Positions 1-64,000 of a DNA stretch of 64,000 bases are shown in pieces. The stretch covers positions 2,112,001 to 2,176,000 of the forward strand of contig CBDAOI010000004.1 of NCBI GenBank assembly GCA_965198005.1, read 5' to 3'. This DNA comes from Spirochaetia bacterium. GTDB taxonomy: Bacteria; Spirochaetota; Spirochaetia; SZUA-6; Bin103. How positions within the stretch are numbered: position 1 is the first letter of the stretch; every line of letters begins with the position of its first letter. The notes under the pieces were generated by a model, which worked only from the letters and a program-made list of their open reading frames with translations, was not told the DNA's origin and ran no database searches. The position numbers and the translations under genes were made by a program.

Positions 1-1
1 G

Positions 2-703
2 CGCATGAAGAACCAGTTGTACCGTACCGCGCTCGACATCCGCATCCGGCTCGATGACGCCAACGTGGCGGTGGCCACGCCGGACCGGCGGACGATTACC
101 CACGCCGACTTCTATGACGACGAGCGGGTCGAGCTGTCGCGGGTGCTGCTGCTCGAGCGTGCCGCGGGCGGCCGGGTGACGGCTCGGATCGATGCCGAGC
201 GGGCGCGCTGGGACGGCAGCCGCTGGATCCTCGAACACGTACGGCGGTTCACCTGGGACGACGACGGGCACGGGATCAACCAGGAGCGCTTCGACCGCTA
301 CCCGGACCCCGGGCTGCTCGATGAGCCGGACGTGTTCCGGCGCGAGCAGCGTGACGTGAACGAGATGCAATACCGTCACGCGCTGGAGTGGGTCCAGGCG
401 GTACGGGCCGCGGGGGGAGAGTACCGCGCCGCGCTGGCCAGGACCTACGGCAAGATCAGCTTTGCGTTTACGCCGCTGCTGGTAACGATAATCGCAGCCG
501 CGGTCGGCGGTCTGCTGCGCAAGAACGTGCTGTTGCTGAGCGTGCTGGCGGCGCTCGGACTGGCCGTGGTGTTCTTCGTGCTGCGCATGGTGGGGGAGAC
601 CCTGGCCCGCGTCGGCGTGGTGTCGCCCCCGGTCGGGGCATTCGCGGGGGTCGCGCTGTTCCTGGCAGTCGGCCTGGTCCTGCTGCAAGCGGCGCGCACC
701 TGA
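2..703 (+). CDS. LptF/LptG family LPS export permease, 5'-truncated by window edge
   Basis: Periplasmic segment (RIDAERARWDGSRWILEHV) followed by three C-terminal TM helices; lies upstream of tgt. Confidence 0.8.
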   Translation, partial: RMKNQLYRTALDIRIRLDDANVAVATPDRRTITHADFYDDERVELSRVLLLERAAGGRVTARIDAERARWDGSRWILEHVRRFTWDDDGHGINQERFDRYPDPGLLDEPDVFRREQRDVNEMQYRHALEWVQAVRAAGGEYRAALARTYGKISFAFTPLLVTIIAAAVGGLLRKNVLLLSVLAALGLAVVFFVLRMVGETLARVGVVSPPVGAFAGVALFLAVGLVLLQAART

Positions 704-714
704 AACCGATTGCC

Positions 715-1857
715 ATGCAGTTCACGGTTGACCGCACCGACCCGTCCAGCCGCGCGCGCACCGCCCGCCTGGTGCTGAACCACGGTGCCGTGCGGACGCC
801 GGTGTTCATGCCGGTGGCCACCCAGGCGTCGGTCAAGGCGGTCTGGCCGGAGGATCTCGAGGCCCTCGGCTACAACCTGATCCTGGGCAACTCCTACCAC
901 CTGCTGCTGCGTCCCGGCATGGACCGTATTCGCCGCGCGGGCGGACTGCATCGCTTCATGAGCTGGGACGGAAACATCCTCACCGACTCGGGCGGCTTTC
1001 AACTGTTCTCGCTCGCCACGCTGCGCCAGGTGCGGGCGGACGGCGTCCACTTTCGGTCTCACCTGGACGGCGCGCCGGTGTTTCTGACGCCGGCCGACGT
1101 GGTCGGCAACCAGCTCACTCTGGGCAGCGACATCCTCATGCCGCTGGACGTCTGTACCGCGCCCACCGTCGATCGCGGAGAAGCCGAGCGGGCGGTGGAG
1201 CTGACCTGGCGCTGGGCCGCGGCCGGCAGCGCGGCCTGGCGGGATGCCCTCCGAACGGACGCGATCCCACCGCTAGGGGCCCTGTTCGGCATTGTCCAGG
1301 GTCAGTTTCATCGCGACTTGCGCGCGCTGTCGGCAGAGCAGCTCATTGCACTGGACTTGCCGGGCTATGCGGCCGGTGGTCTTTCGGTCGGCGAGAGCCG
1401 CAGCCGGTTTCTCGAATTCCTGGCGCTGACGCTGGAGTTGCTGCCCGCGGACCGGCCCCGTTACGTGATGGGCATCGGCAGCCCGGACTACCTGCTCGAG
1501 GCGGTGGCCGCCGGCGCGGACATGTTCGATTGCGTATATCCGACGCGGGTGGCCCGCAACGCGCAGGCCCTGACCCGCCGGGGGCCGGTCTCGCTGCGCG
1601 CCGCGGCGGTCGCCGACAGCGACGACCCGCTGGACGGTGCATGCCGCTGCCGGGTGTGCGCGCGCTACGCCCGCGGCTACCTGCGGCACCTGTTCAACCA
1701 GCGCGAGATCATGGCTGCCGTGCTCACTACCTACCACAACCTGGCCTTCATGGCGGAGCTGGTGGCGGACACCCGGCGCGCCATACGCAGCGGTACGTTC
1801 GGGTCGTTCCGGGACCGATTTCTGGCGGCCTACTGCGCACGGGACGACGGTGGCTGA
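715..1857 (+). CDS. tgt: tRNA-guanine(34) transglycosylase
   Basis: TPVFMPVAT, TDSGGFQ, DMFDCVYPTR and CRCRVC zinc motifs; start reassigned to ATG 715. Confidence 0.96.
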   Translation: MQFTVDRTDPSSRARTARLVLNHGAVRTPVFMPVATQASVKAVWPEDLEALGYNLILGNSYHLLLRPGMDRIRRAGGLHRFMSWDGNILTDSGGFQLFSLATLRQVRADGVHFRSHLDGAPVFLTPADVVGNQLTLGSDILMPLDVCTAPTVDRGEAERAVELTWRWAAAGSAAWRDALRTDAIPPLGALFGIVQGQFHRDLRALSAEQLIALDLPGYAAGGLSVGESRSRFLEFLALTLELLPADRPRYVMGIGSPDYLLEAVAAGADMFDCVYPTRVARNAQALTRRGPVSLRAAAVADSDDPLDGACRCRVCARYARGYLRHLFNQREIMAAVLTTYHNLAFMAELVADTRRAIRSGTFGSFRDRFLAAYCARDDGG

Positions 1858-3436
1858 GCACCCCGAGTCGGGAGGCGGCCCCCGGCGCGCCGCGTTCCTG
1901 CTGATGCTGTGCACCACCGGATCGCGGCTGCTCGGGTTCGTGCGGGTGGCGGTGATCGGTGCCGTATTCGGGGCCTCGGGCACCGCCGACGTCCTCAACG
2001 CCGTGTTCATGATTCCCAACAATCTGCGCAAGCTGTTGGCCGAAGGTGCGTTCTCGTCCGCCATGATTCCCGAGCTGGCGCGTACGCTGGAGACCGCACC
2101 GGATGCGCCGTCGGGCGGTGACGCGCGCTCCCTGGTGCGGCGTCTGGTGACCCTGTTGCTGCTGGTCGTGGTGCCGGTGGTGGTGCTGGCGGTGGTGCTG
2201 GCCGGGCCGGTGGTCGAGCTGGTGCTGGAGTTCCCGGAACCGTGGAAGATGGCGCTGGCGGCGGAACTGTTCCGGGCCGTGTTTCCCTACCTGCTGCTGG
2301 TGAGCCTGGGCGCGGTGCTCATGGCCACGCTCAACTGCCACGAGGTGTTCGTGATGCCCGCGCTGGCGCCGCTGTTGTTCTCGGTCAGCGTGGTCGCCGC
2401 GATCCTGCTGTTCCACCGCCAGTGGGGGCTGCTGGCCGCCGGGGTGGGAATCCTGGCCGGCGGGATCGGCGGCGTCCTGGGGCAGCTGCCGGTGTTCTTG
2501 CGCCGCGGCTACGATCTGCGACCCGACTTCCGCTGGTGGTCGGACCCGCGCGTGCGCCGCATCGTGCGCCAGTGGATACCGGTGGTGGCGTCCGCTTCGC
2601 TGTTTGCAATCGCGCAGCAGATAGCGTTGTTGCTCGCTTCGGGGTTGGAGGACGGCAGCGCCTCGGCGCTCGCCAACGCGCTCGTATTCTGGCAACTTCC
2701 GTTCGGGATTCTCTCGGCCTCGGTGGTCACCGCTCATTTCCCGCGCATGAGCCGGAATGCCGCAGCCGGCGACCGCGCCGCCTTGAGTGACACCTTCGTC
2801 GGCGGCCTGAAGCTGATTGTCGCGTTGCTGCTGCCACCGGCTCTGTTCTACCTGTTCTTCGGCAAACCGGTAATCCAGGTGGCGCTCGAACGGATGACCT
2901 TCGCCGCCGCGGGAACCGCGTTGGCCAGTCGCGTGCTCAGCGGCTACGCGCTCGGTCTGGTAAGCGTCGGCGTGTTCACCTTCGGGCAACGCTACTTCTT
3001 CGCCACCCGCGACTACCGCACACCCGCGCTGATCGCGCTGGTGGTGGTGGCGATCGACATTCCCCTGGCGCTGACCCTGAAGGAGACGCCGCTGCGCGTC
3101 GCCGGGCTGGCGGTGGCCAATTCCGTCGCCTTTTCGGTGGGCGCGGCCCTGCTGCTAGCTCTCGCGTGGCGCCGCATCAGGCCGCGGCAGCGCCGGTCGG
3201 ATAGGCGGCGGGCGTTGGTCTACGTCGGGCGGGTGGCCGCGGTCAACACCGCGCTCGCAGCGTTTCTCTGGCTCGCCGCCGCGCTTGCGCGCCCGTGGTG
3301 GCAGCCGGCCAGCACCTGGCGCAATCTTGCCCTGCTCGCCGTCGTCGGCACCATCGCCGCCGCCATCACCCTGGCCGGCTACCGCCGGTTGACCGTGACC
3401 GGCGGCTCCAAGCCCGGCGCGCGGCGCCGAACCTGA
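1850..3436 (+). CDS. murJ: Lipid II flippase MurJ (MviN)
   Basis: SRLLGFVR, IPNNLRKLLAEGAFS, QLPFGI motifs, many TM helices; GTG start overlaps tgt stop. Confidence 0.93.
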   Translation: MAEHPESGGGPRRAAFLLMLCTTGSRLLGFVRVAVIGAVFGASGTADVLNAVFMIPNNLRKLLAEGAFSSAMIPELARTLETAPDAPSGGDARSLVRRLVTLLLLVVVPVVVLAVVLAGPVVELVLEFPEPWKMALAAELFRAVFPYLLLVSLGAVLMATLNCHEVFVMPALAPLLFSVSVVAAILLFHRQWGLLAAGVGILAGGIGGVLGQLPVFLRRGYDLRPDFRWWSDPRVRRIVRQWIPVVASASLFAIAQQIALLLASGLEDGSASALANALVFWQLPFGILSASVVTAHFPRMSRNAAAGDRAALSDTFVGGLKLIVALLLPPALFYLFFGKPVIQVALERMTFAAAGTALASRVLSGYALGLVSVGVFTFGQRYFFATRDYRTPALIALVVVAIDIPLALTLKETPLRVAGLAVANSVAFSVGAALLLALAWRRIRPRQRRSDRRRALVYVGRVAAVNTALAAFLWLAAALARPWWQPASTWRNLALLAVVGTIAAAITLAGYRRLTVTGGSKPGARRRT

Positions 3437-3437
3437 A

Positions 3438-6137
3438 TCATGCGGTGACCGTTTCGAGCCCTGCCACTTTGCCAATGCGATCGATGCGATAGTGAAAGTC
3501 CTTTTTGTTGATCGTGAACTGGAGCTCGTCGTTGGTACGGTGATCCCACAATTCCGCCCCGAGCGGCGACAGATAGGAAATGACGTGCCGCTCCGGATTG
3601 GACTCCCAGGGCCCGAGAATGACATATTCCTCCGCCGCGTTGCTGTCGATATTGGTCAAGGTCACGCGGGTCCCGAACGAGATCCGCGAGGCGTTTACCT
3701 CTGACAGGTCGAAGATCTGAGCATTCTGCAGGTCCTCCTGGAGACGTGAGACGGCATTCTTCAAATGCTCCTGCTTCTCCAGTGCCGCCTTGTACTCGGC
3801 GTTCTCACGCAGGTCTCCCTGTTGCAGCGCCAACCCGATTTCCTTCGAATTCTCGGGAATATCCACCTCCAGAAGGTGACGCAGTTCCCGCTGTCGTTCC
3901 TCGTATCCCATGCGCGTTACCAGCAATCCCATTCGTACCGAGTGGTGTTCGGCTTCTTCCGCAAACTGATAGGCGGGGAACTTCTCCTTGATCCGCTGTC
4001 GGACGCGGATCTTGATAGACGGATCAAGCTCCTTGACATCCTCCACCAAAGTGTAGATCCGCGTGATCGACTCTTCGTTGGCGTCTGCGATGAAACTCGT
4101 GAGACGGGCTTCCTTGAACAGATAGTCGAAAATCTGACGATTCAGCTTACGATTGACCGCAACCTCGCGCTTGTTGCTGATGTCCCGGTAGGTCAGGTCG
4201 AGCAGATGAATCATTCCGATCATCACCTTCTCTTCCTTGACACTCTGACTCTTCAGCAAGCGACTGTCCACGTCGTTGCGCACCAGCCACACGAACGGCT
4301 GCCGATGGTCCCGATAGTCATCGACAATGCCGGAGATCAGATTGCCGATTACGTCCGCCTGTCCCGCCCCGTGCAGCTCGTCGATAAGGTGGCTCGCGGG
4401 CCGGAACAGGAAGACCCGGGCGAATACCTGCGGCCACGCCGGAATCTCCGCACGCACATGGCCCAGGAACTCTGCCGCCAAGCCGGCCGCTTCGAGCGTC
4501 TCGTATACCTGTTCGAAGTCCTCGATCTCGCCGAACAGAGGTTCGAACATCAGGCGTACCCCGGGGTCGAGAAAGGGATACCTGCGCATGAGGCGCTCGA
4601 CAATCAGGAAGCTCGCGAGCGTGTTCTCGATCTGCCCGGTCGAGGCTTTCAGAAACCCGGCGAAGTACTGGAACATCTCCGCCAGGTACTCGGAGTCGGG
4701 TTGGGCGTGACTCAGAAAGTCATCGAGAGTTTGAATGCGATCGAAGAACGTCGGGTCCGAGCGAAACTTGTTGAATGTCTTCTCCTCGAACGAAATCGGG
4801 CTGTCTCGGACCGTGTACTCCTCGGACTTTCCTCCGCGCGTGCCGAACGACGGGTCCGTCTTCAATATCCGACGGGCCGTGGTGCTCCATTTCGACCATT
4901 CGTTCTGGCTGAGAATGCGCGGGGTCAGCTCGGCCTTGACGCGCTTCATGTCGGCCGCATTACCCAAGCTCTTGATCACTATCCGCAAAGCCCACGCGGG
5001 GTCTTCCTTGACCCGTGCCGTGAGCTTGTGCCGCGGCACAGTCGCTCGCAGCACCCAGATATGTTCGTTGCCGAGGATGTTGAGCGCGCTCACCGCCATT
5101 TTCAGCGACATGCGATGGTTTCGTTTCTTGAGGAAATCAATGACGAACACATCGTCCTTGATCTCCTTTATCCGGCCTAGTCCCCACGACCGGTGGAATA
5201 CGTAGTTCCCGACGTCGAAGCTGATGTGCTTTTCGAAGTCGGAGATCGCATCATACACATTGCGCCATGACTGAGTGAGGTTGGAAATCTTGACGTACTC
5301 GTCGAGATGGCTATGGCCCGCGTAGCGCTTGGTGTAAGCCGCCACCAACTCGGACCGGGCTCCGTTGTTCTTCGGATCGTGACTCAAGATCCGCTTGAGA
5401 ATGACGATTGACGAATCCCAAGCTTCTCGTTCGCTGTAGTAGGGGTAGAGCGCCTCGAGCAGAGTGACCGCCCGAACTCCGCCCAGGGCACGAACCGCCT
5501 TGGCTTCGACCTGGAGCAATCCCTCGAGATCCTCGTGCTGAAACTCTATCACCTTGTCCCACATCAGCCTGACCTGAGAGAACTGGCGGCGATTTATGTA
5601 ACGATGAAGCGCCTTCTTGTGGTAGATCAAGGCGCCATCCAGGTCGCCCTCCTGATAGCGCTTCTCGGCCAGCGCCTTGACCGTGTCCGCGTCCTCGAAG
5701 TCGACCTTGATCAGCCGCTCCCAGACGTCGAACTGGCGCTCGGGCTCATCCTTCTTGGCGTAGGTGTCGGCCAGGGTACGGAGGGCGAACTTGTTTTCGC
5801 CGTAGCTCAGGATCCGTTCACACAGGTGTTGGACGATGTTCCAGCGCTCGTGTTCGATGAACATGTTGACCAGCACTATCAGATTGGAATCGTCCACCAA
5901 CCGCCTGCCGAGGGCGATGATGCCGGACAGATACAGGGCGATGATGCTGTCACGGCTCGCCTCGAGGTGACCGTCACACAAGCGCAGCACTTCGTTCTGA
6001 ACGCCCGCCTCGGTTACCTCTTCGATGGCCGCGTCCAGCAACTCGAAACTAGAAATGGAGTGCTCGGAGCGGGCCGCCCGGGTCCACTTTTCCTCGTTGA
6101 GGTATTCGTTGATACGACTCAGGATCTGCTCTGACAT
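3438..6137 (-). CDS. greA: Transcription elongation factor GreA, long spirochaete form
   Basis: C-terminal GDLRENAEYKAA and ISYLSPLG motifs after a long helical/TPR-like N-terminus; GAGGA RBS. Confidence 0.93.
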   Translation of the reverse strand: MSEQILSRINEYLNEEKWTRAARSEHSISSFELLDAAIEEVTEAGVQNEVLRLCDGHLEASRDSIIALYLSGIIALGRRLVDDSNLIVLVNMFIEHERWNIVQHLCERILSYGENKFALRTLADTYAKKDEPERQFDVWERLIKVDFEDADTVKALAEKRYQEGDLDGALIYHKKALHRYINRRQFSQVRLMWDKVIEFQHEDLEGLLQVEAKAVRALGGVRAVTLLEALYPYYSEREAWDSSIVILKRILSHDPKNNGARSELVAAYTKRYAGHSHLDEYVKISNLTQSWRNVYDAISDFEKHISFDVGNYVFHRSWGLGRIKEIKDDVFVIDFLKKRNHRMSLKMAVSALNILGNEHIWVLRATVPRHKLTARVKEDPAWALRIVIKSLGNAADMKRVKAELTPRILSQNEWSKWSTTARRILKTDPSFGTRGGKSEEYTVRDSPISFEEKTFNKFRSDPTFFDRIQTLDDFLSHAQPDSEYLAEMFQYFAGFLKASTGQIENTLASFLIVERLMRRYPFLDPGVRLMFEPLFGEIEDFEQVYETLEAAGLAAEFLGHVRAEIPAWPQVFARVFLFRPASHLIDELHGAGQADVIGNLISGIVDDYRDHRQPFVWLVRNDVDSRLLKSQSVKEEKVMIGMIHLLDLTYRDISNKREVAVNRKLNRQIFDYLFKEARLTSFIADANEESITRIYTLVEDVKELDPSIKIRVRQRIKEKFPAYQFAEEAEHHSVRMGLLVTRMGYEERQRELRHLLEVDIPENSKEIGLALQQGDLRENAEYKAALEKQEHLKNAVSRLQEDLQNAQIFDLSEVNASRISFGTRVTLTNIDSNAAEEYVILGPWESNPERHVISYLSPLGAELWDHRTNDELQFTINKKDFHYRIDRIGKVAGLETVTA

Positions 6138-6210
6138 TTTTCCTCATTAACTCCCACGGATGTCCTCCACCAGTGACCTGGGGTCGCCAGGGTCGTCGCT
6201 GTGCGTAGTT

Positions 6211-7233
6211 TCAGGCGACGAATCGCCGGTAGACACGAAGGTCCAACGCCTTAAGCCGGAGAAGCACGTCGTCCACCTTGGACTGTTCTTCCCTGGTGGC
6301 GACGTAGTGGTCGATCAACCAGAAGTAGCGATTGATCAGCCGCGGGACCAACGCCGCCGGCGCGACGTCCTCATCCGGCGCCGACAGAATAATCCCCTCA
6401 CCGGTGGCGCTCAGGCCAAGTGACTGTTCCAACTCGAAGATCGACTGCCGCAGCCGTCCATACTCGAGCGGCCTGAGCACTCGTTTGATGCTGAACGCTT
6501 CCATCAGTGTACCATATACCGGTATCCACTCGCAAATGTCGTCAGTCACGCCGCTGCGCTTCACTTCCGCCACCAGCCCCTTGATCAGCGGCGACTCCAG
6601 CCGCTCGACCGGTATCTGCGCCGGGCCAAGGTAGAACGCCTCGCGGAAGAACAGCTTGGCGGCGCGGGTCTCGTCGATCAGCGAGTAGCAGTCGGCCAGC
6701 TCGGCCAGCAGCGGCGGCCAGTTCCGGTCCCGGGCGTTCGCCTGCTCCAGATAGTCGATGGCGTTGGCGAAGTCACCGACCGCCTTGCAGCAGTACCCGA
6801 CCTGCACCAGATAGCGGGTGTAGGCGCTCGGCCGGGAAGAGTAGGGCGGCCCGGCCTCCGCCACGCCTGGCGACCGGTCCTGCAGCAGGTCGGACAACGC
6901 CGTCGCGTGCACGAAGTACTTGATCTCCTGAAAACACCTCTCCGGCAACTCCTCGATCCGTTCGGCGAAACTGCGGAAGGTGGCCCACTGGTCGAGCAGG
7001 TAGGCGGCGCGTTCGCTGCCGGCGCCCACCTCGGTGGCGCGCTGCTGGCGCTCGGTCCAGAAGCGAACTCCTTTGAGGGACGCCGTTATCCCCTGGTATT
7101 CGACGTCCAGTTCCAGGGCGCGCTCCAGCAACTCGGACGCCGCCTCGAACTGGCCGGCGCGCAGCCGTCCGTAGGCGCTGTTGACCAGATGCGCAATGTC
7201 GTTCTCTTTGAACGTGAGTTGAGGGTCGGTCAT
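6211..7233 (-). CDS. TPR-containing hypothetical protein upstream of greA
   Basis: TPR-like helices (GYCCKAVGDFANAIDYLEQA); start moved to ATG 7233. Confidence 0.8.
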   Translation of the reverse strand: MTDPQLTFKENDIAHLVNSAYGRLRAGQFEAASELLERALELDVEYQGITASLKGVRFWTERQQRATEVGAGSERAAYLLDQWATFRSFAERIEELPERCFQEIKYFVHATALSDLLQDRSPGVAEAGPPYSSRPSAYTRYLVQVGYCCKAVGDFANAIDYLEQANARDRNWPPLLAELADCYSLIDETRAAKLFFREAFYLGPAQIPVERLESPLIKGLVAEVKRSGVTDDICEWIPVYGTLMEAFSIKRVLRPLEYGRLRQSIFELEQSLGLSATGEGIILSAPDEDVAPAALVPRLINRYFWLIDHYVATREEQSKVDDVLLRLKALDLRVYRRFVA

Positions 7234-7330
7234 GTAGGGATGGCGTTGCCCTATGGTACACCGCAGCCGCGCCCTCGTCAAACGCGGCGCGGGTGACGCG
7301 GCGCACGTTCCGTGATGTAATCCCGGAACC

Positions 7331-8065
7331 ATGAGTATCACGCAGCGGCTGCTTCGGCCCGGCGCCGGCGGCGGCCGGCAGGTGGTGGTGGCTCCCTCGG
7401 TGCTGGCGGCGGACGGCGCGGCGCTCGGCAGTGCCGTGGCCGTCGCGGAGCGCGCCGGCGCCGACTGGATCCACCTCGACGTGATGGACGGGGTGTTCGT
7501 GCCGCCCATCACCTTCGGCGCCCAGACCGTTGCGGCGTTGCGCGCCCGTACGGAACTGCCGCTCGACGTCCACCTGATGACGGTTCATCCGGAGCGCCAC
7601 GTCGCGGCCTGCGCGGAGGCGGGAGCGGACGTGATTACGGTGCACCTGGAGGCGTCGACCCACGTCCACCGCACCCTGGAGGCGATCCGTACGGCCGGCG
7701 CCGCCGCCGGGCTGGCGCTGGTCCCGTCCACCCCGGCCGGCTGGATCGCGGAGGTGATGGAAGAGGTGGACCTGGTTCTGGTAATGACCGTCGATCCCGG
7801 CTACGGGGGGCAGCGGCTCATTCCCCGCTGTCTCGACAAGGTGCGCCGGGTGGCGGCTGCGCGCGCTCAGGCCGACGCCGGGTTCCTGATCGAGGTGGAT
7901 GGCGGGATCACCCGGGACACGGCGGCCGCGGCGCTCGGCGCCGGAGCGGACGTGCTGGTGGTGGGGAGCGCGTTCTTCGGCGCCGACGGTGAGGCGGCAC
8001 GTTCGAATCTGATTACCCGGCTGCGTACCGCACGCGAGCCGGCCGCGGCGGTCGATCGCCCCTGA
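7331..8065 (+). CDS. rpe: Ribulose-phosphate 3-epimerase
   Basis: [40 protein letters not shown]. Confidence 0.96.
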
Positions 8066-8523
8066 TGCGCGCGGTGGTGCAGCGTGTCAGGCGCTGCGAA
8101 GTGCGGGTCGAGTCGCCGGAGCAGCCGTATCGGGCGGCGATAGGACCGGGACTGCTGGCCTACCTCGGAGTGTCCGTGGACGACACCGATGCCGACGTCG
8201 CCTACCTCGCCAACAAGATCAGCGGACTGAGGATCTTTTCCGACGCGGCCGGCCGCATGGAGCGCTCGGTGGTGGATTGCGGCGGCGAGGTGATGGTGGT
8301 GTCCCAGTTCACGTTGTACGGCGACGTCCGGCGCGGGCGCCGCCCGGGGTACACACGAGCCGCGCCCCCGGCGATCGCCGTGGCGCTCTACGAACGCCTG
8401 ATCGGCCGGCTGCGGGAGCGCGGGCTGGTCGTCAAGGGCGGCAGATTCCGCGCCACCATGCAGGTGGACGCGGTCAACGACGGTCCGGTAACCATCCTGC
8501 TCGACTCCGAGCGCATTTTTTGA
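8065..8523 (+). CDS. dtd: D-aminoacyl-tRNA deacylase
   Basis: [19 protein letters not shown]. Confidence 0.96.
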
Positions 8524-8534
8524 CCCGCTGCGGC

Positions 8535-8571
8535 CGCTAGGAGTCTGTCGGATTGCGACAGACTCCTAGCG
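8535..8571. repeat. Perfect 16-bp inverted repeat; member of a dispersed mini-element family
   Basis: CGCTAGGAGTCTGTCG-gattg-CGACAGACTCCTAGCG; related copies at 52179 and 52242. Confidence 0.85.
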
Positions 8572-8741
8572 TTCGGACGGGATGGGCCAAGAGCGTCGCC
8601 CCGGGCGGCGGTTTTGGGGCGCTAACCGTGCGGCGCGCAAGCGCGAGCGACGGGCGGGCGTTGTACCGGTAAACTACCATCCGCCGTAGCATGCGGCTGT
8701 CGGGAGACAGCCGGTGGTGGTCGGCGCGAGGAGGGGGAGAC

Positions 8742-9848
8742 ATGACCAATCGAACGAATGGAAAGTCCGGCGAGCCCGAGTTTTCGGTACGGCTGGACTC
8801 CGAACGGCTGAAGGCGCTCGACGCGGCGCGGCTCCAGATCGAAAAACAGTTCGGCAAGGGATCCATCATGCAGCTCGGAACGTCCGCCGAGCGCGCCGAC
8901 ATCAGGATCGTGCCCTCGGGATCGGTCCTGCTGGATGCCGCGATGGGGGTCGGGGGCTACCCGCGCGGACGCATCACCGAGATCTATGGGCCGGAGTCGT
9001 CGGGCAAGACCACGCTGGCGCTGCACGCTATCGCGGAGGCGCAGCAGCTCGGTGGCATTGCGGCCTTCATCGATGCCGAGCATGCGCTCGACCCGACCTA
9101 CGCGCAGCAGCTCGGGGTCGATATCGACGACCTCTGGGTGGCGCAACCGGATCACGGCGAGCAGGCGCTCGAGATCGTGGAGTCGTTGATCCGATCGGGG
9201 GCGATGGACGTGATCGTCGTCGACTCGGTGGCGGCCCTCACGCCGCGCGCGGAGATCGAGGGGGACATGGGCGATTCGCACATGGGGCTGCAGGCGCGGC
9301 TCATGAGCCAGGCCTTGCGCAAGCTCACTGCCACGATTGCGAAATCGGGTACCTGCCTCATCTTCATCAATCAGATCAGAATGAAAATCGGGGTGATGTT
9401 CGGCAATCCGGAGACTACCACCGGCGGCAACGCGCTGAAGTTCTACTCCACCATTCGCATCGAGGTGCGCAAGATCGAGACCATAACCAAGGGGACCGAC
9501 AATCCGCTGGGGAATCGGGTCCGGGTCCGCGTCGTCAAGAACAAGGTCGCGCCGCCGTTCCACAAGGTGGAACTGGAGATCATGTTCGGCAAAGGCGTTT
9601 CGGCCAGCGCAAGCCTGGTGGACGCCGCGGTCCAACATGGAATCATCGAGAAGAGCGGCACCTGGTACTCCTACGGCACGGAACGGATCGGCCAGGGGCG
9701 TGAGAACGCCAAACGGTTCCTCGACGAGAATGAAGCGATTCGCGGGCAGATCGACAGCCGCGTGCGGGCAGTGCTGTTTCCAGGAGCCGCCACCCGCGCG
9801 GCGGCGGTAGCTGCCGCGGACGGTGGGGCGGCCGGCACGGTCGGCTGA
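8742..9848 (+). CDS. recA: Recombinase RecA
   Basis: [55 protein letters not shown] before ATG 8742. Confidence 0.98.
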
Positions 9849-9944
9849 GGAGGTCCCGCCGCCGCGCGGCCGACGGGATGGCGCCTGCAACGACGAGCTA
9901 CCACAAGCCGGGAAACGACGCTACAATCGGACGCGGAGATTGCA

Positions 9945-10844
9945 ATGCCGGCTCCGCACAGCCACGTCAACGGACAATCGTCCCTTGAGTTCGCGCCGTC
10001 CGCCGGGGATGCTTCCGATCCGGCAGCCGGCGCGCGGTTCCGGGTTGACGGCGCGCGGTTTCGTCTTGACCAATTCGAGGGACCGCTCGACCTGCTCCTG
10101 CACCTGATCCAGCGCGCGGAAGTCAACATCTACGACATTCCGATCGCGGCCATCACCACCCAGTACCTGGAGTATCTGGCAGCCGCCGGCGCGCCCGATC
10201 CGAACGGGGAGAGTCCCGCGACCGCGGCCAACGGCACCGCGGACGCGGCCGCAGCCCCGGCCGAACGGCTGGAGGAGTTGACCCGGTTCCAGGTCATGGC
10301 GGCCACGCTGCTGCACGTCAAGTCACGCATGCTGTTGCCGCTGCCGTACTCCACGGACGAGCCGTACGAGGACCCCCGGCAGGAGCTGGTCGAACGGTTG
10401 CTGGAGTACCAACGCTTCAAGCGGCTCAGCGACATACTGTCCGAGCAACAGCGCACCGCGCAATGGATCATTACCCGCACCGAGCCGCGGGTCCCTCCCG
10501 CACTCGAGGAGCAGGCCGACTCGAATGGGCACGGTACCCGGCTGTCTCCCGATGAGCTGCTGCGATACTTCCGCGAGATCGTGGCCGCCATCGGCAGCGA
10601 GCAACTGACCAGTCTGTACGAAGAATTCACCGTCAATCAGAAAATCGCGCTCGTGCATGAGCGTCTGCAAATCACCCGAGCGTTCGCGTTCACGGAGCTG
10701 GTGGGCAGCGGCTCCGCGCTCGAGATCATCTGTGCGTTCTGGGCGGTGTTGGAATTGGCGAAGAATCAGACGATCGTCGTGCTCCAGCGCCAGCCGTTTG
10801 CCGACATTACCGTGCAGCGGCGGCGTGCGGTCGAGGCAGTGTGA
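9945..10844 (+). CDS. scpA: Segregation/condensation protein A
   Basis: FEGPLDLLLHLI, KSRMLLP, DPRQELVERLLEY. Confidence 0.94.
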   Translation: MPAPHSHVNGQSSLEFAPSAGDASDPAAGARFRVDGARFRLDQFEGPLDLLLHLIQRAEVNIYDIPIAAITTQYLEYLAAAGAPDPNGESPATAANGTADAAAAPAERLEELTRFQVMAATLLHVKSRMLLPLPYSTDEPYEDPRQELVERLLEYQRFKRLSDILSEQQRTAQWIITRTEPRVPPALEEQADSNGHGTRLSPDELLRYFREIVAAIGSEQLTSLYEEFTVNQKIALVHERLQITRAFAFTELVGSGSALEIICAFWAVLELAKNQTIVVLQRQPFADITVQRRRAVEAV

Positions 10845-11410
10845 ACGACGCCGAGCGTCCGGCGCCGACCGATCCGGACCAGCAGAGCCGGCTGCTGGAA
10901 GCGATCATCGCCCTGGAAGCGGAACCCCAGAGCCCGGAACGGCTGGCACGGCTGACCGGGCTCTCGCGGCGGCAGGTGCGGGCGGCGCTGGAACGGGTGT
11001 GCGCCCGGTTTGCGGACTCCGGCCACGGCATACGGATAGTCGAAGTAGCGGGCGGCTACACCATGGTCCCGATCGAGGAGATGTGGCCGTGGCTGCGGCC
11101 CCACTACGGCAAGCTCGCCCAGGCCCGGCTGTCACGCGCGGCCATGGAGACCCTCGCCATCATTGCCTATTCGCAACCGATTACCCGCAGCGAAGTCGAG
11201 AGCATACGCGGGGTGTCGCCCGACGCGATGATCCGCACGCTGCTCGAGCGGCACCTGATCCACGAAGTCGGGCGCAAGGACACGCCGGGGCGGCCGATTC
11301 AGTACGGGACCTCTGCCGAGTTCCTCCGCACGTTCGGACTCGCGTCGATCGCCGACCTGCCCAAGCTCACCGAACCGGATCGGGCCCGGTTCGCAACGGA
11401 CGGTGGATGA
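10841..11410 (+). CDS. scpB: Segregation/condensation protein B
   Basis: LSRAAMETLAIIAYSQPITR, IRGV, PGRPIQYGT. Confidence 0.95.
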   Translation: MNDAERPAPTDPDQQSRLLEAIIALEAEPQSPERLARLTGLSRRQVRAALERVCARFADSGHGIRIVEVAGGYTMVPIEEMWPWLRPHYGKLAQARLSRAAMETLAIIAYSQPITRSEVESIRGVSPDAMIRTLLERHLIHEVGRKDTPGRPIQYGTSAEFLRTFGLASIADLPKLTEPDRARFATDGG

Positions 11411-12152
11411 GGCGGCGGCGGCGCGCCTGCACGTCGTCCTGGCCAACGCCGGCGTTGCCTCGCGCCGCGCCGGCGAACGCCTGATAGCCGCCGGCAGGGT
11501 TGCGGTCAACGGCCGCGTGGTGACCGCCCAGGGCACCCGGGTCGGCCCGGCGGACCGCGTCACCGTGGACGGCACCGAGATTCACGCCCGCGCGCGCCGC
11601 GTATACCTGGCATTGCACAAGCCGGTTGGATATCTGTGCTCGAACGCGGCCGACCGCACCGGCCGGCCCCTGGCACGGCAACTGCTGCCGGCGGCCGAAC
11701 GCATCTACCACGTCGGCCGCCTGGACCTGGCGTCGTCGGGGCTGCTGCTGTTCACCAACGACGGCCGGCTGGCGCTGCGCGTGACCCATCCCACCTACGG
11801 CGTCGAGAAAGAGTACGAGGTGGTTACCGAGCCGGCCCTGTCCGAGCCCGCGCTGCAACGGTACCGCGCCGGATACCGGATCGGTGCGCTGGTCTACCGG
11901 GTGCGCGGTTACCGCCGGGGCCCCGCCAATACGGTCCGCCTGACCCTGACCGAGGGTCGCAACCGTGAGATTCGCCGCGTGCTGGCCGACGCCGGCGTGG
12001 CGGTTCGCCGGCTCACCCGCACGCGGATCGGACCGGTAACGGTCGGCGGACTGGCGCCGGGCGGTTGGCGGATGCTGACGCCCGCGGAAGTGGACTGGTT
12101 CCTGCGCCGCACCCGGCGAATCCCTGCCGCGGCACGTGCCGGCGATGGGTAA
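11403..12152 (+). CDS. rluB: RluB/RsuA family rRNA pseudouridine synthase
   Basis: S4 domain (GVASRR), HKPVG, VGRLD, LTEGRNREIRR; position after scpAB. Confidence 0.88.
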   Translation: MDEAAAARLHVVLANAGVASRRAGERLIAAGRVAVNGRVVTAQGTRVGPADRVTVDGTEIHARARRVYLALHKPVGYLCSNAADRTGRPLARQLLPAAERIYHVGRLDLASSGLLLFTNDGRLALRVTHPTYGVEKEYEVVTEPALSEPALQRYRAGYRIGALVYRVRGYRRGPANTVRLTLTEGRNREIRRVLADAGVAVRRLTRTRIGPVTVGGLAPGGWRMLTPAEVDWFLRRTRRIPAAARAGDG

Positions 12153-12834
12153 CGGCGTTCCGTTCGTGATCGCGATTGACGGCCCGTCGGGGTCCGGCAA
12201 GACGACGGTGGCCGAACGGCTGGCGGGCCAGCTCGAGGCCCGTTGGGTCAGTTCGGGCGCACTGTATCGCGCCGTCAGCCGGCTGGTCCTGGATCGGTTC
12301 GGTGCGGATGCCGCCGCCGCGCTCGTAGTCGAGCTGGCGCGCACGGAACCGATGGTGCTCAGTGGAGCCACGGTGCATGCCGGGGCACGCGAGCTTACGG
12401 CGCGGCTGTATCAGCCGGAGGTCGAAAGCGTGGTGGCCAGTCATTCGGCGATTCCCGCGGTGCGCGCGGCGGTGAACCGCCGGCTGCGCAGGCTGGTGCG
12501 GAGCGGGCCGTGGATCGTCGAGGGGCGGGACATCGGCACCGAGGTGTTTCCCGGCGCCGCGGTGAAGATTTTTCTCGACGCGGCCGCCGGTGCCCGGGTA
12601 GGGCGGCGGGCCCGGCAGCGGGGCCACCCCGGGGCCGGACCGGACCGCCGGCAGATCGCGCGCGCCTTGGCCGAGCGCGACCGGCGCGACCGTGCCAAGC
12701 CGGTGGGAGCGTTGCGACCGGCGGCGGATGCGCACCGGATCGATACGTCGGGGTTGACGGTCGCCGAAGCATGTGCGAGAGTAGGGCAGATCATTAGCAG
12801 TAATTCCTGCCAAGGAAATCCTTTTCGTTTATGA
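12145..12834 (+). CDS. cmk: Cytidylate kinase
   Basis: IAIDGPSGSGKTT, EGRDIGTEVFP, ERDRRD; upstream of rpsA. Confidence 0.93.
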   Translation: MGNGVPFVIAIDGPSGSGKTTVAERLAGQLEARWVSSGALYRAVSRLVLDRFGADAAAALVVELARTEPMVLSGATVHAGARELTARLYQPEVESVVASHSAIPAVRAAVNRRLRRLVRSGPWIVEGRDIGTEVFPGAAVKIFLDAAAGARVGRRARQRGHPGAGPDRRQIARALAERDRRDRAKPVGALRPAADAHRIDTSGLTVAEACARVGQIISSNSCQGNPFRL

Positions 12835-14525
12835 GCGACACGGGCACGTCACAGCCGCAGTCCTTCGATACCCAGCTCCAAGAGCAGTACATCACGCGGC
12901 TCGAGCAGGTAGAAGAAGGCCAACTGATTACGGGACACGTAATTGAGGTTGGCGAGGAAATAGTATTCGTCGATGTAGGCCTCAAGTCGGAGGGCCGCAT
13001 CCCGAGCGAGGAGTTCTCCGAACCGCCGAAGAAGGGCGACGCAGTAGAAGTAGTGCTGCTGCGCAAGGAGGGCCGGTACGGAGAAGTAGTCGTATCGAAG
13101 CGCAAGGCGGACGAGCAGCGGATCTGGCGCGCCCTCAAGACCTCGGACGAAACCGGTGAGCCGGTAGCCGGACGGGTCGAGCGCAAGGTAAAGGGCGGCT
13201 ACGAGGTAGACCTGGGCGCCGCGCTGCGCGCCTTCGTGCCGTTCTCGAAGGTCGACGTGATGCGCGTGCGCGACGAAGACGCCTACGTCGGGCTCGATAC
13301 GCGGTTCTTCGTCGAGCAGCTCTACAACCGCGGCAAGGTGAACATCGTCCTGAACCGCAAAGCGTGGCTGGAACGCGAAGCCCGGAAGAAACGGGAGGAG
13401 TTCTATCGCAGCGCCGAGGCAGGAGACGTCTACCGCGGCACGGTGAAGTCCTTCACCTCGTTCGGAGCGTTCATCGACCTCGGCGGGTTCGACGGCCTGC
13501 TGCACGTGAACGACATGCGCTGGCGGCACGTCTCTTCACCCAAGGAGGCGGTGGTGATCGGCGAGGAGCTGGACGTCAAGGTCATTCGTCTGGACCGTGA
13601 GTCGCAGAAGGTGAACCTGAGCCTCAAGCACTTCACGCCGGATCCGTGGACCACGCTCGAAGAGCGGTACGCCACTGACGACGTGGTTACCGGCAAAGTG
13701 ACCAAGACCGCCGAGTTCGGGGCGTTCATCGAGATCGAGGAGGGCATCGAGGGGCTGCTGCACATCTCCGACATGTCGTGGGTCAAGAAAATAAGCCATC
13801 CGCGTGAGGTTCTGCGGACCGGCGACGAGGTCCAGGTCAAGATCCTCGCCTACGACCTGGAACGGGGCAAGCTGTCGCTCGGGCTCAAGCACGTACTGCC
13901 GAACCCGTGGGATACCGCCGCCGAACGCTATCCCCCCGGCAAGGTGGTCAAGGGGATAGTCCGCAACACCACCAGCTATGGAGCCTTCGTGGAGCTGGAG
14001 GAGGGGATCGACGGCCTGCTGCACGTCGAGGACATGTCGTGGACCAGGAAGGTGCGCAATCCCACCTCGGTGGTGCAGGTGAATCAGGAGCTCGAGGTGG
14101 CGGTGGTCGAGTTCGACCGCAAGGCGCGGCGGATCCGACTCGGCCTCAAGCAACTTTCCGACGATCCGTGGGCGGCGCTGGCACGCGCGTTCAAACGCGG
14201 CAGCGTGATCGAGGGAGAGGTGACCAGCAAGACCGACTTCGGCGTGTTCCTGCGCGTGCAGGGCGGAGTTGAAGGCCTGATCGCCAACACCCAGGTCGGC
14301 GACTCCGACGCCGACATCGAGCAGGCGCGGGCGCGCATCGAGCCGGGCAACCGGCTCAAGGCGGTGGTAACCGACGTCAACGCCGAGAAGCAACGTCTGT
14401 CGCTGTCGTTGCGAGCGTTCCGCAAGCAGGAAGAGCGCCAGGAACTGGTGAAGTACATCCACGATGACGAACAGCCCGACAAGGTATCGTTGGGCGACAT
14501 GCTCAAGGACAAGTCGTCCGGCTGA
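12831..14525 (+). CDS. rpsA: 30S ribosomal protein S1
   Basis: Repeated S1 domains (FGAFIDLGGFDGLLH, FGAFIEIEEGIEGLLHISDMSW). Confidence 0.97.
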   Translation: MSDTGTSQPQSFDTQLQEQYITRLEQVEEGQLITGHVIEVGEEIVFVDVGLKSEGRIPSEEFSEPPKKGDAVEVVLLRKEGRYGEVVVSKRKADEQRIWRALKTSDETGEPVAGRVERKVKGGYEVDLGAALRAFVPFSKVDVMRVRDEDAYVGLDTRFFVEQLYNRGKVNIVLNRKAWLEREARKKREEFYRSAEAGDVYRGTVKSFTSFGAFIDLGGFDGLLHVNDMRWRHVSSPKEAVVIGEELDVKVIRLDRESQKVNLSLKHFTPDPWTTLEERYATDDVVTGKVTKTAEFGAFIEIEEGIEGLLHISDMSWVKKISHPREVLRTGDEVQVKILAYDLERGKLSLGLKHVLPNPWDTAAERYPPGKVVKGIVRNTTSYGAFVELEEGIDGLLHVEDMSWTRKVRNPTSVVQVNQELEVAVVEFDRKARRIRLGLKQLSDDPWAALARAFKRGSVIEGEVTSKTDFGVFLRVQGGVEGLIANTQVGDSDADIEQARARIEPGNRLKAVVTDVNAEKQRLSLSLRAFRKQEERQELVKYIHDDEQPDKVSLGDMLKDKSSG

Positions 14526-15229
14526 TGAGTAGCGCGAAGCCGGCATCCGAAAGAGCTGGCGGCATGTACGATGCCGTCTCGAGGTTCGTGGAACGGTACT
14601 GGCCGGCGTGTCTCACCGTGGCCGGCGTCCTGCTGGTTGCGGTGGTCATCTGGCTGGTCTGGGCCGAACGCGAACGCAGCGTCACCGAGAGCTCCGCACT
14701 GCGGGCCGAGCAGTTGCAGAATCTGTACGAGCGCTGGGTCACCGAGCCCGACGACGGCGACCGCGGCACGTTGGGCGAGGAGCTGCTCGACGAAGCGGAC
14801 CAGCTCCTGACCCGCTTCCCGCAGCGCTACGCCGCGCAACGCGCCCTGTACGTCCGGGCCCAGTACTGGTTCGAGCTCGAGCGCTGGCAGGAGGCGGCGG
14901 ACGACTGGCTGCGACTGGCTGACACCTGGCCGGCCAGCTATCTGGCGCCGCTCAGCGTGTTCAACGCCGCAGTGGCCGCCGAAGAGGAGAACGAACCGGC
15001 CAGATCACGGGCGCGCCTGCACCGGTTGGTAACGGAGTGGGGCGATGACGTGCTGGTGCCCCGCGCGCTGTTCTCCATCGGCCGAATCGAGGAGTCGCTG
15101 GCAGACCATACGGCCGCGAAAGCGGCCTACGACCGCCTGACCGATGAGCATCCCGGCAGCGGCTGGGCCACCGCGGCGCGCAACCGCCTCATTGCCCTGC
15201 AGGTCGAGGGCCGGCTCACCGCCGAGTAG
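14525..15229 (+). CDS. Membrane-anchored TPR protein (YfgM/BamD-like)
   Basis: One N-terminal TM then TPR repeats; coupled to rpsA stop (TGATG). Confidence 0.75.
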   Translation: MSSAKPASERAGGMYDAVSRFVERYWPACLTVAGVLLVAVVIWLVWAERERSVTESSALRAEQLQNLYERWVTEPDDGDRGTLGEELLDEADQLLTRFPQRYAAQRALYVRAQYWFELERWQEAADDWLRLADTWPASYLAPLSVFNAAVAAEEENEPARSRARLHRLVTEWGDDVLVPRALFSIGRIEESLADHTAAKAAYDRLTDEHPGSGWATAARNRLIALQVEGRLTAE

Positions 15230-15247
15230 GCGGCGGGCACACCGGCG

Positions 15248-15916
15248 GTGAGCCCCCCCTGGCGCTGGCTGCCCTGGCTCGCCGCCACCGCGCTGGTGGC
15301 TGCCTGCGGCCTGCCGGACGCACGTCCCGTGCTCGCTCTGCCGGTGCGCCCGCTGGCCGAGGACAATCGCGACCGGTTCACCTTCGCTGTGCCGCCGGAC
15401 CCGAATCCGGTTGAGTTTCAGGGCTACGTCGTGTTCTACCGCCTGTTCGACGATGAACAGGAGCGACTCAATCTGAGGCCGTCCCAACTGTGCCGGCCCG
15501 ACTTCTTTCTCCTCGGAAGTGCGGATCACAGACCGGATGACGACGCCCAATGTCCACCCCTGGGTACCGTGCTGCCGCTCATTCCCGAGCCGGCCGCCGC
15601 GGTCGAGCGCGTGGTGCTGGACTTCAGCGACCTCGAACAGCCGGTCGCGAGGCTCGAGCCAGGCGCCGGGGAAAACGACGAGATCGCGCTGCGCCGTGAC
15701 GTCGTCCGCGACGACCGGTTCGCCGCGTTCACCGACTGCGAGTTCGCGGCCGACCCGGATCTGGCGCTGCTCGACCCAGGCTCCGGCTGTCCGGGCCGCG
15801 CTGCCGGAGACCGCGTTCGGATACAACTCTACGTCATGTCCTACGGAGTCACCGAGTCCGGCGGGCCGCTGTGGAGCGAAGCCGCGCTGTCGCTGGGCAG
15901 CATCACGTTGCCCTGA
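15248..15916 (+). CDS. Putative lipoprotein
   Basis: Signal peptide with lipobox LVAA-C. Confidence 0.65.
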   Translation: MSPPWRWLPWLAATALVAACGLPDARPVLALPVRPLAEDNRDRFTFAVPPDPNPVEFQGYVVFYRLFDDEQERLNLRPSQLCRPDFFLLGSADHRPDDDAQCPPLGTVLPLIPEPAAAVERVVLDFSDLEQPVARLEPGAGENDEIALRRDVVRDDRFAAFTDCEFAADPDLALLDPGSGCPGRAAGDRVRIQLYVMSYGVTESGGPLWSEAALSLGSITLP

Positions 15917-15919
15917 CCC

Positions 15920-16195
15920 ATGTTCCAGTACGTCGACGTCGGCCTGACCTACATTACCGTCGGCCTGGCCGCCGCGGTGGTTGCCCACTTCGGCCTGCGG
16001 CAGCGGGTGCCGGGCGATTTCTGGGGAGCGTTGATCCTCGGTCTGATCGGCGCCGCGGCGGGCGGTCTGCTCGACCAGGTTCTGGCCGACCTCATCCGGC
16101 GCCTGTCCAACTTCAACTCGGTGAATCTGTTCGCGGCCGGTTTCGTTGCGCTGCTGCTGATCTGGTTATTCTCCCGGCTCAACGATCCGCGCTGA
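15920..16195 (+). CDS. Small membrane protein (GlsB/YeaQ/YmgE-like)
   Basis: Three hydrophobic helices, GLIGAAAGGLL motif. Confidence 0.65.
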   Translation: MFQYVDVGLTYITVGLAAAVVAHFGLRQRVPGDFWGALILGLIGAAAGGLLDQVLADLIRRLSNFNSVNLFAAGFVALLLIWLFSRLNDPR

Positions 16196-16220
16196 CCCGG
16201 CCCCGGCCCCGTGCGCCGCC

Positions 16221-16688
16221 TCAGCGAGCGCTCGCTCCGGTTGCGCGCACCCAGGCGAGCGCATACGAGACGTGCAGGGTAGCCCGAAACAAAGCCGAAA
16301 ACTGATCGCGCACCACCCCATGTTCGTCGAGCAGGTAGGTCACGCGCCCCGGAACCAGCGGGGAGACCGCGGTCGTCGCCCCGTACCGCCGCCGCAGCGC
16401 TCCGCCCGGGTCGCTCAAGATCGGAAACGGCAGCGCGTGCGCCGCGGCGAACCGCCGATGCGATGCCACCGAGTCGCTGCTGATACCCACGACCTGCGCC
16501 CCGGCGGCCAGAAAATCGGCGTACGCGTCGCGCAACCCGCACGCCTGCGCCGTACAGCCCGGCATACCGTCGCGCGGATAAAAGAACAGCACGACTTTCC
16601 GGCCGCGAAGACTGCTCAGCCGCAACGGCTCTCCCGTGGCGCCGGGCAGTGTGAAGTCAGGCGCCTGGTCACCGATCGTTACCTTCAC
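16221..16688 (-). CDS. bcp: Peroxiredoxin BCP/PrxQ
   Basis: FFYPRDGMPGCTAQAC (PxxxTxxC-like site with resolving Cys), RVTYLLD. Confidence 0.9.
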   Translation of the reverse strand: MKVTIGDQAPDFTLPGATGEPLRLSSLRGRKVVLFFYPRDGMPGCTAQACGLRDAYADFLAAGAQVVGISSDSVASHRRFAAAHALPFPILSDPGGALRRRYGATTAVSPLVPGRVTYLLDEHGVVRDQFSALFRATLHVSYALAWVRATGASAR

Positions 16689-16833
16689 GACAGGCTCATC
16701 CTAACGCAGGGAACGCGCCCGTTCCACCCGCCATCCGACTTCCGATAATGTATATTCTGTCTACTCGCGGACGCGCCCCCCGAATGAAGGGGAAGCTGGC
16801 CGCAGCCGCGCACGAGTGGTACTCTTTTCGACC

Positions 16834-17766
16834 ATGAACCGAATTGAACGCATGCGAACCATGCTCCGGGGCCAACGGCCCGACCGGGTACCCGCCGGGT
16901 TCTGGCTGCATTTTCCGGCGGAGCAGGCCGCCGGCGCGGCCATGGCGCAGGCGCACGTCGACTACTACCGGGCGACCGGCACCGATCTGCTCAAGGTGAT
17001 GAACGACAATTACTACCAACCGGCCGGGATCGACCGGGTCAGCTCGCCCTCCGACTGGCGCAAGCTGGAGCCGGCGCCGCTGTCGGCGCGGCCGTTTCAG
17101 GCCCAGCTCGAGGGGTTGCGGATCCTGGTGGATCAGCTCGGTGACGAGGTGCTGATGGCGACCACGATTTTCAACCCGTACGCCACCGGCAATCACGTCA
17201 GTGACCGGAGCGTAACCGAACACCTGCGCGTCGACCCCGAGGCGGTGTCGTTCGGGCTGGCGACGATCGCGGCCAGCCTGGCCGAGTTTGCGCGCGCCTG
17301 CATCGCTGCCGGGGTCGCTGGCATCTACTTCTCCGCGCAGGGCGGCGACGGCGATCGTTTCACCCCGGAACAGCGGGCCAAGTACCTCAGGCCGCACGAC
17401 CTGGTGGTGCTGGAGGCCGCCACCGCGGCCGGTGCCACCTGCAACGTGCTGCATATCTGCGGCCGGGGCTTGCGACTCGACGAGTATCGGGAGTACCCGG
17501 GACACGTGGTCAACTGGGCTCCGCAGAACGACAATCCCAGTCTGGGTGCGGGCCGCGAGCTGTTCCAGCGGCCCATCATCGGCGGGGTCGACGAGCGCGG
17601 CGCCATCGTCAACGGCCCGCGCGCGGCGCTCACGGATGAGGTGCAGGCGGCGATCACGGACATGGGCGGCGCCGGCTTCATGGTCGGAGGCGGCTGCACG
17701 GTGCCCAGCGATACCCCCCTGGAGCATCTCGTGTGGGCCCGGGAGGCGGCCGCGGACGCTTCCTGA
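16834..17766 (+). CDS. Uroporphyrinogen decarboxylase (URO-D) superfamily protein
   Basis: PDRVPAGFWLHFP, NVLHICG, GGGCTVP; substrate unknown. Confidence 0.75.
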   Translation: MNRIERMRTMLRGQRPDRVPAGFWLHFPAEQAAGAAMAQAHVDYYRATGTDLLKVMNDNYYQPAGIDRVSSPSDWRKLEPAPLSARPFQAQLEGLRILVDQLGDEVLMATTIFNPYATGNHVSDRSVTEHLRVDPEAVSFGLATIAASLAEFARACIAAGVAGIYFSAQGGDGDRFTPEQRAKYLRPHDLVVLEAATAAGATCNVLHICGRGLRLDEYREYPGHVVNWAPQNDNPSLGAGRELFQRPIIGGVDERGAIVNGPRAALTDEVQAAITDMGGAGFMVGGGCTVPSDTPLEHLVWAREAAADAS

Positions 17767-17778
17767 AGAGGCCCCCCG

Positions 17779-18792
17779 CTACGGGTACCTGGCGCGGAAC
17801 TCCCCTACCCGGGCGCGGGCGTTCACGTCCAGAGCGCTGCGCTCGCCCCGCTTGAGCAGTTGGTATCCGAAGCCCGCGATCATCGCGGCGTTGTCCGTGC
17901 ACAGCGGCAGACTGGGAAATACGCAGCGCACCGCCTCCTCCTGCTGCAGGCGCTGCCGCAGGTAGGTGTTGGCGGCCACGCCGCCGGCGGCCACGATGCA
18001 GTCCAGGCCGGTCGACCGGCAGGCCAGCAGCGCCTTGTCGACCACGATGTCGATCGCGGTCTGTTGGAAGGCCGCGGCGATGTTGGCGCGCGTCTCCGCG
18101 TAGGCGCGATCGCGGAACTGTTCGCGCTGATGAATCACCGCCGTCTTCAAGCCCGAGTACGAGACGTCGAACCGATGGTTTCCCTTGTGCAGCGACGGCC
18201 GCGGAAACCGATAGGCGGCCGCGCTGCCCTGGGCGGCGAGTCGTTGAATTGCCACGCCGCCCGGATAGCCGATGGCGAAGTGCTTGGCGACCTTGTCGAA
18301 CGCCTCCCCGCAGGCGTCGTCGATGGTCGCTCCCATGACCTCGATCCGATCGCAATCATCGACCCGCGCGATCAAGGTGTGCCCGCCGGACAACAGCAGC
18401 GCGACGTACGGGTACCGCAGCTCGGTCTCCAGGTGCGGAGCGTAGATGTGCGCGAGGACGTGATCGACCGCGATCATCGGCAGCTCGCAGGCCAGTGCCA
18501 GTCCCTTCGCATAGCTCAGCCCCACCAGCAGAGAGCCGATCAGGCCGGGTCGGGCGGTTACGGCGATAGCGTCAATGTTGCCGAGTGAGCACTCGGCTTC
18601 CTGCAGAGCCCGCGCCACCACCCGATCGATCCATTCGATATGCTTGCGGCTGGCGATTTCCGGCACCACGCCGGAATAACGCCGGTGCTCCTCGGTCTGC
18701 GAGTAGACGACGTTGCTGAGAATCTCGAGGCCGTTGCGCACTACCGCGGCGGCACACTCGTCACACGATGTTTCGATGCCTAGAACGGTCAC
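17779..18792 (-). CDS. tsaD: tRNA threonylcarbamoyltransferase TsaD
   Basis: GIETSCDE, GVVPEIASRKH, SGGHT, DDACGEAFDK, CTDNAAMIA. Confidence 0.96.
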   Translation of the reverse strand: MTVLGIETSCDECAAAVVRNGLEILSNVVYSQTEEHRRYSGVVPEIASRKHIEWIDRVVARALQEAECSLGNIDAIAVTARPGLIGSLLVGLSYAKGLALACELPMIAVDHVLAHIYAPHLETELRYPYVALLLSGGHTLIARVDDCDRIEVMGATIDDACGEAFDKVAKHFAIGYPGGVAIQRLAAQGSAAAYRFPRPSLHKGNHRFDVSYSGLKTAVIHQREQFRDRAYAETRANIAAAFQQTAIDIVVDKALLACRSTGLDCIVAAGGVAANTYLRQRLQQEEAVRCVFPSLPLCTDNAAMIAGFGYQLLKRGERSALDVNARARVGEFRARYP

Positions 18793-18811
18793 GAGAACTC
18801 GGAGGTCGCGA

Positions 18812-19828
18812 TCAGTAGGTGTCCACGGCCGCGGTTTCCACCGAAGGAACCATCAGCTCCGTTACGGACACCAACTCGTACCCCTTATTCTGCAGCGCGG
18901 GATAGATCTCGGCAAGCGCTTCCACCACCGCCGGTACCGAGGAGTGGCCGATCAACACCGCATGCCCCTGCTCGCGCGCAACCTCAAGGCCGTAGCGCAG
19001 TGCCGCCCGGATTGCCGCCGGATCACGGTCGTGATCCAGGAACACGTCGCGCTGCATGAACGGGACCTCGTACTTGGCGGCATAGTCGGACGCCACGCTG
19101 CCGGCCGTGGTGCGGCTGTCGACGAAGAACATGCCCTTTTCCGCCAGATACGCCATCACGATGTCCATGGTGCGGGCGTCCGCCGTAACTGCCGAACCCA
19201 TGTGATTGTTGGCGCCCGCGGCGCCCGGCGTCGAGGCGAAGTTGCGGTCCAGAATGCGGCGGATCTCGGCCTTCGACAACTCGGTGGAGATGGTTCCGGG
19301 GCCGGGATAGAGGCCGCTGTCGGCGGCCATCGGCAGGTGCAGAATCACGTCGTGACCGTGGGCGCGCGCCAGCTCCACGGCCCGCGCCGAATGCGGCAGT
19401 TGCGGCAATACCGCGAACGTCAACTTGCCGGGGAATTCGAGGAACGGTCGGAGTTCCTGCAGGTTGTTGCCGGCGTCGTCGATCAACAACACCAGACGGG
19501 CGCTCCCCGTGGCGGCCGGAATCGGTGCGCGGGCGGCAGCATGGGTCTCGGTGTCGCGGCGGCGACCGGCGCCGGCCGCCGCCGCGGCGTCCCGCCGCGC
19601 CCGCCGTTCCGCCTCCACGGCGACCAGCATGGACAGCATCTGGTCGAATGGGTCCATCCCCGCGGCAGCCCCCGACCCCCCGATGGTGACCTGGGGCGGA
19701 CGCCACACCAGGAGGATCACCAGCGCCCCCGTCAGGACCCCGATTACCGCAACCAGGCTCAGGACTTTGCCGACGTGAGCCCGTACCTGCTTGCCGATGG
19801 ACCGCATCAATCGCTTGGGAACGCGCAA
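18812..19828 (-). CDS. Divergent polysaccharide deacetylase family protein
   Basis: LLIDDAG, ILHLPM, NNHMGS, DSRT, RDVFLDH; N-terminal TM; start uncertain. Confidence 0.88.
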   Translation of the reverse strand: MRVPKRLMRSIGKQVRAHVGKVLSLVAVIGVLTGALVILLVWRPPQVTIGGSGAAAGMDPFDQMLSMLVAVEAERRARRDAAAAAGAGRRRDTETHAAARAPIPAATGSARLVLLIDDAGNNLQELRPFLEFPGKLTFAVLPQLPHSARAVELARAHGHDVILHLPMAADSGLYPGPGTISTELSKAEIRRILDRNFASTPGAAGANNHMGSAVTADARTMDIVMAYLAEKGMFFVDSRTTAGSVASDYAAKYEVPFMQRDVFLDHDRDPAAIRAALRYGLEVAREQGHAVLIGHSSVPAVVEALAEIYPALQNKGYELVSVTELMVPSVETAAVDTY

Positions 19829-19944
19829 CTCTCTCCCCCACCCCGATTGTCGGTTACGCCGCCGGACGGCTCAACCCCCGTGGCCGCCGGCGCCGGCCGC
19901 CGCCCGCTTTGACCGGAGCCGGGCACCTCCGGCACAGTAGGTCC

Positions 19945-20691
19945 ATGTGCGGCCGGTACGCGTTGTATGCCGAACCCGAGGAGTTGATCGAAGCGCTTGG
20001 CATCGCGCGGGACGCCGCTACGCCGCACCTGCAGCCGCGCTACAATATAGCGCCGACCCAGGACGTGCCGGTGGTCCTTTTCGAGCGTGGAATGCGCCGG
20101 TTGCGCGTGGTGCGCTGGGGGCTGGTGCCGGCGCAGTGGTCGGCTCCCGACGAGCGCCGCCCTCCATTGATCAATGCCCGCGCCGAGACCATCGCCGCAC
20201 GGCCGGTATTCCGATCGGCGTTTGCCCGTACGCGCTGCATCGTTCCGGCCAGCGGCTACTTCGAGTGGTGCACCGAAGGACGCGTGCGGCAGCCCTACTA
20301 CTTCACGCTGCGCTCCGGGGCTCCGCTGGCACTCGCGGGCGTCTACGACCTGTGGCAGAGGGGTGACCTGCCGCCGGTCGTCAGTTGCGCAATCGTTACC
20401 GTGCCGCCCAATCCGTTGAATGCGCGGCTGCACGACCGCATGCCCGCGGTGCTCGGCGCCTGCGATCCTGGCGATGCCATTCGACTGTGGCTCGACCCCG
20501 CTACGCCGCGCGCTCGGTTGGCGGACCTGCTGCGGCCGTTCGCCGGCGCAGCGATGGTCATGCACTCGGTCACGCCGCGCATGAACCACTACGCCTACGA
20601 CGAGCCAGGCGCCGTGGCACCGCTCTCCCCCACCCCGCGGGCGCACGCCGCAACCGACGCCCCTCAAACCGAGTTCAAGTTTTCCGGATGA
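19945..20691 (+). CDS. SRAP family abasic-site processing protein (YedK/HMCES-like)
   Basis: N-terminal MCGRY, RYNIAPTQ, INARAET, GYFEW, HDRMP. Confidence 0.94.
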   Translation: MCGRYALYAEPEELIEALGIARDAATPHLQPRYNIAPTQDVPVVLFERGMRRLRVVRWGLVPAQWSAPDERRPPLINARAETIAARPVFRSAFARTRCIVPASGYFEWCTEGRVRQPYYFTLRSGAPLALAGVYDLWQRGDLPPVVSCAIVTVPPNPLNARLHDRMPAVLGACDPGDAIRLWLDPATPRARLADLLRPFAGAAMVMHSVTPRMNHYAYDEPGAVAPLSPTPRAHAATDAPQTEFKFSG

Positions 20692-20711
20692 GACCGATGA
20701 GACCGATGAGA
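20687..20711. repeat. 9-bp tandem repeat (GATGAGACC, about 2.8 copies) at the SRAP stop
   Basis: gatgagacc gatgagacc gatgaga. Confidence 0.8.
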
Positions 20712-20744
20712 TTGCGCGCGCAACAACCGCCAGTGCATGGTAGG

Positions 20745-22199
20745 GTGGCAAACGTGGACCTCCGAACTCCGGCCTTTACCGCGATGTTCCGGGAGTACGA
20801 CCTGCGCGGCCGCGTGTCCGACGCGGAGCTCAACCCCGATTCGGTGCGCGCCATCGCCAATGCATTCGGCCGACTGCTCGAACGCCGCGGCATCGACTCG
20901 GCGGTCGTGGGCCACGACCTCCGCCCGGCGTCGCCGGCCTTCAAGGACGCGGCGGTCGCCGGGTTGCGGGCGGCGGGCCGCCACGTGGTGGACGTCGGAC
21001 TGACCATCAGTCCGGCCCTCTACTTCAGCCAGCACCATCTGCAGGTGCCCGGCGGCCTGATGGTCACCGCCAGTCACAATCCCAGCGAGTGGAGCGGGAT
21101 GAAGCTCGCGCACGGCTATTCCCGGACCCTGGGCCCGGCCGAGATGCGGGAACTGCACGCGCTGGTACGCGCCGGAGAGCAGAGTGCCGGGGCCGGCCGG
21201 TATACCGTGACCGACACCCGTGCCCCCTACCTCGAGCGGGTCGCCGCCGGGACCCGGCTCGAGCGTCCCCTGCGGGTTGCCGTGGACTGCGGCAACGGCG
21301 GCGCCGGCGTGTTCGCGTACGAACTCCTGCAGCGCCTCGGCTGTCTGACCTTTCAACTCCATTGCGACCCCGATGACAGCTATCCGCACTACTTTCCCAA
21401 TCCGTCCGATCTGAAGGCGCGCCGGCGGCTCAGGCAGATCGTGACCCATCCCTACATCCGGGCCGACGTCGGGCTGGCGTTCGACGGCGACGGTGATCGC
21501 ATCGGGGTGATCGACGAAGCCGGCGCCGACGTCTGGAGTGACCGGGTCCTTATTCTGCTGGCACGCCGGCTGCTGGACGCGCAACCGGGCGCGGCCATCG
21601 TCTACGACGTCAAGTGTACGCGCGGCCTGGAGGAAGAGATCCGCGGTCGCGGCGGCACGCCGGTGATGTGCAAGACGGGACACTCGCACGTCAAGGCGAA
21701 GCTGCAGGAGATCGGCGCCGCGCTCGCCGGGGAGCGGAGCGGCCACATTTTTTTCCGCGCCGGCTACTACGGCTTCGACGACGCGCTGTACGCCGGCGTC
21801 CGCCTGCTGGAGGTGCTGGCGGCATCCGCGGGCTCCCTGTCGGAACTGGTGGCCACCACCCCCCGGTACGTGACGTCGCCCGAGATCGCCGCGCCCTGCC
21901 CGGACGACCGGAAGTACGGCGTGGTCGATGCGCTGGTGGCCGAATTCAAGCGCGAGTTCGGCGCCGCCGTGAACGACGTCAACGGCGCGCGCGTGGAGTT
22001 CGGCGACGGTTGGGGCCTGGTGCGCGCCTCCTCCAACCTGCCGGAGCTGGTGCTGATCTTCGAGGCCGGGAGTGAAGCGCGCGTGCGTGAAATCCACGCG
22101 CTGTTCCGCGCCCGCCTGGCCGCCTACCCCGAGATCGACCCGCACTGGCGCAATGATCCCTACGTCGACGATCGGTCCATCGGCCGCGGCCGGCGCTGA
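20745..22199 (+). CDS. Phosphomannomutase/phosphoglucomutase
   Basis: FREYDLRG, TASHNP, DGDGDR, GERSGH, RASSNLP; start may be 20688-20754. Confidence 0.92.
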   Translation: MANVDLRTPAFTAMFREYDLRGRVSDAELNPDSVRAIANAFGRLLERRGIDSAVVGHDLRPASPAFKDAAVAGLRAAGRHVVDVGLTISPALYFSQHHLQVPGGLMVTASHNPSEWSGMKLAHGYSRTLGPAEMRELHALVRAGEQSAGAGRYTVTDTRAPYLERVAAGTRLERPLRVAVDCGNGGAGVFAYELLQRLGCLTFQLHCDPDDSYPHYFPNPSDLKARRRLRQIVTHPYIRADVGLAFDGDGDRIGVIDEAGADVWSDRVLILLARRLLDAQPGAAIVYDVKCTRGLEEEIRGRGGTPVMCKTGHSHVKAKLQEIGAALAGERSGHIFFRAGYYGFDDALYAGVRLLEVLAASAGSLSELVATTPRYVTSPEIAAPCPDDRKYGVVDALVAEFKREFGAAVNDVNGARVEFGDGWGLVRASSNLPELVLIFEAGSEARVREIHALFRARLAAYPEIDPHWRNDPYVDDRSIGRGRR

Positions 22200-22224
22200 C
22201 CGCCCCTGGTGATGTCTCCGGTCA

Positions 22225-22297
22225 AGCCAGAAAGGGGATTCGAACCCCTGACCTGTTCATTACGAGTGAACCGCTCTGCCAACTGAGCTATTCTGGC
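22225..22297 (-). tRNA. tRNA-Thr(CGT)
   Basis: Reverse complement GCCAGAATAGCTCAGTTGGCAGAGCGGTTCACT-CGT-AATGAACAGGTCAGGGGTTCGAATCCCCTTTCTGGCT folds as a cloverleaf; CCA not encoded. Confidence 0.96.
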
Positions 22298-22352
22298 ACG
22301 TCCCCATTCTGCCGCGTTTGCGGCTGACAATCAATACCCCGCCGCGGCGGCG

Positions 22353-23027
22353 TCAGTCTTCGCTGGCCGGCGCGGCCAATCCATCCAGCAGCAACCCGGT
22401 GAACGCGTCCGCGAGTCGGTCGCCGGCAGCCAGCAGCGCCTGCATCTGGGTATCTCCCATCTGGGCGAGCAGGTCGATCCCGAGACTGATGGCGTACACC
22501 AGGCGGGCCACCACCGGCAGGTCCACCGGGCGGACCACCCCGGCCTCGACTCCGGCCTGCAGACCGCGTTCCGCCTTGGCGACCCCCGGACGGATCAGGT
22601 GGCCATATACGTACTCCGTCAGCTCGGCGTCCGCCAGCACCGCGGACAGCAGCGCGGTCAAGGTTTGCCGCTGTGGCCGCCCGGTGCGGACCCGGGCACT
22701 GATCACGTGCCGATAGCGGCTGCGCAGGTCTTCGCCCGCGGCGCCCGGCGGCGCACCGGCAGCGCGAATCTCTTCGATCACCCGCTGCAGAACGCCCAGA
22801 AACAGATCGCGCTTGCTGTCGAAATGATGGTACAGCGCCCCTTCCGACAGTTTCGCGGCGGCCGCGATCGTCTTGGTCGTGGCCTGCTCGTAGCCGCGCT
22901 CGGTAAATACCCGCGTGGCTGCCCGAATGATGTGCTCGCGCCGACCTCTCCCGGCGCGCCGACTTTCCGGTTTCGGTTCGGGCGCGGCCTGACGGCCCGT
23001 CTCCGATGGCTCTCGCTGCAACGCCAT
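22353..23027 (-). CDS. TetR/AcrR family transcriptional regulator
   Basis: HTH IIRAATRVFTERGYEQAT...GALYHHFDSKRDL; GGGGAGGGGAG RBS before ATG 23027. Confidence 0.92.
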   Translation of the reverse strand: MALQREPSETGRQAAPEPKPESRRAGRGRREHIIRAATRVFTERGYEQATTKTIAAAAKLSEGALYHHFDSKRDLFLGVLQRVIEEIRAAGAPPGAAGEDLRSRYRHVISARVRTGRPQRQTLTALLSAVLADAELTEYVYGHLIRPGVAKAERGLQAGVEAGVVRPVDLPVVARLVYAISLGIDLLAQMGDTQMQALLAAGDRLADAFTGLLLDGLAAPASED

Positions 23028-23154
23028 GTCAGTCTCCCCTCCCCAAGGTAGTGAGTGCTTGCTCCTAGCGCTAATGTACTGAGTAGTCCGCGTGCGCGTC
23101 CACCGGTGTGCGCCGGATGCGCCGCAGCCGCCGTAGCGGTACACTGCCAGCATC

Positions 23155-24714
23155 ATGCTGCCCAACCCGTCGTGGATCGGGTCCGCACTGAGCGATCTGC
23201 TGGTCGGAGATCCTGACCGCCACCGGCGTCCGGACTATCGGCAGGCGTTTTTCCTGGCACTGGCCAAGGTGCTTGGCGCAGCGGCCTGGGTCGACGCGCC
23301 GATCAATCAGAATGAAGTGAACGTGATCAAGACGCTGCTGCACGACCTTTCTCCACGCCTGACGGCCCGCGAGCTGCAGCGGGTCGCGCGGTACCTCGAG
23401 GAGTCGGTCCCCGATGAACACTTTCGGGAGCTGGTGTCTCAGCTCGGCCGGTTCACGCGGCGCCGGGCGCGCCTGCGGTTTGCCGTGACCCGGCTGCTGG
23501 CGCTGCTGGCCGCGGACGGCACGCCGAACCAGCCGGAGCAGGAACTGTTCGAGCGGACCTGCGCGATTCTGGGCTGGAGTGGTGGTGATGGTGGTGGCGA
23601 TGAGGAGCCGCCGGCGGCGAGCGCCCCGGGCCGCTCGCACCGGGTGCGGACGGGACTGCAGTTGGGCCGTCTCACCGGGCAGCCGGACGATGCTGCGCCA
23701 CGGAGCCTGCTCGACCGGGTACGCACGGCCACCTGGGAGCGGCTGCAGGCGGGCGGCGGACACGAGACTCCACCTGACAAACTGTACGTCCTGGCGGCGA
23801 CGGTGGCGTTTCTGCGCGGCGCCCGCGTCGGGAACGTCGGCGAAGACGCGGAGCTGGTTGGCTTTACCGCAGCGGTGTCGGCGGTGCCCGACGACGTGGC
23901 GGAAGCAGCCCTTGCTGCGGCCCGGCAGTTCCCGGCGGCACCGGCCGAGCTGCCGGCGTTGGCCGCGGAGCTGCAGCGGCGCACGGATGCCACCGAGCTT
24001 GGTTCACTGGCGCAACTGTTGAACGCCATGGCCGACGGCGAGGCGGCACTGCGCCGGCTGCGTCAACTTGCCAGCCCCGCTGACCGCATGGCGGCCACCA
24101 TTGACCACCTGGTGTACGGCGTGCCCGAACTGGAGGCCGGCGTCGCGTTGCTGCGCGAACAATTCGGAGTGTCCGCCGTCTACGGGGGCCGGCATGAAGG
24201 ACGCGGCACGCACAACGCGCTGCTCGGATTGGGCGGCGATGCATATTTGGAGGTGATCGCGCCGGACCCTTCCCAGCCGTCGAACCCGGGGGGCCGGAGG
24301 TTTCTCCTGGAAGACCTGGATCGGCCGCGTCTGATCACGTTCGCCGTCAGAGTTCGCGGCCTCGAGCAGCGGCGCGCACGCGCTGTCAGCCGCGGCTACG
24401 ATCCGGGACCGGTGACTGCCATGAGTCGGCGGCGGCCGGACGGCGCGCTGTTGCGCTGGCAACTGTGCCGCGCCCCGGAACCGCCGTTTGGAGGGGTCGT
24501 GCCGTTTCTGATCGATTGGGGAGCCACGCCCAGTCCCGCACACTCTGCGCCGGCCGGCTGCCGCCTGGACCGACTGCAGGTCGCTCATCCCGATCCGGAC
24601 CGGGTCCGTCAGGTGCTGCACGCCATCGACGTAACGATTCCGGCTGAGCGCGGCCCGGCGCCCGCGCTGCATGCCGAGTTGCAAACCCCAAGAGGACGTG
24701 TCATGCTCCGTTAG
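23155..24714 (+). CDS. TerB-like domain(s) fused to a C-terminal VOC/glyoxalase-like domain
   Basis: LAKVLGAAAWVDAP..E and LAADG (TerB-like); IDHLVY...GGRHEGRGTHNALLGLG..YLEVIAPDP, PFLIDW (Glyoxalase_3-like). Confidence 0.75.
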   Translation: MLPNPSWIGSALSDLLVGDPDRHRRPDYRQAFFLALAKVLGAAAWVDAPINQNEVNVIKTLLHDLSPRLTARELQRVARYLEESVPDEHFRELVSQLGRFTRRRARLRFAVTRLLALLAADGTPNQPEQELFERTCAILGWSGGDGGGDEEPPAASAPGRSHRVRTGLQLGRLTGQPDDAAPRSLLDRVRTATWERLQAGGGHETPPDKLYVLAATVAFLRGARVGNVGEDAELVGFTAAVSAVPDDVAEAALAAARQFPAAPAELPALAAELQRRTDATELGSLAQLLNAMADGEAALRRLRQLASPADRMAATIDHLVYGVPELEAGVALLREQFGVSAVYGGRHEGRGTHNALLGLGGDAYLEVIAPDPSQPSNPGGRRFLLEDLDRPRLITFAVRVRGLEQRRARAVSRGYDPGPVTAMSRRRPDGALLRWQLCRAPEPPFGGVVPFLIDWGATPSPAHSAPAGCRLDRLQVAHPDPDRVRQVLHAIDVTIPAERGPAPALHAELQTPRGRVMLR

Positions 24715-24757
24715 GTAAGCGCCGGAACCGATAAAGACTGCCGTGAAAATTTTGCTG

Positions 24758-24795
24758 TTGCTATACAAACTGTCCTGTGTTAACCTATTGCAATA
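24758..24795 (+). promoter_or_regulatory. Sigma70-like promoter with overlapping palindrome
   Basis: TTGCTA-N17-TAACCT with upstream TG; palindrome TATTGCAATA at 24786-24795; AT-rich island. Confidence 0.55.
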
Positions 24796-24852
24796 ACCTG
24801 TACGTTCACCATATCGTGGGAGTGAACGTCGACTACTGTTTAAGGAGTTTCC

Positions 24853-25110
24853 ATGCCACGTTTTACGACTCGTCTCGTCAAGGAAGTCCAGGAACCGACG
24901 GTCACCGACAGCCTGGTCCAGAAGTACGGCGCCTATATCTCGCGCATCGACGGGAATTCCGTCGGCGTCTTGAAGTTTCGGGAGTCGGAAGACATCACGC
25001 TGGCGCGAGAAGCCCTGCGGCTTGCTGCAGAAAAGCAGGGCAAGGATCTCATTATTCGCCGTCCCCGCGGCGTTGACGGCGTGCTTGAGTTCCGATTGCG
25101 CAACCGCTAG
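24853..25110 (+). CDS. Small hypothetical protein (85 aa)
   Basis: Strong RBS TAAGGAG, own promoter and downstream hairpin, protein-like composition. Confidence 0.75.
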   Translation: MPRFTTRLVKEVQEPTVTDSLVQKYGAYISRIDGNSVGVLKFRESEDITLAREALRLAAEKQGKDLIIRRPRGVDGVLEFRLRNR

Positions 25111-25139
25111 GTCCGAGTACGCTCGCACAATCGAACCAA

Positions 25140-25186
25140 CCACCAGACAGCCCGCGCACCGTCCCGGCGTGCGGGCTGTCTGGTGG
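25140..25186 (+). terminator. Strong stem-loop after the 85-aa gene
   Basis: CCACCAGACAGCCCGC...GCGGGCTGTCTGGTGG 16-bp perfect stem; no U-tract. Confidence 0.5.
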
Positions 25187-25214
25187 GTCGGTGTAGTCTG
25201 CCTGCTGGGCACGG

Positions 25215-25910
25215 ATGATTTCGATCAGCAATGTCACCAAGGTGTATCGTAGCGGCACCACCGAGGTCGCCGCTTTGCGCGGCGTCAGCCTGGAGGTGGA
25301 GCGCGGCGAATTCCTCGCTATCGCCGGACCGTCCGGTTCCGGCAAGTCCACGCTGCTCAACCTGATCGGCTGTCTGGACGTCGCTACCGGCGGCGACGTG
25401 CTGATTGACGGCCAGGCGGTAGCGGGCCTGAGCCGCAAGCAGCTCGCGCTGTTCCGGCGCCACCATCTCGGATTCGTGTTCCAGTCGTTCAACCTGATCC
25501 CCGTCCTCACCGCCTACGAAAACGTCTCCTTCGCGCTCGCGCTGACCACCCGAGACGCCAAGGAGGTGCGCTCGCGCAGCCTGCAAATGCTCAAGCAGGT
25601 CGGCTTGCAGGACATGACCGACCGCCGGCCCGGTGAGCTCTCCGGCGGCCAGCAGCAACGGGTGGCGATCGCGCGGGCGCTGGTCAAGGAGCCGCAGATC
25701 GTGCTCGCGGACGAGCCCACCGCCAACGTCGATTCCGAGACCGGCGAGGGGCTGCTGGAACTGATGCGCCGGCTCAACCGGCAGCGCGGCTCCACCTTCA
25801 TCTTCTCCACCCACGATGCCATGGTGATGGACTATGCCGACCGCTTGGTGCGGTTGCAGGACGGCCGCGTCTCCGGCGACGAGCGCCGCACGGCCGCGGC
25901 CGGGAGCTGA
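25215..25910 (+). CDS. ABC ATP-binding protein, LolD/MacB-like
   Basis: GPSGSGKST, GFVFQSFNL, LSGGQQQRVAIARAL, ADEPTANVD. Confidence 0.95.
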   Translation: MISISNVTKVYRSGTTEVAALRGVSLEVERGEFLAIAGPSGSGKSTLLNLIGCLDVATGGDVLIDGQAVAGLSRKQLALFRRHHLGFVFQSFNLIPVLTAYENVSFALALTTRDAKEVRSRSLQMLKQVGLQDMTDRRPGELSGGQQQRVAIARALVKEPQIVLADEPTANVDSETGEGLLELMRRLNRQRGSTFIFSTHDAMVMDYADRLVRLQDGRVSGDERRTAAAGS

Positions 25911-25915
25911 GCGCC

Positions 25916-27259
25916 GTGGCCTCGACCTCGTCCGCCGCCGTGACCGCGGTGCCGCACGGCCCACGCTCCGCCTCCGCCGGCGGCCATGACCTGAAGTTTC
26001 TGCTCCGGCTGGCCTGGAAAAACCTCAGCCGCCACCGCCGCCGCACCGTCATCACCGCCGGCGCCCTGGCGGTGAGCGTCGCCATGTTCATCTTCATGGA
26101 CTCGATGCTGCGCGGCATCGACACCGAATCGCAGCGCAACCTGGTGTGGTACGAGACCGGCACCGGCCGCATCGTCAGCTCGGATCAGTACCGCGACCTG
26201 CGGCGGCCCCGGCTGCGACACGAGATCGTCGACTACCGCCCGCTGAGCGCGTGGTTGAACGAGCGCGGCGTGGCCAACGCCCCGCGCATCACCTTCACCG
26301 GCGAGCTGTTCTTCGGCGAGGGCGCGCTGCCGGTGCGGCTGGTCGGTATCGATCCGGCCAGCGACCCGCAGGTGTTCCGGCTGCCCGAAGCCCTGCTGCC
26401 CGGCAGCGAGTTCCTTGCGGCCGGCGTCCCGGGACTGCTGCTGGGCGCCTGGATGGCCGAGGATCTGGGGATCGCCGCCGGCGACTTCGTGGAGGTGCGT
26501 ACCCGCACCCGCCACGGCGCGGTGCAGACGCTGGAGCTGGAAGTGGTGGGCATCCTGCTCAGCCCCAACCCGACCATCAACCGGGGTGTGGGGTTTCTGC
26601 CGCTCGACGTGGTCCAGTACGACCTCGACCTGGCGGGCGTTACCGAGGTGGTCCTCGGCGCGTTGCGCACGTCCATGGGACGCCGCATCGCGGTGCCGTC
26701 CGGCGCGGTCCTGAAGCGCGAGATCGAACGTCTGAACGCCGACCTGGCAGGTGCGATGCCCGGCGTCACCGCGGCCGGATGGCACCAACTGGCGCCCGAT
26801 TACCTGGCCATAGTCGAGTCCAAGCAGTCGAGCAACGGGCTGCTGCTGTTCCTGATCTTCCTGATCGCGGCGGTGGGCATCTCCAACACCATGCTGATCG
26901 CGGTGTATGAACGGTTCCGCGAGTTCGGGATGATGCGCGCCCTGGGCATGGACGACGCCGCGGTCCGCGCCACCATGGTGTTCGAGGCCGGTGCGATCGG
27001 CCTGATCGGAGCGCTGGCGGGACTGGTGGTGGGCGCCGCCGCCACCTGGTGGCTGGTCAACTGGGGCCTCGACCTGAGCGGGCTGTACGGCAACGTCAAC
27101 ATCGGCTACCGGGTGACCGGCATCTTCCGCGGCGCCTGGAACCCGGGCATCATGCTCACCGCAGTGATCTTCGGGGTGGTCGCGAGCATGCTGATCGCCC
27201 TGCTGCCGGCGCGCCGGGCGCTCAAGCTCGACGTGGCGCAGTGCCTGCGCTACGAGTAG
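25916..27259 (+). CDS. ABC permease, LolE/FtsX-like (1)
   Basis: LAWKNLSRHRRRT, NTMLIAVYERFREFGMMRALG, PARRA. Confidence 0.92.
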   Translation: MASTSSAAVTAVPHGPRSASAGGHDLKFLLRLAWKNLSRHRRRTVITAGALAVSVAMFIFMDSMLRGIDTESQRNLVWYETGTGRIVSSDQYRDLRRPRLRHEIVDYRPLSAWLNERGVANAPRITFTGELFFGEGALPVRLVGIDPASDPQVFRLPEALLPGSEFLAAGVPGLLLGAWMAEDLGIAAGDFVEVRTRTRHGAVQTLELEVVGILLSPNPTINRGVGFLPLDVVQYDLDLAGVTEVVLGALRTSMGRRIAVPSGAVLKREIERLNADLAGAMPGVTAAGWHQLAPDYLAIVESKQSSNGLLLFLIFLIAAVGISNTMLIAVYERFREFGMMRALGMDDAAVRATMVFEAGAIGLIGALAGLVVGAAATWWLVNWGLDLSGLYGNVNIGYRVTGIFRGAWNPGIMLTAVIFGVVASMLIALLPARRALKLDVAQCLRYE

Positions 27260-27293
27260 CGGTGGCGCTACGAGTAGCGGTGGCGCTACGAGT
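27247..27293. repeat. 18-bp tandem repeat (about 2.6 copies) containing the permease stop codon
   Basis: GCGCTACGAGTAGCGGTG x2 + GCGCTACGAGT. Confidence 0.9.
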
Positions 27294-27308
27294 GACCGGG
27301 AGCGGGGC

Positions 27309-28607
27309 GTGAAGCTGTGGCGCATCGCCGTGCGCAACGTGGCGCGCAACAAGCGCCGCTCGCTGCTGTCCGGCTCCGCCATCACCGTGGCGACGCTGTC
27401 CGTGGTGCTGCTGTTCTCGGTGCTCGGCGGCATGCTCGGCGATCTGGTGGCCACCACGCTGACCTACGACAGCGGGCACGCCCGCGTGCGCCATGCCGAG
27501 TACGGCCGCTACGAGACCCTCAACCCGGTGCACCTGGCCGTGACCGACGCCGGCAGCGTGGTAGAACGGCTGCAGGAGCTGCCGGAAGTGACCGGCGTGC
27601 TGCCGCGGGTGCGCTTCGCCGGCGCCATCTATCGCGAAGACCGCAACCACGGCGCCTTCGGCCTGGGCCTCGACTTCGCCCGCGAGATCGAGGTGGCGCG
27701 CGACCGGCTGCCGCAGATGAGCGGCGCCGCCGCCGGCAGCGCCACCCTGGAGCAGTTCGCCCGCGCCTGGCAGCTCGAGGTGCACGGCGGCAGCCTGCCA
27801 CGCGCCGGCGAGCGCGAGCTGCTGATCAGTGCGGCGCTGGCCGAGGAGCTGGGACTGGCGGCGGGCGACAAGCTGACGATCCTCACCCGCACCGCGCTGC
27901 TGAGCACCCAGGCCTGGACCTTCACGGTGAGCGGCGTGGTCGGCTTTCCGATCGGCGGCATGCGCGGCCTGCTGCTGGCGCCGCTGGACACGGTGCAGCG
28001 CTTCCTCAAGTTGACCGCGGCCGACGCGGTCACCGAGATCCTGCTCTACACCGGCAGCGAGGAGGAGGTGCCGGCGCTCACCGAAGCGTTGGCATCCGCG
28101 CTGCCGGAGCGCGATCCGGGGCTTGCCGTGCAGGCGTGGACCGACACCAACCCGATGTTCTCGATGCTCCAGGTCGCCAGCCGGATCTACGACGTCATCG
28201 GGCTGTTCTTCTTCCTGCTGGCCACCACGGTGATCGTCAACACCACAATGATGGTAGTATTCGAACGCATGAAGGAGATCGGCACCATCGCCGCGCTGGG
28301 GATGACCGGCAACCAGATTACGCGCCTGTTCTTCCTGGAAGCACTGTTCATCGGCATGGGCGCGGCGCTGCTTGGGGTGGCGCTGGGCTGCGCCATCGTG
28401 CTGCCGCTGTCGCAGGTGGGGATCGACTACAGCGCCGCCATGGAAGGCGTGGAGCTCAACATGTCGGACGTGTTGTTCCCCCGGCTCAGCGTGCGCTCCA
28501 CCGTGCTGGTATTCCTGTACTCCATTGCGGTGACCGCGGCGGCTTCCTACTGGCCGGCGCGCAAGGCGGCCCGGCTGCAGCCGGTGGTGGCGTTGCGCGC
28601 CGCCTGA
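27309..28607 (+). CDS. ABC permease, LolE/FtsX-like (2)
   Basis: IAVRNVARNKRRS, NTTMMVVFERMKEIGTIAALG, PARKAARLQPVVALR. Confidence 0.92.
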   Translation: MKLWRIAVRNVARNKRRSLLSGSAITVATLSVVLLFSVLGGMLGDLVATTLTYDSGHARVRHAEYGRYETLNPVHLAVTDAGSVVERLQELPEVTGVLPRVRFAGAIYREDRNHGAFGLGLDFAREIEVARDRLPQMSGAAAGSATLEQFARAWQLEVHGGSLPRAGERELLISAALAEELGLAAGDKLTILTRTALLSTQAWTFTVSGVVGFPIGGMRGLLLAPLDTVQRFLKLTAADAVTEILLYTGSEEEVPALTEALASALPERDPGLAVQAWTDTNPMFSMLQVASRIYDVIGLFFFLLATTVIVNTTMMVVFERMKEIGTIAALGMTGNQITRLFFLEALFIGMGAALLGVALGCAIVLPLSQVGIDYSAAMEGVELNMSDVLFPRLSVRSTVLVFLYSIAVTAAASYWPARKAARLQPVVALRAA

Positions 28608-28611
28608 GTCG

Positions 28612-29883
28612 ATGACCGCGACGCTGTTCCGGCTGGCCGTGCGCAATCTCGGCCGCCACCGCCGCCGCACGTTGATAACCGCCGCGGCGCTGGCGGCCGG
28701 GATCGCGCTGTTCATCTTCATGGATTCGATGCTGCGCGGGATGGACTCCGAGTCGCAGCGCAACCTGGTGTGGTACGAGACCGGCTCCGGCCGCATCGTC
28801 GGCCGCGCGCAGCACGCCGAGCTGGAGCGGCCGGCCCTGAAACACGAGATCGTCGAGTATCGGCCGCTGCTCGCCGCGCTGGCGGAGCGCGGAGTGGCCG
28901 CGGCCCCCCGCATCCGTTTCACCGGCGAGCTGTTCTTCGGCGAGGGCTCGCTGCCGGTGCGCCTGGTGGGCATCGACCCGGCGCTCGATCCCGAGGTGTT
29001 CCGGCTGCCCGGAAGCGTGCTGCCCGGAGGTGGGTACCTTGAGAGCGGCGTTCCGGGGCTGCTGCTCGGCGCCTGGATGGCCGAGGACCTGCAGATCGCC
29101 GTGGGCGACTTCGTCGAGGTGCGGACCCGTACCCGCCATGGCGCGGTGCAGACCCTGGAGCTGGAGCTGGTGGGCATCCTGCGCAGCCCGAACCCCACCA
29201 TCAACCGGGGAGTGGGCTTCCTGCCCCTCGACGTCGCCCAGCTCGACCTCGACCTGGAGGGGGTAACGGAAATCTCTCTCGGCGCGCTGCGCACCCGGCT
29301 CGGACGTCCCGTCCCGGTGCCGGTGGGGGCGACCCTGGAACGCGAGGTTCAGCGCCTGAACGAGGACCTGGCAACCGCCTTCCCGGGCGTGGTGGCGGTG
29401 GGCTGGACCGAGCTGGCGCGGGACTACCTGGCGGTGTTGGAGACGGACAGCGCGGGCACCAGCATCATGCTGCTCCTGGTGTTTCTGATCGCCGCGGTGG
29501 GCGTGTCCAACACCATGCTGATCGCGGTGTACGAACGGATCCGTGAGTTCGGGACGATGCGTGCGCTGGGCATGGACGACGGTGCGATTCGCGCCACGAT
29601 GGTGCTGGAGGCGGGAGCGATCGGTCTGCTGGGGTCGCTGGCGGGGGTGGCAGTGGGCGCCGTCGCAACCTGGTGGCTGGTGAACTGGGGCATCGACATG
29701 AGCGGAATGTACGGCGACGTAAGCGTCGGCTACCGGGTGACCGGGATCTTCCGCGGTGCCTGGAATCCGGGGACCATGGTGGCGGCGGTGATCTTCGGGA
29801 TTGCGGCCAGCATGGCGATCGCGCTGCTGCCGGCGCGCCGGGCGCTCAAGCTCGACGTCGCGCAGTGTCTGCGCCACGAGTAG
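28612..29883 (+). CDS. ABC permease, LolE/FtsX-like (3), close paralogue of permease 1
   Basis: Long runs identical to permease 1 (SQRNLVWYETG, EVRTRTRHGAVQTLELE, GYRVTGIFRGAWNPG). Confidence 0.92.
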   Translation: MTATLFRLAVRNLGRHRRRTLITAAALAAGIALFIFMDSMLRGMDSESQRNLVWYETGSGRIVGRAQHAELERPALKHEIVEYRPLLAALAERGVAAAPRIRFTGELFFGEGSLPVRLVGIDPALDPEVFRLPGSVLPGGGYLESGVPGLLLGAWMAEDLQIAVGDFVEVRTRTRHGAVQTLELELVGILRSPNPTINRGVGFLPLDVAQLDLDLEGVTEISLGALRTRLGRPVPVPVGATLEREVQRLNEDLATAFPGVVAVGWTELARDYLAVLETDSAGTSIMLLLVFLIAAVGVSNTMLIAVYERIREFGTMRALGMDDGAIRATMVLEAGAIGLLGSLAGVAVGAVATWWLVNWGIDMSGMYGDVSVGYRVTGIFRGAWNPGTMVAAVIFGIAASMAIALLPARRALKLDVAQCLRHE

Positions 29884-29939
29884 CGGCCAGGTTGGACGGC
29901 CCGCGACCGGATCGAGTACCTTTCCGGAGGGGGTGGTTG

Positions 29940-30695
29940 ATGATGAAGACTCGGCGATGCGCGCGCGGCGGAATGCTGCTGTCGCTGGTGTTTCTGACCG
30001 GCGCCGTACCGCTCGGCGCTCTGACCGGAGCGGAGGTGATCCAGCAGATGGAGCGCAATGAGCGCCATTCCTCGGTGCACTCCACCGGCGCGCTGGAGAT
30101 CAGCGACCGGTTCGGAACCCGCACCAAGACCTTCATCTCGACCGCGGTGGGCGACGACCGCTCATTGCTGGAGTTCACCAACCCGGAGGAAGCGGGACAG
30201 AAGATCCTGCGCCTGGACGACGATCTCTATCTCTACTTTCCGGAGGCGGAAGAGGTGATCCATCTGCAGGGCGCGGCACTGCGCGAGAACGTCCTCGGGT
30301 CCGACTTCTCGTACGAGGACATGACCGGAGAGGGCAGCCTGCTGGAAGACTACCAGGTGGAACTGGAGGGCACCGAGCCGATCGACGGTCACGACTGTTA
30401 CCGGCTGCGGCTCACCGCCACCCGGCGCGACGTGGTGTATCCGATCCAGGTGGTGTGGATCGACGCCGAGCGGTTCGTCACGCGCCGCGTGGAGCAGTTT
30501 TCCCGGCGCGGCCGGCCGCTCAAGCAGATGACGATCTCCGACTACCGCGAAGTGGGCGACAAGCTGATTCCGGTGCGGCTGGAGATGTCGGATCTGATGA
30601 AGAAGGACTCGCGCACGATGTTCCTGATCGAGACCATCGAGGTGGACATCGCGATCGACGAGAGTCTGTTCTCGCTGGAGGAGCTGACCTTTTGA
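29940..30695 (+). CDS. LolA-like outer-membrane lipoprotein-sorting protein
   Basis: Signal peptide; GQKIL, GSDFSYEDM, C-terminal FSLEEL typical of this family. Confidence 0.85.
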   Translation: MMKTRRCARGGMLLSLVFLTGAVPLGALTGAEVIQQMERNERHSSVHSTGALEISDRFGTRTKTFISTAVGDDRSLLEFTNPEEAGQKILRLDDDLYLYFPEAEEVIHLQGAALRENVLGSDFSYEDMTGEGSLLEDYQVELEGTEPIDGHDCYRLRLTATRRDVVYPIQVVWIDAERFVTRRVEQFSRRGRPLKQMTISDYREVGDKLIPVRLEMSDLMKKDSRTMFLIETIEVDIAIDESLFSLEELTF

Positions 30696-31837
30696 GCGCG
30701 CTGGCGGGCGGGCGGGCGGTGGCGGCGCTGCTGCTGGGCCTGCTGGCGGCGGCGTCCGCGAGCGCTGATCTGCGTACCGTCGTGACGGTGGAGGCGCGCC
30801 TGACCGGGCTGTCCGACCCGGGCGGCGTACCGCTGCTCGTCGGCGGCGGCAGCGCCCGCCTCGATCTGGCAGCGACCGGCAACCGCAACGTGCGCGGCCA
30901 GCTCAGCCTGAGCGCCGAGCTGCGGCGTACGGAGGACGCGGCCGGGGCGCCAGCCGCGGTCGAGGTGGAGCGCGCCTTTGTGCGCGCCCGGCTGCCCGGG
31001 TTCCGCCTCACCGCGGGCAAGACCCGTCTGGCCTGGGGCCGGGGCCGGTTGTTCAACGCCGGCGACATCCTGTTCGGGCAACGGCCGGCGTTCGCGGCCG
31101 GCGCCGGCGAGTTCCTCACGGCCGCCGACTGGCTGGTGGCCGCCTACGTGCCGTTGGGCCGGCTGTCGTTCCTGGAACTGGTCGCGTTGCCGCCGCTCGA
31201 CCCGTTCACCATCGACCGCACCGACGCCGGCGGCCGCCTCCTGCTACGGCTGGGAGAGCTGACCGTGGAGAGCGGCTACCTGTACGCAGCCGCGCGCGCG
31301 GCCGCGGCGCAGGCGCGGGAGCGGGAGCACCGCGGCTACCTCAGTCTGAAGGGAGCGGCCGCCGGCATCGACTGGCATCTGAGTGCCGGCACCGCGCTGC
31401 CCGCCACTCCCGGGGCCGATCTGCGCCGGGCGGCCGAGCAGCACCTGCTGCTCACCGGCGGCGGCCTCGGGTTCCTGGATCTCGGGCCGGAAGCCGGGGT
31501 CGTCATGCTGCTGCTCGAAGCGGGCGTACGGCCGTGGCGCGCGTGGCAGGACACCACTCCCCCGCCCTCCCCGACGCTCGACCACTACGGCGTGTACCTG
31601 TTTCCCGAAGTGGGCTACAGCCCCGCCGACGGCTTGAACCTGTCGCTGAGCGGCGTGCTGTCTCCGATCGACAGCTCGGGGGTCGCCGCCGCCGGCGCCT
31701 CCTGGAACATCCTGCAGGGACTGACCCTGGGGCTGTACACTTCGGTGACGTATGGCCACGCCGACGCCACCTTCGCCTGGGAGCGCCCGGGCGGACTGGC
31801 CGCTACCCTGCTCGCCCGCTACGTATTCGGCTCGTGA
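30692..31837 (+). CDS. Putative outer-membrane beta-barrel protein
   Basis: Signal peptide, ERAFVR..GKTRLAWG motif, C-terminal RYVF; TTG overlaps previous stop. Confidence 0.65.
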   Translation: MSALAGGRAVAALLLGLLAAASASADLRTVVTVEARLTGLSDPGGVPLLVGGGSARLDLAATGNRNVRGQLSLSAELRRTEDAAGAPAAVEVERAFVRARLPGFRLTAGKTRLAWGRGRLFNAGDILFGQRPAFAAGAGEFLTAADWLVAAYVPLGRLSFLELVALPPLDPFTIDRTDAGGRLLLRLGELTVESGYLYAAARAAAAQAREREHRGYLSLKGAAAGIDWHLSAGTALPATPGADLRRAAEQHLLLTGGGLGFLDLGPEAGVVMLLLEAGVRPWRAWQDTTPPPSPTLDHYGVYLFPEVGYSPADGLNLSLSGVLSPIDSSGVAAAGASWNILQGLTLGLYTSVTYGHADATFAWERPGGLAATLLARYVFGS

Positions 31838-31873
31838 TGAGACCGCCGCACGTGATCTCGGGTATACTGCGGC

Positions 31874-32191
31874 ATGCTGCACGTAATCGTCACCATGCAC
31901 GTCAAGCCGGGCCGTCTCGAGGAATTCCTGGTGCTGGCGCGCGCACTCGGAAAGCTGGCCGAGGCCGAAGCAGGCTGCGTGCGTTACCAGTACACGGTTG
32001 ACACCCCCTCGCCGCTCTCGATTCAGGATCCGGTAGACCCCCACCGGGTGACGCTGATCGAGCAATGGGAGTCCCCCGCGACGCTGGCCACGCATCTTCA
32101 GGCACCACACATGAAGCAGTACGGGCCGCCCATGAACGAACTGCGTACCGGCGGCCTCACCGCCCGCGTCACCCGCCCGATCGACTCCTGA
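31874..32191 (+). CDS. ABM-family (putative quinol) monooxygenase
   Basis: VKPG, EAGCVRY, IEQWES..LATHLQAPHM. Confidence 0.88.
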   Translation: MLHVIVTMHVKPGRLEEFLVLARALGKLAEAEAGCVRYQYTVDTPSPLSIQDPVDPHRVTLIEQWESPATLATHLQAPHMKQYGPPMNELRTGGLTARVTRPIDS

Positions 32192-32274
32192 GAGATTCGC
32201 CGGCCGCGCGCGCCCAACCCTCCGCCAGGGTACGACTGCGCCAACTGGCGGAACGCGTTGCCGGCGGCTATCTC

Positions 32275-32667
32275 ATGCTGCTCCGCGTGAGCGCCGTGGT
32301 GCTGATCGTGGCCGCGGCCGCGGCCGTGTGCGGGCTCATCATCGCCACGCCCTTGTGGCTGTTCGCGACTCGGGCCACCGCCTCTTACAACGTGTTCGTC
32401 GCGGTCGTCGCGGTCGCCGCGCTGGGCGGGACGCTGGCTGTGCGCCTGGCGCGCCGTACGCGCCAGGCGCACAGCGGCCGCCGCGCATTGGTTTCCGGAG
32501 CGCAGGTCCTGGCCCGCACGGTCGCGGCGATCGCAATTGCCTGCGCGCATCTGCTGGCCTTCACCCGCTGGGGGTTGATCGCTGGACTGGTGGGCCTGCC
32601 GGTCACGCTCGGGGTGCTCGGGGTGCTCCTGTTCGGGGGCCGCCGTCCGCGCTCCGAGTCGTTCTGA
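32275..32667 (+). CDS. Hypothetical membrane protein
   Basis: Four hydrophobic segments; start uncertain. Confidence 0.55.
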   Translation: MLLRVSAVVLIVAAAAAVCGLIIATPLWLFATRATASYNVFVAVVAVAALGGTLAVRLARRTRQAHSGRRALVSGAQVLARTVAAIAIACAHLLAFTRWGLIAGLVGLPVTLGVLGVLLFGGRRPRSESF

Positions 32668-32685
32668 GAAATCTGAGAATACTGC

Positions 32686-32715
32686 TTGAACGCTTATCGG
32701 AATGTTCGGTATAAT
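32686..32715 (+). promoter_or_regulatory. Sigma70-type promoter
   Basis: TTGAAC-N18-TATAAT. Confidence 0.75.
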
Positions 32716-32720
32716 CGCTG

Positions 32721-32912
32721 GTGACGAGCCGGAGGAGCGGTGGTGGTGCACTCGGCGGGTTCCGGGAAAGCCCACATCGTTGCTTCAGGTTTCGTCCATG
32801 CTGTCGATAATTAGGGTGTCGGTAACAGCTATAGTTCCCCTCCCAGTTTACTATACTGATGTGCCGGCACCCGAAAGGGTAGGTCGGTCCCGTCCCGGGG
32901 CCGACCTTTTTT
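32721..32912 (+). ncRNA. Candidate structured RNA (leader/attenuator or sRNA), family unassigned
   Basis: Between promoter and terminator; two long hairpins; no credible ORF. Confidence 0.6.
32881..32912 (+). terminator. Intrinsic terminator
   Basis: AGGTCGGTCCCG-tcc-CGGGGCCGACCT followed by a T run. Confidence 0.85.
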
Positions 32913-32952
32913 ATTGCCGCTGCCACCGGCTCGGGCGCCCGGCAGGAGCGCT

Positions 32953-35454
32953 GTGCGCGTGACGCGTTCGCCGTGGCGGGTGGTGGTGTTCGCCGCCTGC
33001 ACGCTCGCAGCCGCCGGGGTGGGCGCACTGCTCGGGCTTGCGCTCGCCACCACGTCCAACATTCGCGGCCTCGACGAACCGGACCGGCCGGCGCTGCCGG
33101 CCCGGATTCTGGACCGGCACGGCCGGTTGATCACGGAGTTCTTTCGCGACGAAAAGCGGGAGATCATTCGCATCGAGGAGATCCCGCCACACTTGGTCCA
33201 CGCACTGCTGACCCGCGAAGACCGCCACTTCTTCCGGCATCGCGGGTTCCGGATTCCCGACATCGTTCGCGCTGCCTGGCATCTGGCAACCGGCCAGTTT
33301 CGCTCCGGGGCCTCCACCATTACCCAACAACTGGCCGGTTCCCTGTATGCCGACCGTAGCGAATTCTCGATTCGGCGCAAGCTGGTCGAGCTGTGGTGGG
33401 CCATTCAACTGGAGCGCTGGCTGACCAAGAACGAGATCCTGGAGCGCTATCTCAATCTGGTGTACTTCGGGAAAGGCACGCACGGCGTGGAGGCCGCTTC
33501 CCAGTTCTACTTCAAGCACTCGGCGCGCGAGGTGACCCTGGCCGAAAGCGCGATGCTGGTCATCCAGCTCAACCGGCCCGGCGGAAACTCACCCATCAAC
33601 TACCCGAACCGGGCCCGGCCACTGCAACTGGAGATTCTGAATCAGATGGTCGACCTGGGTTACGCCACGCGCGAACGGGCGGAGCTGTCCTTTCAACAGT
33701 ATTGGGACAGCTACGACTTCACGCGGTCGAACCAGGCCACGGCGTTTGTCGAACGTGAGGACGCCGCTCCCTACTTCAGCGAGTACGTCCGCCAGCAGCT
33801 TGACGAGTTGCTGCTGGGGTCGATGGACGTCTACGAAGAGGGATTGATCGTGCACACCACGCTCGACCTGGACTACCAGCGGGCCGCCCGCGGCACCCTC
33901 GCCCGCCACCTGCGGCGCGTCAACGACACCCGTGCCGCTCAAGCCGGCAGCCGGCTCAGGACCGCCGACCGCAGCTTTCTGCCGGTGCTCGACCTGCTGT
34001 CGCTCACCTTCAACGTCGAACAGATCCGTATCGCCGGCGTACGCGAACGCAAACAGGGTGTCGCCCGATTCGTCGATGGTATGGCGCCGACCCTCGACCT
34101 GCTCGGCATGATGCTGAACGCGGACGAACTGCGGTTCGTCTCTCAGGTCGCCTACCAGCGCGGCGAGCGGGACGCGCAGCGCACTCAGGTTGAGGCTGCG
34201 CTGGTGTCGCTCGATCCACGCACCGGCCACATCCTGGCCATGGTGGGTGGGAGCAAGTTCGAGACCGGCAACCAGTTCAACCGCGCCACCCAGGCGAAGC
34301 TGCAGCCGGGATCCGCCTTCAAGCCGTTGTACTACTCGGCAGCGATCAGTTCACGCCGCTTTACGCCCGCGTCGATGATCCTCGACGCGCCGGTCGTGTT
34401 CCGCAACGACGACGGCACCAACTACATTCCCTTGAACTACAAGGGCGAGTGGCAGGGGCGCGTCCTGTTGCGCCGGGCGCTGGCGAAGTCAATGAACGTT
34501 CCGTCGCTCAAGGTGCTCGACGAGATCGGTTTCGACGCCGCGATCGACCGTGCCAGCCGCATGCTCGGGATCACCGACCCGGAACAAGTCGAAGCCACGT
34601 TCCCGCGCAAGTACCCACTCGGGCTTGGCGTGATCGCCGTCTCGCCGCTGCAGATGGCGCGCGCCTACGCCACCTTCGCCAACCAGGGCAAGGCGGTGAC
34701 CCCGCTGGCGATTCAGTACATTGCCGATCGCCACGGCCGGGTGCTGCTGGAGGTGGAAAAGGAACTGCGCGCGCGGCAGAAGCTGGATCAGGACGAGTTG
34801 AGAATCATGACCCCGCAGGTGGCCTATATCATGACCGACATTCTCCGGAGCACCGTGGAGTGGGGTACGCTGCGCTGGGCGCGTGAACAGGCGGGAGGCT
34901 TCGACACCGCCATCGCCGGCAAGACCGGGACCACGCAGAACTGGTCGGATGCCTGGACCGTCGGCTTCAATCCCCGGGTCGTCACCGCGCTCTGGATGGG
35001 GTTCGATGAACGCGGAGAGACGTTGGGATTGTCGCTCACCGGCGCCACCGCCACGGGGCCGGCGTGGGCGCAGTACATGAAGGCGATCCAGCCGCAGGGA
35101 AACCTGCGGTTCAGTCGCCCCGACACCGGCTTGATCGAAGTCACCGTGAACGCCCGTTCGGGCCTGCTGCCCGCGGGCACCCCCGGCGAGGAGATAATTA
35201 CGGAACTGTTTCTGATCGGCACCGATCCCAAGGAGCGTGACGCCTTGGCGAGTCTCGAAACCGCCCGGCGGGAAACCGTCAAGCAGAACATTCGCAACGC
35301 GTTGCTCACGATCGATCTCGGCCCCGCGCCTCGAATCGAGCCCGTGGCGCTTCCGGCCGGGGTGGCGACGGCGCTCCCGTCAAGTGGTACATTGGACCAG
35401 GGAGCCGGCACCCCGGCACCGGCCCGGCCGGGGTCCAATCCCCTGATCGACTGA
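32953..35454 (+). CDS. mrcA: Class A penicillin-binding protein 1A
   Basis: EDRHFFRH, GASTITQQL, RKLVE, YLN (glycosyltransferase); GSAFKP, SMN, KTGT (transpeptidase); AGGAG RBS. Confidence 0.93.
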   Translation: MRVTRSPWRVVVFAACTLAAAGVGALLGLALATTSNIRGLDEPDRPALPARILDRHGRLITEFFRDEKREIIRIEEIPPHLVHALLTREDRHFFRHRGFRIPDIVRAAWHLATGQFRSGASTITQQLAGSLYADRSEFSIRRKLVELWWAIQLERWLTKNEILERYLNLVYFGKGTHGVEAASQFYFKHSAREVTLAESAMLVIQLNRPGGNSPINYPNRARPLQLEILNQMVDLGYATRERAELSFQQYWDSYDFTRSNQATAFVEREDAAPYFSEYVRQQLDELLLGSMDVYEEGLIVHTTLDLDYQRAARGTLARHLRRVNDTRAAQAGSRLRTADRSFLPVLDLLSLTFNVEQIRIAGVRERKQGVARFVDGMAPTLDLLGMMLNADELRFVSQVAYQRGERDAQRTQVEAALVSLDPRTGHILAMVGGSKFETGNQFNRATQAKLQPGSAFKPLYYSAAISSRRFTPASMILDAPVVFRNDDGTNYIPLNYKGEWQGRVLLRRALAKSMNVPSLKVLDEIGFDAAIDRASRMLGITDPEQVEATFPRKYPLGLGVIAVSPLQMARAYATFANQGKAVTPLAIQYIADRHGRVLLEVEKELRARQKLDQDELRIMTPQVAYIMTDILRSTVEWGTLRWAREQAGGFDTAIAGKTGTTQNWSDAWTVGFNPRVVTALWMGFDERGETLGLSLTGATATGPAWAQYMKAIQPQGNLRFSRPDTGLIEVTVNARSGLLPAGTPGEEIITELFLIGTDPKERDALASLETARRETVKQNIRNALLTIDLGPAPRIEPVALPAGVATALPSSGTLDQGAGTPAPARPGSNPLID

Positions 35455-35465
35455 TCGAGCATCGT

Positions 35466-35864
35466 ATGGAACTGCGCTACACACACGATCATCAATGGGT
35501 CCGGCACGACGGGTCGGCGCCGGCCATGCCCATGCAAGTCACCGTGGGCCTGTCCGACTTCGCCCAACAGGAGTTGGGAGAGATCGCACATCTCGATCTG
35601 CCCCGGGTGGGCGCCCGGGTCGAACGCGGTCAGGTGGTGTGCGCAATCGAATCGCTGAAGTCGGCCAGCGAGCTGTATGCTCCGGCAACCGGCGTGGTAG
35701 TGGCTGCCAACCGGGATCTGACGACCGCCGCGGGGCGCACCCTGATCAATCGGGACCCGCTCGGGGCGGGCTGGATCTTCCGGCTCGAGCTGGCCGATCC
35801 CGCCGAGCTCGAGCAGCTGCTGTCGGCCCGCGACTACGCCCGCATGACGGCCTCCGAGCCGTAG
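35466..35864 (+). CDS. gcvH: Glycine cleavage system H protein
   Basis: YTHDHQW, FAQQELG, IESLKSASE lipoyl-Lys, INRDPLGAGWI. Confidence 0.88.
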   Translation: MELRYTHDHQWVRHDGSAPAMPMQVTVGLSDFAQQELGEIAHLDLPRVGARVERGQVVCAIESLKSASELYAPATGVVVAANRDLTTAAGRTLINRDPLGAGWIFRLELADPAELEQLLSARDYARMTASEP

Positions 35865-35872
35865 GCGCCGGC

Positions 35873-36313
35873 ATGAGCGGTCCCGTCCTGTCGGTCCCCA
35901 TCGGCTCGATCGTGGTGGGTAAGCGCATCCGCATCGATCTCGGCGATCTGGCACCGCTCATGGACAGTCTGCGCACCCATGGCCAGCTCAGCCCGATTCT
36001 GCTTACCCATGATCTGGAGCTGATCGCCGGCCACCGCCGGCTGGAGTCGGCGCGCCGCCTCGGCTGGACCAGCATCGACGCGATCCTGATGGACGACGTG
36101 GGCGAGTTGCGGGCGCTCGAGCTCGAGATCGAAGAGAATCTGCAGCGGCGCCAGCTCAGCGAGGAGGAACTGGCCGCGGCGCTCATCCGCCTGGATGGAC
36201 TGAAACGGGGAAGCTGGCCGCGGCGTGTGCTGCGCGGCCTTGGCGCGGTGTTCGGCCCGTGGCTCGAGGCCATGCGGCGCAGCCTGCGGCGGCTCCGGCG
36301 GCGGCGCGGCTGA
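35873..36313 (+). CDS. ParB N-terminal (CTPase-fold) domain protein lacking a clear HTH domain
   Basis: RIRIDLGD, HGQLSPI, LIAGHRR, EENLQR; start ATG 35873. Confidence 0.85.
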   Translation: MSGPVLSVPIGSIVVGKRIRIDLGDLAPLMDSLRTHGQLSPILLTHDLELIAGHRRLESARRLGWTSIDAILMDDVGELRALELEIEENLQRRQLSEEELAAALIRLDGLKRGSWPRRVLRGLGAVFGPWLEAMRRSLRRLRRRRG

Positions 36314-36329
36314 CCCGGTGCCGCGCCGG

Positions 36330-38036
36330 TCAGCGGCCGACACCGTGCAGGAGCTGCTCCCGCGTAACCGTCAACCAGAGCGGCCGCCCGTGCGGGCAAT
36401 GCTGGAGGTCGATGGCGAACGAACGCCGCAGGATCTCGCGCGCGGCGCCTGCGTCCAGCACTTCGCCATCCTTGACCGCCAGCTTGCAGGCCACGTTCGC
36501 GAACGCCGCGCGTTGCAGGTCGGCAGTGACACCGCGCAGTCCCGCTACGTGGGCGGCCAGCCAGTCGGCCGGGAGCTGGTGCAACGGTTCCGCCAGGGCC
36601 ACGATCCGCGCCGACCTCCCCTCCCCGGCCGCCGCTTCCACCACGATGCCGAGCTCCTCCAGCCGCGCGCAGGCCGCCTGCAGCGCCTCGACCTCGTCCT
36701 GGTTCAACTCCAACTCGATCGGCAGCAGCAGCCGTTGGATCGGAAACGCACGCCGGCACAGGTCCTCGTACAGGACCCGTTCGTGGGCCGCGTGCTGATC
36801 GACGAAGTACAGCTTCCCGCCGATCTCCACCAGCAGGAACACGCCCAGCGCCTGCCCGAGGTAGTGCAGGTCGTCACCGGCGGTCTCCGGCGGCTCGGCG
36901 GCGAACGCCGCCGGTACGGCGGGCGCACCCGATACGGCGGGCGCAGCCGCCGGTTCCGGCGCGGGGCGCGCGGGCGCGGCCGCCGGGGGCGGTGCACCCG
37001 CGGGCGCGGGGCTGAAGCTCGCGCGCGCCCCCGGGGCCGCCAGCGGCGACCGGTTCCCGAACCGGGGAGTCAGCTCCTGCGCGACGCGCGCCACCGCCTG
37101 ATGCAGCGGCGGCAGATGCCGAAACCGGACTTCGCGCTTGGCGGGATGGACGTTGAAGTCCACCAGGTGGGGAACGATCTCCACGAACAGGCACGCGACC
37201 GGATGGCGGCCGCCCGGCACGATCCCGGCGTAGCCGTACTCGACCGCCTGCAGCAGCGCGTACTCCTGGATCCGGCGCCGGTTGACGAACACCTGCAGCC
37301 GGGTGCGATCGCGGCCGGCCAGCTCGGGGCGGGCGCCGATGACCGTGATCGCGAAGTCGGCGAAGGTGCGTTCCGCGCTGGCCAGGTCACCGGGATCGAC
37401 GCGGTTGCCCAGCGCGTCCGCTACCCGCTGCAGCGGCGTGGTGGCAGGCAACACCAGGCTCACCGCGCCATCCGCCGCGAACCGAAAGGTCACCTGCGGA
37501 TGGGCGAGAGCCTTCTCCAGCATTGCGCGCCGGCACATCGCGGTCTCGGCACCGGGACGACGCAGGAACCGCCGGCGCGCGGGCAGATCCGCGAACAACC
37601 GGGTCACCTGCACCCGCGTACCCGCGGCCGCGGGGACACTGCCGATCCGGCGCCGCGCACCGGCAGCCACCAGCCGCGACGCGTGCGCCGCATCCGCGCT
37701 GCGCGTGGTCAACTCCAGCCGCGCGCAGGCTGCAATGCTGGCCAGTGCCTCGCCGCGAAACCCCAGCGTGGTGAGGCGCTCCAGATCGTGCTCGGTGGAG
37801 ATCTTGGAGGTGGCGTGGCGCAGGGCAACCCGCTCGAGGTCGGCGCGGGCGATGCCGTGCCCGTCGTCGCGGACCGCCACCAGCCCGAGCCCGCCCGACT
37901 CCACCTCCACCTCGATCCGACCGGCACCGGCGTCGAGCGCGTTGTCCAGCAGCTCGCGCACGATCGAGTACGGCCGGTCGATGACCTCGCCGGCGGCTAT
38001 TATCCCCGCAACCTGCTGGTCGAGGAGCCGAATCAC
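36330..38036 (-). CDS. mutL: DNA mismatch repair endonuclease MutL
   Basis: IAAGEVIDRP, GFRGEALASI, DQHAAHERVLYE, ACK, CPHGRP. Confidence 0.96.
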   Translation of the reverse strand: MIRLLDQQVAGIIAAGEVIDRPYSIVRELLDNALDAGAGRIEVEVESGGLGLVAVRDDGHGIARADLERVALRHATSKISTEHDLERLTTLGFRGEALASIAACARLELTTRSADAAHASRLVAAGARRRIGSVPAAAGTRVQVTRLFADLPARRRFLRRPGAETAMCRRAMLEKALAHPQVTFRFAADGAVSLVLPATTPLQRVADALGNRVDPGDLASAERTFADFAITVIGARPELAGRDRTRLQVFVNRRRIQEYALLQAVEYGYAGIVPGGRHPVACLFVEIVPHLVDFNVHPAKREVRFRHLPPLHQAVARVAQELTPRFGNRSPLAAPGARASFSPAPAGAPPPAAAPARPAPEPAAAPAVSGAPAVPAAFAAEPPETAGDDLHYLGQALGVFLLVEIGGKLYFVDQHAAHERVLYEDLCRRAFPIQRLLLPIELELNQDEVEALQAACARLEELGIVVEAAAGEGRSARIVALAEPLHQLPADWLAAHVAGLRGVTADLQRAAFANVACKLAVKDGEVLDAGAAREILRRSFAIDLQHCPHGRPLWLTVTREQLLHGVGR

Positions 38037-39397
38037 CAGAGCGTCACCATGCTCTCGATGCCGGAGCTGATCACGGGAGCGCCGTCCCCGTCCCTCAGCC
38101 GACTGTAGACGTAGGAGAGCACTACCGGACCGAACTGGTAGTTGACGCGCGCCCGGATGACGCTGGCGGTCTCGGCGATCATCAGGGCGCGCAGCCAGCC
38201 GCGACTGCGGGCGTTGGCGGGGTCGACGGTCTGGTCGTAGGTGAGGTCGAAGCTCAGGCCGCCGACGATGCCGGCGGGGAGGAACCCGCGGGCACGCAGG
38301 TGGGCGTACCCGCTGGCGGGACCCGGCTTCTCGGAGAGCTCGAACGGGCCGTCGAGGCTCAGGCTGACGCCGGCCCCGCTATCCAGGCGGATCCCCACCT
38401 GCGCCAGCCACCCCAGGTGGCCCAGCCGGTCCGGTTCGTCCTCCTTCTCCTCCTGCACCCGCAACGCCTCGTAGTTCCGCCGGCGCACGGTGTCGTAGGC
38501 GGGACCGAAGTAGCCGGGAATGAAGTTGTACGAGTGGTACCGGAGCTGGGCCCGCCAGTCGAACCAGGCCACCTTGCCGTCCAGGCCGATCGCCCCGCCG
38601 GTCGGTATCTTGGCCCGGTTGCTCCCGTGGTGGCTCCCGTGGAGCTGCGCCCCGTCCAGGAGCGCGGCCACCGACACCGGCCCGGTGTAGAGCAGCGGCA
38701 CCCGCAGGTCGATGCCGTAGCCCGCCACCCGCCCATCTTCCGCCGGCATGCGGTCGAACACGTAGGCCGCGCCGATCAGGATCTGCTGCAGGAACAGGCT
38801 GTCGCCGAGACTGAACGGACGGACGTACACCCGCGTGCCGATCAGGTCGAACGCGACGAGGTTGCCCACGAACAGTTGCGTGCCGAGGAACGGGACCCCC
38901 ACCAGCTCGCCATCCAGACCCACCTCGCCGCCGAACACCCGGCGGCGCGCCAGGAACAGCGTGTTGGCGTAGTGGTCGACGATGAAGCCGTTGCCGAAGG
39001 TGACGCCCTCGATCGAGCCGAACTGGAGGTACAGCGGGGCGCCGCGCTCGGCCCAGCGCAGGTACACGATCTTGGTCAGGTAGACGTCCAGGAACCGGCG
39101 CTCAGGCGTGGGCACCCAATCCGCGCGGCGGATCTCCACACCCCCTTCCGTGAGAATGCGGAAGTGGAGATCGAGATCCAGGCCCAGCGCGAACGGGCCG
39201 ACGCCGAAGTGCGGCAGCAGCGACAGCCGCTGGTAGGCGTGCTCGTCACTGAGAAAGAACTCGGTGCCCATGCCGAGACCGAGTCCGAACTCCAGGCGGG
39301 GCGCCAGCTCCTGGGCACCGGCCCGCGCCACGCCGGCGAGCGCCGCCAGCAGCGTCCAGAGGGCGATTGCGCTATACTTGCGCACGGTACGGCGCAT
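38033..39397 (-). CDS. Exported, putative outer-membrane protein
   Basis: Signal peptide ending AGA-QE, TFGNGFIV..YANT segment, alternating hydrophobic strands, C-terminal W; start 39397 or 39385. Confidence 0.7.
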   Translation of the reverse strand: MRRTVRKYSAIALWTLLAALAGVARAGAQELAPRLEFGLGLGMGTEFFLSDEHAYQRLSLLPHFGVGPFALGLDLDLHFRILTEGGVEIRRADWVPTPERRFLDVYLTKIVYLRWAERGAPLYLQFGSIEGVTFGNGFIVDHYANTLFLARRRVFGGEVGLDGELVGVPFLGTQLFVGNLVAFDLIGTRVYVRPFSLGDSLFLQQILIGAAYVFDRMPAEDGRVAGYGIDLRVPLLYTGPVSVAALLDGAQLHGSHHGSNRAKIPTGGAIGLDGKVAWFDWRAQLRYHSYNFIPGYFGPAYDTVRRRNYEALRVQEEKEDEPDRLGHLGWLAQVGIRLDSGAGVSLSLDGPFELSEKPGPASGYAHLRARGFLPAGIVGGLSFDLTYDQTVDPANARSRGWLRALMIAETASVIRARVNYQFGPVVLSYVYSRLRDGDGAPVISSGIESMVTLW

Positions 39398-39683
39398 GGT
39401 GGTGTCGATGCTGCATCTGGTGGTCGATCTGCCAGGCGTGGGGTCCCTGAAGGAGAAACGGCGCGCCCTGGGCTCGCTCAAGGACCGCATTCGCGGCAAG
39501 TTCAAGGTGTCCGTGGCCGAAGTCGGCGGCAACGACCTGTGGCACGTGGCCGAGATCGGCTGTGCGGTCGTGTCCAATTCACATACCCACGGCGAGACGG
39601 TGCTGCACAAGATCGTCGCCTTCGCCGAGCACAACCTTGCGTTTCCGATTCGCAGCGCCCACGTGTTCTCCGAGCACTACTGA
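39396..39683 (+). CDS. DUF503 (YlxP-like) protein
   Basis: SLKEKR..L.SLKDRIR.KF.VSVAEV...DLW. Confidence 0.9.
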   Translation: MVVSMLHLVVDLPGVGSLKEKRRALGSLKDRIRGKFKVSVAEVGGNDLWHVAEIGCAVVSNSHTHGETVLHKIVAFAEHNLAFPIRSAHVFSEHY

Positions 39684-39838
39684 CCGGACCGGCGGCGGCA
39701 CTCCGGTCGTGCCGTCCCTGCGAGACCGGTTCGGCGTGGCGCACACCCGGCATTGAACCGTTCGCCGGTACCAGCGTCAAATACCCCGCCTGCTGCCCTG
39801 CTGCGCCCGGCGCCGTGCGAGCTTGCCGCCGGCGCCGG

Positions 39839-41140
39839 TCATCCGCGGCCACCGAGCAGCTCGCGGCCGAGCCCGGCCGCGGCGCGCAGCAGTCGCGGAT
39901 CGCGCCGCGTGATCAACGCGATGGCGCGCAGCCGGCCGCGGAAACCGGACACCACCGCGCCCGTGAATACCGTCGCGGAATCGATCAGCGCGGCCGCCGG
40001 CCGTCCCGGTTCCGCGCCGGAGTGATCGACCACGGTCAGATCGACGTCGAACGTCACCGGTTCGGGCAGGTCGACGATCACCTCGGCCGCGTCCACGGCG
40101 CCGCCGGTGGCACGCGCCAGCTCGGCCGCCAGCCGCTGCTCCACCTCCAGGCGCGCGGCCGGCGTCTCGAGGGCGCGATGGGTAGGACAGTCGGGGTCGT
40201 AGGGCACCGCGTACGCCCGCCGCAGCAGGTCACGCCGAAACACCCGCTCCGCCAGATCGAACGGCGCAACGCTGCGTTCCCTCAGCAGCCGGCGAAACCC
40301 CTCGTCGTCCAGCCCGTACAGTTCCCGGGGCTCAAGCCGCCCCGCGCGCAGCCCGAGCAGCACTGCCTTCTTGATCATCGCCGTCGCCACCCGCACCGTC
40401 TTGTGCCAGTACACGGTACGGTACATCAGGTACCGCGAAAACAGGATGCTCTCCACCGCCGGCAGTCCATTGGCGGAGATCGCCATGCCGCCGGCGCGCA
40501 GGCACAACTCGCCCAGGACGAAGTCGGTATCCTGGATCCCGTACGGTACGCCACAGTAGTAGGCATCGCGGTTCAGATAGTCCAGCTTGTCCGGATCGAG
40601 CACCCCCGACAACATCGTGCGGAACCGTGCCACCTCGCTGCCGGCGGGAATCGGCCGGCTCTCATCGACGATTGCCGCCACCAGCGCGGGATCGACGCCC
40701 ACGTCTTCACGGATGGTTCGCGCCGCGTCCCGATCGCCGAGTATCCACTCGGCTGTCAGTCGTTCATGAGCGCACACCTCGAGATCCTTCAACGAGTGCG
40801 CAAACGGATAGTGCCCGACGTCGTGTACCAACGCCGCGCACAGAAACGCAGCCGCTTCCTCGACCGACGGGCGCCAGTCCGGAGTGGCGCGCAGTAGCTG
40901 AATGAGCATTCGGCGCGCGAGATGGAGCACGCCGAGGCTGTGGCTGAAGCGGGTGTGGGTGGCTCCCGGGTACACCAGGTAGGCCGGCCCCAGTTGCTTG
41001 ATACCGCGCAACTGTTGGAACGCGGGCGTCCGAATCAGGCGCAGCAACGGCCGGGACACCTCGACGTGACGCCACAGGGGATCCCGGATCGGTTGATCGT
41101 ATGCCTCCCGCGCGTACTCCAGTGCCGGTCTGCTCGCCAT
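39839..41140 (-). CDS. HD-domain phosphohydrolase (dNTPase/YwfO-like)
   Basis: IRDPLW, PGATHTRFSHSLG, VHDVGH, DPDKLDYLNRD, VYWHKT. Confidence 0.9.
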   Translation of the reverse strand: MASRPALEYAREAYDQPIRDPLWRHVEVSRPLLRLIRTPAFQQLRGIKQLGPAYLVYPGATHTRFSHSLGVLHLARRMLIQLLRATPDWRPSVEEAAAFLCAALVHDVGHYPFAHSLKDLEVCAHERLTAEWILGDRDAARTIREDVGVDPALVAAIVDESRPIPAGSEVARFRTMLSGVLDPDKLDYLNRDAYYCGVPYGIQDTDFVLGELCLRAGGMAISANGLPAVESILFSRYLMYRTVYWHKTVRVATAMIKKAVLLGLRAGRLEPRELYGLDDEGFRRLLRERSVAPFDLAERVFRRDLLRRAYAVPYDPDCPTHRALETPAARLEVEQRLAAELARATGGAVDAAEVIVDLPEPVTFDVDLTVVDHSGAEPGRPAAALIDSATVFTGAVVSGFRGRLRAIALITRRDPRLLRAAAGLGRELLGGRG

Positions 41141-41227
41141 CCGCGGCCGCCGCGCCTATTGTACGGGGGCGCCGCCGATTTGACCAATGGGGACCGGCAC
41201 GGCACCTTCTCAGTAATGACGTCAGTA

Positions 41228-41860
41228 ATGACCGTTTCCCGCGCGCACGGATGGTTCCTGGCCCTGGCAGTGCTCGCCGCCTGGGGCGCGGCGGGGTGCG
41301 CGCGCGGCGGCGACGACCCCGCCGCCGGCACGCAGGAGCCCGCGCCGCCCGCGTCCGAATCCGCGGCCGGCGACGGCGCCGGCGCGCTGCCGCGCGCCGC
41401 CCAGCCTGAAGCCACCTTTCTGCAGCACCGCAGTACCCGAACCATGCCGCATGACTTCAGCATCGGCCGGCTGCACGATCGGCTGGCCGGTCGCGCCGCC
41501 GTAACCGAGACCGTGACGCGCTTCTTTGTCAGCCTGGCCGCCGGCACGATCGAGACCCGGCTCATCGCCGCCGATCGGCGCCGGAGCCTGACCGGTGCAT
41601 TGCGGCCGCACCTGGCGGCCGGCCACCTTCCCCAAGCGCTCCGGATCGGCACGCTCGCGGTAGCGGGCGACACCGCGCATGCCGCTATTCGGCTGTTCGG
41701 CCAACCGGGCCGCGCCGCCGGCGAGGTCTACCTCGCCCGCACCGCGCAGGGATGGCGCATCGCAGACCTCCAGATCGACCTGCAGCAGCTCGGCGTGCCG
41801 TACGCCGCCGCCGAGAGAGAGTTTCGCCCGCGCCGCGACCGCTGGATTCTGGTGCGCTGA
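41228..41860 (+). CDS. Putative lipoprotein
   Basis: Lipobox GAAG-C after a hydrophobic stretch; start 41216 or 41228. Confidence 0.6.
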   Translation: MTVSRAHGWFLALAVLAAWGAAGCARGGDDPAAGTQEPAPPASESAAGDGAGALPRAAQPEATFLQHRSTRTMPHDFSIGRLHDRLAGRAAVTETVTRFFVSLAAGTIETRLIAADRRRSLTGALRPHLAAGHLPQALRIGTLAVAGDTAHAAIRLFGQPGRAAGEVYLARTAQGWRIADLQIDLQQLGVPYAAAEREFRPRRDRWILVR

Positions 41861-43458
41861 TGTCCATGGCGCTACGCGTGCGACTTGCCGCACTGCTGTT
41901 GGCCGGCACGGCACTCACCGCGGCCGCGCACGACAGCGGCGACTCGACGCTGACCACCGTGCAGCGGATCGACCGCATTGCGGAGGCCGCAGTGCAACTG
42001 GTGGCCGCCGCCGCCCCGGACGCCCCGGACGCAACCGTCCGCCTGCTGCCGTTTCTCACCGACGCCGGTGAGCGCACGCGGTTCGGACACCGGCTCCGGA
42101 GCGTGGTGTATCTGCGGCTGCTGCGTCACTACCGGGAGACCTCGGTCACGGCCGCCGCCGCAACGCCGGTAGCCGAGTCCACCGCCGCGGACGCGGCTGC
42201 CGCCTCGTCGGCAGCCGCCTTCGACCTGGAGATCGAGATCCAGCCGTTTCGGGCAGTGGTGCGCTTGCTGGTCAAGGTGATGCACGCGGGTGGTCTCCAC
42301 AGCGGCGACTGGGTCGACCTGGACTACAGCCCCGAGCTGCGCGACCTGCTGGGCGATGCCGCGGCTGCCGCCGACCGGTCACCCGTCCCGGCAACCACGC
42401 GACCGGATCCGCTTCCCGGTTCGAACGGCGAGGACCCGTTCGAACCGGATGACGTCGCCGGAGCGGAGGTGGTAATCGACCCGGCCGCCGCGACCGCGTT
42501 TACGCGTTTCCTGACTCCGGGCGACCGCGACCGGTTCTCGTTCTATCTGGGTCAGCCGGCTACGGTCGTGCTGGAGACGACCACCGAGCTCGATAGCCAG
42601 CTTCTGCTCTACGCAGACCGCGACAGCGTCCCGTTTTCGGTCAACGGCGACCGCACCGGTGGCGGCGGCTCGCGGCTGAGACAGGAGCTGGAGGCCGGCT
42701 GGTACGTAGCCGAGGTGGTCGGGTTCACCGATCAGGTCTCGGGCCCGTATCGGTTCCTGCTTACCGTGGATCGCGGCGACCGGGACCGACCGGAGGCGCC
42801 GCCCGCCGACCCGCCCGGTCCCGATCCCGCGCCGCGCGCACCGCCCGCCACCATCACCGCCGGCGACACCCAGGAGCGGCACACCACCGCGGGCGAGGAC
42901 TGGGTCGAGCTGCGGGTGCGGGAGCCCGGCTTCTACCTGCTGGAAGCGCGCTCGTACGGAGCACCCGTGGATCTTTCTCTGCACAGTGACCTCGGTCAGC
43001 CGGAACTGGTTGCCGCGGCCACCGGGTTCTCAACCCGGATCCGCTCCGTCGCTCTGTTCGTGGGGCTGAGCACGATCTACGCCCGGACGGCGACCGGCAC
43101 CGGAGAGGCGATCTACAGCCTCACGCTGAGCCGTGTCGACCCGCCGCGCAGATTTACCGACGGTGCTCCGCTCTCGGCGGAGCTGGAAGGCGGCGTAGCG
43201 TTCCATACCCTCCGCGTGTTTCGTCCCGGCAGCTACGCGCTCACGATCAACGGCAGTTCCGACGCGGTCGCCGTCAGGGTGTTCGGCGTGCCCGACATGC
43301 ACCCCCGACCGGAGCGCGCGCACCCGTCGGGCGCCGGCGTGCGCGAGTATCAACTGACGTCCGGCGACTATCTGGTAGAGCTGACCGGCGCGCGGCCCGG
43401 CGCGCGCGCCCGCGTGTGCTGGGCACCAGCCGCCGCCGCGGCACAGTGCCGCGCCTGA
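41860..43458 (+). CDS. Secreted protein with PPC-like beta-sandwich domains
   Basis: Signal peptide, DPFEPDD, GDRDRF, LEAGWY, SGPY repeats. Confidence 0.65.
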   Translation: MSMALRVRLAALLLAGTALTAAAHDSGDSTLTTVQRIDRIAEAAVQLVAAAAPDAPDATVRLLPFLTDAGERTRFGHRLRSVVYLRLLRHYRETSVTAAAATPVAESTAADAAAASSAAAFDLEIEIQPFRAVVRLLVKVMHAGGLHSGDWVDLDYSPELRDLLGDAAAAADRSPVPATTRPDPLPGSNGEDPFEPDDVAGAEVVIDPAAATAFTRFLTPGDRDRFSFYLGQPATVVLETTTELDSQLLLYADRDSVPFSVNGDRTGGGGSRLRQELEAGWYVAEVVGFTDQVSGPYRFLLTVDRGDRDRPEAPPADPPGPDPAPRAPPATITAGDTQERHTTAGEDWVELRVREPGFYLLEARSYGAPVDLSLHSDLGQPELVAAATGFSTRIRSVALFVGLSTIYARTATGTGEAIYSLTLSRVDPPRRFTDGAPLSAELEGGVAFHTLRVFRPGSYALTINGSSDAVAVRVFGVPDMHPRPERAHPSGAGVREYQLTSGDYLVELTGARPGARARVCWAPAAAAAQCRA

Positions 43459-43487
43459 CCCGGTGCAACCGGTACAAAACCGGATGC

Positions 43488-43517
43488 TTGACAAGTGGCG
43501 CCGTTCGACGTCACATT
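43488..43517 (+). promoter_or_regulatory. Putative promoter of the rpsF operon
   Basis: TTGACA-N18-CACATT. Confidence 0.5.
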
Positions 43518-43574
43518 AGAGTTCGGCGGGAGCCTGGGGAACGACCTCACGACTACCGCTACGGGGAGCGCTGG

Positions 43575-43892
43575 TTGAGATCTTATGAAGCCACGTTCGT
43601 GTTCCGCACGAACGAAGATGCGGTGGAACGCGGCAAACAGAGCGTCCGCAGCATTCTGCACAACGTCGCCGCACGCACCGTGCGCGAGAACGACGTCGGG
43701 GAGCGTCAACTGGCGTACGTGATAGACCGGCAGGAGCGCGGCTTCTACACCTTCTATGAAATCGAGAGCGCTCCCGAAAAGATCCGGGCGGTGAGGCAGG
43801 CGGTCGGGCTGGTGCCGGAAGTGCTGAAGTGCTTTATCGTCCGCGCGGAACAGAGCACCGGCAAGCGCAAGCCGAGGGAGTCGGAGACGTAA
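43575..43892 (+). CDS. rpsF: 30S ribosomal protein S6
   Basis: RSYEATFVF, GERQLAYVI; TTG start after GGGGAG; synteny with ssb-rpsR. Confidence 0.9.
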   Translation: MRSYEATFVFRTNEDAVERGKQSVRSILHNVAARTVRENDVGERQLAYVIDRQERGFYTFYEIESAPEKIRAVRQAVGLVPEVLKCFIVRAEQSTGKRKPRESET

Positions 43893-43893
43893 C

Positions 43894-44334
43894 ATGGCGG
43901 ACATCAATCACGTGGTCCTGGTCGGGCGCCTCACGCGCGACGCCGAGTTGAAGTACACCAACTCGGGTCAGGCGGTTACCAACATTTCCGTGGCGATCAA
44001 TCAGCGTCGCAAACGGGACGACCAGTGGGTGGAGGAGGGACACTTCTTCGACTGTGTCGTGTGGGGCAAGACCGCCGAGTCGTTGAGTTCCTATCTGGTA
44101 AAGGGCAAGCAGGTCGGGATCGAAGGGCACCTGCGTCAGAACCGGTGGGAGCAGGAGGGACGCACGCGCAGCAAGGTCGAGATCTTTACCACCAACATAC
44201 AGTTGCTCGGGAGCCGTTCCGACAGCAGCACGGGGGCCGCCCCGCGCACCGATCGCGACGACCAGGTTCCAGCAGCGCCGCCCTCGGACGGAATTCCCGC
44301 GAACGACGAGTTCGCCGACGACATTCCCTTCTGA
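43894..44334 (+). CDS. ssb: Single-stranded DNA-binding protein
   Basis: [25 protein letters not shown]-terminal DDIPF. Confidence 0.97.
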
Positions 44335-44360
44335 ATACGATTTGTTGCAAGGATACTTTC

Positions 44361-44900
44361 ATGTCTGACACACCTTCCACGGCGGCTGCCGCGGCCGAGT
44401 CCGAAGCCGCGGCACCGGTTGCGCCGCCGGTCACCGAGGCCCCGCCTGTTGCCGGGGCCCAGCCTGCCGCCGAGGCCGCGCCTGCCGCGGGCGTGGCCGA
44501 CGCTGCGAAAACGCCGGCCACGCCCTCCGAACCCCGGTCCGACAGCGCCGTCCAGGCCGCGCCGGAACGGGGTGCCGCGCCGTCACGGCCCCCCTACGGT
44601 GGCGCACCCATGCGCGACCGCCGCGAGGTCAACCTGGGCGATCGCCGCGACAGCCGCCCGCGGGGTCGCCCGGGACGGCCGTTCTACCGCAAGAAATACT
44701 GCAAGTTCTGCGCGCGCAGTACCGGACGTGCAGTGGTGATCGACTACAAGGACGTCGACACGATCCGCCGCCTCATTACCGACCGCGGCAAGATTCTGCC
44801 CCGCCGGGTAACCGGCAACTGCGCCAAGTGCCAGCGCAAGCTATCGACCGCTATCAAACGCGCACGCGCCCTGGCGCTGCTTCCCTTCGCAGCGCAGTAG
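44361..44900 (+). CDS. rpsR: 30S ribosomal protein S18 (zinc-binding type) with long N-terminal extension
   Basis: [32 protein letters not shown]. Confidence 0.93.
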
Positions 44901-44931
44901 AGCGAGCAGTCCTGCTTGGAGAAACCGAGCG

Positions 44932-45939
44932 GTGGACGAGCGGGGCTTCCCCAACCGCGTCTGGATCGAGATCGGAGTAGTCGTAGCCGTTGCGCTGGGA
45001 CTGCACGTGCTTACTCCCGGCCTGTCCTTGATCCCTCTTCAGATGCTCGTGGTGCGCCACGGCCGGCGGCCGTTCAGCTATGCGATGATCCTGCTGGTGC
45101 TGGCGGGCGCGCTGGTGGAACTGATGCTGCGCGGACAACCGGCGGCCGCGGATGACGCGTTGCTGCACGTGCGTTCCATCGGGTTGTTCCTCAACGTCGC
45201 ATTGCTGGGCGGCCTGTGGCTGGTGAACGAGTTCCGGGTTCTGCCCTACCGCAATCTGTTGCGGATCCTGACCGCCACCGCGGTTGCGGGATTGCTCGCC
45301 GTACCGTTCTTCGGCAGGTTCGCCGACGACCCGGAATTCACGACCATGATGAGCCGCATACTGGCCGAGCACCCGTTGTTCGCGCAATCGAACCTGGAGC
45401 CCGGCGCGGGCGCGGAATTGGCCTCCGAGTCGATCGAGCAGCTCACCGCGCTGGCGGGCCGGATGTTGCTGCGCATGGCCCTGCTGCTCTACATGCTGTA
45501 CCTGATTGCCGGCTGGTGGCTGGGGTCGCTCTGGGGGGCACGCTCGCTGGGCATGCCGTCGCCGGTGGGACGCCTGCTTTCGTTCCGCGTCGAACCGTGG
45601 TTCATCTGGGCGGCGCTGGTGAGCGGCGCCGTCGTTCTCGCCGACCTCCTGCTGGGCGGAGCCGGTCCGCTGTCCTACGTCGGCTGGAACGTGCTGGCCA
45701 TCTTCCTGTTTCTGTTCGGCCTGCAGGGCATCGGGGTGCTGCAATGGCTGTACCGGCGGTACAACGTTCCGGCTCCGATGCGGGTGATGATCGGGGTCTC
45801 GCTGGCATTCATGGTGCTGAGCAACGTGTTCAGCCTGGTGCCGTTGCTCGGGCTGCCATTGCTGGGCATGTCCGAGACCTGGGTTGATTTCAAACGGCCG
45901 CGGCCCGGTGCCGGTGCCGCGGGCACTGGTCCGAACTGA
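44932..45939 (+). CDS. DUF2232/YybS-like membrane protein
   Basis: Multiple TM helices, LQGIGV; position between rpsR and rplI. Confidence 0.75.
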   Translation: MDERGFPNRVWIEIGVVVAVALGLHVLTPGLSLIPLQMLVVRHGRRPFSYAMILLVLAGALVELMLRGQPAAADDALLHVRSIGLFLNVALLGGLWLVNEFRVLPYRNLLRILTATAVAGLLAVPFFGRFADDPEFTTMMSRILAEHPLFAQSNLEPGAGAELASESIEQLTALAGRMLLRMALLLYMLYLIAGWWLGSLWGARSLGMPSPVGRLLSFRVEPWFIWAALVSGAVVLADLLLGGAGPLSYVGWNVLAIFLFLFGLQGIGVLQWLYRRYNVPAPMRVMIGVSLAFMVLSNVFSLVPLLGLPLLGMSETWVDFKRPRPGAGAAGTGPN

Positions 45940-45988
45940 GCGTCGGCGTTACAGTGAACGGGTCACACGGCGACCCGAGGAGGAAACG

Positions 45989-46441
45989 ATGAAGGTTATT
46001 CTACAGGCCGACGTCCCAGGAGTGGGCGAAGAGGGCGATATCTGCGACGTGGCGTCCGGTTATGCCCGCAACTACCTGTTCCGGCAACAGGCTGCCGTGC
46101 CCTACTCCAGCCACGCCGTCACGCTGCTGGACCATCGCCGCGGGACGATCGAGCGCCGCAGGGAGGAGAAGCGGGCCGGGGCCGCCGGCCTGCGCGAACG
46201 GTTGGAGAACGAGGATCTGACCTTCCACATGACCGCCGGCACCAGCGGCAAGTTGTTCGGCTCGGTCACCAGCGTCGCGATTGCCGCCGAGCTGGAGAAA
46301 CGGGGCTATTCGATCGACCGGAGACGGATCGAGGTGCCCGACCATTCGCTCAAGCTGGTCGGCGAGCACGAAGTGCGGGTGCGCCTCTACGAGAGTCAGG
46401 CCGCCACCTTGCGGGTGGTGATCGAACCCGACGCGCACTGA
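45989..46441 (+). CDS. rplI: 50S ribosomal protein L9
   Basis: MKVIL, GYARNYL, GKLFGSVT; GAGGAGG RBS. Confidence 0.97.
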   Translation: MKVILQADVPGVGEEGDICDVASGYARNYLFRQQAAVPYSSHAVTLLDHRRGTIERRREEKRAGAAGLRERLENEDLTFHMTAGTSGKLFGSVTSVAIAAELEKRGYSIDRRRIEVPDHSLKLVGEHEVRVRLYESQAATLRVVIEPDAH

Positions 46442-46451
46442 TGCCCGCCTG

Positions 46452-47813
46452 ATGGCCACGGCCGCACCGTCGGCGGCTGCCGGCCGCCGCGACCGGCAGC
46501 TTCGGGACGCCGTTCCGCCGCACAACCTCGACGCCGAGGTAGCCACCCTCGGCGCACTCCTGCTCGATTCGCAGGCGCTGGCCACCGTGTTGCGCTATCT
46601 CCGGGCCGACGACTTCTACCGGGCGAGCCATGGCAAGATCTACCAGGCGATCCTCGCACTGTTCGACCGCAACGAGGCGATCGACCTGATTACCCTCAGC
46701 GAAGAGCTGAACCGTGCGGGCGAACTTGAAGCCTGCGGCGGCAATGCCCGGATTCTGCAGCTCACCTCGGCGGTCCCTACCAGCGCCAACGTCGAGTACT
46801 ACGCGCGCATCGTTCGGGCGTTGAGCATGCGCCGGGCGCTGCAGCGGATCTCGGCGGCGATCATCGCCGATTCCCATGACGAGACGCTGGAAGTGCGCTA
46901 CATCATCGAGGAAGCGGAACGGCGCATCTTCGATATAACCGATCGCCAGCACAGCGGCTCGTTCCGACCGGCGAAAGAGATCATCGCGCAGACGGTCGAG
47001 GCGATCGAACGCCTCTACCACGCCAGCGGCAGCTACACCGGCATCCCCAGCGGATTTCCGGATCTCGACAGCCTCACCAGTGGCTTCCAGAACTCGGAGT
47101 TCATCATCATCGGGGCGCGCCCGTCGGTCGGCAAGACCGCGCTGGCGCTGACGATGGCCGCTCAGATTGCGGTTGAGCAGCAGCGTCCGGTCGGATTCTT
47201 CACCCTGGAAATGTCCGCCGTCGCCTTGATGCAGCGCCTGCTCGCCAGCGAAGCGCGCCTCGACTCCAACCGGATCCGGTCGGGGCTCCTCAAGGCCTCC
47301 GACTTCCACAAGATCACCGAAGCGGCCGGCCGCATCTACGATGCCCCCTTGTACATCGAGGACTCGCCCAACCTCAAGTTGCTCGATCTCCGCGCCCTGG
47401 CGCGGCGGATGAAGTCGAATCACGCGGTCGAGATCGTGTTCATCGACTATCTGACGCTGATCACTTCCGAGCACCTCGAGCTGGCCCGCCACGAGCAGAT
47501 CGCGGAAATCAGCCGTTCGCTCAAGGCCCTGGCGCGCGAGTTGGACCTGCCGGTGGTCGCGCTGTCTCAGGTGCGGCGCGAATCGGAAGGGAAACTGCCC
47601 AACTTGGCGGACCTGCGGGAGTCCGGATCGATCGAGCAGGATGCGGACGTGGTGATGTTCCTGCACCGTGAGCGCGGCACGGACGAGAATCTGAACGACG
47701 TGGAGACCGACCTGATCGTAGCCAAGCAACGGAACGGTCCGGTCGGCAAGGTCAACCTGGCGTTCATCCCCGAGTATACCAAGTTCGAATCGCTGTCGAA
47801 TCGGACTCCGTGA
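46452..47813 (+). CDS. dnaB: Replicative DNA helicase
   Basis: PPHNLDAE, GARPSVGKT, IDYL, LADLRESGSIEQDAD, KQRNGP; no intein. Confidence 0.97.
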   Translation: MATAAPSAAAGRRDRQLRDAVPPHNLDAEVATLGALLLDSQALATVLRYLRADDFYRASHGKIYQAILALFDRNEAIDLITLSEELNRAGELEACGGNARILQLTSAVPTSANVEYYARIVRALSMRRALQRISAAIIADSHDETLEVRYIIEEAERRIFDITDRQHSGSFRPAKEIIAQTVEAIERLYHASGSYTGIPSGFPDLDSLTSGFQNSEFIIIGARPSVGKTALALTMAAQIAVEQQRPVGFFTLEMSAVALMQRLLASEARLDSNRIRSGLLKASDFHKITEAAGRIYDAPLYIEDSPNLKLLDLRALARRMKSNHAVEIVFIDYLTLITSEHLELARHEQIAEISRSLKALARELDLPVVALSQVRRESEGKLPNLADLRESGSIEQDADVVMFLHRERGTDENLNDVETDLIVAKQRNGPVGKVNLAFIPEYTKFESLSNRTP

Positions 47814-47823
47814 CGGCGCCGCC

Positions 47824-49905
47824 CTACTGCCCGTAGGGGGTGACGACGTAGCGGTCCGCGCCGCGCGATTGCGCCACCTCTCCGGGTGGCGAGACCGCCA
47901 GCCATTCGAGGTCCCGAAACAGGTAGAGGTTGAACAGCACGCTGCGCCGGGCCCGGTCCCATACGGTGAACGAGGCGTCGGCATTGACCGACACGAGCAG
48001 CGTATCGGTCACGGTGAGTTGCCGCGGCCGGTGGCCCGACTGCTCCAGGTCGAGGAGCGTGTTCCCGTCCCACGCCCGTACCGTGTCTTCGCCAAGCGAG
48101 GAGTAGACCTGCCGCCGATCCGGGGCCACGGCGAGAGCGGCGAACAGATCTTCTCCAGGGTACGCGTCGATTACCCGTGAATGCGCGGCGTGGCGCCCGA
48201 AGTGCTGTTCCAGCACGGTCCGCCTACCCTCTTTCGCCACGCCCAGACTGACCAGCAGCCCGTTGTCGAGCAGGGCCAGGTCGTAGACCAGCAAGGAGGC
48301 CAGGGACAGAGGCAGTGTCTCTTCGGTGTCGGTGTCTACGTGCAGCAGCGGCGCCGCGAGATTGGATGCGCTGCGCGCGGCGATAAGCCGATTCGCGCTG
48401 CCCACCACGGTGCGCGCTCCGGGCGCCCAGAACCGCTGCAGCGGCCGTACCGGCCGGCCGCGGTCGGCGGCGAGCACCGCGCGCAGCGAGTAGAGCCGGA
48501 TGGTGCCCGCGCTGTCCAGCACCAGCAGGCGTTCGTCATCCATGACGCTCACCTGCCGCACCGGCGCCTCGAGCCCGGTCAGCCGGTAGCGAACCGCGCC
48601 GCTGCTCGGGTCGACCGTCGCCAGTGTGCCGGTCGCGCCCGCGCGCGGCCATATCAAAAAGGTCGCCCGGCGGGTGAACGGCGTCGTCCCGCCCGCCGCC
48701 GGCGGAATTGCGGTTACGCCCACCGGCGTCCCGAACGGATTGCGAATCACCTGCAGTCCGAGACTGGCCGGCAGGCGGCTGTCCGACCGCGGACTCGACC
48801 TGAAACGCGCCAGTATCAGCCGATCGCCGGTTGCCGCAAGCACAACGTCGGGGCGCCCGGCACGGCCCTCGACCGCCGCGAGTTGCACGCCCGTCAGCAA
48901 TTCGTTCCGCAACACGCGCTCTGTGCCGCCGCGCGGGTACAGTTCGGCGATTCCCCCCTGATCGGCGATGAACACCGACCGGTCCCCGTACGCGACCGCG
49001 GTCGCCGCTCCCTCCAAAGCGATCCCGCCGCTCACCCGGCGGCGCAGGCCCCGATCAATCTGCAGCCGGTCCGCCACGGTCTCGTCCCGGCTTCCGGTGC
49101 GCGCGGGGCGCAGCAGCGTGAGCTCCGAAATGCGCTCCGAAACGGCGAATCCGAGCGCATCGGGAACCGCGACCCGTCCCCGGACCCGGCCGGTAACGAC
49201 GTCCACGACCACCAGATCGGGCCCGTCACGGGCAACCATGAAGGCCTTGTCGTGACTGATGGAAATCCGATCCAGCCCCGGCGGTGCCCCGACCTGCGCG
49301 CTCAACGCGCCGCTCCGAGCGTCCCGGTACTGAATCAGTCCGGTCGGCTTGTAGGTCATGACGGTGCGCTCGTTGGTGGAGGTGGTCACGAACGACACGA
49401 TACCGAATGGTTCCCAGGTGCGGCCTCGGACCTCCCCGGTCAACGGATCCAGGAACACGACGCTGTCGAACCTGGCCCGCGTGTACACCAGTGCCGTGCC
49501 GCGGCTGGTGAAGCCGAAGTGAAGCGGCTCCTCTTCCACCAGGCGGGCGAACAATCGCTGGCCCGTGCTCCAGTTCCACACGCCGATCGACCTGGCGCCG
49601 GACTGGGTCCCGCTGCCGGTGGTCACGACCGCGGCCAACAGCGGCCGCGCCGGATGCACGGCGATCCGGTCCACCGGGTTCATTCCCAGGCGCACCTGCC
49701 CGACAATGCTGCGCCGGGCGTGACTCCACACCCGCACCGAACCATCCTCGCCGGCGGAGAACAACAATCGGCGGGCGGCGTCATACCGCAGTGCGGTCAC
49801 CGCCCCGACGTGGCCGCTGTTGATCAGCACCGGCTGCGCCGTGGCGGCCGCGGCCGCGCTCGCCAGCAGCGCCGCGACGAGCACCGGAGCAAGGCGTTGG
49901 GGCAT
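47824..49905 (-). CDS. Secreted WD40-repeat protein
   Basis: Signal peptide; GHVGAVTAL...SAGEDGSVRVW; start ATG 49905. Confidence 0.75.
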   Translation of the reverse strand: MPQRLAPVLVAALLASAAAAATAQPVLINSGHVGAVTALRYDAARRLLFSAGEDGSVRVWSHARRSIVGQVRLGMNPVDRIAVHPARPLLAAVVTTGSGTQSGARSIGVWNWSTGQRLFARLVEEEPLHFGFTSRGTALVYTRARFDSVVFLDPLTGEVRGRTWEPFGIVSFVTTSTNERTVMTYKPTGLIQYRDARSGALSAQVGAPPGLDRISISHDKAFMVARDGPDLVVVDVVTGRVRGRVAVPDALGFAVSERISELTLLRPARTGSRDETVADRLQIDRGLRRRVSGGIALEGAATAVAYGDRSVFIADQGGIAELYPRGGTERVLRNELLTGVQLAAVEGRAGRPDVVLAATGDRLILARFRSSPRSDSRLPASLGLQVIRNPFGTPVGVTAIPPAAGGTTPFTRRATFLIWPRAGATGTLATVDPSSGAVRYRLTGLEAPVRQVSVMDDERLLVLDSAGTIRLYSLRAVLAADRGRPVRPLQRFWAPGARTVVGSANRLIAARSASNLAAPLLHVDTDTEETLPLSLASLLVYDLALLDNGLLVSLGVAKEGRRTVLEQHFGRHAAHSRVIDAYPGEDLFAALAVAPDRRQVYSSLGEDTVRAWDGNTLLDLEQSGHRPRQLTVTDTLLVSVNADASFTVWDRARRSVLFNLYLFRDLEWLAVSPPGEVAQSRGADRYVVTPYGQ

Positions 49906-49922
49906 GATTCGCGCGGCCCCCG

Positions 49923-51287
49923 CTACCTGCCGACGAAGAACAGAATATCGCCGAAGGTCACGACCAGGGCGAGGGTCAGCAACAACGAAAATCCCAGAAC
50001 CTGAATCCGATACAGCAGCGCCGGCGGCAACTGTCGGCCACGGATCAGTTCGATCAAGTACAGCACGATATGGCCGCCGTCCAGCGCCGGCAAAGGCAGC
50101 AGGTTCATGACGCACAACACGATGCTGATCGCGCACAGCAAGCGGAAAAACTGCACCAGGCCGGTCCCGACGCCGCGCGCGAAGCCGTCCGAGGCGGCTC
50201 GACCCACGTCGTAGGTGATGCGGAGCGGCCCCGCCACGGTGGGAGCATCGCCGCCGCCGAACAGCCGGGCCAGGGCATTCACGGTGGCGCCGATCAGGCG
50301 CCCGGTGTCCTGCCCCGCACGCGCGAGCGCCGCCGCCGGCGACAGCCGGGGAGTGCGCAGCCGCGGCACGACGAAGCCGAAGCCCGGGTCGCCCCCGGCC
50401 GGTGCCGGCTCCAGCGTCACGACCTGCCGTGCGCCGTCACGTTCGACCGCCACGGCCAGCGACAACCCCTCCGCGCTCGGTCGGAAGTGCTCGAGGACGT
50501 CGATCGAGTGCCGGACCGGCGACCCGTTCACCGCCACGATCCGGTCACCGGTGCGCAACCCGTCCGCGGCCGCCGCACCTCCGAGGCGTACCTCGACCAC
50601 CGGGTCGATCCACGGGTAGACCCAGATCCGTCCGGCGCCGGTCCGGGCGTCCAACTCCGGAGTGACGTCGGTCGCCAGCAGGGTACCGTCGCGCTCGACC
50701 ATCAGCTTCAGGAGCCGTCCGGGAGCCGCTGCCACGCGCCGCCTGAGCTCCCGAAAGGTGACGACTTCGTGGCCGTCGATGCTCACGATGCGGTCGCCGG
50801 AGCGCAGGCCGGCTGCAATTGCCGGAGTCTGCGCCGGCACCGCGTCCAACGTATGGTCGGCGGCCGACACGATCCTGGTACCGGGGCTGTCGATCCGGAA
50901 CCCCGCCCACCAGATGACCGTCAGCACGAGCAGCGCGAACAGCAGATTGGCCAGCGGACCGGCGGCTATGATCAGAATTCGTTGCCACGCCGCGGCCGCG
51001 AAGAACGATCCCTGCTCGGGTCGATGCTCGCTATCGCCGAGCCGCCACTCGGAGCGCAGCGTGGCGTCGTTCTCGCCCTTCATCCGGCAATAGCCGCCGA
51101 GCGGGAACCATGAGATCTGGTAGCTGGTGCCGCGATAGTCGAAGCCGACCAGCCGCCGGCCCCACCCCAGCGAAAACACCTCGACCGTCACTCCGTTGGC
51201 CTTGGCGGCCAGAAAGTGCCCGCATTCGTGCACGAAAATCAGGATGCCGAGCCCGAGCGCTCCGAACAGAATGGTGGCCAACAACAC
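49923..51287 (-). CDS. rseP: RIP metalloprotease RseP
   Basis: HECGH, AGPLAN, two PDZ domains, NLLPLPALDGG. Confidence 0.94.
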   Translation of the reverse strand: MLLATILFGALGLGILIFVHECGHFLAAKANGVTVEVFSLGWGRRLVGFDYRGTSYQISWFPLGGYCRMKGENDATLRSEWRLGDSEHRPEQGSFFAAAAWQRILIIAAGPLANLLFALLVLTVIWWAGFRIDSPGTRIVSAADHTLDAVPAQTPAIAAGLRSGDRIVSIDGHEVVTFRELRRRVAAAPGRLLKLMVERDGTLLATDVTPELDARTGAGRIWVYPWIDPVVEVRLGGAAAADGLRTGDRIVAVNGSPVRHSIDVLEHFRPSAEGLSLAVAVERDGARQVVTLEPAPAGGDPGFGFVVPRLRTPRLSPAAALARAGQDTGRLIGATVNALARLFGGGDAPTVAGPLRITYDVGRAASDGFARGVGTGLVQFFRLLCAISIVLCVMNLLPLPALDGGHIVLYLIELIRGRQLPPALLYRIQVLGFSLLLTLALVVTFGDILFFVGR

Positions 51288-51293
51288 TTCAGA

Positions 51294-52190
51294 TCACGTC
51301 CATTCGACTGACCGCATCCAGAAGAAGAACAACGGCGCGCACAGCAGCAGCGAGTCGATCGAATCCAGCAACCCGCCGCGGCCCGGAATGATCTTCCCGG
51401 AGTCCTTGACCCGGGCCGCACGTTTGAGAGCGGACTCGATGAGGTCTCCCACCACGGCGCACACACCGATTGCAGCGCCTCCCACGGCTGCCTCTATGGT
51501 ACCGAACCGCGGAGCTCCGGGAAACAGCCGGTGCGCCACGATCAGGGCCCCGACCGACGCCATGATCCCGGCGGCAAAGCCGATCGCCGTCTTGGCAGGA
51601 CTGACCGGCAGACCAATCGCCGTGCGTCCGCGGGCGAGCTTGCCCGCCACGTACGCGCTGGTGTCATTGGCAAACACCGCTACGAAAAACGTGAGCAACA
51701 TCCAGCGCGGATCGCCGACCCCGACCAGCCGCACAATGTAGCCGATGAACAACCCGGGATAGCACCCGGCGAACAGCGTCGCACTGGCGTGCTCCAGCAC
51801 CTGGGCCAACGTGCGACTGCGGTTGGCCCGCACCACCGCCACCACCAGGACCGAAACCACGACCGCGGTCACCAGCACTCCCAGGGCGTTAGCGGGCAGC
51901 AGGTCCCAGTTCTCGAGATAGGCGACCACCGGGAATGCCCCGGCGCTGAGTCCCGCCAGCCACCAGTCACCCGCGACTTTACGGTGGGCAAACAGCCCCG
52001 CCACCTCACGTGAACCGAGCACCGCCCCCACCACGGCGCAACTGCTGAACAACAGGTACCGGTAGCCGGGAACCAGGAAGATCAGCACGTAGAAGAACGG
52101 GATGGCGGCGACCAACAGCAGAAGTCGGATCCAGAAGCGGTCCGCCTGCGGAGGCGCCGGCACGTCAACGTCGTTCACCGCCTGTCGCAT
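51294..52190 (-). CDS. cdsA: Phosphatidate cytidylyltransferase
   Basis: DTSAY, SPAKT, GDLIESALKR..VKDSG.IIPGRGGLLDSIDS; start ATG 52190 (inside repeat) or GTG 52178. Confidence 0.93.
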   Translation of the reverse strand: MRQAVNDVDVPAPPQADRFWIRLLLLVAAIPFFYVLIFLVPGYRYLLFSSCAVVGAVLGSREVAGLFAHRKVAGDWWLAGLSAGAFPVVAYLENWDLLPANALGVLVTAVVVSVLVVAVVRANRSRTLAQVLEHASATLFAGCYPGLFIGYIVRLVGVGDPRWMLLTFFVAVFANDTSAYVAGKLARGRTAIGLPVSPAKTAIGFAAGIMASVGALIVAHRLFPGAPRFGTIEAAVGGAAIGVCAVVGDLIESALKRAARVKDSGKIIPGRGGLLDSIDSLLLCAPLFFFWMRSVEWT

Positions 52191-52269
52191 TTCGACAGGC
52201 TCCTAACGCCCCGAAACCAGCCGCCTAGCGGCGCCGTCTTTCGCCTGTCGCATTTCGACAGGCTCCTAA
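52179..52269. repeat. Two identical 28-bp direct repeats, each internally palindromic
   Basis: CGCCTGTCGCATTTCGACAGGCTCCTAA at 52179-52206 and 52242-52269. Confidence 0.9.
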
Positions 52270-52832
52270 ATCTCCATTATTTCCTGTTCTTTGGCGGCGA
52301 GCAGCGTGTTGATCTGCTCGATCCGTTCATTGGTAAGCGTCTGAATCCGGTCCACCCCGCGCTTGGCGTCGTCCTCGCTCAACCCCTCTTTCTTCTGCTG
52401 CTTGACACTCTCGTTCAGGTCCCGGCGGATGTTGCGCACCGCCACCCGCGCCTGTTCCGCGGCTGCCCGTGCCTGCCGGACAATCTCTTTGCGGCGCTCC
52501 TCGGTGAGCTGCGGGATACTGATGCGGATCACCTTGCCGTCGTTGTTCGGATTGAGCGAGAGGTCGGCCTTCTGGATGGCTCGCTCGATTCCGCCCAGCA
52601 GCGCGCGATCCCACGGCTGGATGATCACCAATCGAGCTTCGGGGATCGATATGGTCGCGGTCTGGTTCAGCGGCATCCGCTGCCCGTACGCTTCGACGCG
52701 AATCCGGTCGAACATCGCCGCACTGGCGCGTCCGGTTCGAATCGTCTTGAATTCGTCCGCCAACGCGTCGATCGACTTCTGCATGCGCTGGCTGGCTGTG
52801 CTGGAGAAATCGGCCACGCTACTCTCCCTCAA
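52266..52832 (-). CDS. frr: Ribosome recycling factor
   Basis: IRTGRAS, IQPWD, LTEERRK, VRNIRRD. Confidence 0.97.
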   Translation of the reverse strand: MRESSVADFSSTASQRMQKSIDALADEFKTIRTGRASAAMFDRIRVEAYGQRMPLNQTATISIPEARLVIIQPWDRALLGGIERAIQKADLSLNPNNDGKVIRISIPQLTEERRKEIVRQARAAAEQARVAVRNIRRDLNESVKQQKKEGLSEDDAKRGVDRIQTLTNERIEQINTLLAAKEQEIMEI

Positions 52833-53680
52833 GCTTCGGCGTTCTCACCCACCCGGTAGTATACGAACTCGCGGATCGCCACGTCGGTGCCGAGCGACCG
52901 GCCAAGGTCCGCCACCACCTGCCTGACGCTACGCTTCTGCTCCTTCACGAACGGCTGTTCCAGCAAGCATACCTCCTGCAGGTGCTTGCGCAGCTTTCCC
53001 TTCACGATGCCGGCCACCACGTGCGCGGGCTTGTCCAATCCTTCCGCCTGCTTGCGAAAGATCGCCTCATGCTCGGAGAGGTACCCGGCGTCCACCCGGT
53101 CGGGGCCCAGAAACGGCGGCGCGAACGCAGCGACGTGCAACGCGAGATCGAACGCCACCCGTCCGAGGCGTTCGTCCTGCGCCTTGGCAGCGTCCGCCGC
53201 GTTCAACTTGACCAGGACACCGATCGCGCCTTCGCCGTGGACGTAATCGGCAACATGGTCACCCGGCTCCACCGCCAGGTAGCGGAAGCGGCGTACCTCG
53301 ATGTTCTCCTTGATCTTGCCGATCGCCTCGGTCATCAGGCCCCGCATGTGCTCGGTGGGGGCGTCGGGACGGCTTTCGGCCACCGCGCTCACCAACCGCT
53401 CACCGAGCTCCACGAACTGCGAATTGCGCGCCACGAAGTCGGTTTCGGTGGACAACTCGAGGATCGCGGCGGTGCCCGAACCATTGGCGAGCGAGAACAC
53501 CCGCCCCTCGGTGGTGGCACGCCCGCTGCGCTTGGCGGCGGCGGCCAGGCCCATCTCCTTGAGCCGGCGCTCGGCCGCGGCGGAGTCTCCCCCCACCTCC
53601 ACCAGGGCGCGCTTGCAGTCCATCATGCCCGCCCCGGTCTGTTCTCTGAGACGTTTTACGTCCTTCGCTGTAATTGCCAC
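52829..53680 (-). CDS. tsf: Elongation factor Ts
   Basis: LREQTGAGMMDCKRAL, ETDFVARN. Confidence 0.97.
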   Translation of the reverse strand: MAITAKDVKRLREQTGAGMMDCKRALVEVGGDSAAAERRLKEMGLAAAAKRSGRATTEGRVFSLANGSGTAAILELSTETDFVARNSQFVELGERLVSAVAESRPDAPTEHMRGLMTEAIGKIKENIEVRRFRYLAVEPGDHVADYVHGEGAIGVLVKLNAADAAKAQDERLGRVAFDLALHVAAFAPPFLGPDRVDAGYLSEHEAIFRKQAEGLDKPAHVVAGIVKGKLRKHLQEVCLLEQPFVKEQKRSVRQVVADLGRSLGTDVAIREFVYYRVGENAEA

Positions 53681-53710
53681 GTACTGCTCCCGTTCACGTG
53701 CGACCAGGTT

Positions 53711-54709
53711 TCAGCGGCCGTCATACAGGGTATCTTCGTCGATCCCCGCCTTCTCGGTGACGGTCTCGGGTTCCGACTGAGCTTCTTTCCGCCCCTGCGC
53801 CTCCGGGTTGTAGTCGGAGTAGTCCCGGTCGGTGAAGCCTCCCGCGTCAGCCAAGCCCGCGTCGCCGCCCGCCGCAGTACCGGCCATCTCGCCCAGCGGG
53901 ACCGTCTCCGTCTGCACGCTCGCCTCGCCGTACTCGTCGCCGTACTGGTCCTTGTCGATCACCCGGTTGTAGTCGTATTCCTCGCTCCGGTCCTCATCCT
54001 GGAGAGTCTCGATGACTTCGAGACCAACCTCGTTCTCGGCCTCGACCACGGCGTTGGCTACGATCTGCGTGAACAGATTGATGGCGCGAATCGCGTCGTC
54101 GTTACCCGGGATCGGCAGGTCGATCACGTTCGGATTGCAGTTGGTGTCGACGATGGCCACGACCGGGATGTTCATCTTGTTGGCCTCGGCGATGGCGATC
54201 GCCTCCTTGCGCGTGTCGACCACGAACATGACGCCCGGCAGATCCTTCATCTCCTTGATGCCGCCGAGGTTGCGTTCCAGCCGGGCCTGCTCCTTCTGCA
54301 TGCGCGAGATCTCTTTCTTGGTCATGTTCGCGAACGTACCGTCGACTTCCATCTTCTCGATTTTCTTCAATTTCAGCACCGACCGCTTGATCGTGGAGAA
54401 ATTGGTGAGCATTCCCCCCAGCCACCGGCTGTTCACGTAATACATGCTGCAGCGCTTCGCTTCCCGTTCGATTGACTGCTGCGCCTGCTTCTTGGTGCCG
54501 ACGAACAGCACGTGCTTGCCGGCGAGCACCGCCTGGCGTACCGCCTCGTACGCCTCCTTGATGGCGGTGATGGTCTTCTGGAGATCGATGATGTGGATCC
54601 CGTTGCGCTCGGCGAAGATGTACCGCGCCATACGCGGATCCCAACGCTTGGTCTGATGCCCGAAGTGGACCCCGGACTCAAGCAGATTCTTCATGGTAAC
54701 GACGGCCAA
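53711..54709 (-). CDS. rpsB: 30S ribosomal protein S2 with acidic C-terminal tail
   Basis: [28 protein letters not shown] start after GGAGG. Confidence 0.97.
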
Positions 54710-54756
54710 TTATTCCTCCCTGGCACCGCCATGGTCGCGTGCACGCCGCGGCGGTG

Positions 54757-55350
54757 CTACCGGAACCGGTAACCGGTCTGCGCCAACATACGATAAATCG
54801 TTTCCAGCGGCAACCCGACCACGTTGCTGTAGGAGCCGTGCACGCGCCGCACCAAAAGGCCGCCCCGGCCCTGAATGCGGTATCCGCCGGCCGCCCCGCG
54901 CCACTCGCCGGTGGCCAGATACCACTCCCGCTCGCACGGTGCAAGCGGCGCGAATTCCACCTCGGTACGCACCAGCCCGGTCACCGCCGCGCCGCCCGGC
55001 GGACACAGCGCCACCCCCGACAGCACCACGTGCGTGGTACCCGCCAGGCGGGCCAGGATGCGGGCCGCGGCGTCGCGGTCGGGCGGCTTGCCGACCAGCC
55101 GGCCGTCCAGCACGATCGCGGTGTCCGCGGCCACGATCCAGGCGGGGCGCCGGATGCGCCGCGCCACCGCGTCCGCCTTGCGCCGCGCCAGCTCCACCAC
55201 CGCCTGGCGCGGCGGCAGCGCCGCGGCCGCCGCCTCGTCCAGGTCCGGCGGGACGACCTGGACCGGCAGCGACACCGCCTCCAGCAGCCGCCGCCGCGGC
55301 GGCGACCGGGAGGCGAGCACGATGGTCGGCGAGAGTGGCGAGAGTGTCAT
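54757..55350 (-). CDS. maf: Maf family nucleoside triphosphate pyrophosphatase
   Basis: LASRSPPRR, AADT, GKP, AGGYRIQG, NVVGLP. Confidence 0.9.
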   Translation of the reverse strand: MTLSPLSPTIVLASRSPPRRRLLEAVSLPVQVVPPDLDEAAAAALPPRQAVVELARRKADAVARRIRRPAWIVAADTAIVLDGRLVGKPPDRDAAARILARLAGTTHVVLSGVALCPPGGAAVTGLVRTEVEFAPLAPCEREWYLATGEWRGAAGGYRIQGRGGLLVRRVHGSYSNVVGLPLETIYRMLAQTGYRFR

Positions 55351-55402
55351 CACTTGCACCTTCAACGGTGGATTCGTAGGATGAGAGTTACACAGAGGAG
55401 CC

Positions 55403-56368
55403 ATGAGTACCAGACCACAGATCTTCAACACCTATGCCAATCTCGAAGCGGACCTCGTGGCGCGGCTCGAGGCCGCCGGCGACGTGCGTCCGGTCGCTGC
55501 CGGCGCGCGCGCCGACGTGCTGCGTCAGCTCGCGCCGGCGCACGGCCTGTTCGGCCACGTAGCCGTGGACGCGGAGCTGCTCGACGCGGCCCCTGACCTG
55601 AAAGTCGTAGCCACCGTCAGCGTCGGCTACGACCGCATCGACGTGACCGCCGCCACCGCGCGCGGCGTGGCGGTGTGCAACACGCCCGGCGTGCTGACCG
55701 GAGCGGTGGCGGACGTGACCACGGTGCTGATCATCATGCTCGCCCGGCGCATCCTGGAGAACGAGGCGTTCGCGCGCAGCGGCGCCTGGGGGCGGCGCGA
55801 GCGGCTGCCGGGGCTGGGCGTGGACATTGCCGGCAAGACCCTCGGGGTGGTCGGGTTCGGCCGTATCGGCCGTGAGGTCGCACGCCGCATGCAGGCGTTG
55901 GGGATGCGTCCGACCTGGTACGACATCTTCGATCAGCTTCCCGCGGGCGCGCCCGACGTGCCCTACCGGCCGCTGGACCAGTTGCTGCGCGAGTCGCACT
56001 TCGTGTCCGTTCACATGGACCTCAACGACAGCTCGCGCAAGCTGATCGGCGCCCGCGAACTGGGCCTGATGCGCGGCGACGCGTACCTGATCAACACCGC
56101 CCGTGGCGGCGCGGTGGATCAGGCGGCGCTCACCGACGCCCTGCGTAGCGGCAGCATTGCCGGCGCGGGGCTGGACGTGGTCGATCCGGAGCCCCCGGCC
56201 GAAGATGAACCGCTGGTCACCCTGCCCAACGCGATCGTCCTGCCGCACATGGCCAGCGCCACGCACGAAACCCGCCGGGCGATGCGCGAGTTGGCGGTGG
56301 ACAACGTGGTGGACGTGCTGGCGGGCAGACGGCCGCGGGCGATCGTCAATCCGGAAGTGCTGGAGTGA
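55403..56368 (+). CDS. D-2-hydroxyacid dehydrogenase (glyoxylate reductase/D-glycerate DH-like)
   Basis: SVGYD, NTPGVLT, GFGRIG, INTARG, GLDV..PEP, PHMAS. Confidence 0.92.
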   Translation: MSTRPQIFNTYANLEADLVARLEAAGDVRPVAAGARADVLRQLAPAHGLFGHVAVDAELLDAAPDLKVVATVSVGYDRIDVTAATARGVAVCNTPGVLTGAVADVTTVLIIMLARRILENEAFARSGAWGRRERLPGLGVDIAGKTLGVVGFGRIGREVARRMQALGMRPTWYDIFDQLPAGAPDVPYRPLDQLLRESHFVSVHMDLNDSSRKLIGARELGLMRGDAYLINTARGGAVDQAALTDALRSGSIAGAGLDVVDPEPPAEDEPLVTLPNAIVLPHMASATHETRRAMRELAVDNVVDVLAGRRPRAIVNPEVLE

Positions 56369-56512
56369 CCGGCCGGCAACCCCGGCAACCGGCGTGCCTG
56401 GACCGGAAGCCGCATTTTCTGCAATACTCGGTCATGCACCGACACGCACCTGCACGCTGGCGGCGGCGCGCAGGTGTGGCGACCTGAAACGTGCGGCGAG
56501 GTAAACGCGACC

Positions 56513-56761
56513 ATGAACGATGTTGATCTGCAGAGCGAGCTGGAACGGCTGAGGGCCGAAAATGCGGCGTTGAAGCGTCTCCGTACCGCCGGACTGACCT
56601 TGAAGGTAAGCGGCAAGGGCGCGTTGTCCGTCTACGGCCTCGGGCGGTTCCCGGTCACACTGTACCGGGAGCAATGGGAACGGCTGCTCAACATGACCGA
56701 CGAGATCCGGAGCTTCATAAGCGAGCACGCCTCCGAGTTCAAGACCCTGGCGGACCGGTAG
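56513..56761 (+). CDS. Small conserved-looking hypothetical protein (82 aa)
   Basis: Coiled-coil N-terminus; KVSGKGALSVYGLGRFPVTLYREQW; GAGGT RBS. Confidence 0.75.
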   Translation: MNDVDLQSELERLRAENAALKRLRTAGLTLKVSGKGALSVYGLGRFPVTLYREQWERLLNMTDEIRSFISEHASEFKTLADR

Positions 56762-56771
56762 CCGGGGGTCT

Positions 56772-57572
56772 TTACCCGGTTGCGCCGATCAACTCGCGCA
56801 GCTTGGCCCCGGCGTCGTTCCAGAACTGGCGCAACACGCCGTGGTCGCCGCCCAGGGAAAAGTGGCGGACGCCCAGGTCCAGGTACGCCTGCGCCTCGTC
56901 GGGATGGGAGATCTCCGCGCGCGGCGCCACGCCCAATGCGAGTGCGCGCTCGAACACCTTGTCGCGCGCCGCCGCCACCTCGGGATGCGTGCTCCGGCCG
57001 TAGCCGGCACTGCCGTACCCGGAGCTCATCGCGAAGTCGGTGCCGCCCCATTGCACCAGGTCGACGCCCGGCACCGCCAGGATTTCCTCCAGGTTCTCCA
57101 GCGTCGGCTGCTTTTCGATCATGATCGCCACCACCACGTCCCGAATCGCCTGCAGGTACTCCGGGCTGCCGACTCCGGTGAGGGCATTGCGACGTACGGC
57201 CGCACCGTACAGTCCGCCGTCCTCGGGTGTGTCGGGACGGGCGACGCGCAGGCAGGCACGTACGTCGTCCGCCGAGCGGCAGTCGGTGAACAGCACCGAT
57301 TCGAACCCGGCGCCGATGCCACGCTGCGCCAGGAACCACTGGTGGCTCTGATCGATCTTGAACATCGACCCCATCCCGTGCAGCTCCGCGGCGCGGCAGA
57401 AGTTGTCCAGGTCGTGCATGTGGAAGGAACCATACTCGCCCACGAACTCGACGTAGTCGTAATGCCCGGTTTGTCCCGCGATCTCGACCAGGGTCGGGTC
57501 GCACACGTACAACCGCGTGCCGACGGTAATCTGGCCGGAGTTCAGCTTCCGGCGCAGGGAATTCGCTCTCAT
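56772..57572 (-). CDS. HpcH/HpaI aldolase family protein
   Basis: IMIEK, EEILAVPGVD, GGTDFAMS. Confidence 0.85.
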   Translation of the reverse strand: MRANSLRRKLNSGQITVGTRLYVCDPTLVEIAGQTGHYDYVEFVGEYGSFHMHDLDNFCRAAELHGMGSMFKIDQSHQWFLAQRGIGAGFESVLFTDCRSADDVRACLRVARPDTPEDGGLYGAAVRRNALTGVGSPEYLQAIRDVVVAIMIEKQPTLENLEEILAVPGVDLVQWGGTDFAMSSGYGSAGYGRSTHPEVAAARDKVFERALALGVAPRAEISHPDEAQAYLDLGVRHFSLGGDHGVLRQFWNDAGAKLRELIGATG

Positions 57573-57665
57573 GAAATCTCCTCGTTGGGTCGTCAGGGAT
57601 AGGACGTGACCGGTGGTAAGATAGCACGGTAGAGGGCTTGTGTGTGCGTGCCGCGGCGGCTCCGG

Positions 57666-58103
57666 TCAGTGGTGGTCGAACCGCATGCCGCGGCTGCGGC
57701 ACTGAAATCCGAGCTTCTCGTAGAACGGGACGAGCTGCCGGTCGCAGTCCAGGATCGTCTTGTAGCAGCCTGCCGCCGCCGCCCTCTGCAGCAGGTAACC
57801 GACCAGCGCGCGGCCGATCCCCCGCCCCTGCCGGTCCGCCGCCACCGCCACGTCTTCGACGTGGCCGGCCGTGCCGCCGCCGTGAATGAACTTGTGCTCG
57901 ATCAGCAGCGTCGCCGTCCCGACCACCCGGCCGTCGAGCTCCGCCACGGCCACCACGCAGTCGGGGTTGCGCTCCAGCCGCCGGAACACCGCGTGGGTCT
58001 GCTCCGGCTCGAGGCCGCTGGCCGGACGCAGCGCGTCCAGCGCCTGGAGGAACCCGTTTGCCAGATCGGCGGCCAGCAACGGCCGAATGATCACCCCGTC
58101 CAT
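57666..58103 (-). CDS. GNAT acetyltransferase, GNA1 (glucosamine-6-phosphate N-acetyltransferase)-like
   Basis: IEHKFIHGGG, GHVEDVAV, RQGRGIG, GCYKTILDC, FYEKLGF. Confidence 0.85.
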   Translation of the reverse strand: MDGVIIRPLLAADLANGFLQALDALRPASGLEPEQTHAVFRRLERNPDCVVAVAELDGRVVGTATLLIEHKFIHGGGTAGHVEDVAVAADRQGRGIGRALVGYLLQRAAAAGCYKTILDCDRQLVPFYEKLGFQCRSRGMRFDHH

Positions 58104-58239
58104 GACCGCACCGTAGCGCGATTGCGTCCGACACGTCATGCGGGGTCATGCGCAGGTCATGCGCTATCCAGGCGGGCGCAATTGGGGCACTATCGGATAA
58201 TGGCGGCTGACGCCGCGCACCCGGGACCCGTGCGCGTAC

Positions 58240-59514
58240 ATGACTGACCTGAGGCGGGCGCTGCGCCTGCTCCACCCCGACGTCCGCAAGTACCTGCTGG
58301 TCGCCGCCCTGATCGGCATCAGCTACATGGGCTTCCAGACCGTGCTGTTCAACCTGTTCCTGTTGCGGATGGGGTACGGGACCGACTTCATCGGGATCAG
58401 CAATGGCGGCATGGCGCTCGCGTTCGCGGTGTGCTCGCTGCCGGCCGGGGCGCTGGGTAACCGCTTTGGGCCGCGGCGGGTCACCATGGCCGGGGTATTC
58501 TGTCTGACCGTCGGCAGCATCCTGGTGGCGTTTGCCGGTCTGCTGCCGGGAACCGGGCGTGATCTCTGGATCGTCGCGACGCGGGTTCTGGCCGGGATCG
58601 GATTCGCCCTGCACATGGTCAACGCCTTTCCCTATCTGGTGGCGGCGACCGGACCCGCCGAGCGCCCGCACGCGTTCGCGCTGCTGACGGCGATGCCGCC
58701 GATGGCCGGGTTCGCGGGCGCCATCGTCAGCGGTCTGTTGCCCGAATGGGTGGCCGGCATGCTCGGCCTGCCGCTGACCGACCCTACCCCGTTCGCCCTC
58801 CTGCTGGCGCTGTCCGGCGTGGTCCTGGTGCCGGGGATACTGGCGCAGATGAAGACGCAGGAGCGGCCGGTAGCGCGGCCGCCGCCCCGGACCCGGGCAC
58901 GCGGCGGCGACGCGGCGCACGGCATCGTGCTGGTGATCTTGTTCCTCGGCCTGACCGCGCTGCTGCGCATGGCCGGCGAGAGCGCGGCGCGCAACTTCGT
59001 CAACGTGTACCTGGAGGTGGAGCTCGGCCAGACGCCGGCGCGCATCGGCCTGCTGGTGGCGTTCGGCCAGCTCGTCGCCGGACCGGCCGCACTGGCCGGA
59101 CCGATGGTGGCGGCGCGCACCGGCAAGGTGGCGGCGATCACGGTCTCCACGCTGATCTCGGCGGTGGGCCTGGCGGCGATGGCGGTGATTCCCCACTGGG
59201 CGGTGGCGGGCCTGGGGTTCATCCTTGCGCTCGGCACCCGTTCGATGACCCAGTCGATGGCCAGCGTGCTGCACATGGAAATCGTGCCGGCGCACTGGCG
59301 CGGCGTGACCTCGGCGGTGGTGGCGATGTCGATGGGCACCGGCTTCACGTCAATGGCGTTCGCCGGCGGCTACCTGATCCCGGCGTTCGGATTCGGCGGC
59401 CTGTACGGTCTGGCCGCCGCCGTCGTGGCCTCCAGCGCGGCGGTGTTCTGGCTCTACTTCCGCGTCCCGCGCGGCGAGTACCGGGGCGGACCGGGGGCGC
59501 GGTCGCACGGCTGA
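58240..59514 (+). CDS. MFS transporter
   Basis: About 12 TM helices; motif A variant GALGNRFGPRR. Confidence 0.88.
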   Translation: MTDLRRALRLLHPDVRKYLLVAALIGISYMGFQTVLFNLFLLRMGYGTDFIGISNGGMALAFAVCSLPAGALGNRFGPRRVTMAGVFCLTVGSILVAFAGLLPGTGRDLWIVATRVLAGIGFALHMVNAFPYLVAATGPAERPHAFALLTAMPPMAGFAGAIVSGLLPEWVAGMLGLPLTDPTPFALLLALSGVVLVPGILAQMKTQERPVARPPPRTRARGGDAAHGIVLVILFLGLTALLRMAGESAARNFVNVYLEVELGQTPARIGLLVAFGQLVAGPAALAGPMVAARTGKVAAITVSTLISAVGLAAMAVIPHWAVAGLGFILALGTRSMTQSMASVLHMEIVPAHWRGVTSAVVAMSMGTGFTSMAFAGGYLIPAFGFGGLYGLAAAVVASSAAVFWLYFRVPRGEYRGGPGARSHG

Positions 59515-59650
59515 CCGCACTGGCGGCCCGGCAGGGCGCGAACCGTGAAGTGAGCGCTCGCCCGCATGATCCGCCCGTCGGGGGGTCTTGACCGGGTCTT
59601 GACCGCCCGCCGACCGCGCCGGTACCGTGTAGGCTAAGGAGCACCCGCAC

Positions 59651-60163
59651 ATGATCTCTGAGAACATCACCCACGCCCTGAACGACCAGATCACCAACGA
59701 GCTGAATTCCAGCTACATCTACCTGGCGATGTCCGCACACTTCTCGGCGCTCAATCTCAACGGCTTCGCCCACTGGTTTCGCATCCAGTACGAAGAGGAG
59801 CGCGGCCATGCGCTACGGATCTATGATCACGTCCTGGACCGGGGGGGAACGGTGAACCTCGCGGCCCTGGCGCAACCCTCCCTGGAGTGGGACTCTCCGC
59901 TGTCGGCGTTTACCGAGGCGCGCGACGAAGAGCGCCGCATCGCCGGCAGCATCGATGAATTGATCGAGCTGGCGGTGGCCGCGAAGGATCACGCGACGCG
60001 CATCCTGCTGGACTGGTTCGTGAGCGAGCAGGTCGAGGAGGAGCGGATCACCACCGAGATCGTCGACCAGTTGCAGATGGTCGGCGACTCCCGGATCGGA
60101 CTGTTCATGATCGACGAGCGCCTCAAGAGCCGGGTCCCGGACGAGGAGCCGCCGGGCGGCTGA
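59651..60163 (+). CDS. ftnA: Non-heme ferritin
   Basis: LNDQI..E, YLAMS, EERGHA, WFVSEQVEEE ferroxidase residues; TAAGGAG RBS. Confidence 0.93.
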   Translation: MISENITHALNDQITNELNSSYIYLAMSAHFSALNLNGFAHWFRIQYEEERGHALRIYDHVLDRGGTVNLAALAQPSLEWDSPLSAFTEARDEERRIAGSIDELIELAVAAKDHATRILLDWFVSEQVEEERITTEIVDQLQMVGDSRIGLFMIDERLKSRVPDEEPPGG

Positions 60164-61289
60164 CCGGCGCGCCGGTCAGCGCCACGGTGACCGGCTGGCC
60201 GGTGTGGAATCGCCTGCAGGCGGGTACGTGCACCGTGAGTTCGCGCACGGCCGGCAGGTCGTCGTCCGCCGCGCCGGCTGAATCGTCGACCCTGACCCGC
60301 AGTTCGCGGAACTCACCCATGAACCGTTGCGCCTGAATCACGCCGCGCAGCCCGGGCGGGAGATGGCCGTTCGCCGAGTCCCCGCCGCTGTCCGTCGCGG
60401 CCGCGACCAGCAGTTGTGCGGGCCGCACGGATACCGCCGGCCCGCCGTTCAGCCGGAACGGCACGGCATTGGCCAGCCGGCCCAGCGCGCACCGCCACGC
60501 CGCACCCACCCGCCGTACCGCGAGCAGATTCGCCGCCCCCAGGTATTCGGCCACGAACGCGTTGGCGGGCGCGGAGTACAGGCTCTCCGCATCGCCCACC
60601 TGCTCGATCCGACCGCGATGCAGCAGCGCGATCCGGTCGGCGACGGTGAACGCTTCGTCGCGATCGTGGGTCACGAACACCGCCGTGGTCCGGGTGGCGC
60701 GCAGCACTTCGCGCACCTCGTGCAACAGGTGCCCCTTGAGCACCGGATCGAGATTGTTGAACGGCTCATCGAACAGCAGCAGCGCCGGCTGCGGTGCCAA
60801 CGCACGCCCGATCGCGGCCCGTTGCGCCTGACCGCCTGATACCTCGTGCGGATAGCGGTCGCGCAGGTCGGTGATGCGCATCAACCCGAGCGTGTGCTCG
60901 GCCCGCTGTCGCCGCCGCGGCTCGGGCAGGCGCCGCAGGCCGAAGCTGACGTTCTGAAGAATCGTGAGGTGCGGCAGCAGCGCGGTCTCCTGAAACACCA
61001 CTCCCACCGCCCGGTCCTCCGGGGGAACGGACACGCGCCCGCCGGCGACCAGGGTTCCGCCCAGATGGATGGTGCCGGCGCCGGGCTGATCGAACCCCGC
61101 CACCAGCCGCAACAGGGTGGTCTTGCCGCTGCCGCTCTCGCCCAGCAGGGCCAATACCGCCCCGCGCTCCAGTGCCAGGGAGACGCCGGCCAGAGCCGGA
61201 CGCGGATTGCCGGCGTACCGCTTGCCGACACCGCTCAACTGCAAGTAGGCCGGTTCCTGTGTCCCGCGGCCGCGCCCGCCGGTGACCAT
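60123..61289 (-). CDS. Fe3+-type ABC transporter ATPase (FbpC-like)
   Basis: GESGSGKTT, VSGGQAQR, DEPF, VTHD, C-terminal TOBE-like domain. Confidence 0.9.
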   Translation of the reverse strand: MVTGGRGRGTQEPAYLQLSGVGKRYAGNPRPALAGVSLALERGAVLALLGESGSGKTTLLRLVAGFDQPGAGTIHLGGTLVAGGRVSVPPEDRAVGVVFQETALLPHLTILQNVSFGLRRLPEPRRRQRAEHTLGLMRITDLRDRYPHEVSGGQAQRAAIGRALAPQPALLLFDEPFNNLDPVLKGHLLHEVREVLRATRTTAVFVTHDRDEAFTVADRIALLHRGRIEQVGDAESLYSAPANAFVAEYLGAANLLAVRRVGAAWRCALGRLANAVPFRLNGGPAVSVRPAQLLVAAATDSGGDSANGHLPPGLRGVIQAQRFMGEFRELRVRVDDSAGAADDDLPAVRELTVHVPACRRFHTGQPVTVALTGAPVSRPAAPRPGPGS

Positions 61290-61302
61290 ACGCCGGCGCC
61301 GG

Positions 61303-63045
61303 TTACGCCGCGGCCGCCGGCTCGGCCGTTCCCAGCCGCACCAACGCGTGCTGCCGCCGCGTGGTGGCGAGCCGCTGCAGCACGATCACCGGCAGCACGC
61401 CGATCGCCACGATCAACAATGCCAGCACCGCGGACTCGGCCACCATCTCGTTGCTCGCCAGCCGGAATACCCGCGTCGCCAGGGTCTCCAGATTGAACGG
61501 GCGCAGGATCATGGTCAGCGGCAATTCCTTGAGCATGTCCACCACCAGCAGCACCGCGGCGCTGATCAGGGCCGGCCGCAGGTTGGGGATCCCCACCCGC
61601 AGCAGGGCTTGGCGCGGGCGCAGGCCGGACGCGCGCGCCACCTCGTCGAAACGGGTCGTCACGCGGCAGAAGCCGGAGTCGATGGTGTGGTAGCCCACGG
61701 CAAAGAAGCGCACCACGTAGGCCGCCAACAGCGCGGCCACGCCGCCGGTGATGATCAGTCCCGGCGACATTCCGAACAGCCAGCGGGCAGCCGCGATCAG
61801 GCGGTGATCGACCCACGTATAGGCGGTCGCGATGCCGACGGCGAGCACCGCGGCCGGAATCGCGTAGCCGACCGTGGCGAGCCGCGCCATCGACGAAACC
61901 CAGGGCCCGGACCGCAGGCGCGCCGCGTACGCCACCGTTACCGCCAGGACGATGATCATCAGCGCGGCGCCGGCGGCCAGACCGACGCTGGCGCCCAGCG
62001 CAGCGAGCGTCTGCGGGCGCAACAACTGCCCGGGGGCCGCCGCCGCCCACCAGAAGAGCTGCGCGACCGGCACCGCGAATCCCAGCAGCACCGGGGCGGC
62101 GCACGCCAGCGTGGCGCCGGCGGCCGCCCGCCCGCGCAGCCGTTGGCGCAGCAACGGCCGTTCCACCAGGCCGGGGGCGTGGTACCGGGCCCGGCGCCGC
62201 TGCCAGCACTCGCCGAAAACGATCAGTCCCACCACCAGCAGCAGCACCGCGGACAGGGCCAGCGCGGCCTGCACGTTGCCCAGCGCAAACCAGGCGCGAA
62301 AGATGCCGATGGTGAGGGTGTCCACCCCGAAGTAGTGCGCGGCACCGAACTCGCCCAGCGTCTCCATCGCGACCAGCATCACGCCGGCGACGATGGCCGG
62401 CCGCGCCAGCGGCAGCACCGCCCCGAAGAAGGTGCCGGTGGCCGAGTAGCCCGCGCCGCGCGCCAGCTCCAGCAACGCCGCGCTCTGGCGCGCGAACACC
62501 GCGCGCGCGGTGAGGTACACGTACGGGTAGACGGTGAACGCGAGCACGCAGCTCAACCCGACCGGATTCTGGATATCCACGGTCGGGTAGGTTCCCGGAG
62601 CCAGCTTCAGGGTGTTGCGCAGGAACAACTGAACCGGTCCGGTGAAGTCGACCAGCCCCACGTACGCGAACGCCGCGATGTAGGTGGGCAGCGCCAGCGG
62701 CAGCACCAGCAGCCAGCTCAGCGCCGCACGCCCCGGGAACTGGAACGCGGTCGTCAGCCACGCCGTCGCCACGCCGATCAGCCCGGCCAGCGCGGCTACC
62801 ACCACCACCAGCGTCACCGTGTTGAACAGGTAGCGCAGCAGCACCGTCTGCGCCAAGTGGCGGACTTCCTCGCCGCCCAGGGCAGTCACGTGCGCCGCCA
62901 CCACCAGCAGGGGAACGCCGATCAGCCCGGCCAGGAGCGCCGGGCCGAACAACCACACGCGTGAACTGGCCCGCTGCGGGACCAGGCGCCGGGCCACGGA
63001 GCGCACTGCCGCGACGCCCGACACGGCCGAAAACGTTCTAATCAT
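61303..63045 (-). CDS. Fe3+ ABC transporter permease (FbpB-like)
   Basis: LPLALPTYI, YPYVYL, LPLARPA, KELPLTMILRPFN. Confidence 0.92.
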   Translation of the reverse strand: MIRTFSAVSGVAAVRSVARRLVPQRASSRVWLFGPALLAGLIGVPLLVVAAHVTALGGEEVRHLAQTVLLRYLFNTVTLVVVVAALAGLIGVATAWLTTAFQFPGRAALSWLLVLPLALPTYIAAFAYVGLVDFTGPVQLFLRNTLKLAPGTYPTVDIQNPVGLSCVLAFTVYPYVYLTARAVFARQSAALLELARGAGYSATGTFFGAVLPLARPAIVAGVMLVAMETLGEFGAAHYFGVDTLTIGIFRAWFALGNVQAALALSAVLLLVVGLIVFGECWQRRRARYHAPGLVERPLLRQRLRGRAAAGATLACAAPVLLGFAVPVAQLFWWAAAAPGQLLRPQTLAALGASVGLAAGAALMIIVLAVTVAYAARLRSGPWVSSMARLATVGYAIPAAVLAVGIATAYTWVDHRLIAAARWLFGMSPGLIITGGVAALLAAYVVRFFAVGYHTIDSGFCRVTTRFDEVARASGLRPRQALLRVGIPNLRPALISAAVLLVVDMLKELPLTMILRPFNLETLATRVFRLASNEMVAESAVLALLIVAIGVLPVIVLQRLATTRRQHALVRLGTAEPAAAA

Positions 63046-63159
63046 CCGAATTCATCCAAATTCATCCGAATCCTGGTGAATAGTCATGAAGATGGATTAA
63101 CTATGTCAAGTCCAATGAATAAGTCGAACGGATATTTATCGAATTTATCGAATTTATCG
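63042..63159 (-). promoter_or_regulatory. AT-rich upstream region of fbpB: promoter plus two triple tandem repeats
   Basis: Minus-strand TTGACA (63109-63104)-N18-GACTAT; TCATCC(G/A)AAT x3 at 63042-63071; ATTTATCGA about x3 at 63134-63159. Confidence 0.6.
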
Positions 63160-63181
63160 GCTGTTGGTGGCTCTCCCGGCC

Positions 63182-64000
63182 TCAGTAGCTGGTCAATGGG
63201 CTGGTAACGTCCTTGAACGACACGCGGAACGAGGTGACCACGTCGATCACCGTCGTGACCGTTGCCGGTAGCGCCGTGGCCAGAGCTTCCGCCAACTGGT
63301 CCGGTGTTTCGACCCGGATCCCGTTGCACCCCATCGACCGGGCGATCGCGGCGAAGTCCATCGGGGCGAAGTCGCTCGCGATGACCCGTTCGCTCTGGCC
63401 GTGCTTGACCCAGCCGAGCGCGCTGTTGTTCAGCACCACCACGGTAATCGGGATATCCTCGTCGCGCGAGGTCAGCAGGCCGTTCATACCCATCCCGAAG
63501 CCGCCGTCTCCGGTAACTGCGACCACCTGCCGCCCAGGATGGACCAACTTGGCAGCCATTGCCGCGGGCAGCGAGTAGCCCATCGCGCCGATGCCCGGCA
63601 TGATCAGCGACCCCGCGCTCTTGGTGCGGAAGAAGTGGGTCATGAACAACCGGTTCTCGCCCGCGTCGCAGGTAATGAAGGCATCGTCGGCGATCGCCCG
63701 GTGGATTTCGGCGAACACCCGCTGCGGCAGGATCGGAAGCTCGTCCGATTCGTATTCCGGATCGGCAAACAACCCGTCGGCGCGGCGGGTTTCGTCCGCC
63801 GCCGCCTGGCGGGTGGCGCGCACTGCGGCGGACGGCGCGCCCGCCCGCGTCACCGCCTCGGCAAGCTGCGCCAGCACCAGCGCGGCGTCCCCGACCACGC
63901 CCTGATCGCAGGGGAACGACCAGCCCACGTTCTTGGGCTCGACGTCGACCTGAACCAGCGTCTGCCGGCTGGGATCGAGCAGCGCAGGGTTCTCATTGGC
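63182..64000 (-). CDS. TPP-dependent enzyme, acetolactate synthase-like; 5' part outside window
   Basis: GAMGYSLPAA and GDGGF...NNSALG TPP-binding motif; frame open to window edge. Confidence 0.9.
   Translation of the reverse strand, partial: ANENPALLDPSRQTLVQVDVEPKNVGWSFPCDQGVVGDAALVLAQLAEAVTRAGAPSAAVRATRQAAADETRRADGLFADPEYESDELPILPQRVFAEIHRAIADDAFITCDAGENRLFMTHFFRTKSAGSLIMPGIGAMGYSLPAAMAAKLVHPGRQVVAVTGDGGFGMGMNGLLTSRDEDIPITVVVLNNSALGWVKHGQSERVIASDFAPMDFAAIARSMGCNGIRVETPDQLAEALATALPATVTTVIDVVTSFRVSFKDVTSPLTSY

Follow-up and report, generated by a model that had tools for sequence, protein, structure and literature searches.

The segment from 32815 to 32912 on the plus strand of the window, that is, of the whole 64,000 nt stretch of DNA analysed here, probably encodes a stand-alone, trans-acting small RNA (sRNA) of about 97 nt. 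This sRNA is probably FliA-dependent, carries a putative anti-Shine-Dalgarno seed and represents an uncatalogued family of the Spirochaetota. The initial annotation had described the region as a new riboswitch or attenuator in front of the gene for PBP1A, a class A penicillin-binding protein, and had named a stand-alone sRNA only as a fallback. It is the fallback that is supported, by a promoter motif of its own, a terminator and a conserved structure.

Genomic context

The window is a high-GC stretch, and the named homologues of its PBP1A come from MAGs assigned to Spirochaetaceae, Spirochaetales or Spirochaetota. The RNA is located in the plus-strand intergenic region between the PBP1A start and a preceding ORF of 200 aa, the stop codon of which is at 32667. 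The window genes upstream of the RNA comprise an FtsX/MacB-like gene, a LolA-like gene and two ORFs without Pfam match. PBP1A itself (32959-35454, plus strand) has Pfam matches to Transgly and Transpeptidase and is 100% identical to an 831-aa database protein.

According to this identical protein, PBP1A starts with the GTG at 32959, which is 46 nt past the T-run of the terminator. There is an alternative GTG start at 32953, and the longest ORF opens at a TTG at 32914. A distance of 40 nt between terminator and start codon, as originally given, fits the GTG at 32953 and disagrees with the start implied by the identical protein. A Shine-Dalgarno sequence (AGGAG) is found at 32944-32948.

That the region holds no credible ORF was confirmed, as its ORFs have no Pfam match. 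An ORF of 86 aa (32702-32962) passes right through the structured RNA. A small ORF as the explanation for the conservation was rejected, because inspection of the aligned family members revealed no conserved ORF.

A conserved RNA family in Spirochaetota

The window PBP1A was aligned with 19 homologues, and a search of genome contigs returned at least 80 loci, the closest of which, among the matches listed, is 63% identical. At the protein level, PBP1A also has database homologues with 73-85% identity. Spirochetes account for 45 of the 80 listed loci (L001-L043, L045 and L075, with L004 lacking a taxon name). Upstream sequence is missing for four of these (L023, L042, L045 and L075), which leaves 41 usable loci.

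When the window segment 32668-32960 was compared with these loci by nhmmer and blastn, significant similarity just upstream of PBP1A was found in 16 of them and was restricted to the 3' half of the segment (approximately 32790-32938). A search with the C-rich 8-mer CCCUCCCA lifted the locus count from 16 to 25. Alignment of 25 sequences with MAFFT and subsequent analysis by RNAalifold recovered only the upper stem of hairpin P1 and the terminator, the 3' arm of P1 being misaligned. A first covariance model (R1) was built from 8 well-aligned members with a hand-written structure (alignment A4) and was searched against all 81 sources. The second model (R2) was rebuilt from the 26 matches of this first search (alignment A6).

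R2 gives scores of 49-84 bits (E ≤ 1.8e-7) for the window and for 25 loci, while the next best match has an E-value of 0.15. No match was obtained in any of the 35 non-spirochete loci listed. The window core scores 76-89 bits with the covariance models, corresponding to E-values of about 1e-13 to 1e-15. Among the matches listed, the conserved RNA is thus found upstream of PBP1A in 25 of the 41 Spirochaetota loci for which upstream sequence is available. The family consists of 26 members (the window and 25 loci), which range from 82 to 101 nt in length.

Carriers are termite-gut and rumen Treponema, environmental Spirochaetota and an Exilispira. The RNA is absent from 15 of the listed spirochete loci with upstream sequence, including the complete genome of T. 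vincentii. A reduced form occurs in Exilispira (L043), in which the promoter -10 box, a C-rich stretch and the terminator are present, while both P1 and P2 are lacking.

The family has no counterpart in Rfam 15. At the gathering threshold, the only element that passes in the window is a tRNA (22225-22297), and a scan of 19 related loci returned tRNAs only. A permissive scan of 32600-33000 gave nothing but sub-threshold matches, the best of which is ar14 with 21.4 bits (gathering threshold 58.8). This match, those to CC2171 and DicF and the other sub-threshold matches were rejected as noise that stems from the terminator and from the C-rich loop. The comparison with Rfam, 6S RNA included, had been proposed with the initial annotation; no family matched, so that the structured RNA is absent from that database. 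A full-text search of the spirochete literature, whose coverage excludes subscription journals, found no description of this RNA. The RNA family is uncatalogued; its kind is already known, be it as flagellar-regulon sRNA or as C-rich-seed sRNA.

Structure and covariation

The region 32720-32915 folds at -88.2 kcal/mol into three hairpins (z = -3.64), and none of 200 shuffled sequences was as stable. The 5' hairpin that had been paired by hand is present in this minimum free energy (MFE) fold at approximately 32720-32802 on the plus strand. It is GC-rich and imperfect and overlaps with the -35 region of the internal promoter described below, and none of the 80 loci listed shows conservation of its sequence.

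The conserved core (32815-32912, plus strand) has a length of about 96-98 nt. It is defined by the covariance-model match, and its 5' end was placed by promoter geometry. On alignment A6, which was fitted to the model and is hence biased towards that structure, 95.4% of the cells are paired over the whole structure and 20 of 23 pairs are changed on both sides. Covariation was scored at 0.43, compared to 0.165 ± 0.013 for column shuffles (none of 500 reaches 0.43), and slid registers do not exceed 0.10. As an independent check, each of the 26 members was folded singly, and the same three-hairpin architecture was obtained in all 26 cases.

Hairpin P1 (32817-32869, plus strand) is built from a lower stem (32817-32824 with 32862-32869), a middle stem (32826-32828 with 32856-32858) and an upper stem (32830-32835 with 32850-32855), which is closed by the apical loop UCCCCUCCCAGUUU (32836-32849). 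In the lower stem, five of six pairs are changed on both sides, and the upper stem behaves likewise. The base of P1 is identical to helix C, which had been drawn as an anti-antiterminator; this helix is real. P1 is followed by the small hairpin P2, CCC-GAAA-GGG (32870-32879, plus strand), in which 92.8% of the cells are paired and all three pairs are changed on both sides.

The last element is the intrinsic terminator (32881-32912, plus strand), which had been recognized from the start as helix A. It has a 12 bp stem (32881-32907) with 9 GC pairs, followed by six U. In the terminator helix, 98.1% of the cells are paired and seven of eight pairs are changed on both sides. A simple terminator scan is by itself not above chance (one found, 0.9 expected), and the terminator owes its credibility to being conserved in all 26 family members.

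A sigma-28-type promoter motif precedes the RNA

Directly in front of the RNA, an element of the form TYAAG...N...CCGATAA is conserved. In the window, it covers 32785-32810 on the plus strand, with the -35-like sequence TCAGGTTT at 32785-32792 and the -10-like sequence GTCGATAA at 32803-32810. The element is of the sigma-28 (FliA) type, the consensus of which (PMC2859248) is TAAAGTTT-n11-GCCGATAA with CGA as its core. Both of its parts match the mapped sigma-28 promoter of flaB2 from T. denticola, where the -35 is TTAA and the -10 is CCGATAA. For flaB2, a mapped start site is described and binding of FliA (TDE2683) is reported as preliminary data, but that promoter drives a flagellin mRNA and not a non-coding RNA (PMC9481697). 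Borrelia, also a spirochete, is reported to have no sigma-28 (PMC11607428).

When the 26 sequences are anchored on the CGA of the -10 box, this triplet is invariant in all 26; directly behind it come a T, found in 23 of 26, and an A, found in all 26. A -35 block (T[TC]AAG/TAAAG) is found at a fixed distance, 17-22 nt upstream of the CGA anchor. At least 13 of the 16 positions of TAAAGTTT-N(10-12)-GCCGATAA are matched by 15 of 25 copies. In the background of 1.31 million positions (all loci plus the window), a score of 13/16 at N11 is reached by 20 sites, 8 of which are the sRNA sites. The window copy, with 13/16 at N10 and 12/16 at N11, is among the weaker ones and has a degenerate -35; a search of the window for the exact sigma-28 consensus, allowing up to three mismatches at N11, found nothing. 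Flagellar genes, including fliA, do not occur within the 64 kb window, which therefore offers no internal control for the motif.

An alternative reading of the same element is a weak sigma-70 site (TTAAAG-N17-GATAAT). However, the PBP1A promoters of the same organisms are canonical TTGACA promoters, which argues that TYAAG...CCGATAA is a separate promoter class rather than a sloppy sigma-70 site. Judged by its motif, the RNA is probably driven by a FliA-type promoter. A transcription start 6-9 nt past the box would place the 5' end of the RNA at the foot of P1, at about 32815-32818.

A further, sigma-70-like promoter (TTGAAC-N18-TATAAT, 32686-32715, plus strand) had been proposed as the start of the transcript. 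It is present with 10 of 12 consensus matches, and one such site was found in the 1.6 kb scanned, compared to 0.1 expected from shuffles. No conservation of it was detected in the loci listed (at least 80), with which the nhmmer alignments start at about 32779 or later. In the window genome, this promoter could give rise to a long RNA form of about 190 nt with a lineage-specific 5' extension.

The exposed C-rich loop

The sequence CCCUCCCA (32838-32845), held by the apical loop of P1, does not vary among the 26 members and contains the anti-Shine-Dalgarno core CCUCC. It is unpaired in the MFE structure of all 26 members, with a mean probability of being unpaired of 0.89-1.00. An exposed loop that contains CCUCC is the classic design of a base-pairing sRNA, and the C-rich-loop sRNAs RsaE/RoxS of the Firmicutes follow the same design. 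We propose that the CCCUCCCA loop may serve as an anti-Shine-Dalgarno seed. The RNA combines a promoter motif, a terminator and a conserved single-stranded seed, and no conserved ORF was seen, as is typical for an sRNA.

From these features, the following mode of action can be suggested. The sigma-28-type promoter would start transcription at the foot of P1 and the intrinsic terminator would end the transcript, and the sRNA would be made together with the late flagellar/chemotaxis regulon. The tip of P1 would present CCCUCCCA in single-stranded form, and the C-rich loop would pair with the G-rich ribosome binding site (RBS) of target mRNAs, blocking their translation. The late flagellar/chemotaxis regulon would thereby gain a further, post-transcriptional level of control.

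The start region of PBP1A shows no excess of complementarity to the seed, with a mean of -7.5 kcal/mol compared to -8.8 kcal/mol for internal control segments. For want of such an enrichment, PBP1A was set aside as a direct target of the seed. The best mRNA-like seed site in the 64 kb window is the G-rich RBS of a TetR-family gene (minus strand, about 23027-23045, -21.6 kcal/mol), which is a single case and may be taken as a lead only.

C/U-rich anti-Shine-Dalgarno hairpin loops followed by an intrinsic terminator are also characteristic of ar14 (Rfam RF02344) from Alphaproteobacteria. It is due to a CCUCCUCCC loop and the terminator that ar14 became the best sub-threshold match. Apart from the low score, most stem pairs are non-canonical in the alignment, and the two RNAs differ in phylum, in promoter type and in the copy number of the seed.

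The sigma-28-dependent sRNAs of E. coli, namely MotR, FliX, FlgO and UhpU, depend on Hfq. Such E. coli sRNAs are UTR-derived (PMC10578931). They are made with or from flagellar units that depend on sigma-28, and they act by base pairing. They are unrelated in sequence to the spirochete RNA, which has its own promoter-like element and resides in a cell-wall rather than a flagellar neighbourhood.

Together with these E. coli sRNAs, two sRNAs from C. jejuni are the nearest counterparts (PMC11187230). CJnc170 (FlmR) is an unprocessed FliA-dependent transcript of 47 nt, while its partner CJnc230 (FlmE) has a single-stranded anti-Shine-Dalgarno motif and represses the translation of flagellar regulators. 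The likeness consists in a small non-coding RNA within the flagellar sigma cascade and in the same proposed post-transcriptional fine-tuning of flagellar biogenesis. The C. jejuni seed is of the CCUU type and lies between stem-loops, whereas the spirochete seed is a hairpin loop, and FliA dependence and targets were shown experimentally for C. jejuni, whereas they are predicted for the spirochete RNA. Kinship in sequence or structure between these RNAs and the spirochete RNA is not expected.

Genomic neighbours of the RNA

The position and orientation of the RNA relative to PBP1A are kept in 24 of 25 loci. In the remaining case (L030), a gene for a methyl-accepting chemotaxis protein (Pfam MCPsignal, 2.7e-32) is found between the RNA and PBP1A. 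Upstream of the RNA, many relatives have a gene for an M23 peptidase and then a gene for a PEGA-domain protein of about 330 aa. The PEGA gene ends about 25-60 nt before the RNA and there is no terminator between them, so that transcripts from upstream must enter the RNA and the sRNA terminator probably also ends the M23/PEGA operon.

This arrangement raises the question of whether the RNA chiefly represents the 3' end of the operon that precedes it, either as a 3'-UTR-derived RNA or as a terminator module that is bound by a protein, for example via the C-rich loop. That the stem sequence UGUCGG/CCGACA is conserved beyond the needs of pairing would agree with such a role, and it may be counted in its favour that the seed has only candidate mRNA targets. 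A 3' UTR, however, needs no promoter, while a promoter-like element with its invariant CGA and a -35 at fixed distance precedes the RNA in 26 of 26 cases. Moreover, the RNA persists where the upstream genes are different (in the window and in L004, L019, L030, L033, L035 and L043), and the exposed CCUCC loop fits the base-pairing design. We consider it unlikely that the RNA is primarily an operon end, and we prefer to see it as a stand-alone sRNA.

Downstream of the RNA, most of the 25 loci have a promoter of the form TTGACA-N17-TAnnnT, placed after the RNA terminator and ahead of the PBP1A start codon. The distance from the end of its -10 to this codon is 6-8 nt in 18 of 25 loci, and such a short spacing implies that the PBP1A mRNA is leaderless or nearly so. 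Inspection by eye, without scoring, also reveals this promoter in about 10 of the 15 spirochete loci that do not have the RNA.

The window genome differs in this respect. No PBP1A promoter is recognizable in the 46 nt between 32913 and 32958, where a consensus scan gave no site above threshold. The sequence TTGCCG (32914-32919) occupies the position of the TTGACA from the relatives, and no TAnnnT follows. Since a promoter is not recognizable while a Shine-Dalgarno sequence, suggestive of a leadered mRNA, is present, read-through into PBP1A could occur in this genome. The RNA might then have a role in cis that is specific for the window genome: the ancestral PBP1A promoter would have decayed, with PBP1A expressed by read-through from the sigma-70-like promoter, the sigma-28-type promoter or both, and without the sensing of a ligand. 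The extra, strong sigma-70-like promoter, seen only in the window genome when at least 80 loci are compared, would suit this scenario. Read-through, however, would have to overcome a terminator that is strong by virtue of its 12 bp GC-rich stem and six U, and promoters of GC-rich genomes often escape consensus scans. On balance, such a local cis role appears distinctly unlikely.

A purely trans role of the sRNA does not explain why it is so tightly linked, across the phylum, to PBP1A and to the M23/PEGA pair. A far-reaching extension, which we judge to be improbable, would be that the sRNA is locked into a spirochete cell-wall cluster (M23 peptidase, PEGA protein, sRNA, PBP1A) and couples the assembly of periplasmic flagella to peptidoglycan growth or remodelling. 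Such coupling might be achieved via anti-Shine-Dalgarno repression of mRNAs for cell-wall or envelope proteins, via sigma-28 read-through into PBP1A, or via both. The triple complementarity of CCGAUA, UGUCGG and CCGACA would in this case act as a switch between the operon-embedded and the free RNA.

Riboswitch and 6S RNA as alternatives

A riboswitch or attenuator would require the RNA to be the 5' leader of PBP1A, in which a ligand-dependent choice between terminator and antiterminator gates peptidoglycan synthesis. The conserved placement relative to PBP1A is what such an RNA would show, as is a highly conserved structured domain followed by a terminator. In the window, PBP1A has a Shine-Dalgarno sequence and no detected promoter, and the alternative helices B and D, on which the proposed switch depended, can indeed be drawn.

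Across the family, however, these alternative helices are not maintained. For the antiterminator helix B, 72.0% of the cells are paired across 26 homologues, compared to 73.8% in shuffles; its central pair cannot form in 19 of 25 cases, and a single cell is changed on both sides. By its sequence, helix B appears to reflect just a self-complementarity of the CCGG type. Helix D (CGAUA with UGUCG) has 90.7% of its cells paired, the same level as in shuffles (90.5%), since both sides hardly vary, and none of its pairs is changed on both sides. Where its 3' side does change (L037, L039, L019 and L030), the 5' side does not follow but the P1 partner does, and its 5' half coincides with the -10 element of the sigma-28-type promoter. 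Covariation in the PBP1A upstream regions, which had been suggested as a check of the switch, was thus found for helices A and C and not for B and D.

The architecture of the RNA also argues against a switch, as P2 sits between P1 and the terminator, so that domain and terminator do not overlap. The conserved nucleotides lie in a simple hairpin loop and not in a multi-helix junction. In most relatives, PBP1A has a separate promoter that follows the terminator, and the leaderless mRNA that this implies leaves no 5' UTR on which a riboswitch could act. In addition, L030 carries a different downstream gene, and L043 manages without P1 and P2. For the family, the riboswitch reading is largely refuted already, and we regard it as very improbable overall. 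A divergent 6S RNA, for which the long form of about 190 nt might speak, has practically no chance of being correct, as there is no match to 6S in Rfam at the gathering threshold or even at E ≤ 10, conservation is confined to the 3' part of about 97 nt, and the predicted structure, with three separate hairpins rather than a long duplex with a central bubble, already refutes it.

Significance

To our knowledge, spirochetes have very few known regulatory RNAs, and we know of little work on post-transcriptional control of periplasmic flagella outside CsrA. Table 1 of a survey from 2022 has 6 annotated sRNA families for the spirochete phylum (PMC9029176). The present analysis corrects a false lead, as there is no evidence for a PBP1A riboswitch. 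As a by-product, it reveals that many spirochetes apparently use a conserved promoter to express PBP1A as a leaderless mRNA. The conserved and covariation-backed family, with its flagellar-type promoter and its RBS-complementary loop, can be deposited as a new RNA family and provides a concrete, testable entry point into post-transcriptional regulation in these bacteria.

Conservation in and around the sRNA

A three-way complementarity is conserved around hairpin P1 of the sRNA (window positions 32805-32809, 32817-32822 and 32864-32869; equivalent positions in all loci). The nearly invariant 5′ arm of P1, UGUCGG, is complementary both to the core of the promoter -10 element (CCGAUA-like) and to the 3′ arm of P1 (CCGACA-like). 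The conservation of this arm exceeds what pairing would need.

A reduced variant of the sRNA occurs in a metagenome-assembled genome of Exilispira sp. (L043:2818-2912), where a CCGATAT box is immediately followed by the C-rich stretch and then by a terminator, hairpins P1 and P2 being absent from this copy. Upstream of it lies a response-regulator gene whose product contains a SpoIIE phosphatase domain. At another locus (L029:2815-2900), several tandem copies of a unit of about 20 nt (…CACAGTTTTGCAA…) lie immediately downstream of the sRNA terminator.

PBP1A has a promoter of its own, TTGACA-N17-TAnnnT, which is strongly conserved among the listed PBP1A loci L001-L041. It lies downstream of the sRNA terminator and ahead of the PBP1A start (L008:2921-2971 and L039:2924-2983 are examples), and was also found upstream of position 3001 in L010, L011, L013, L024, L034, L038 and L040. 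In 18 of the 25 listed sRNA-bearing loci its -10 element ends only 6-8 nt before the start codon, implying that the PBP1A mRNA may be leaderless in many spirochetes. No recognisable PBP1A -10 element is found in the window genome, where an AGGAG Shine-Dalgarno sequence is present in its place.

A candidate target and other features of the window

At 23016-23045 on the - strand, ATG 23027 is preceded by a G-rich ribosome-binding site with near-perfect complementarity to the loop of the sRNA (-21.6 kcal/mol), which makes the TetR-family gene at this position a candidate target. The longest ORF of this gene spans 22353-23165 (- strand), but this site suggests that ATG 23027 is the real start. The sole Rfam match within the window is a tRNA at 22225-22297 (- strand, 71.5 bits). 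An ORF of 899 aa (3438-6137, - strand) has GreA/GreB domains confined to its last ~160 residues, and nothing in Pfam matches the long region N-terminal to them.

Gene neighbourhood

In many Spirochaetota the sRNA is surrounded by cell-wall genes, as the order M23 peptidase, PEGA-domain protein of ~330 aa, sRNA and PBP1A is kept across loci (upstream genes e.g. at L008:799-2766, L003:261-2701, L025:775-2708 and L041:763-2733). In the window, the genes upstream of the sRNA differ from the M23 peptidase/PEGA pair of its relatives. At one locus (L030:774-2867), a gene for a methyl-accepting chemotaxis protein with dCache and MCPsignal domains is inserted between the sRNA and PBP1A, which fits the context of a chemotaxis/flagellar regulon.
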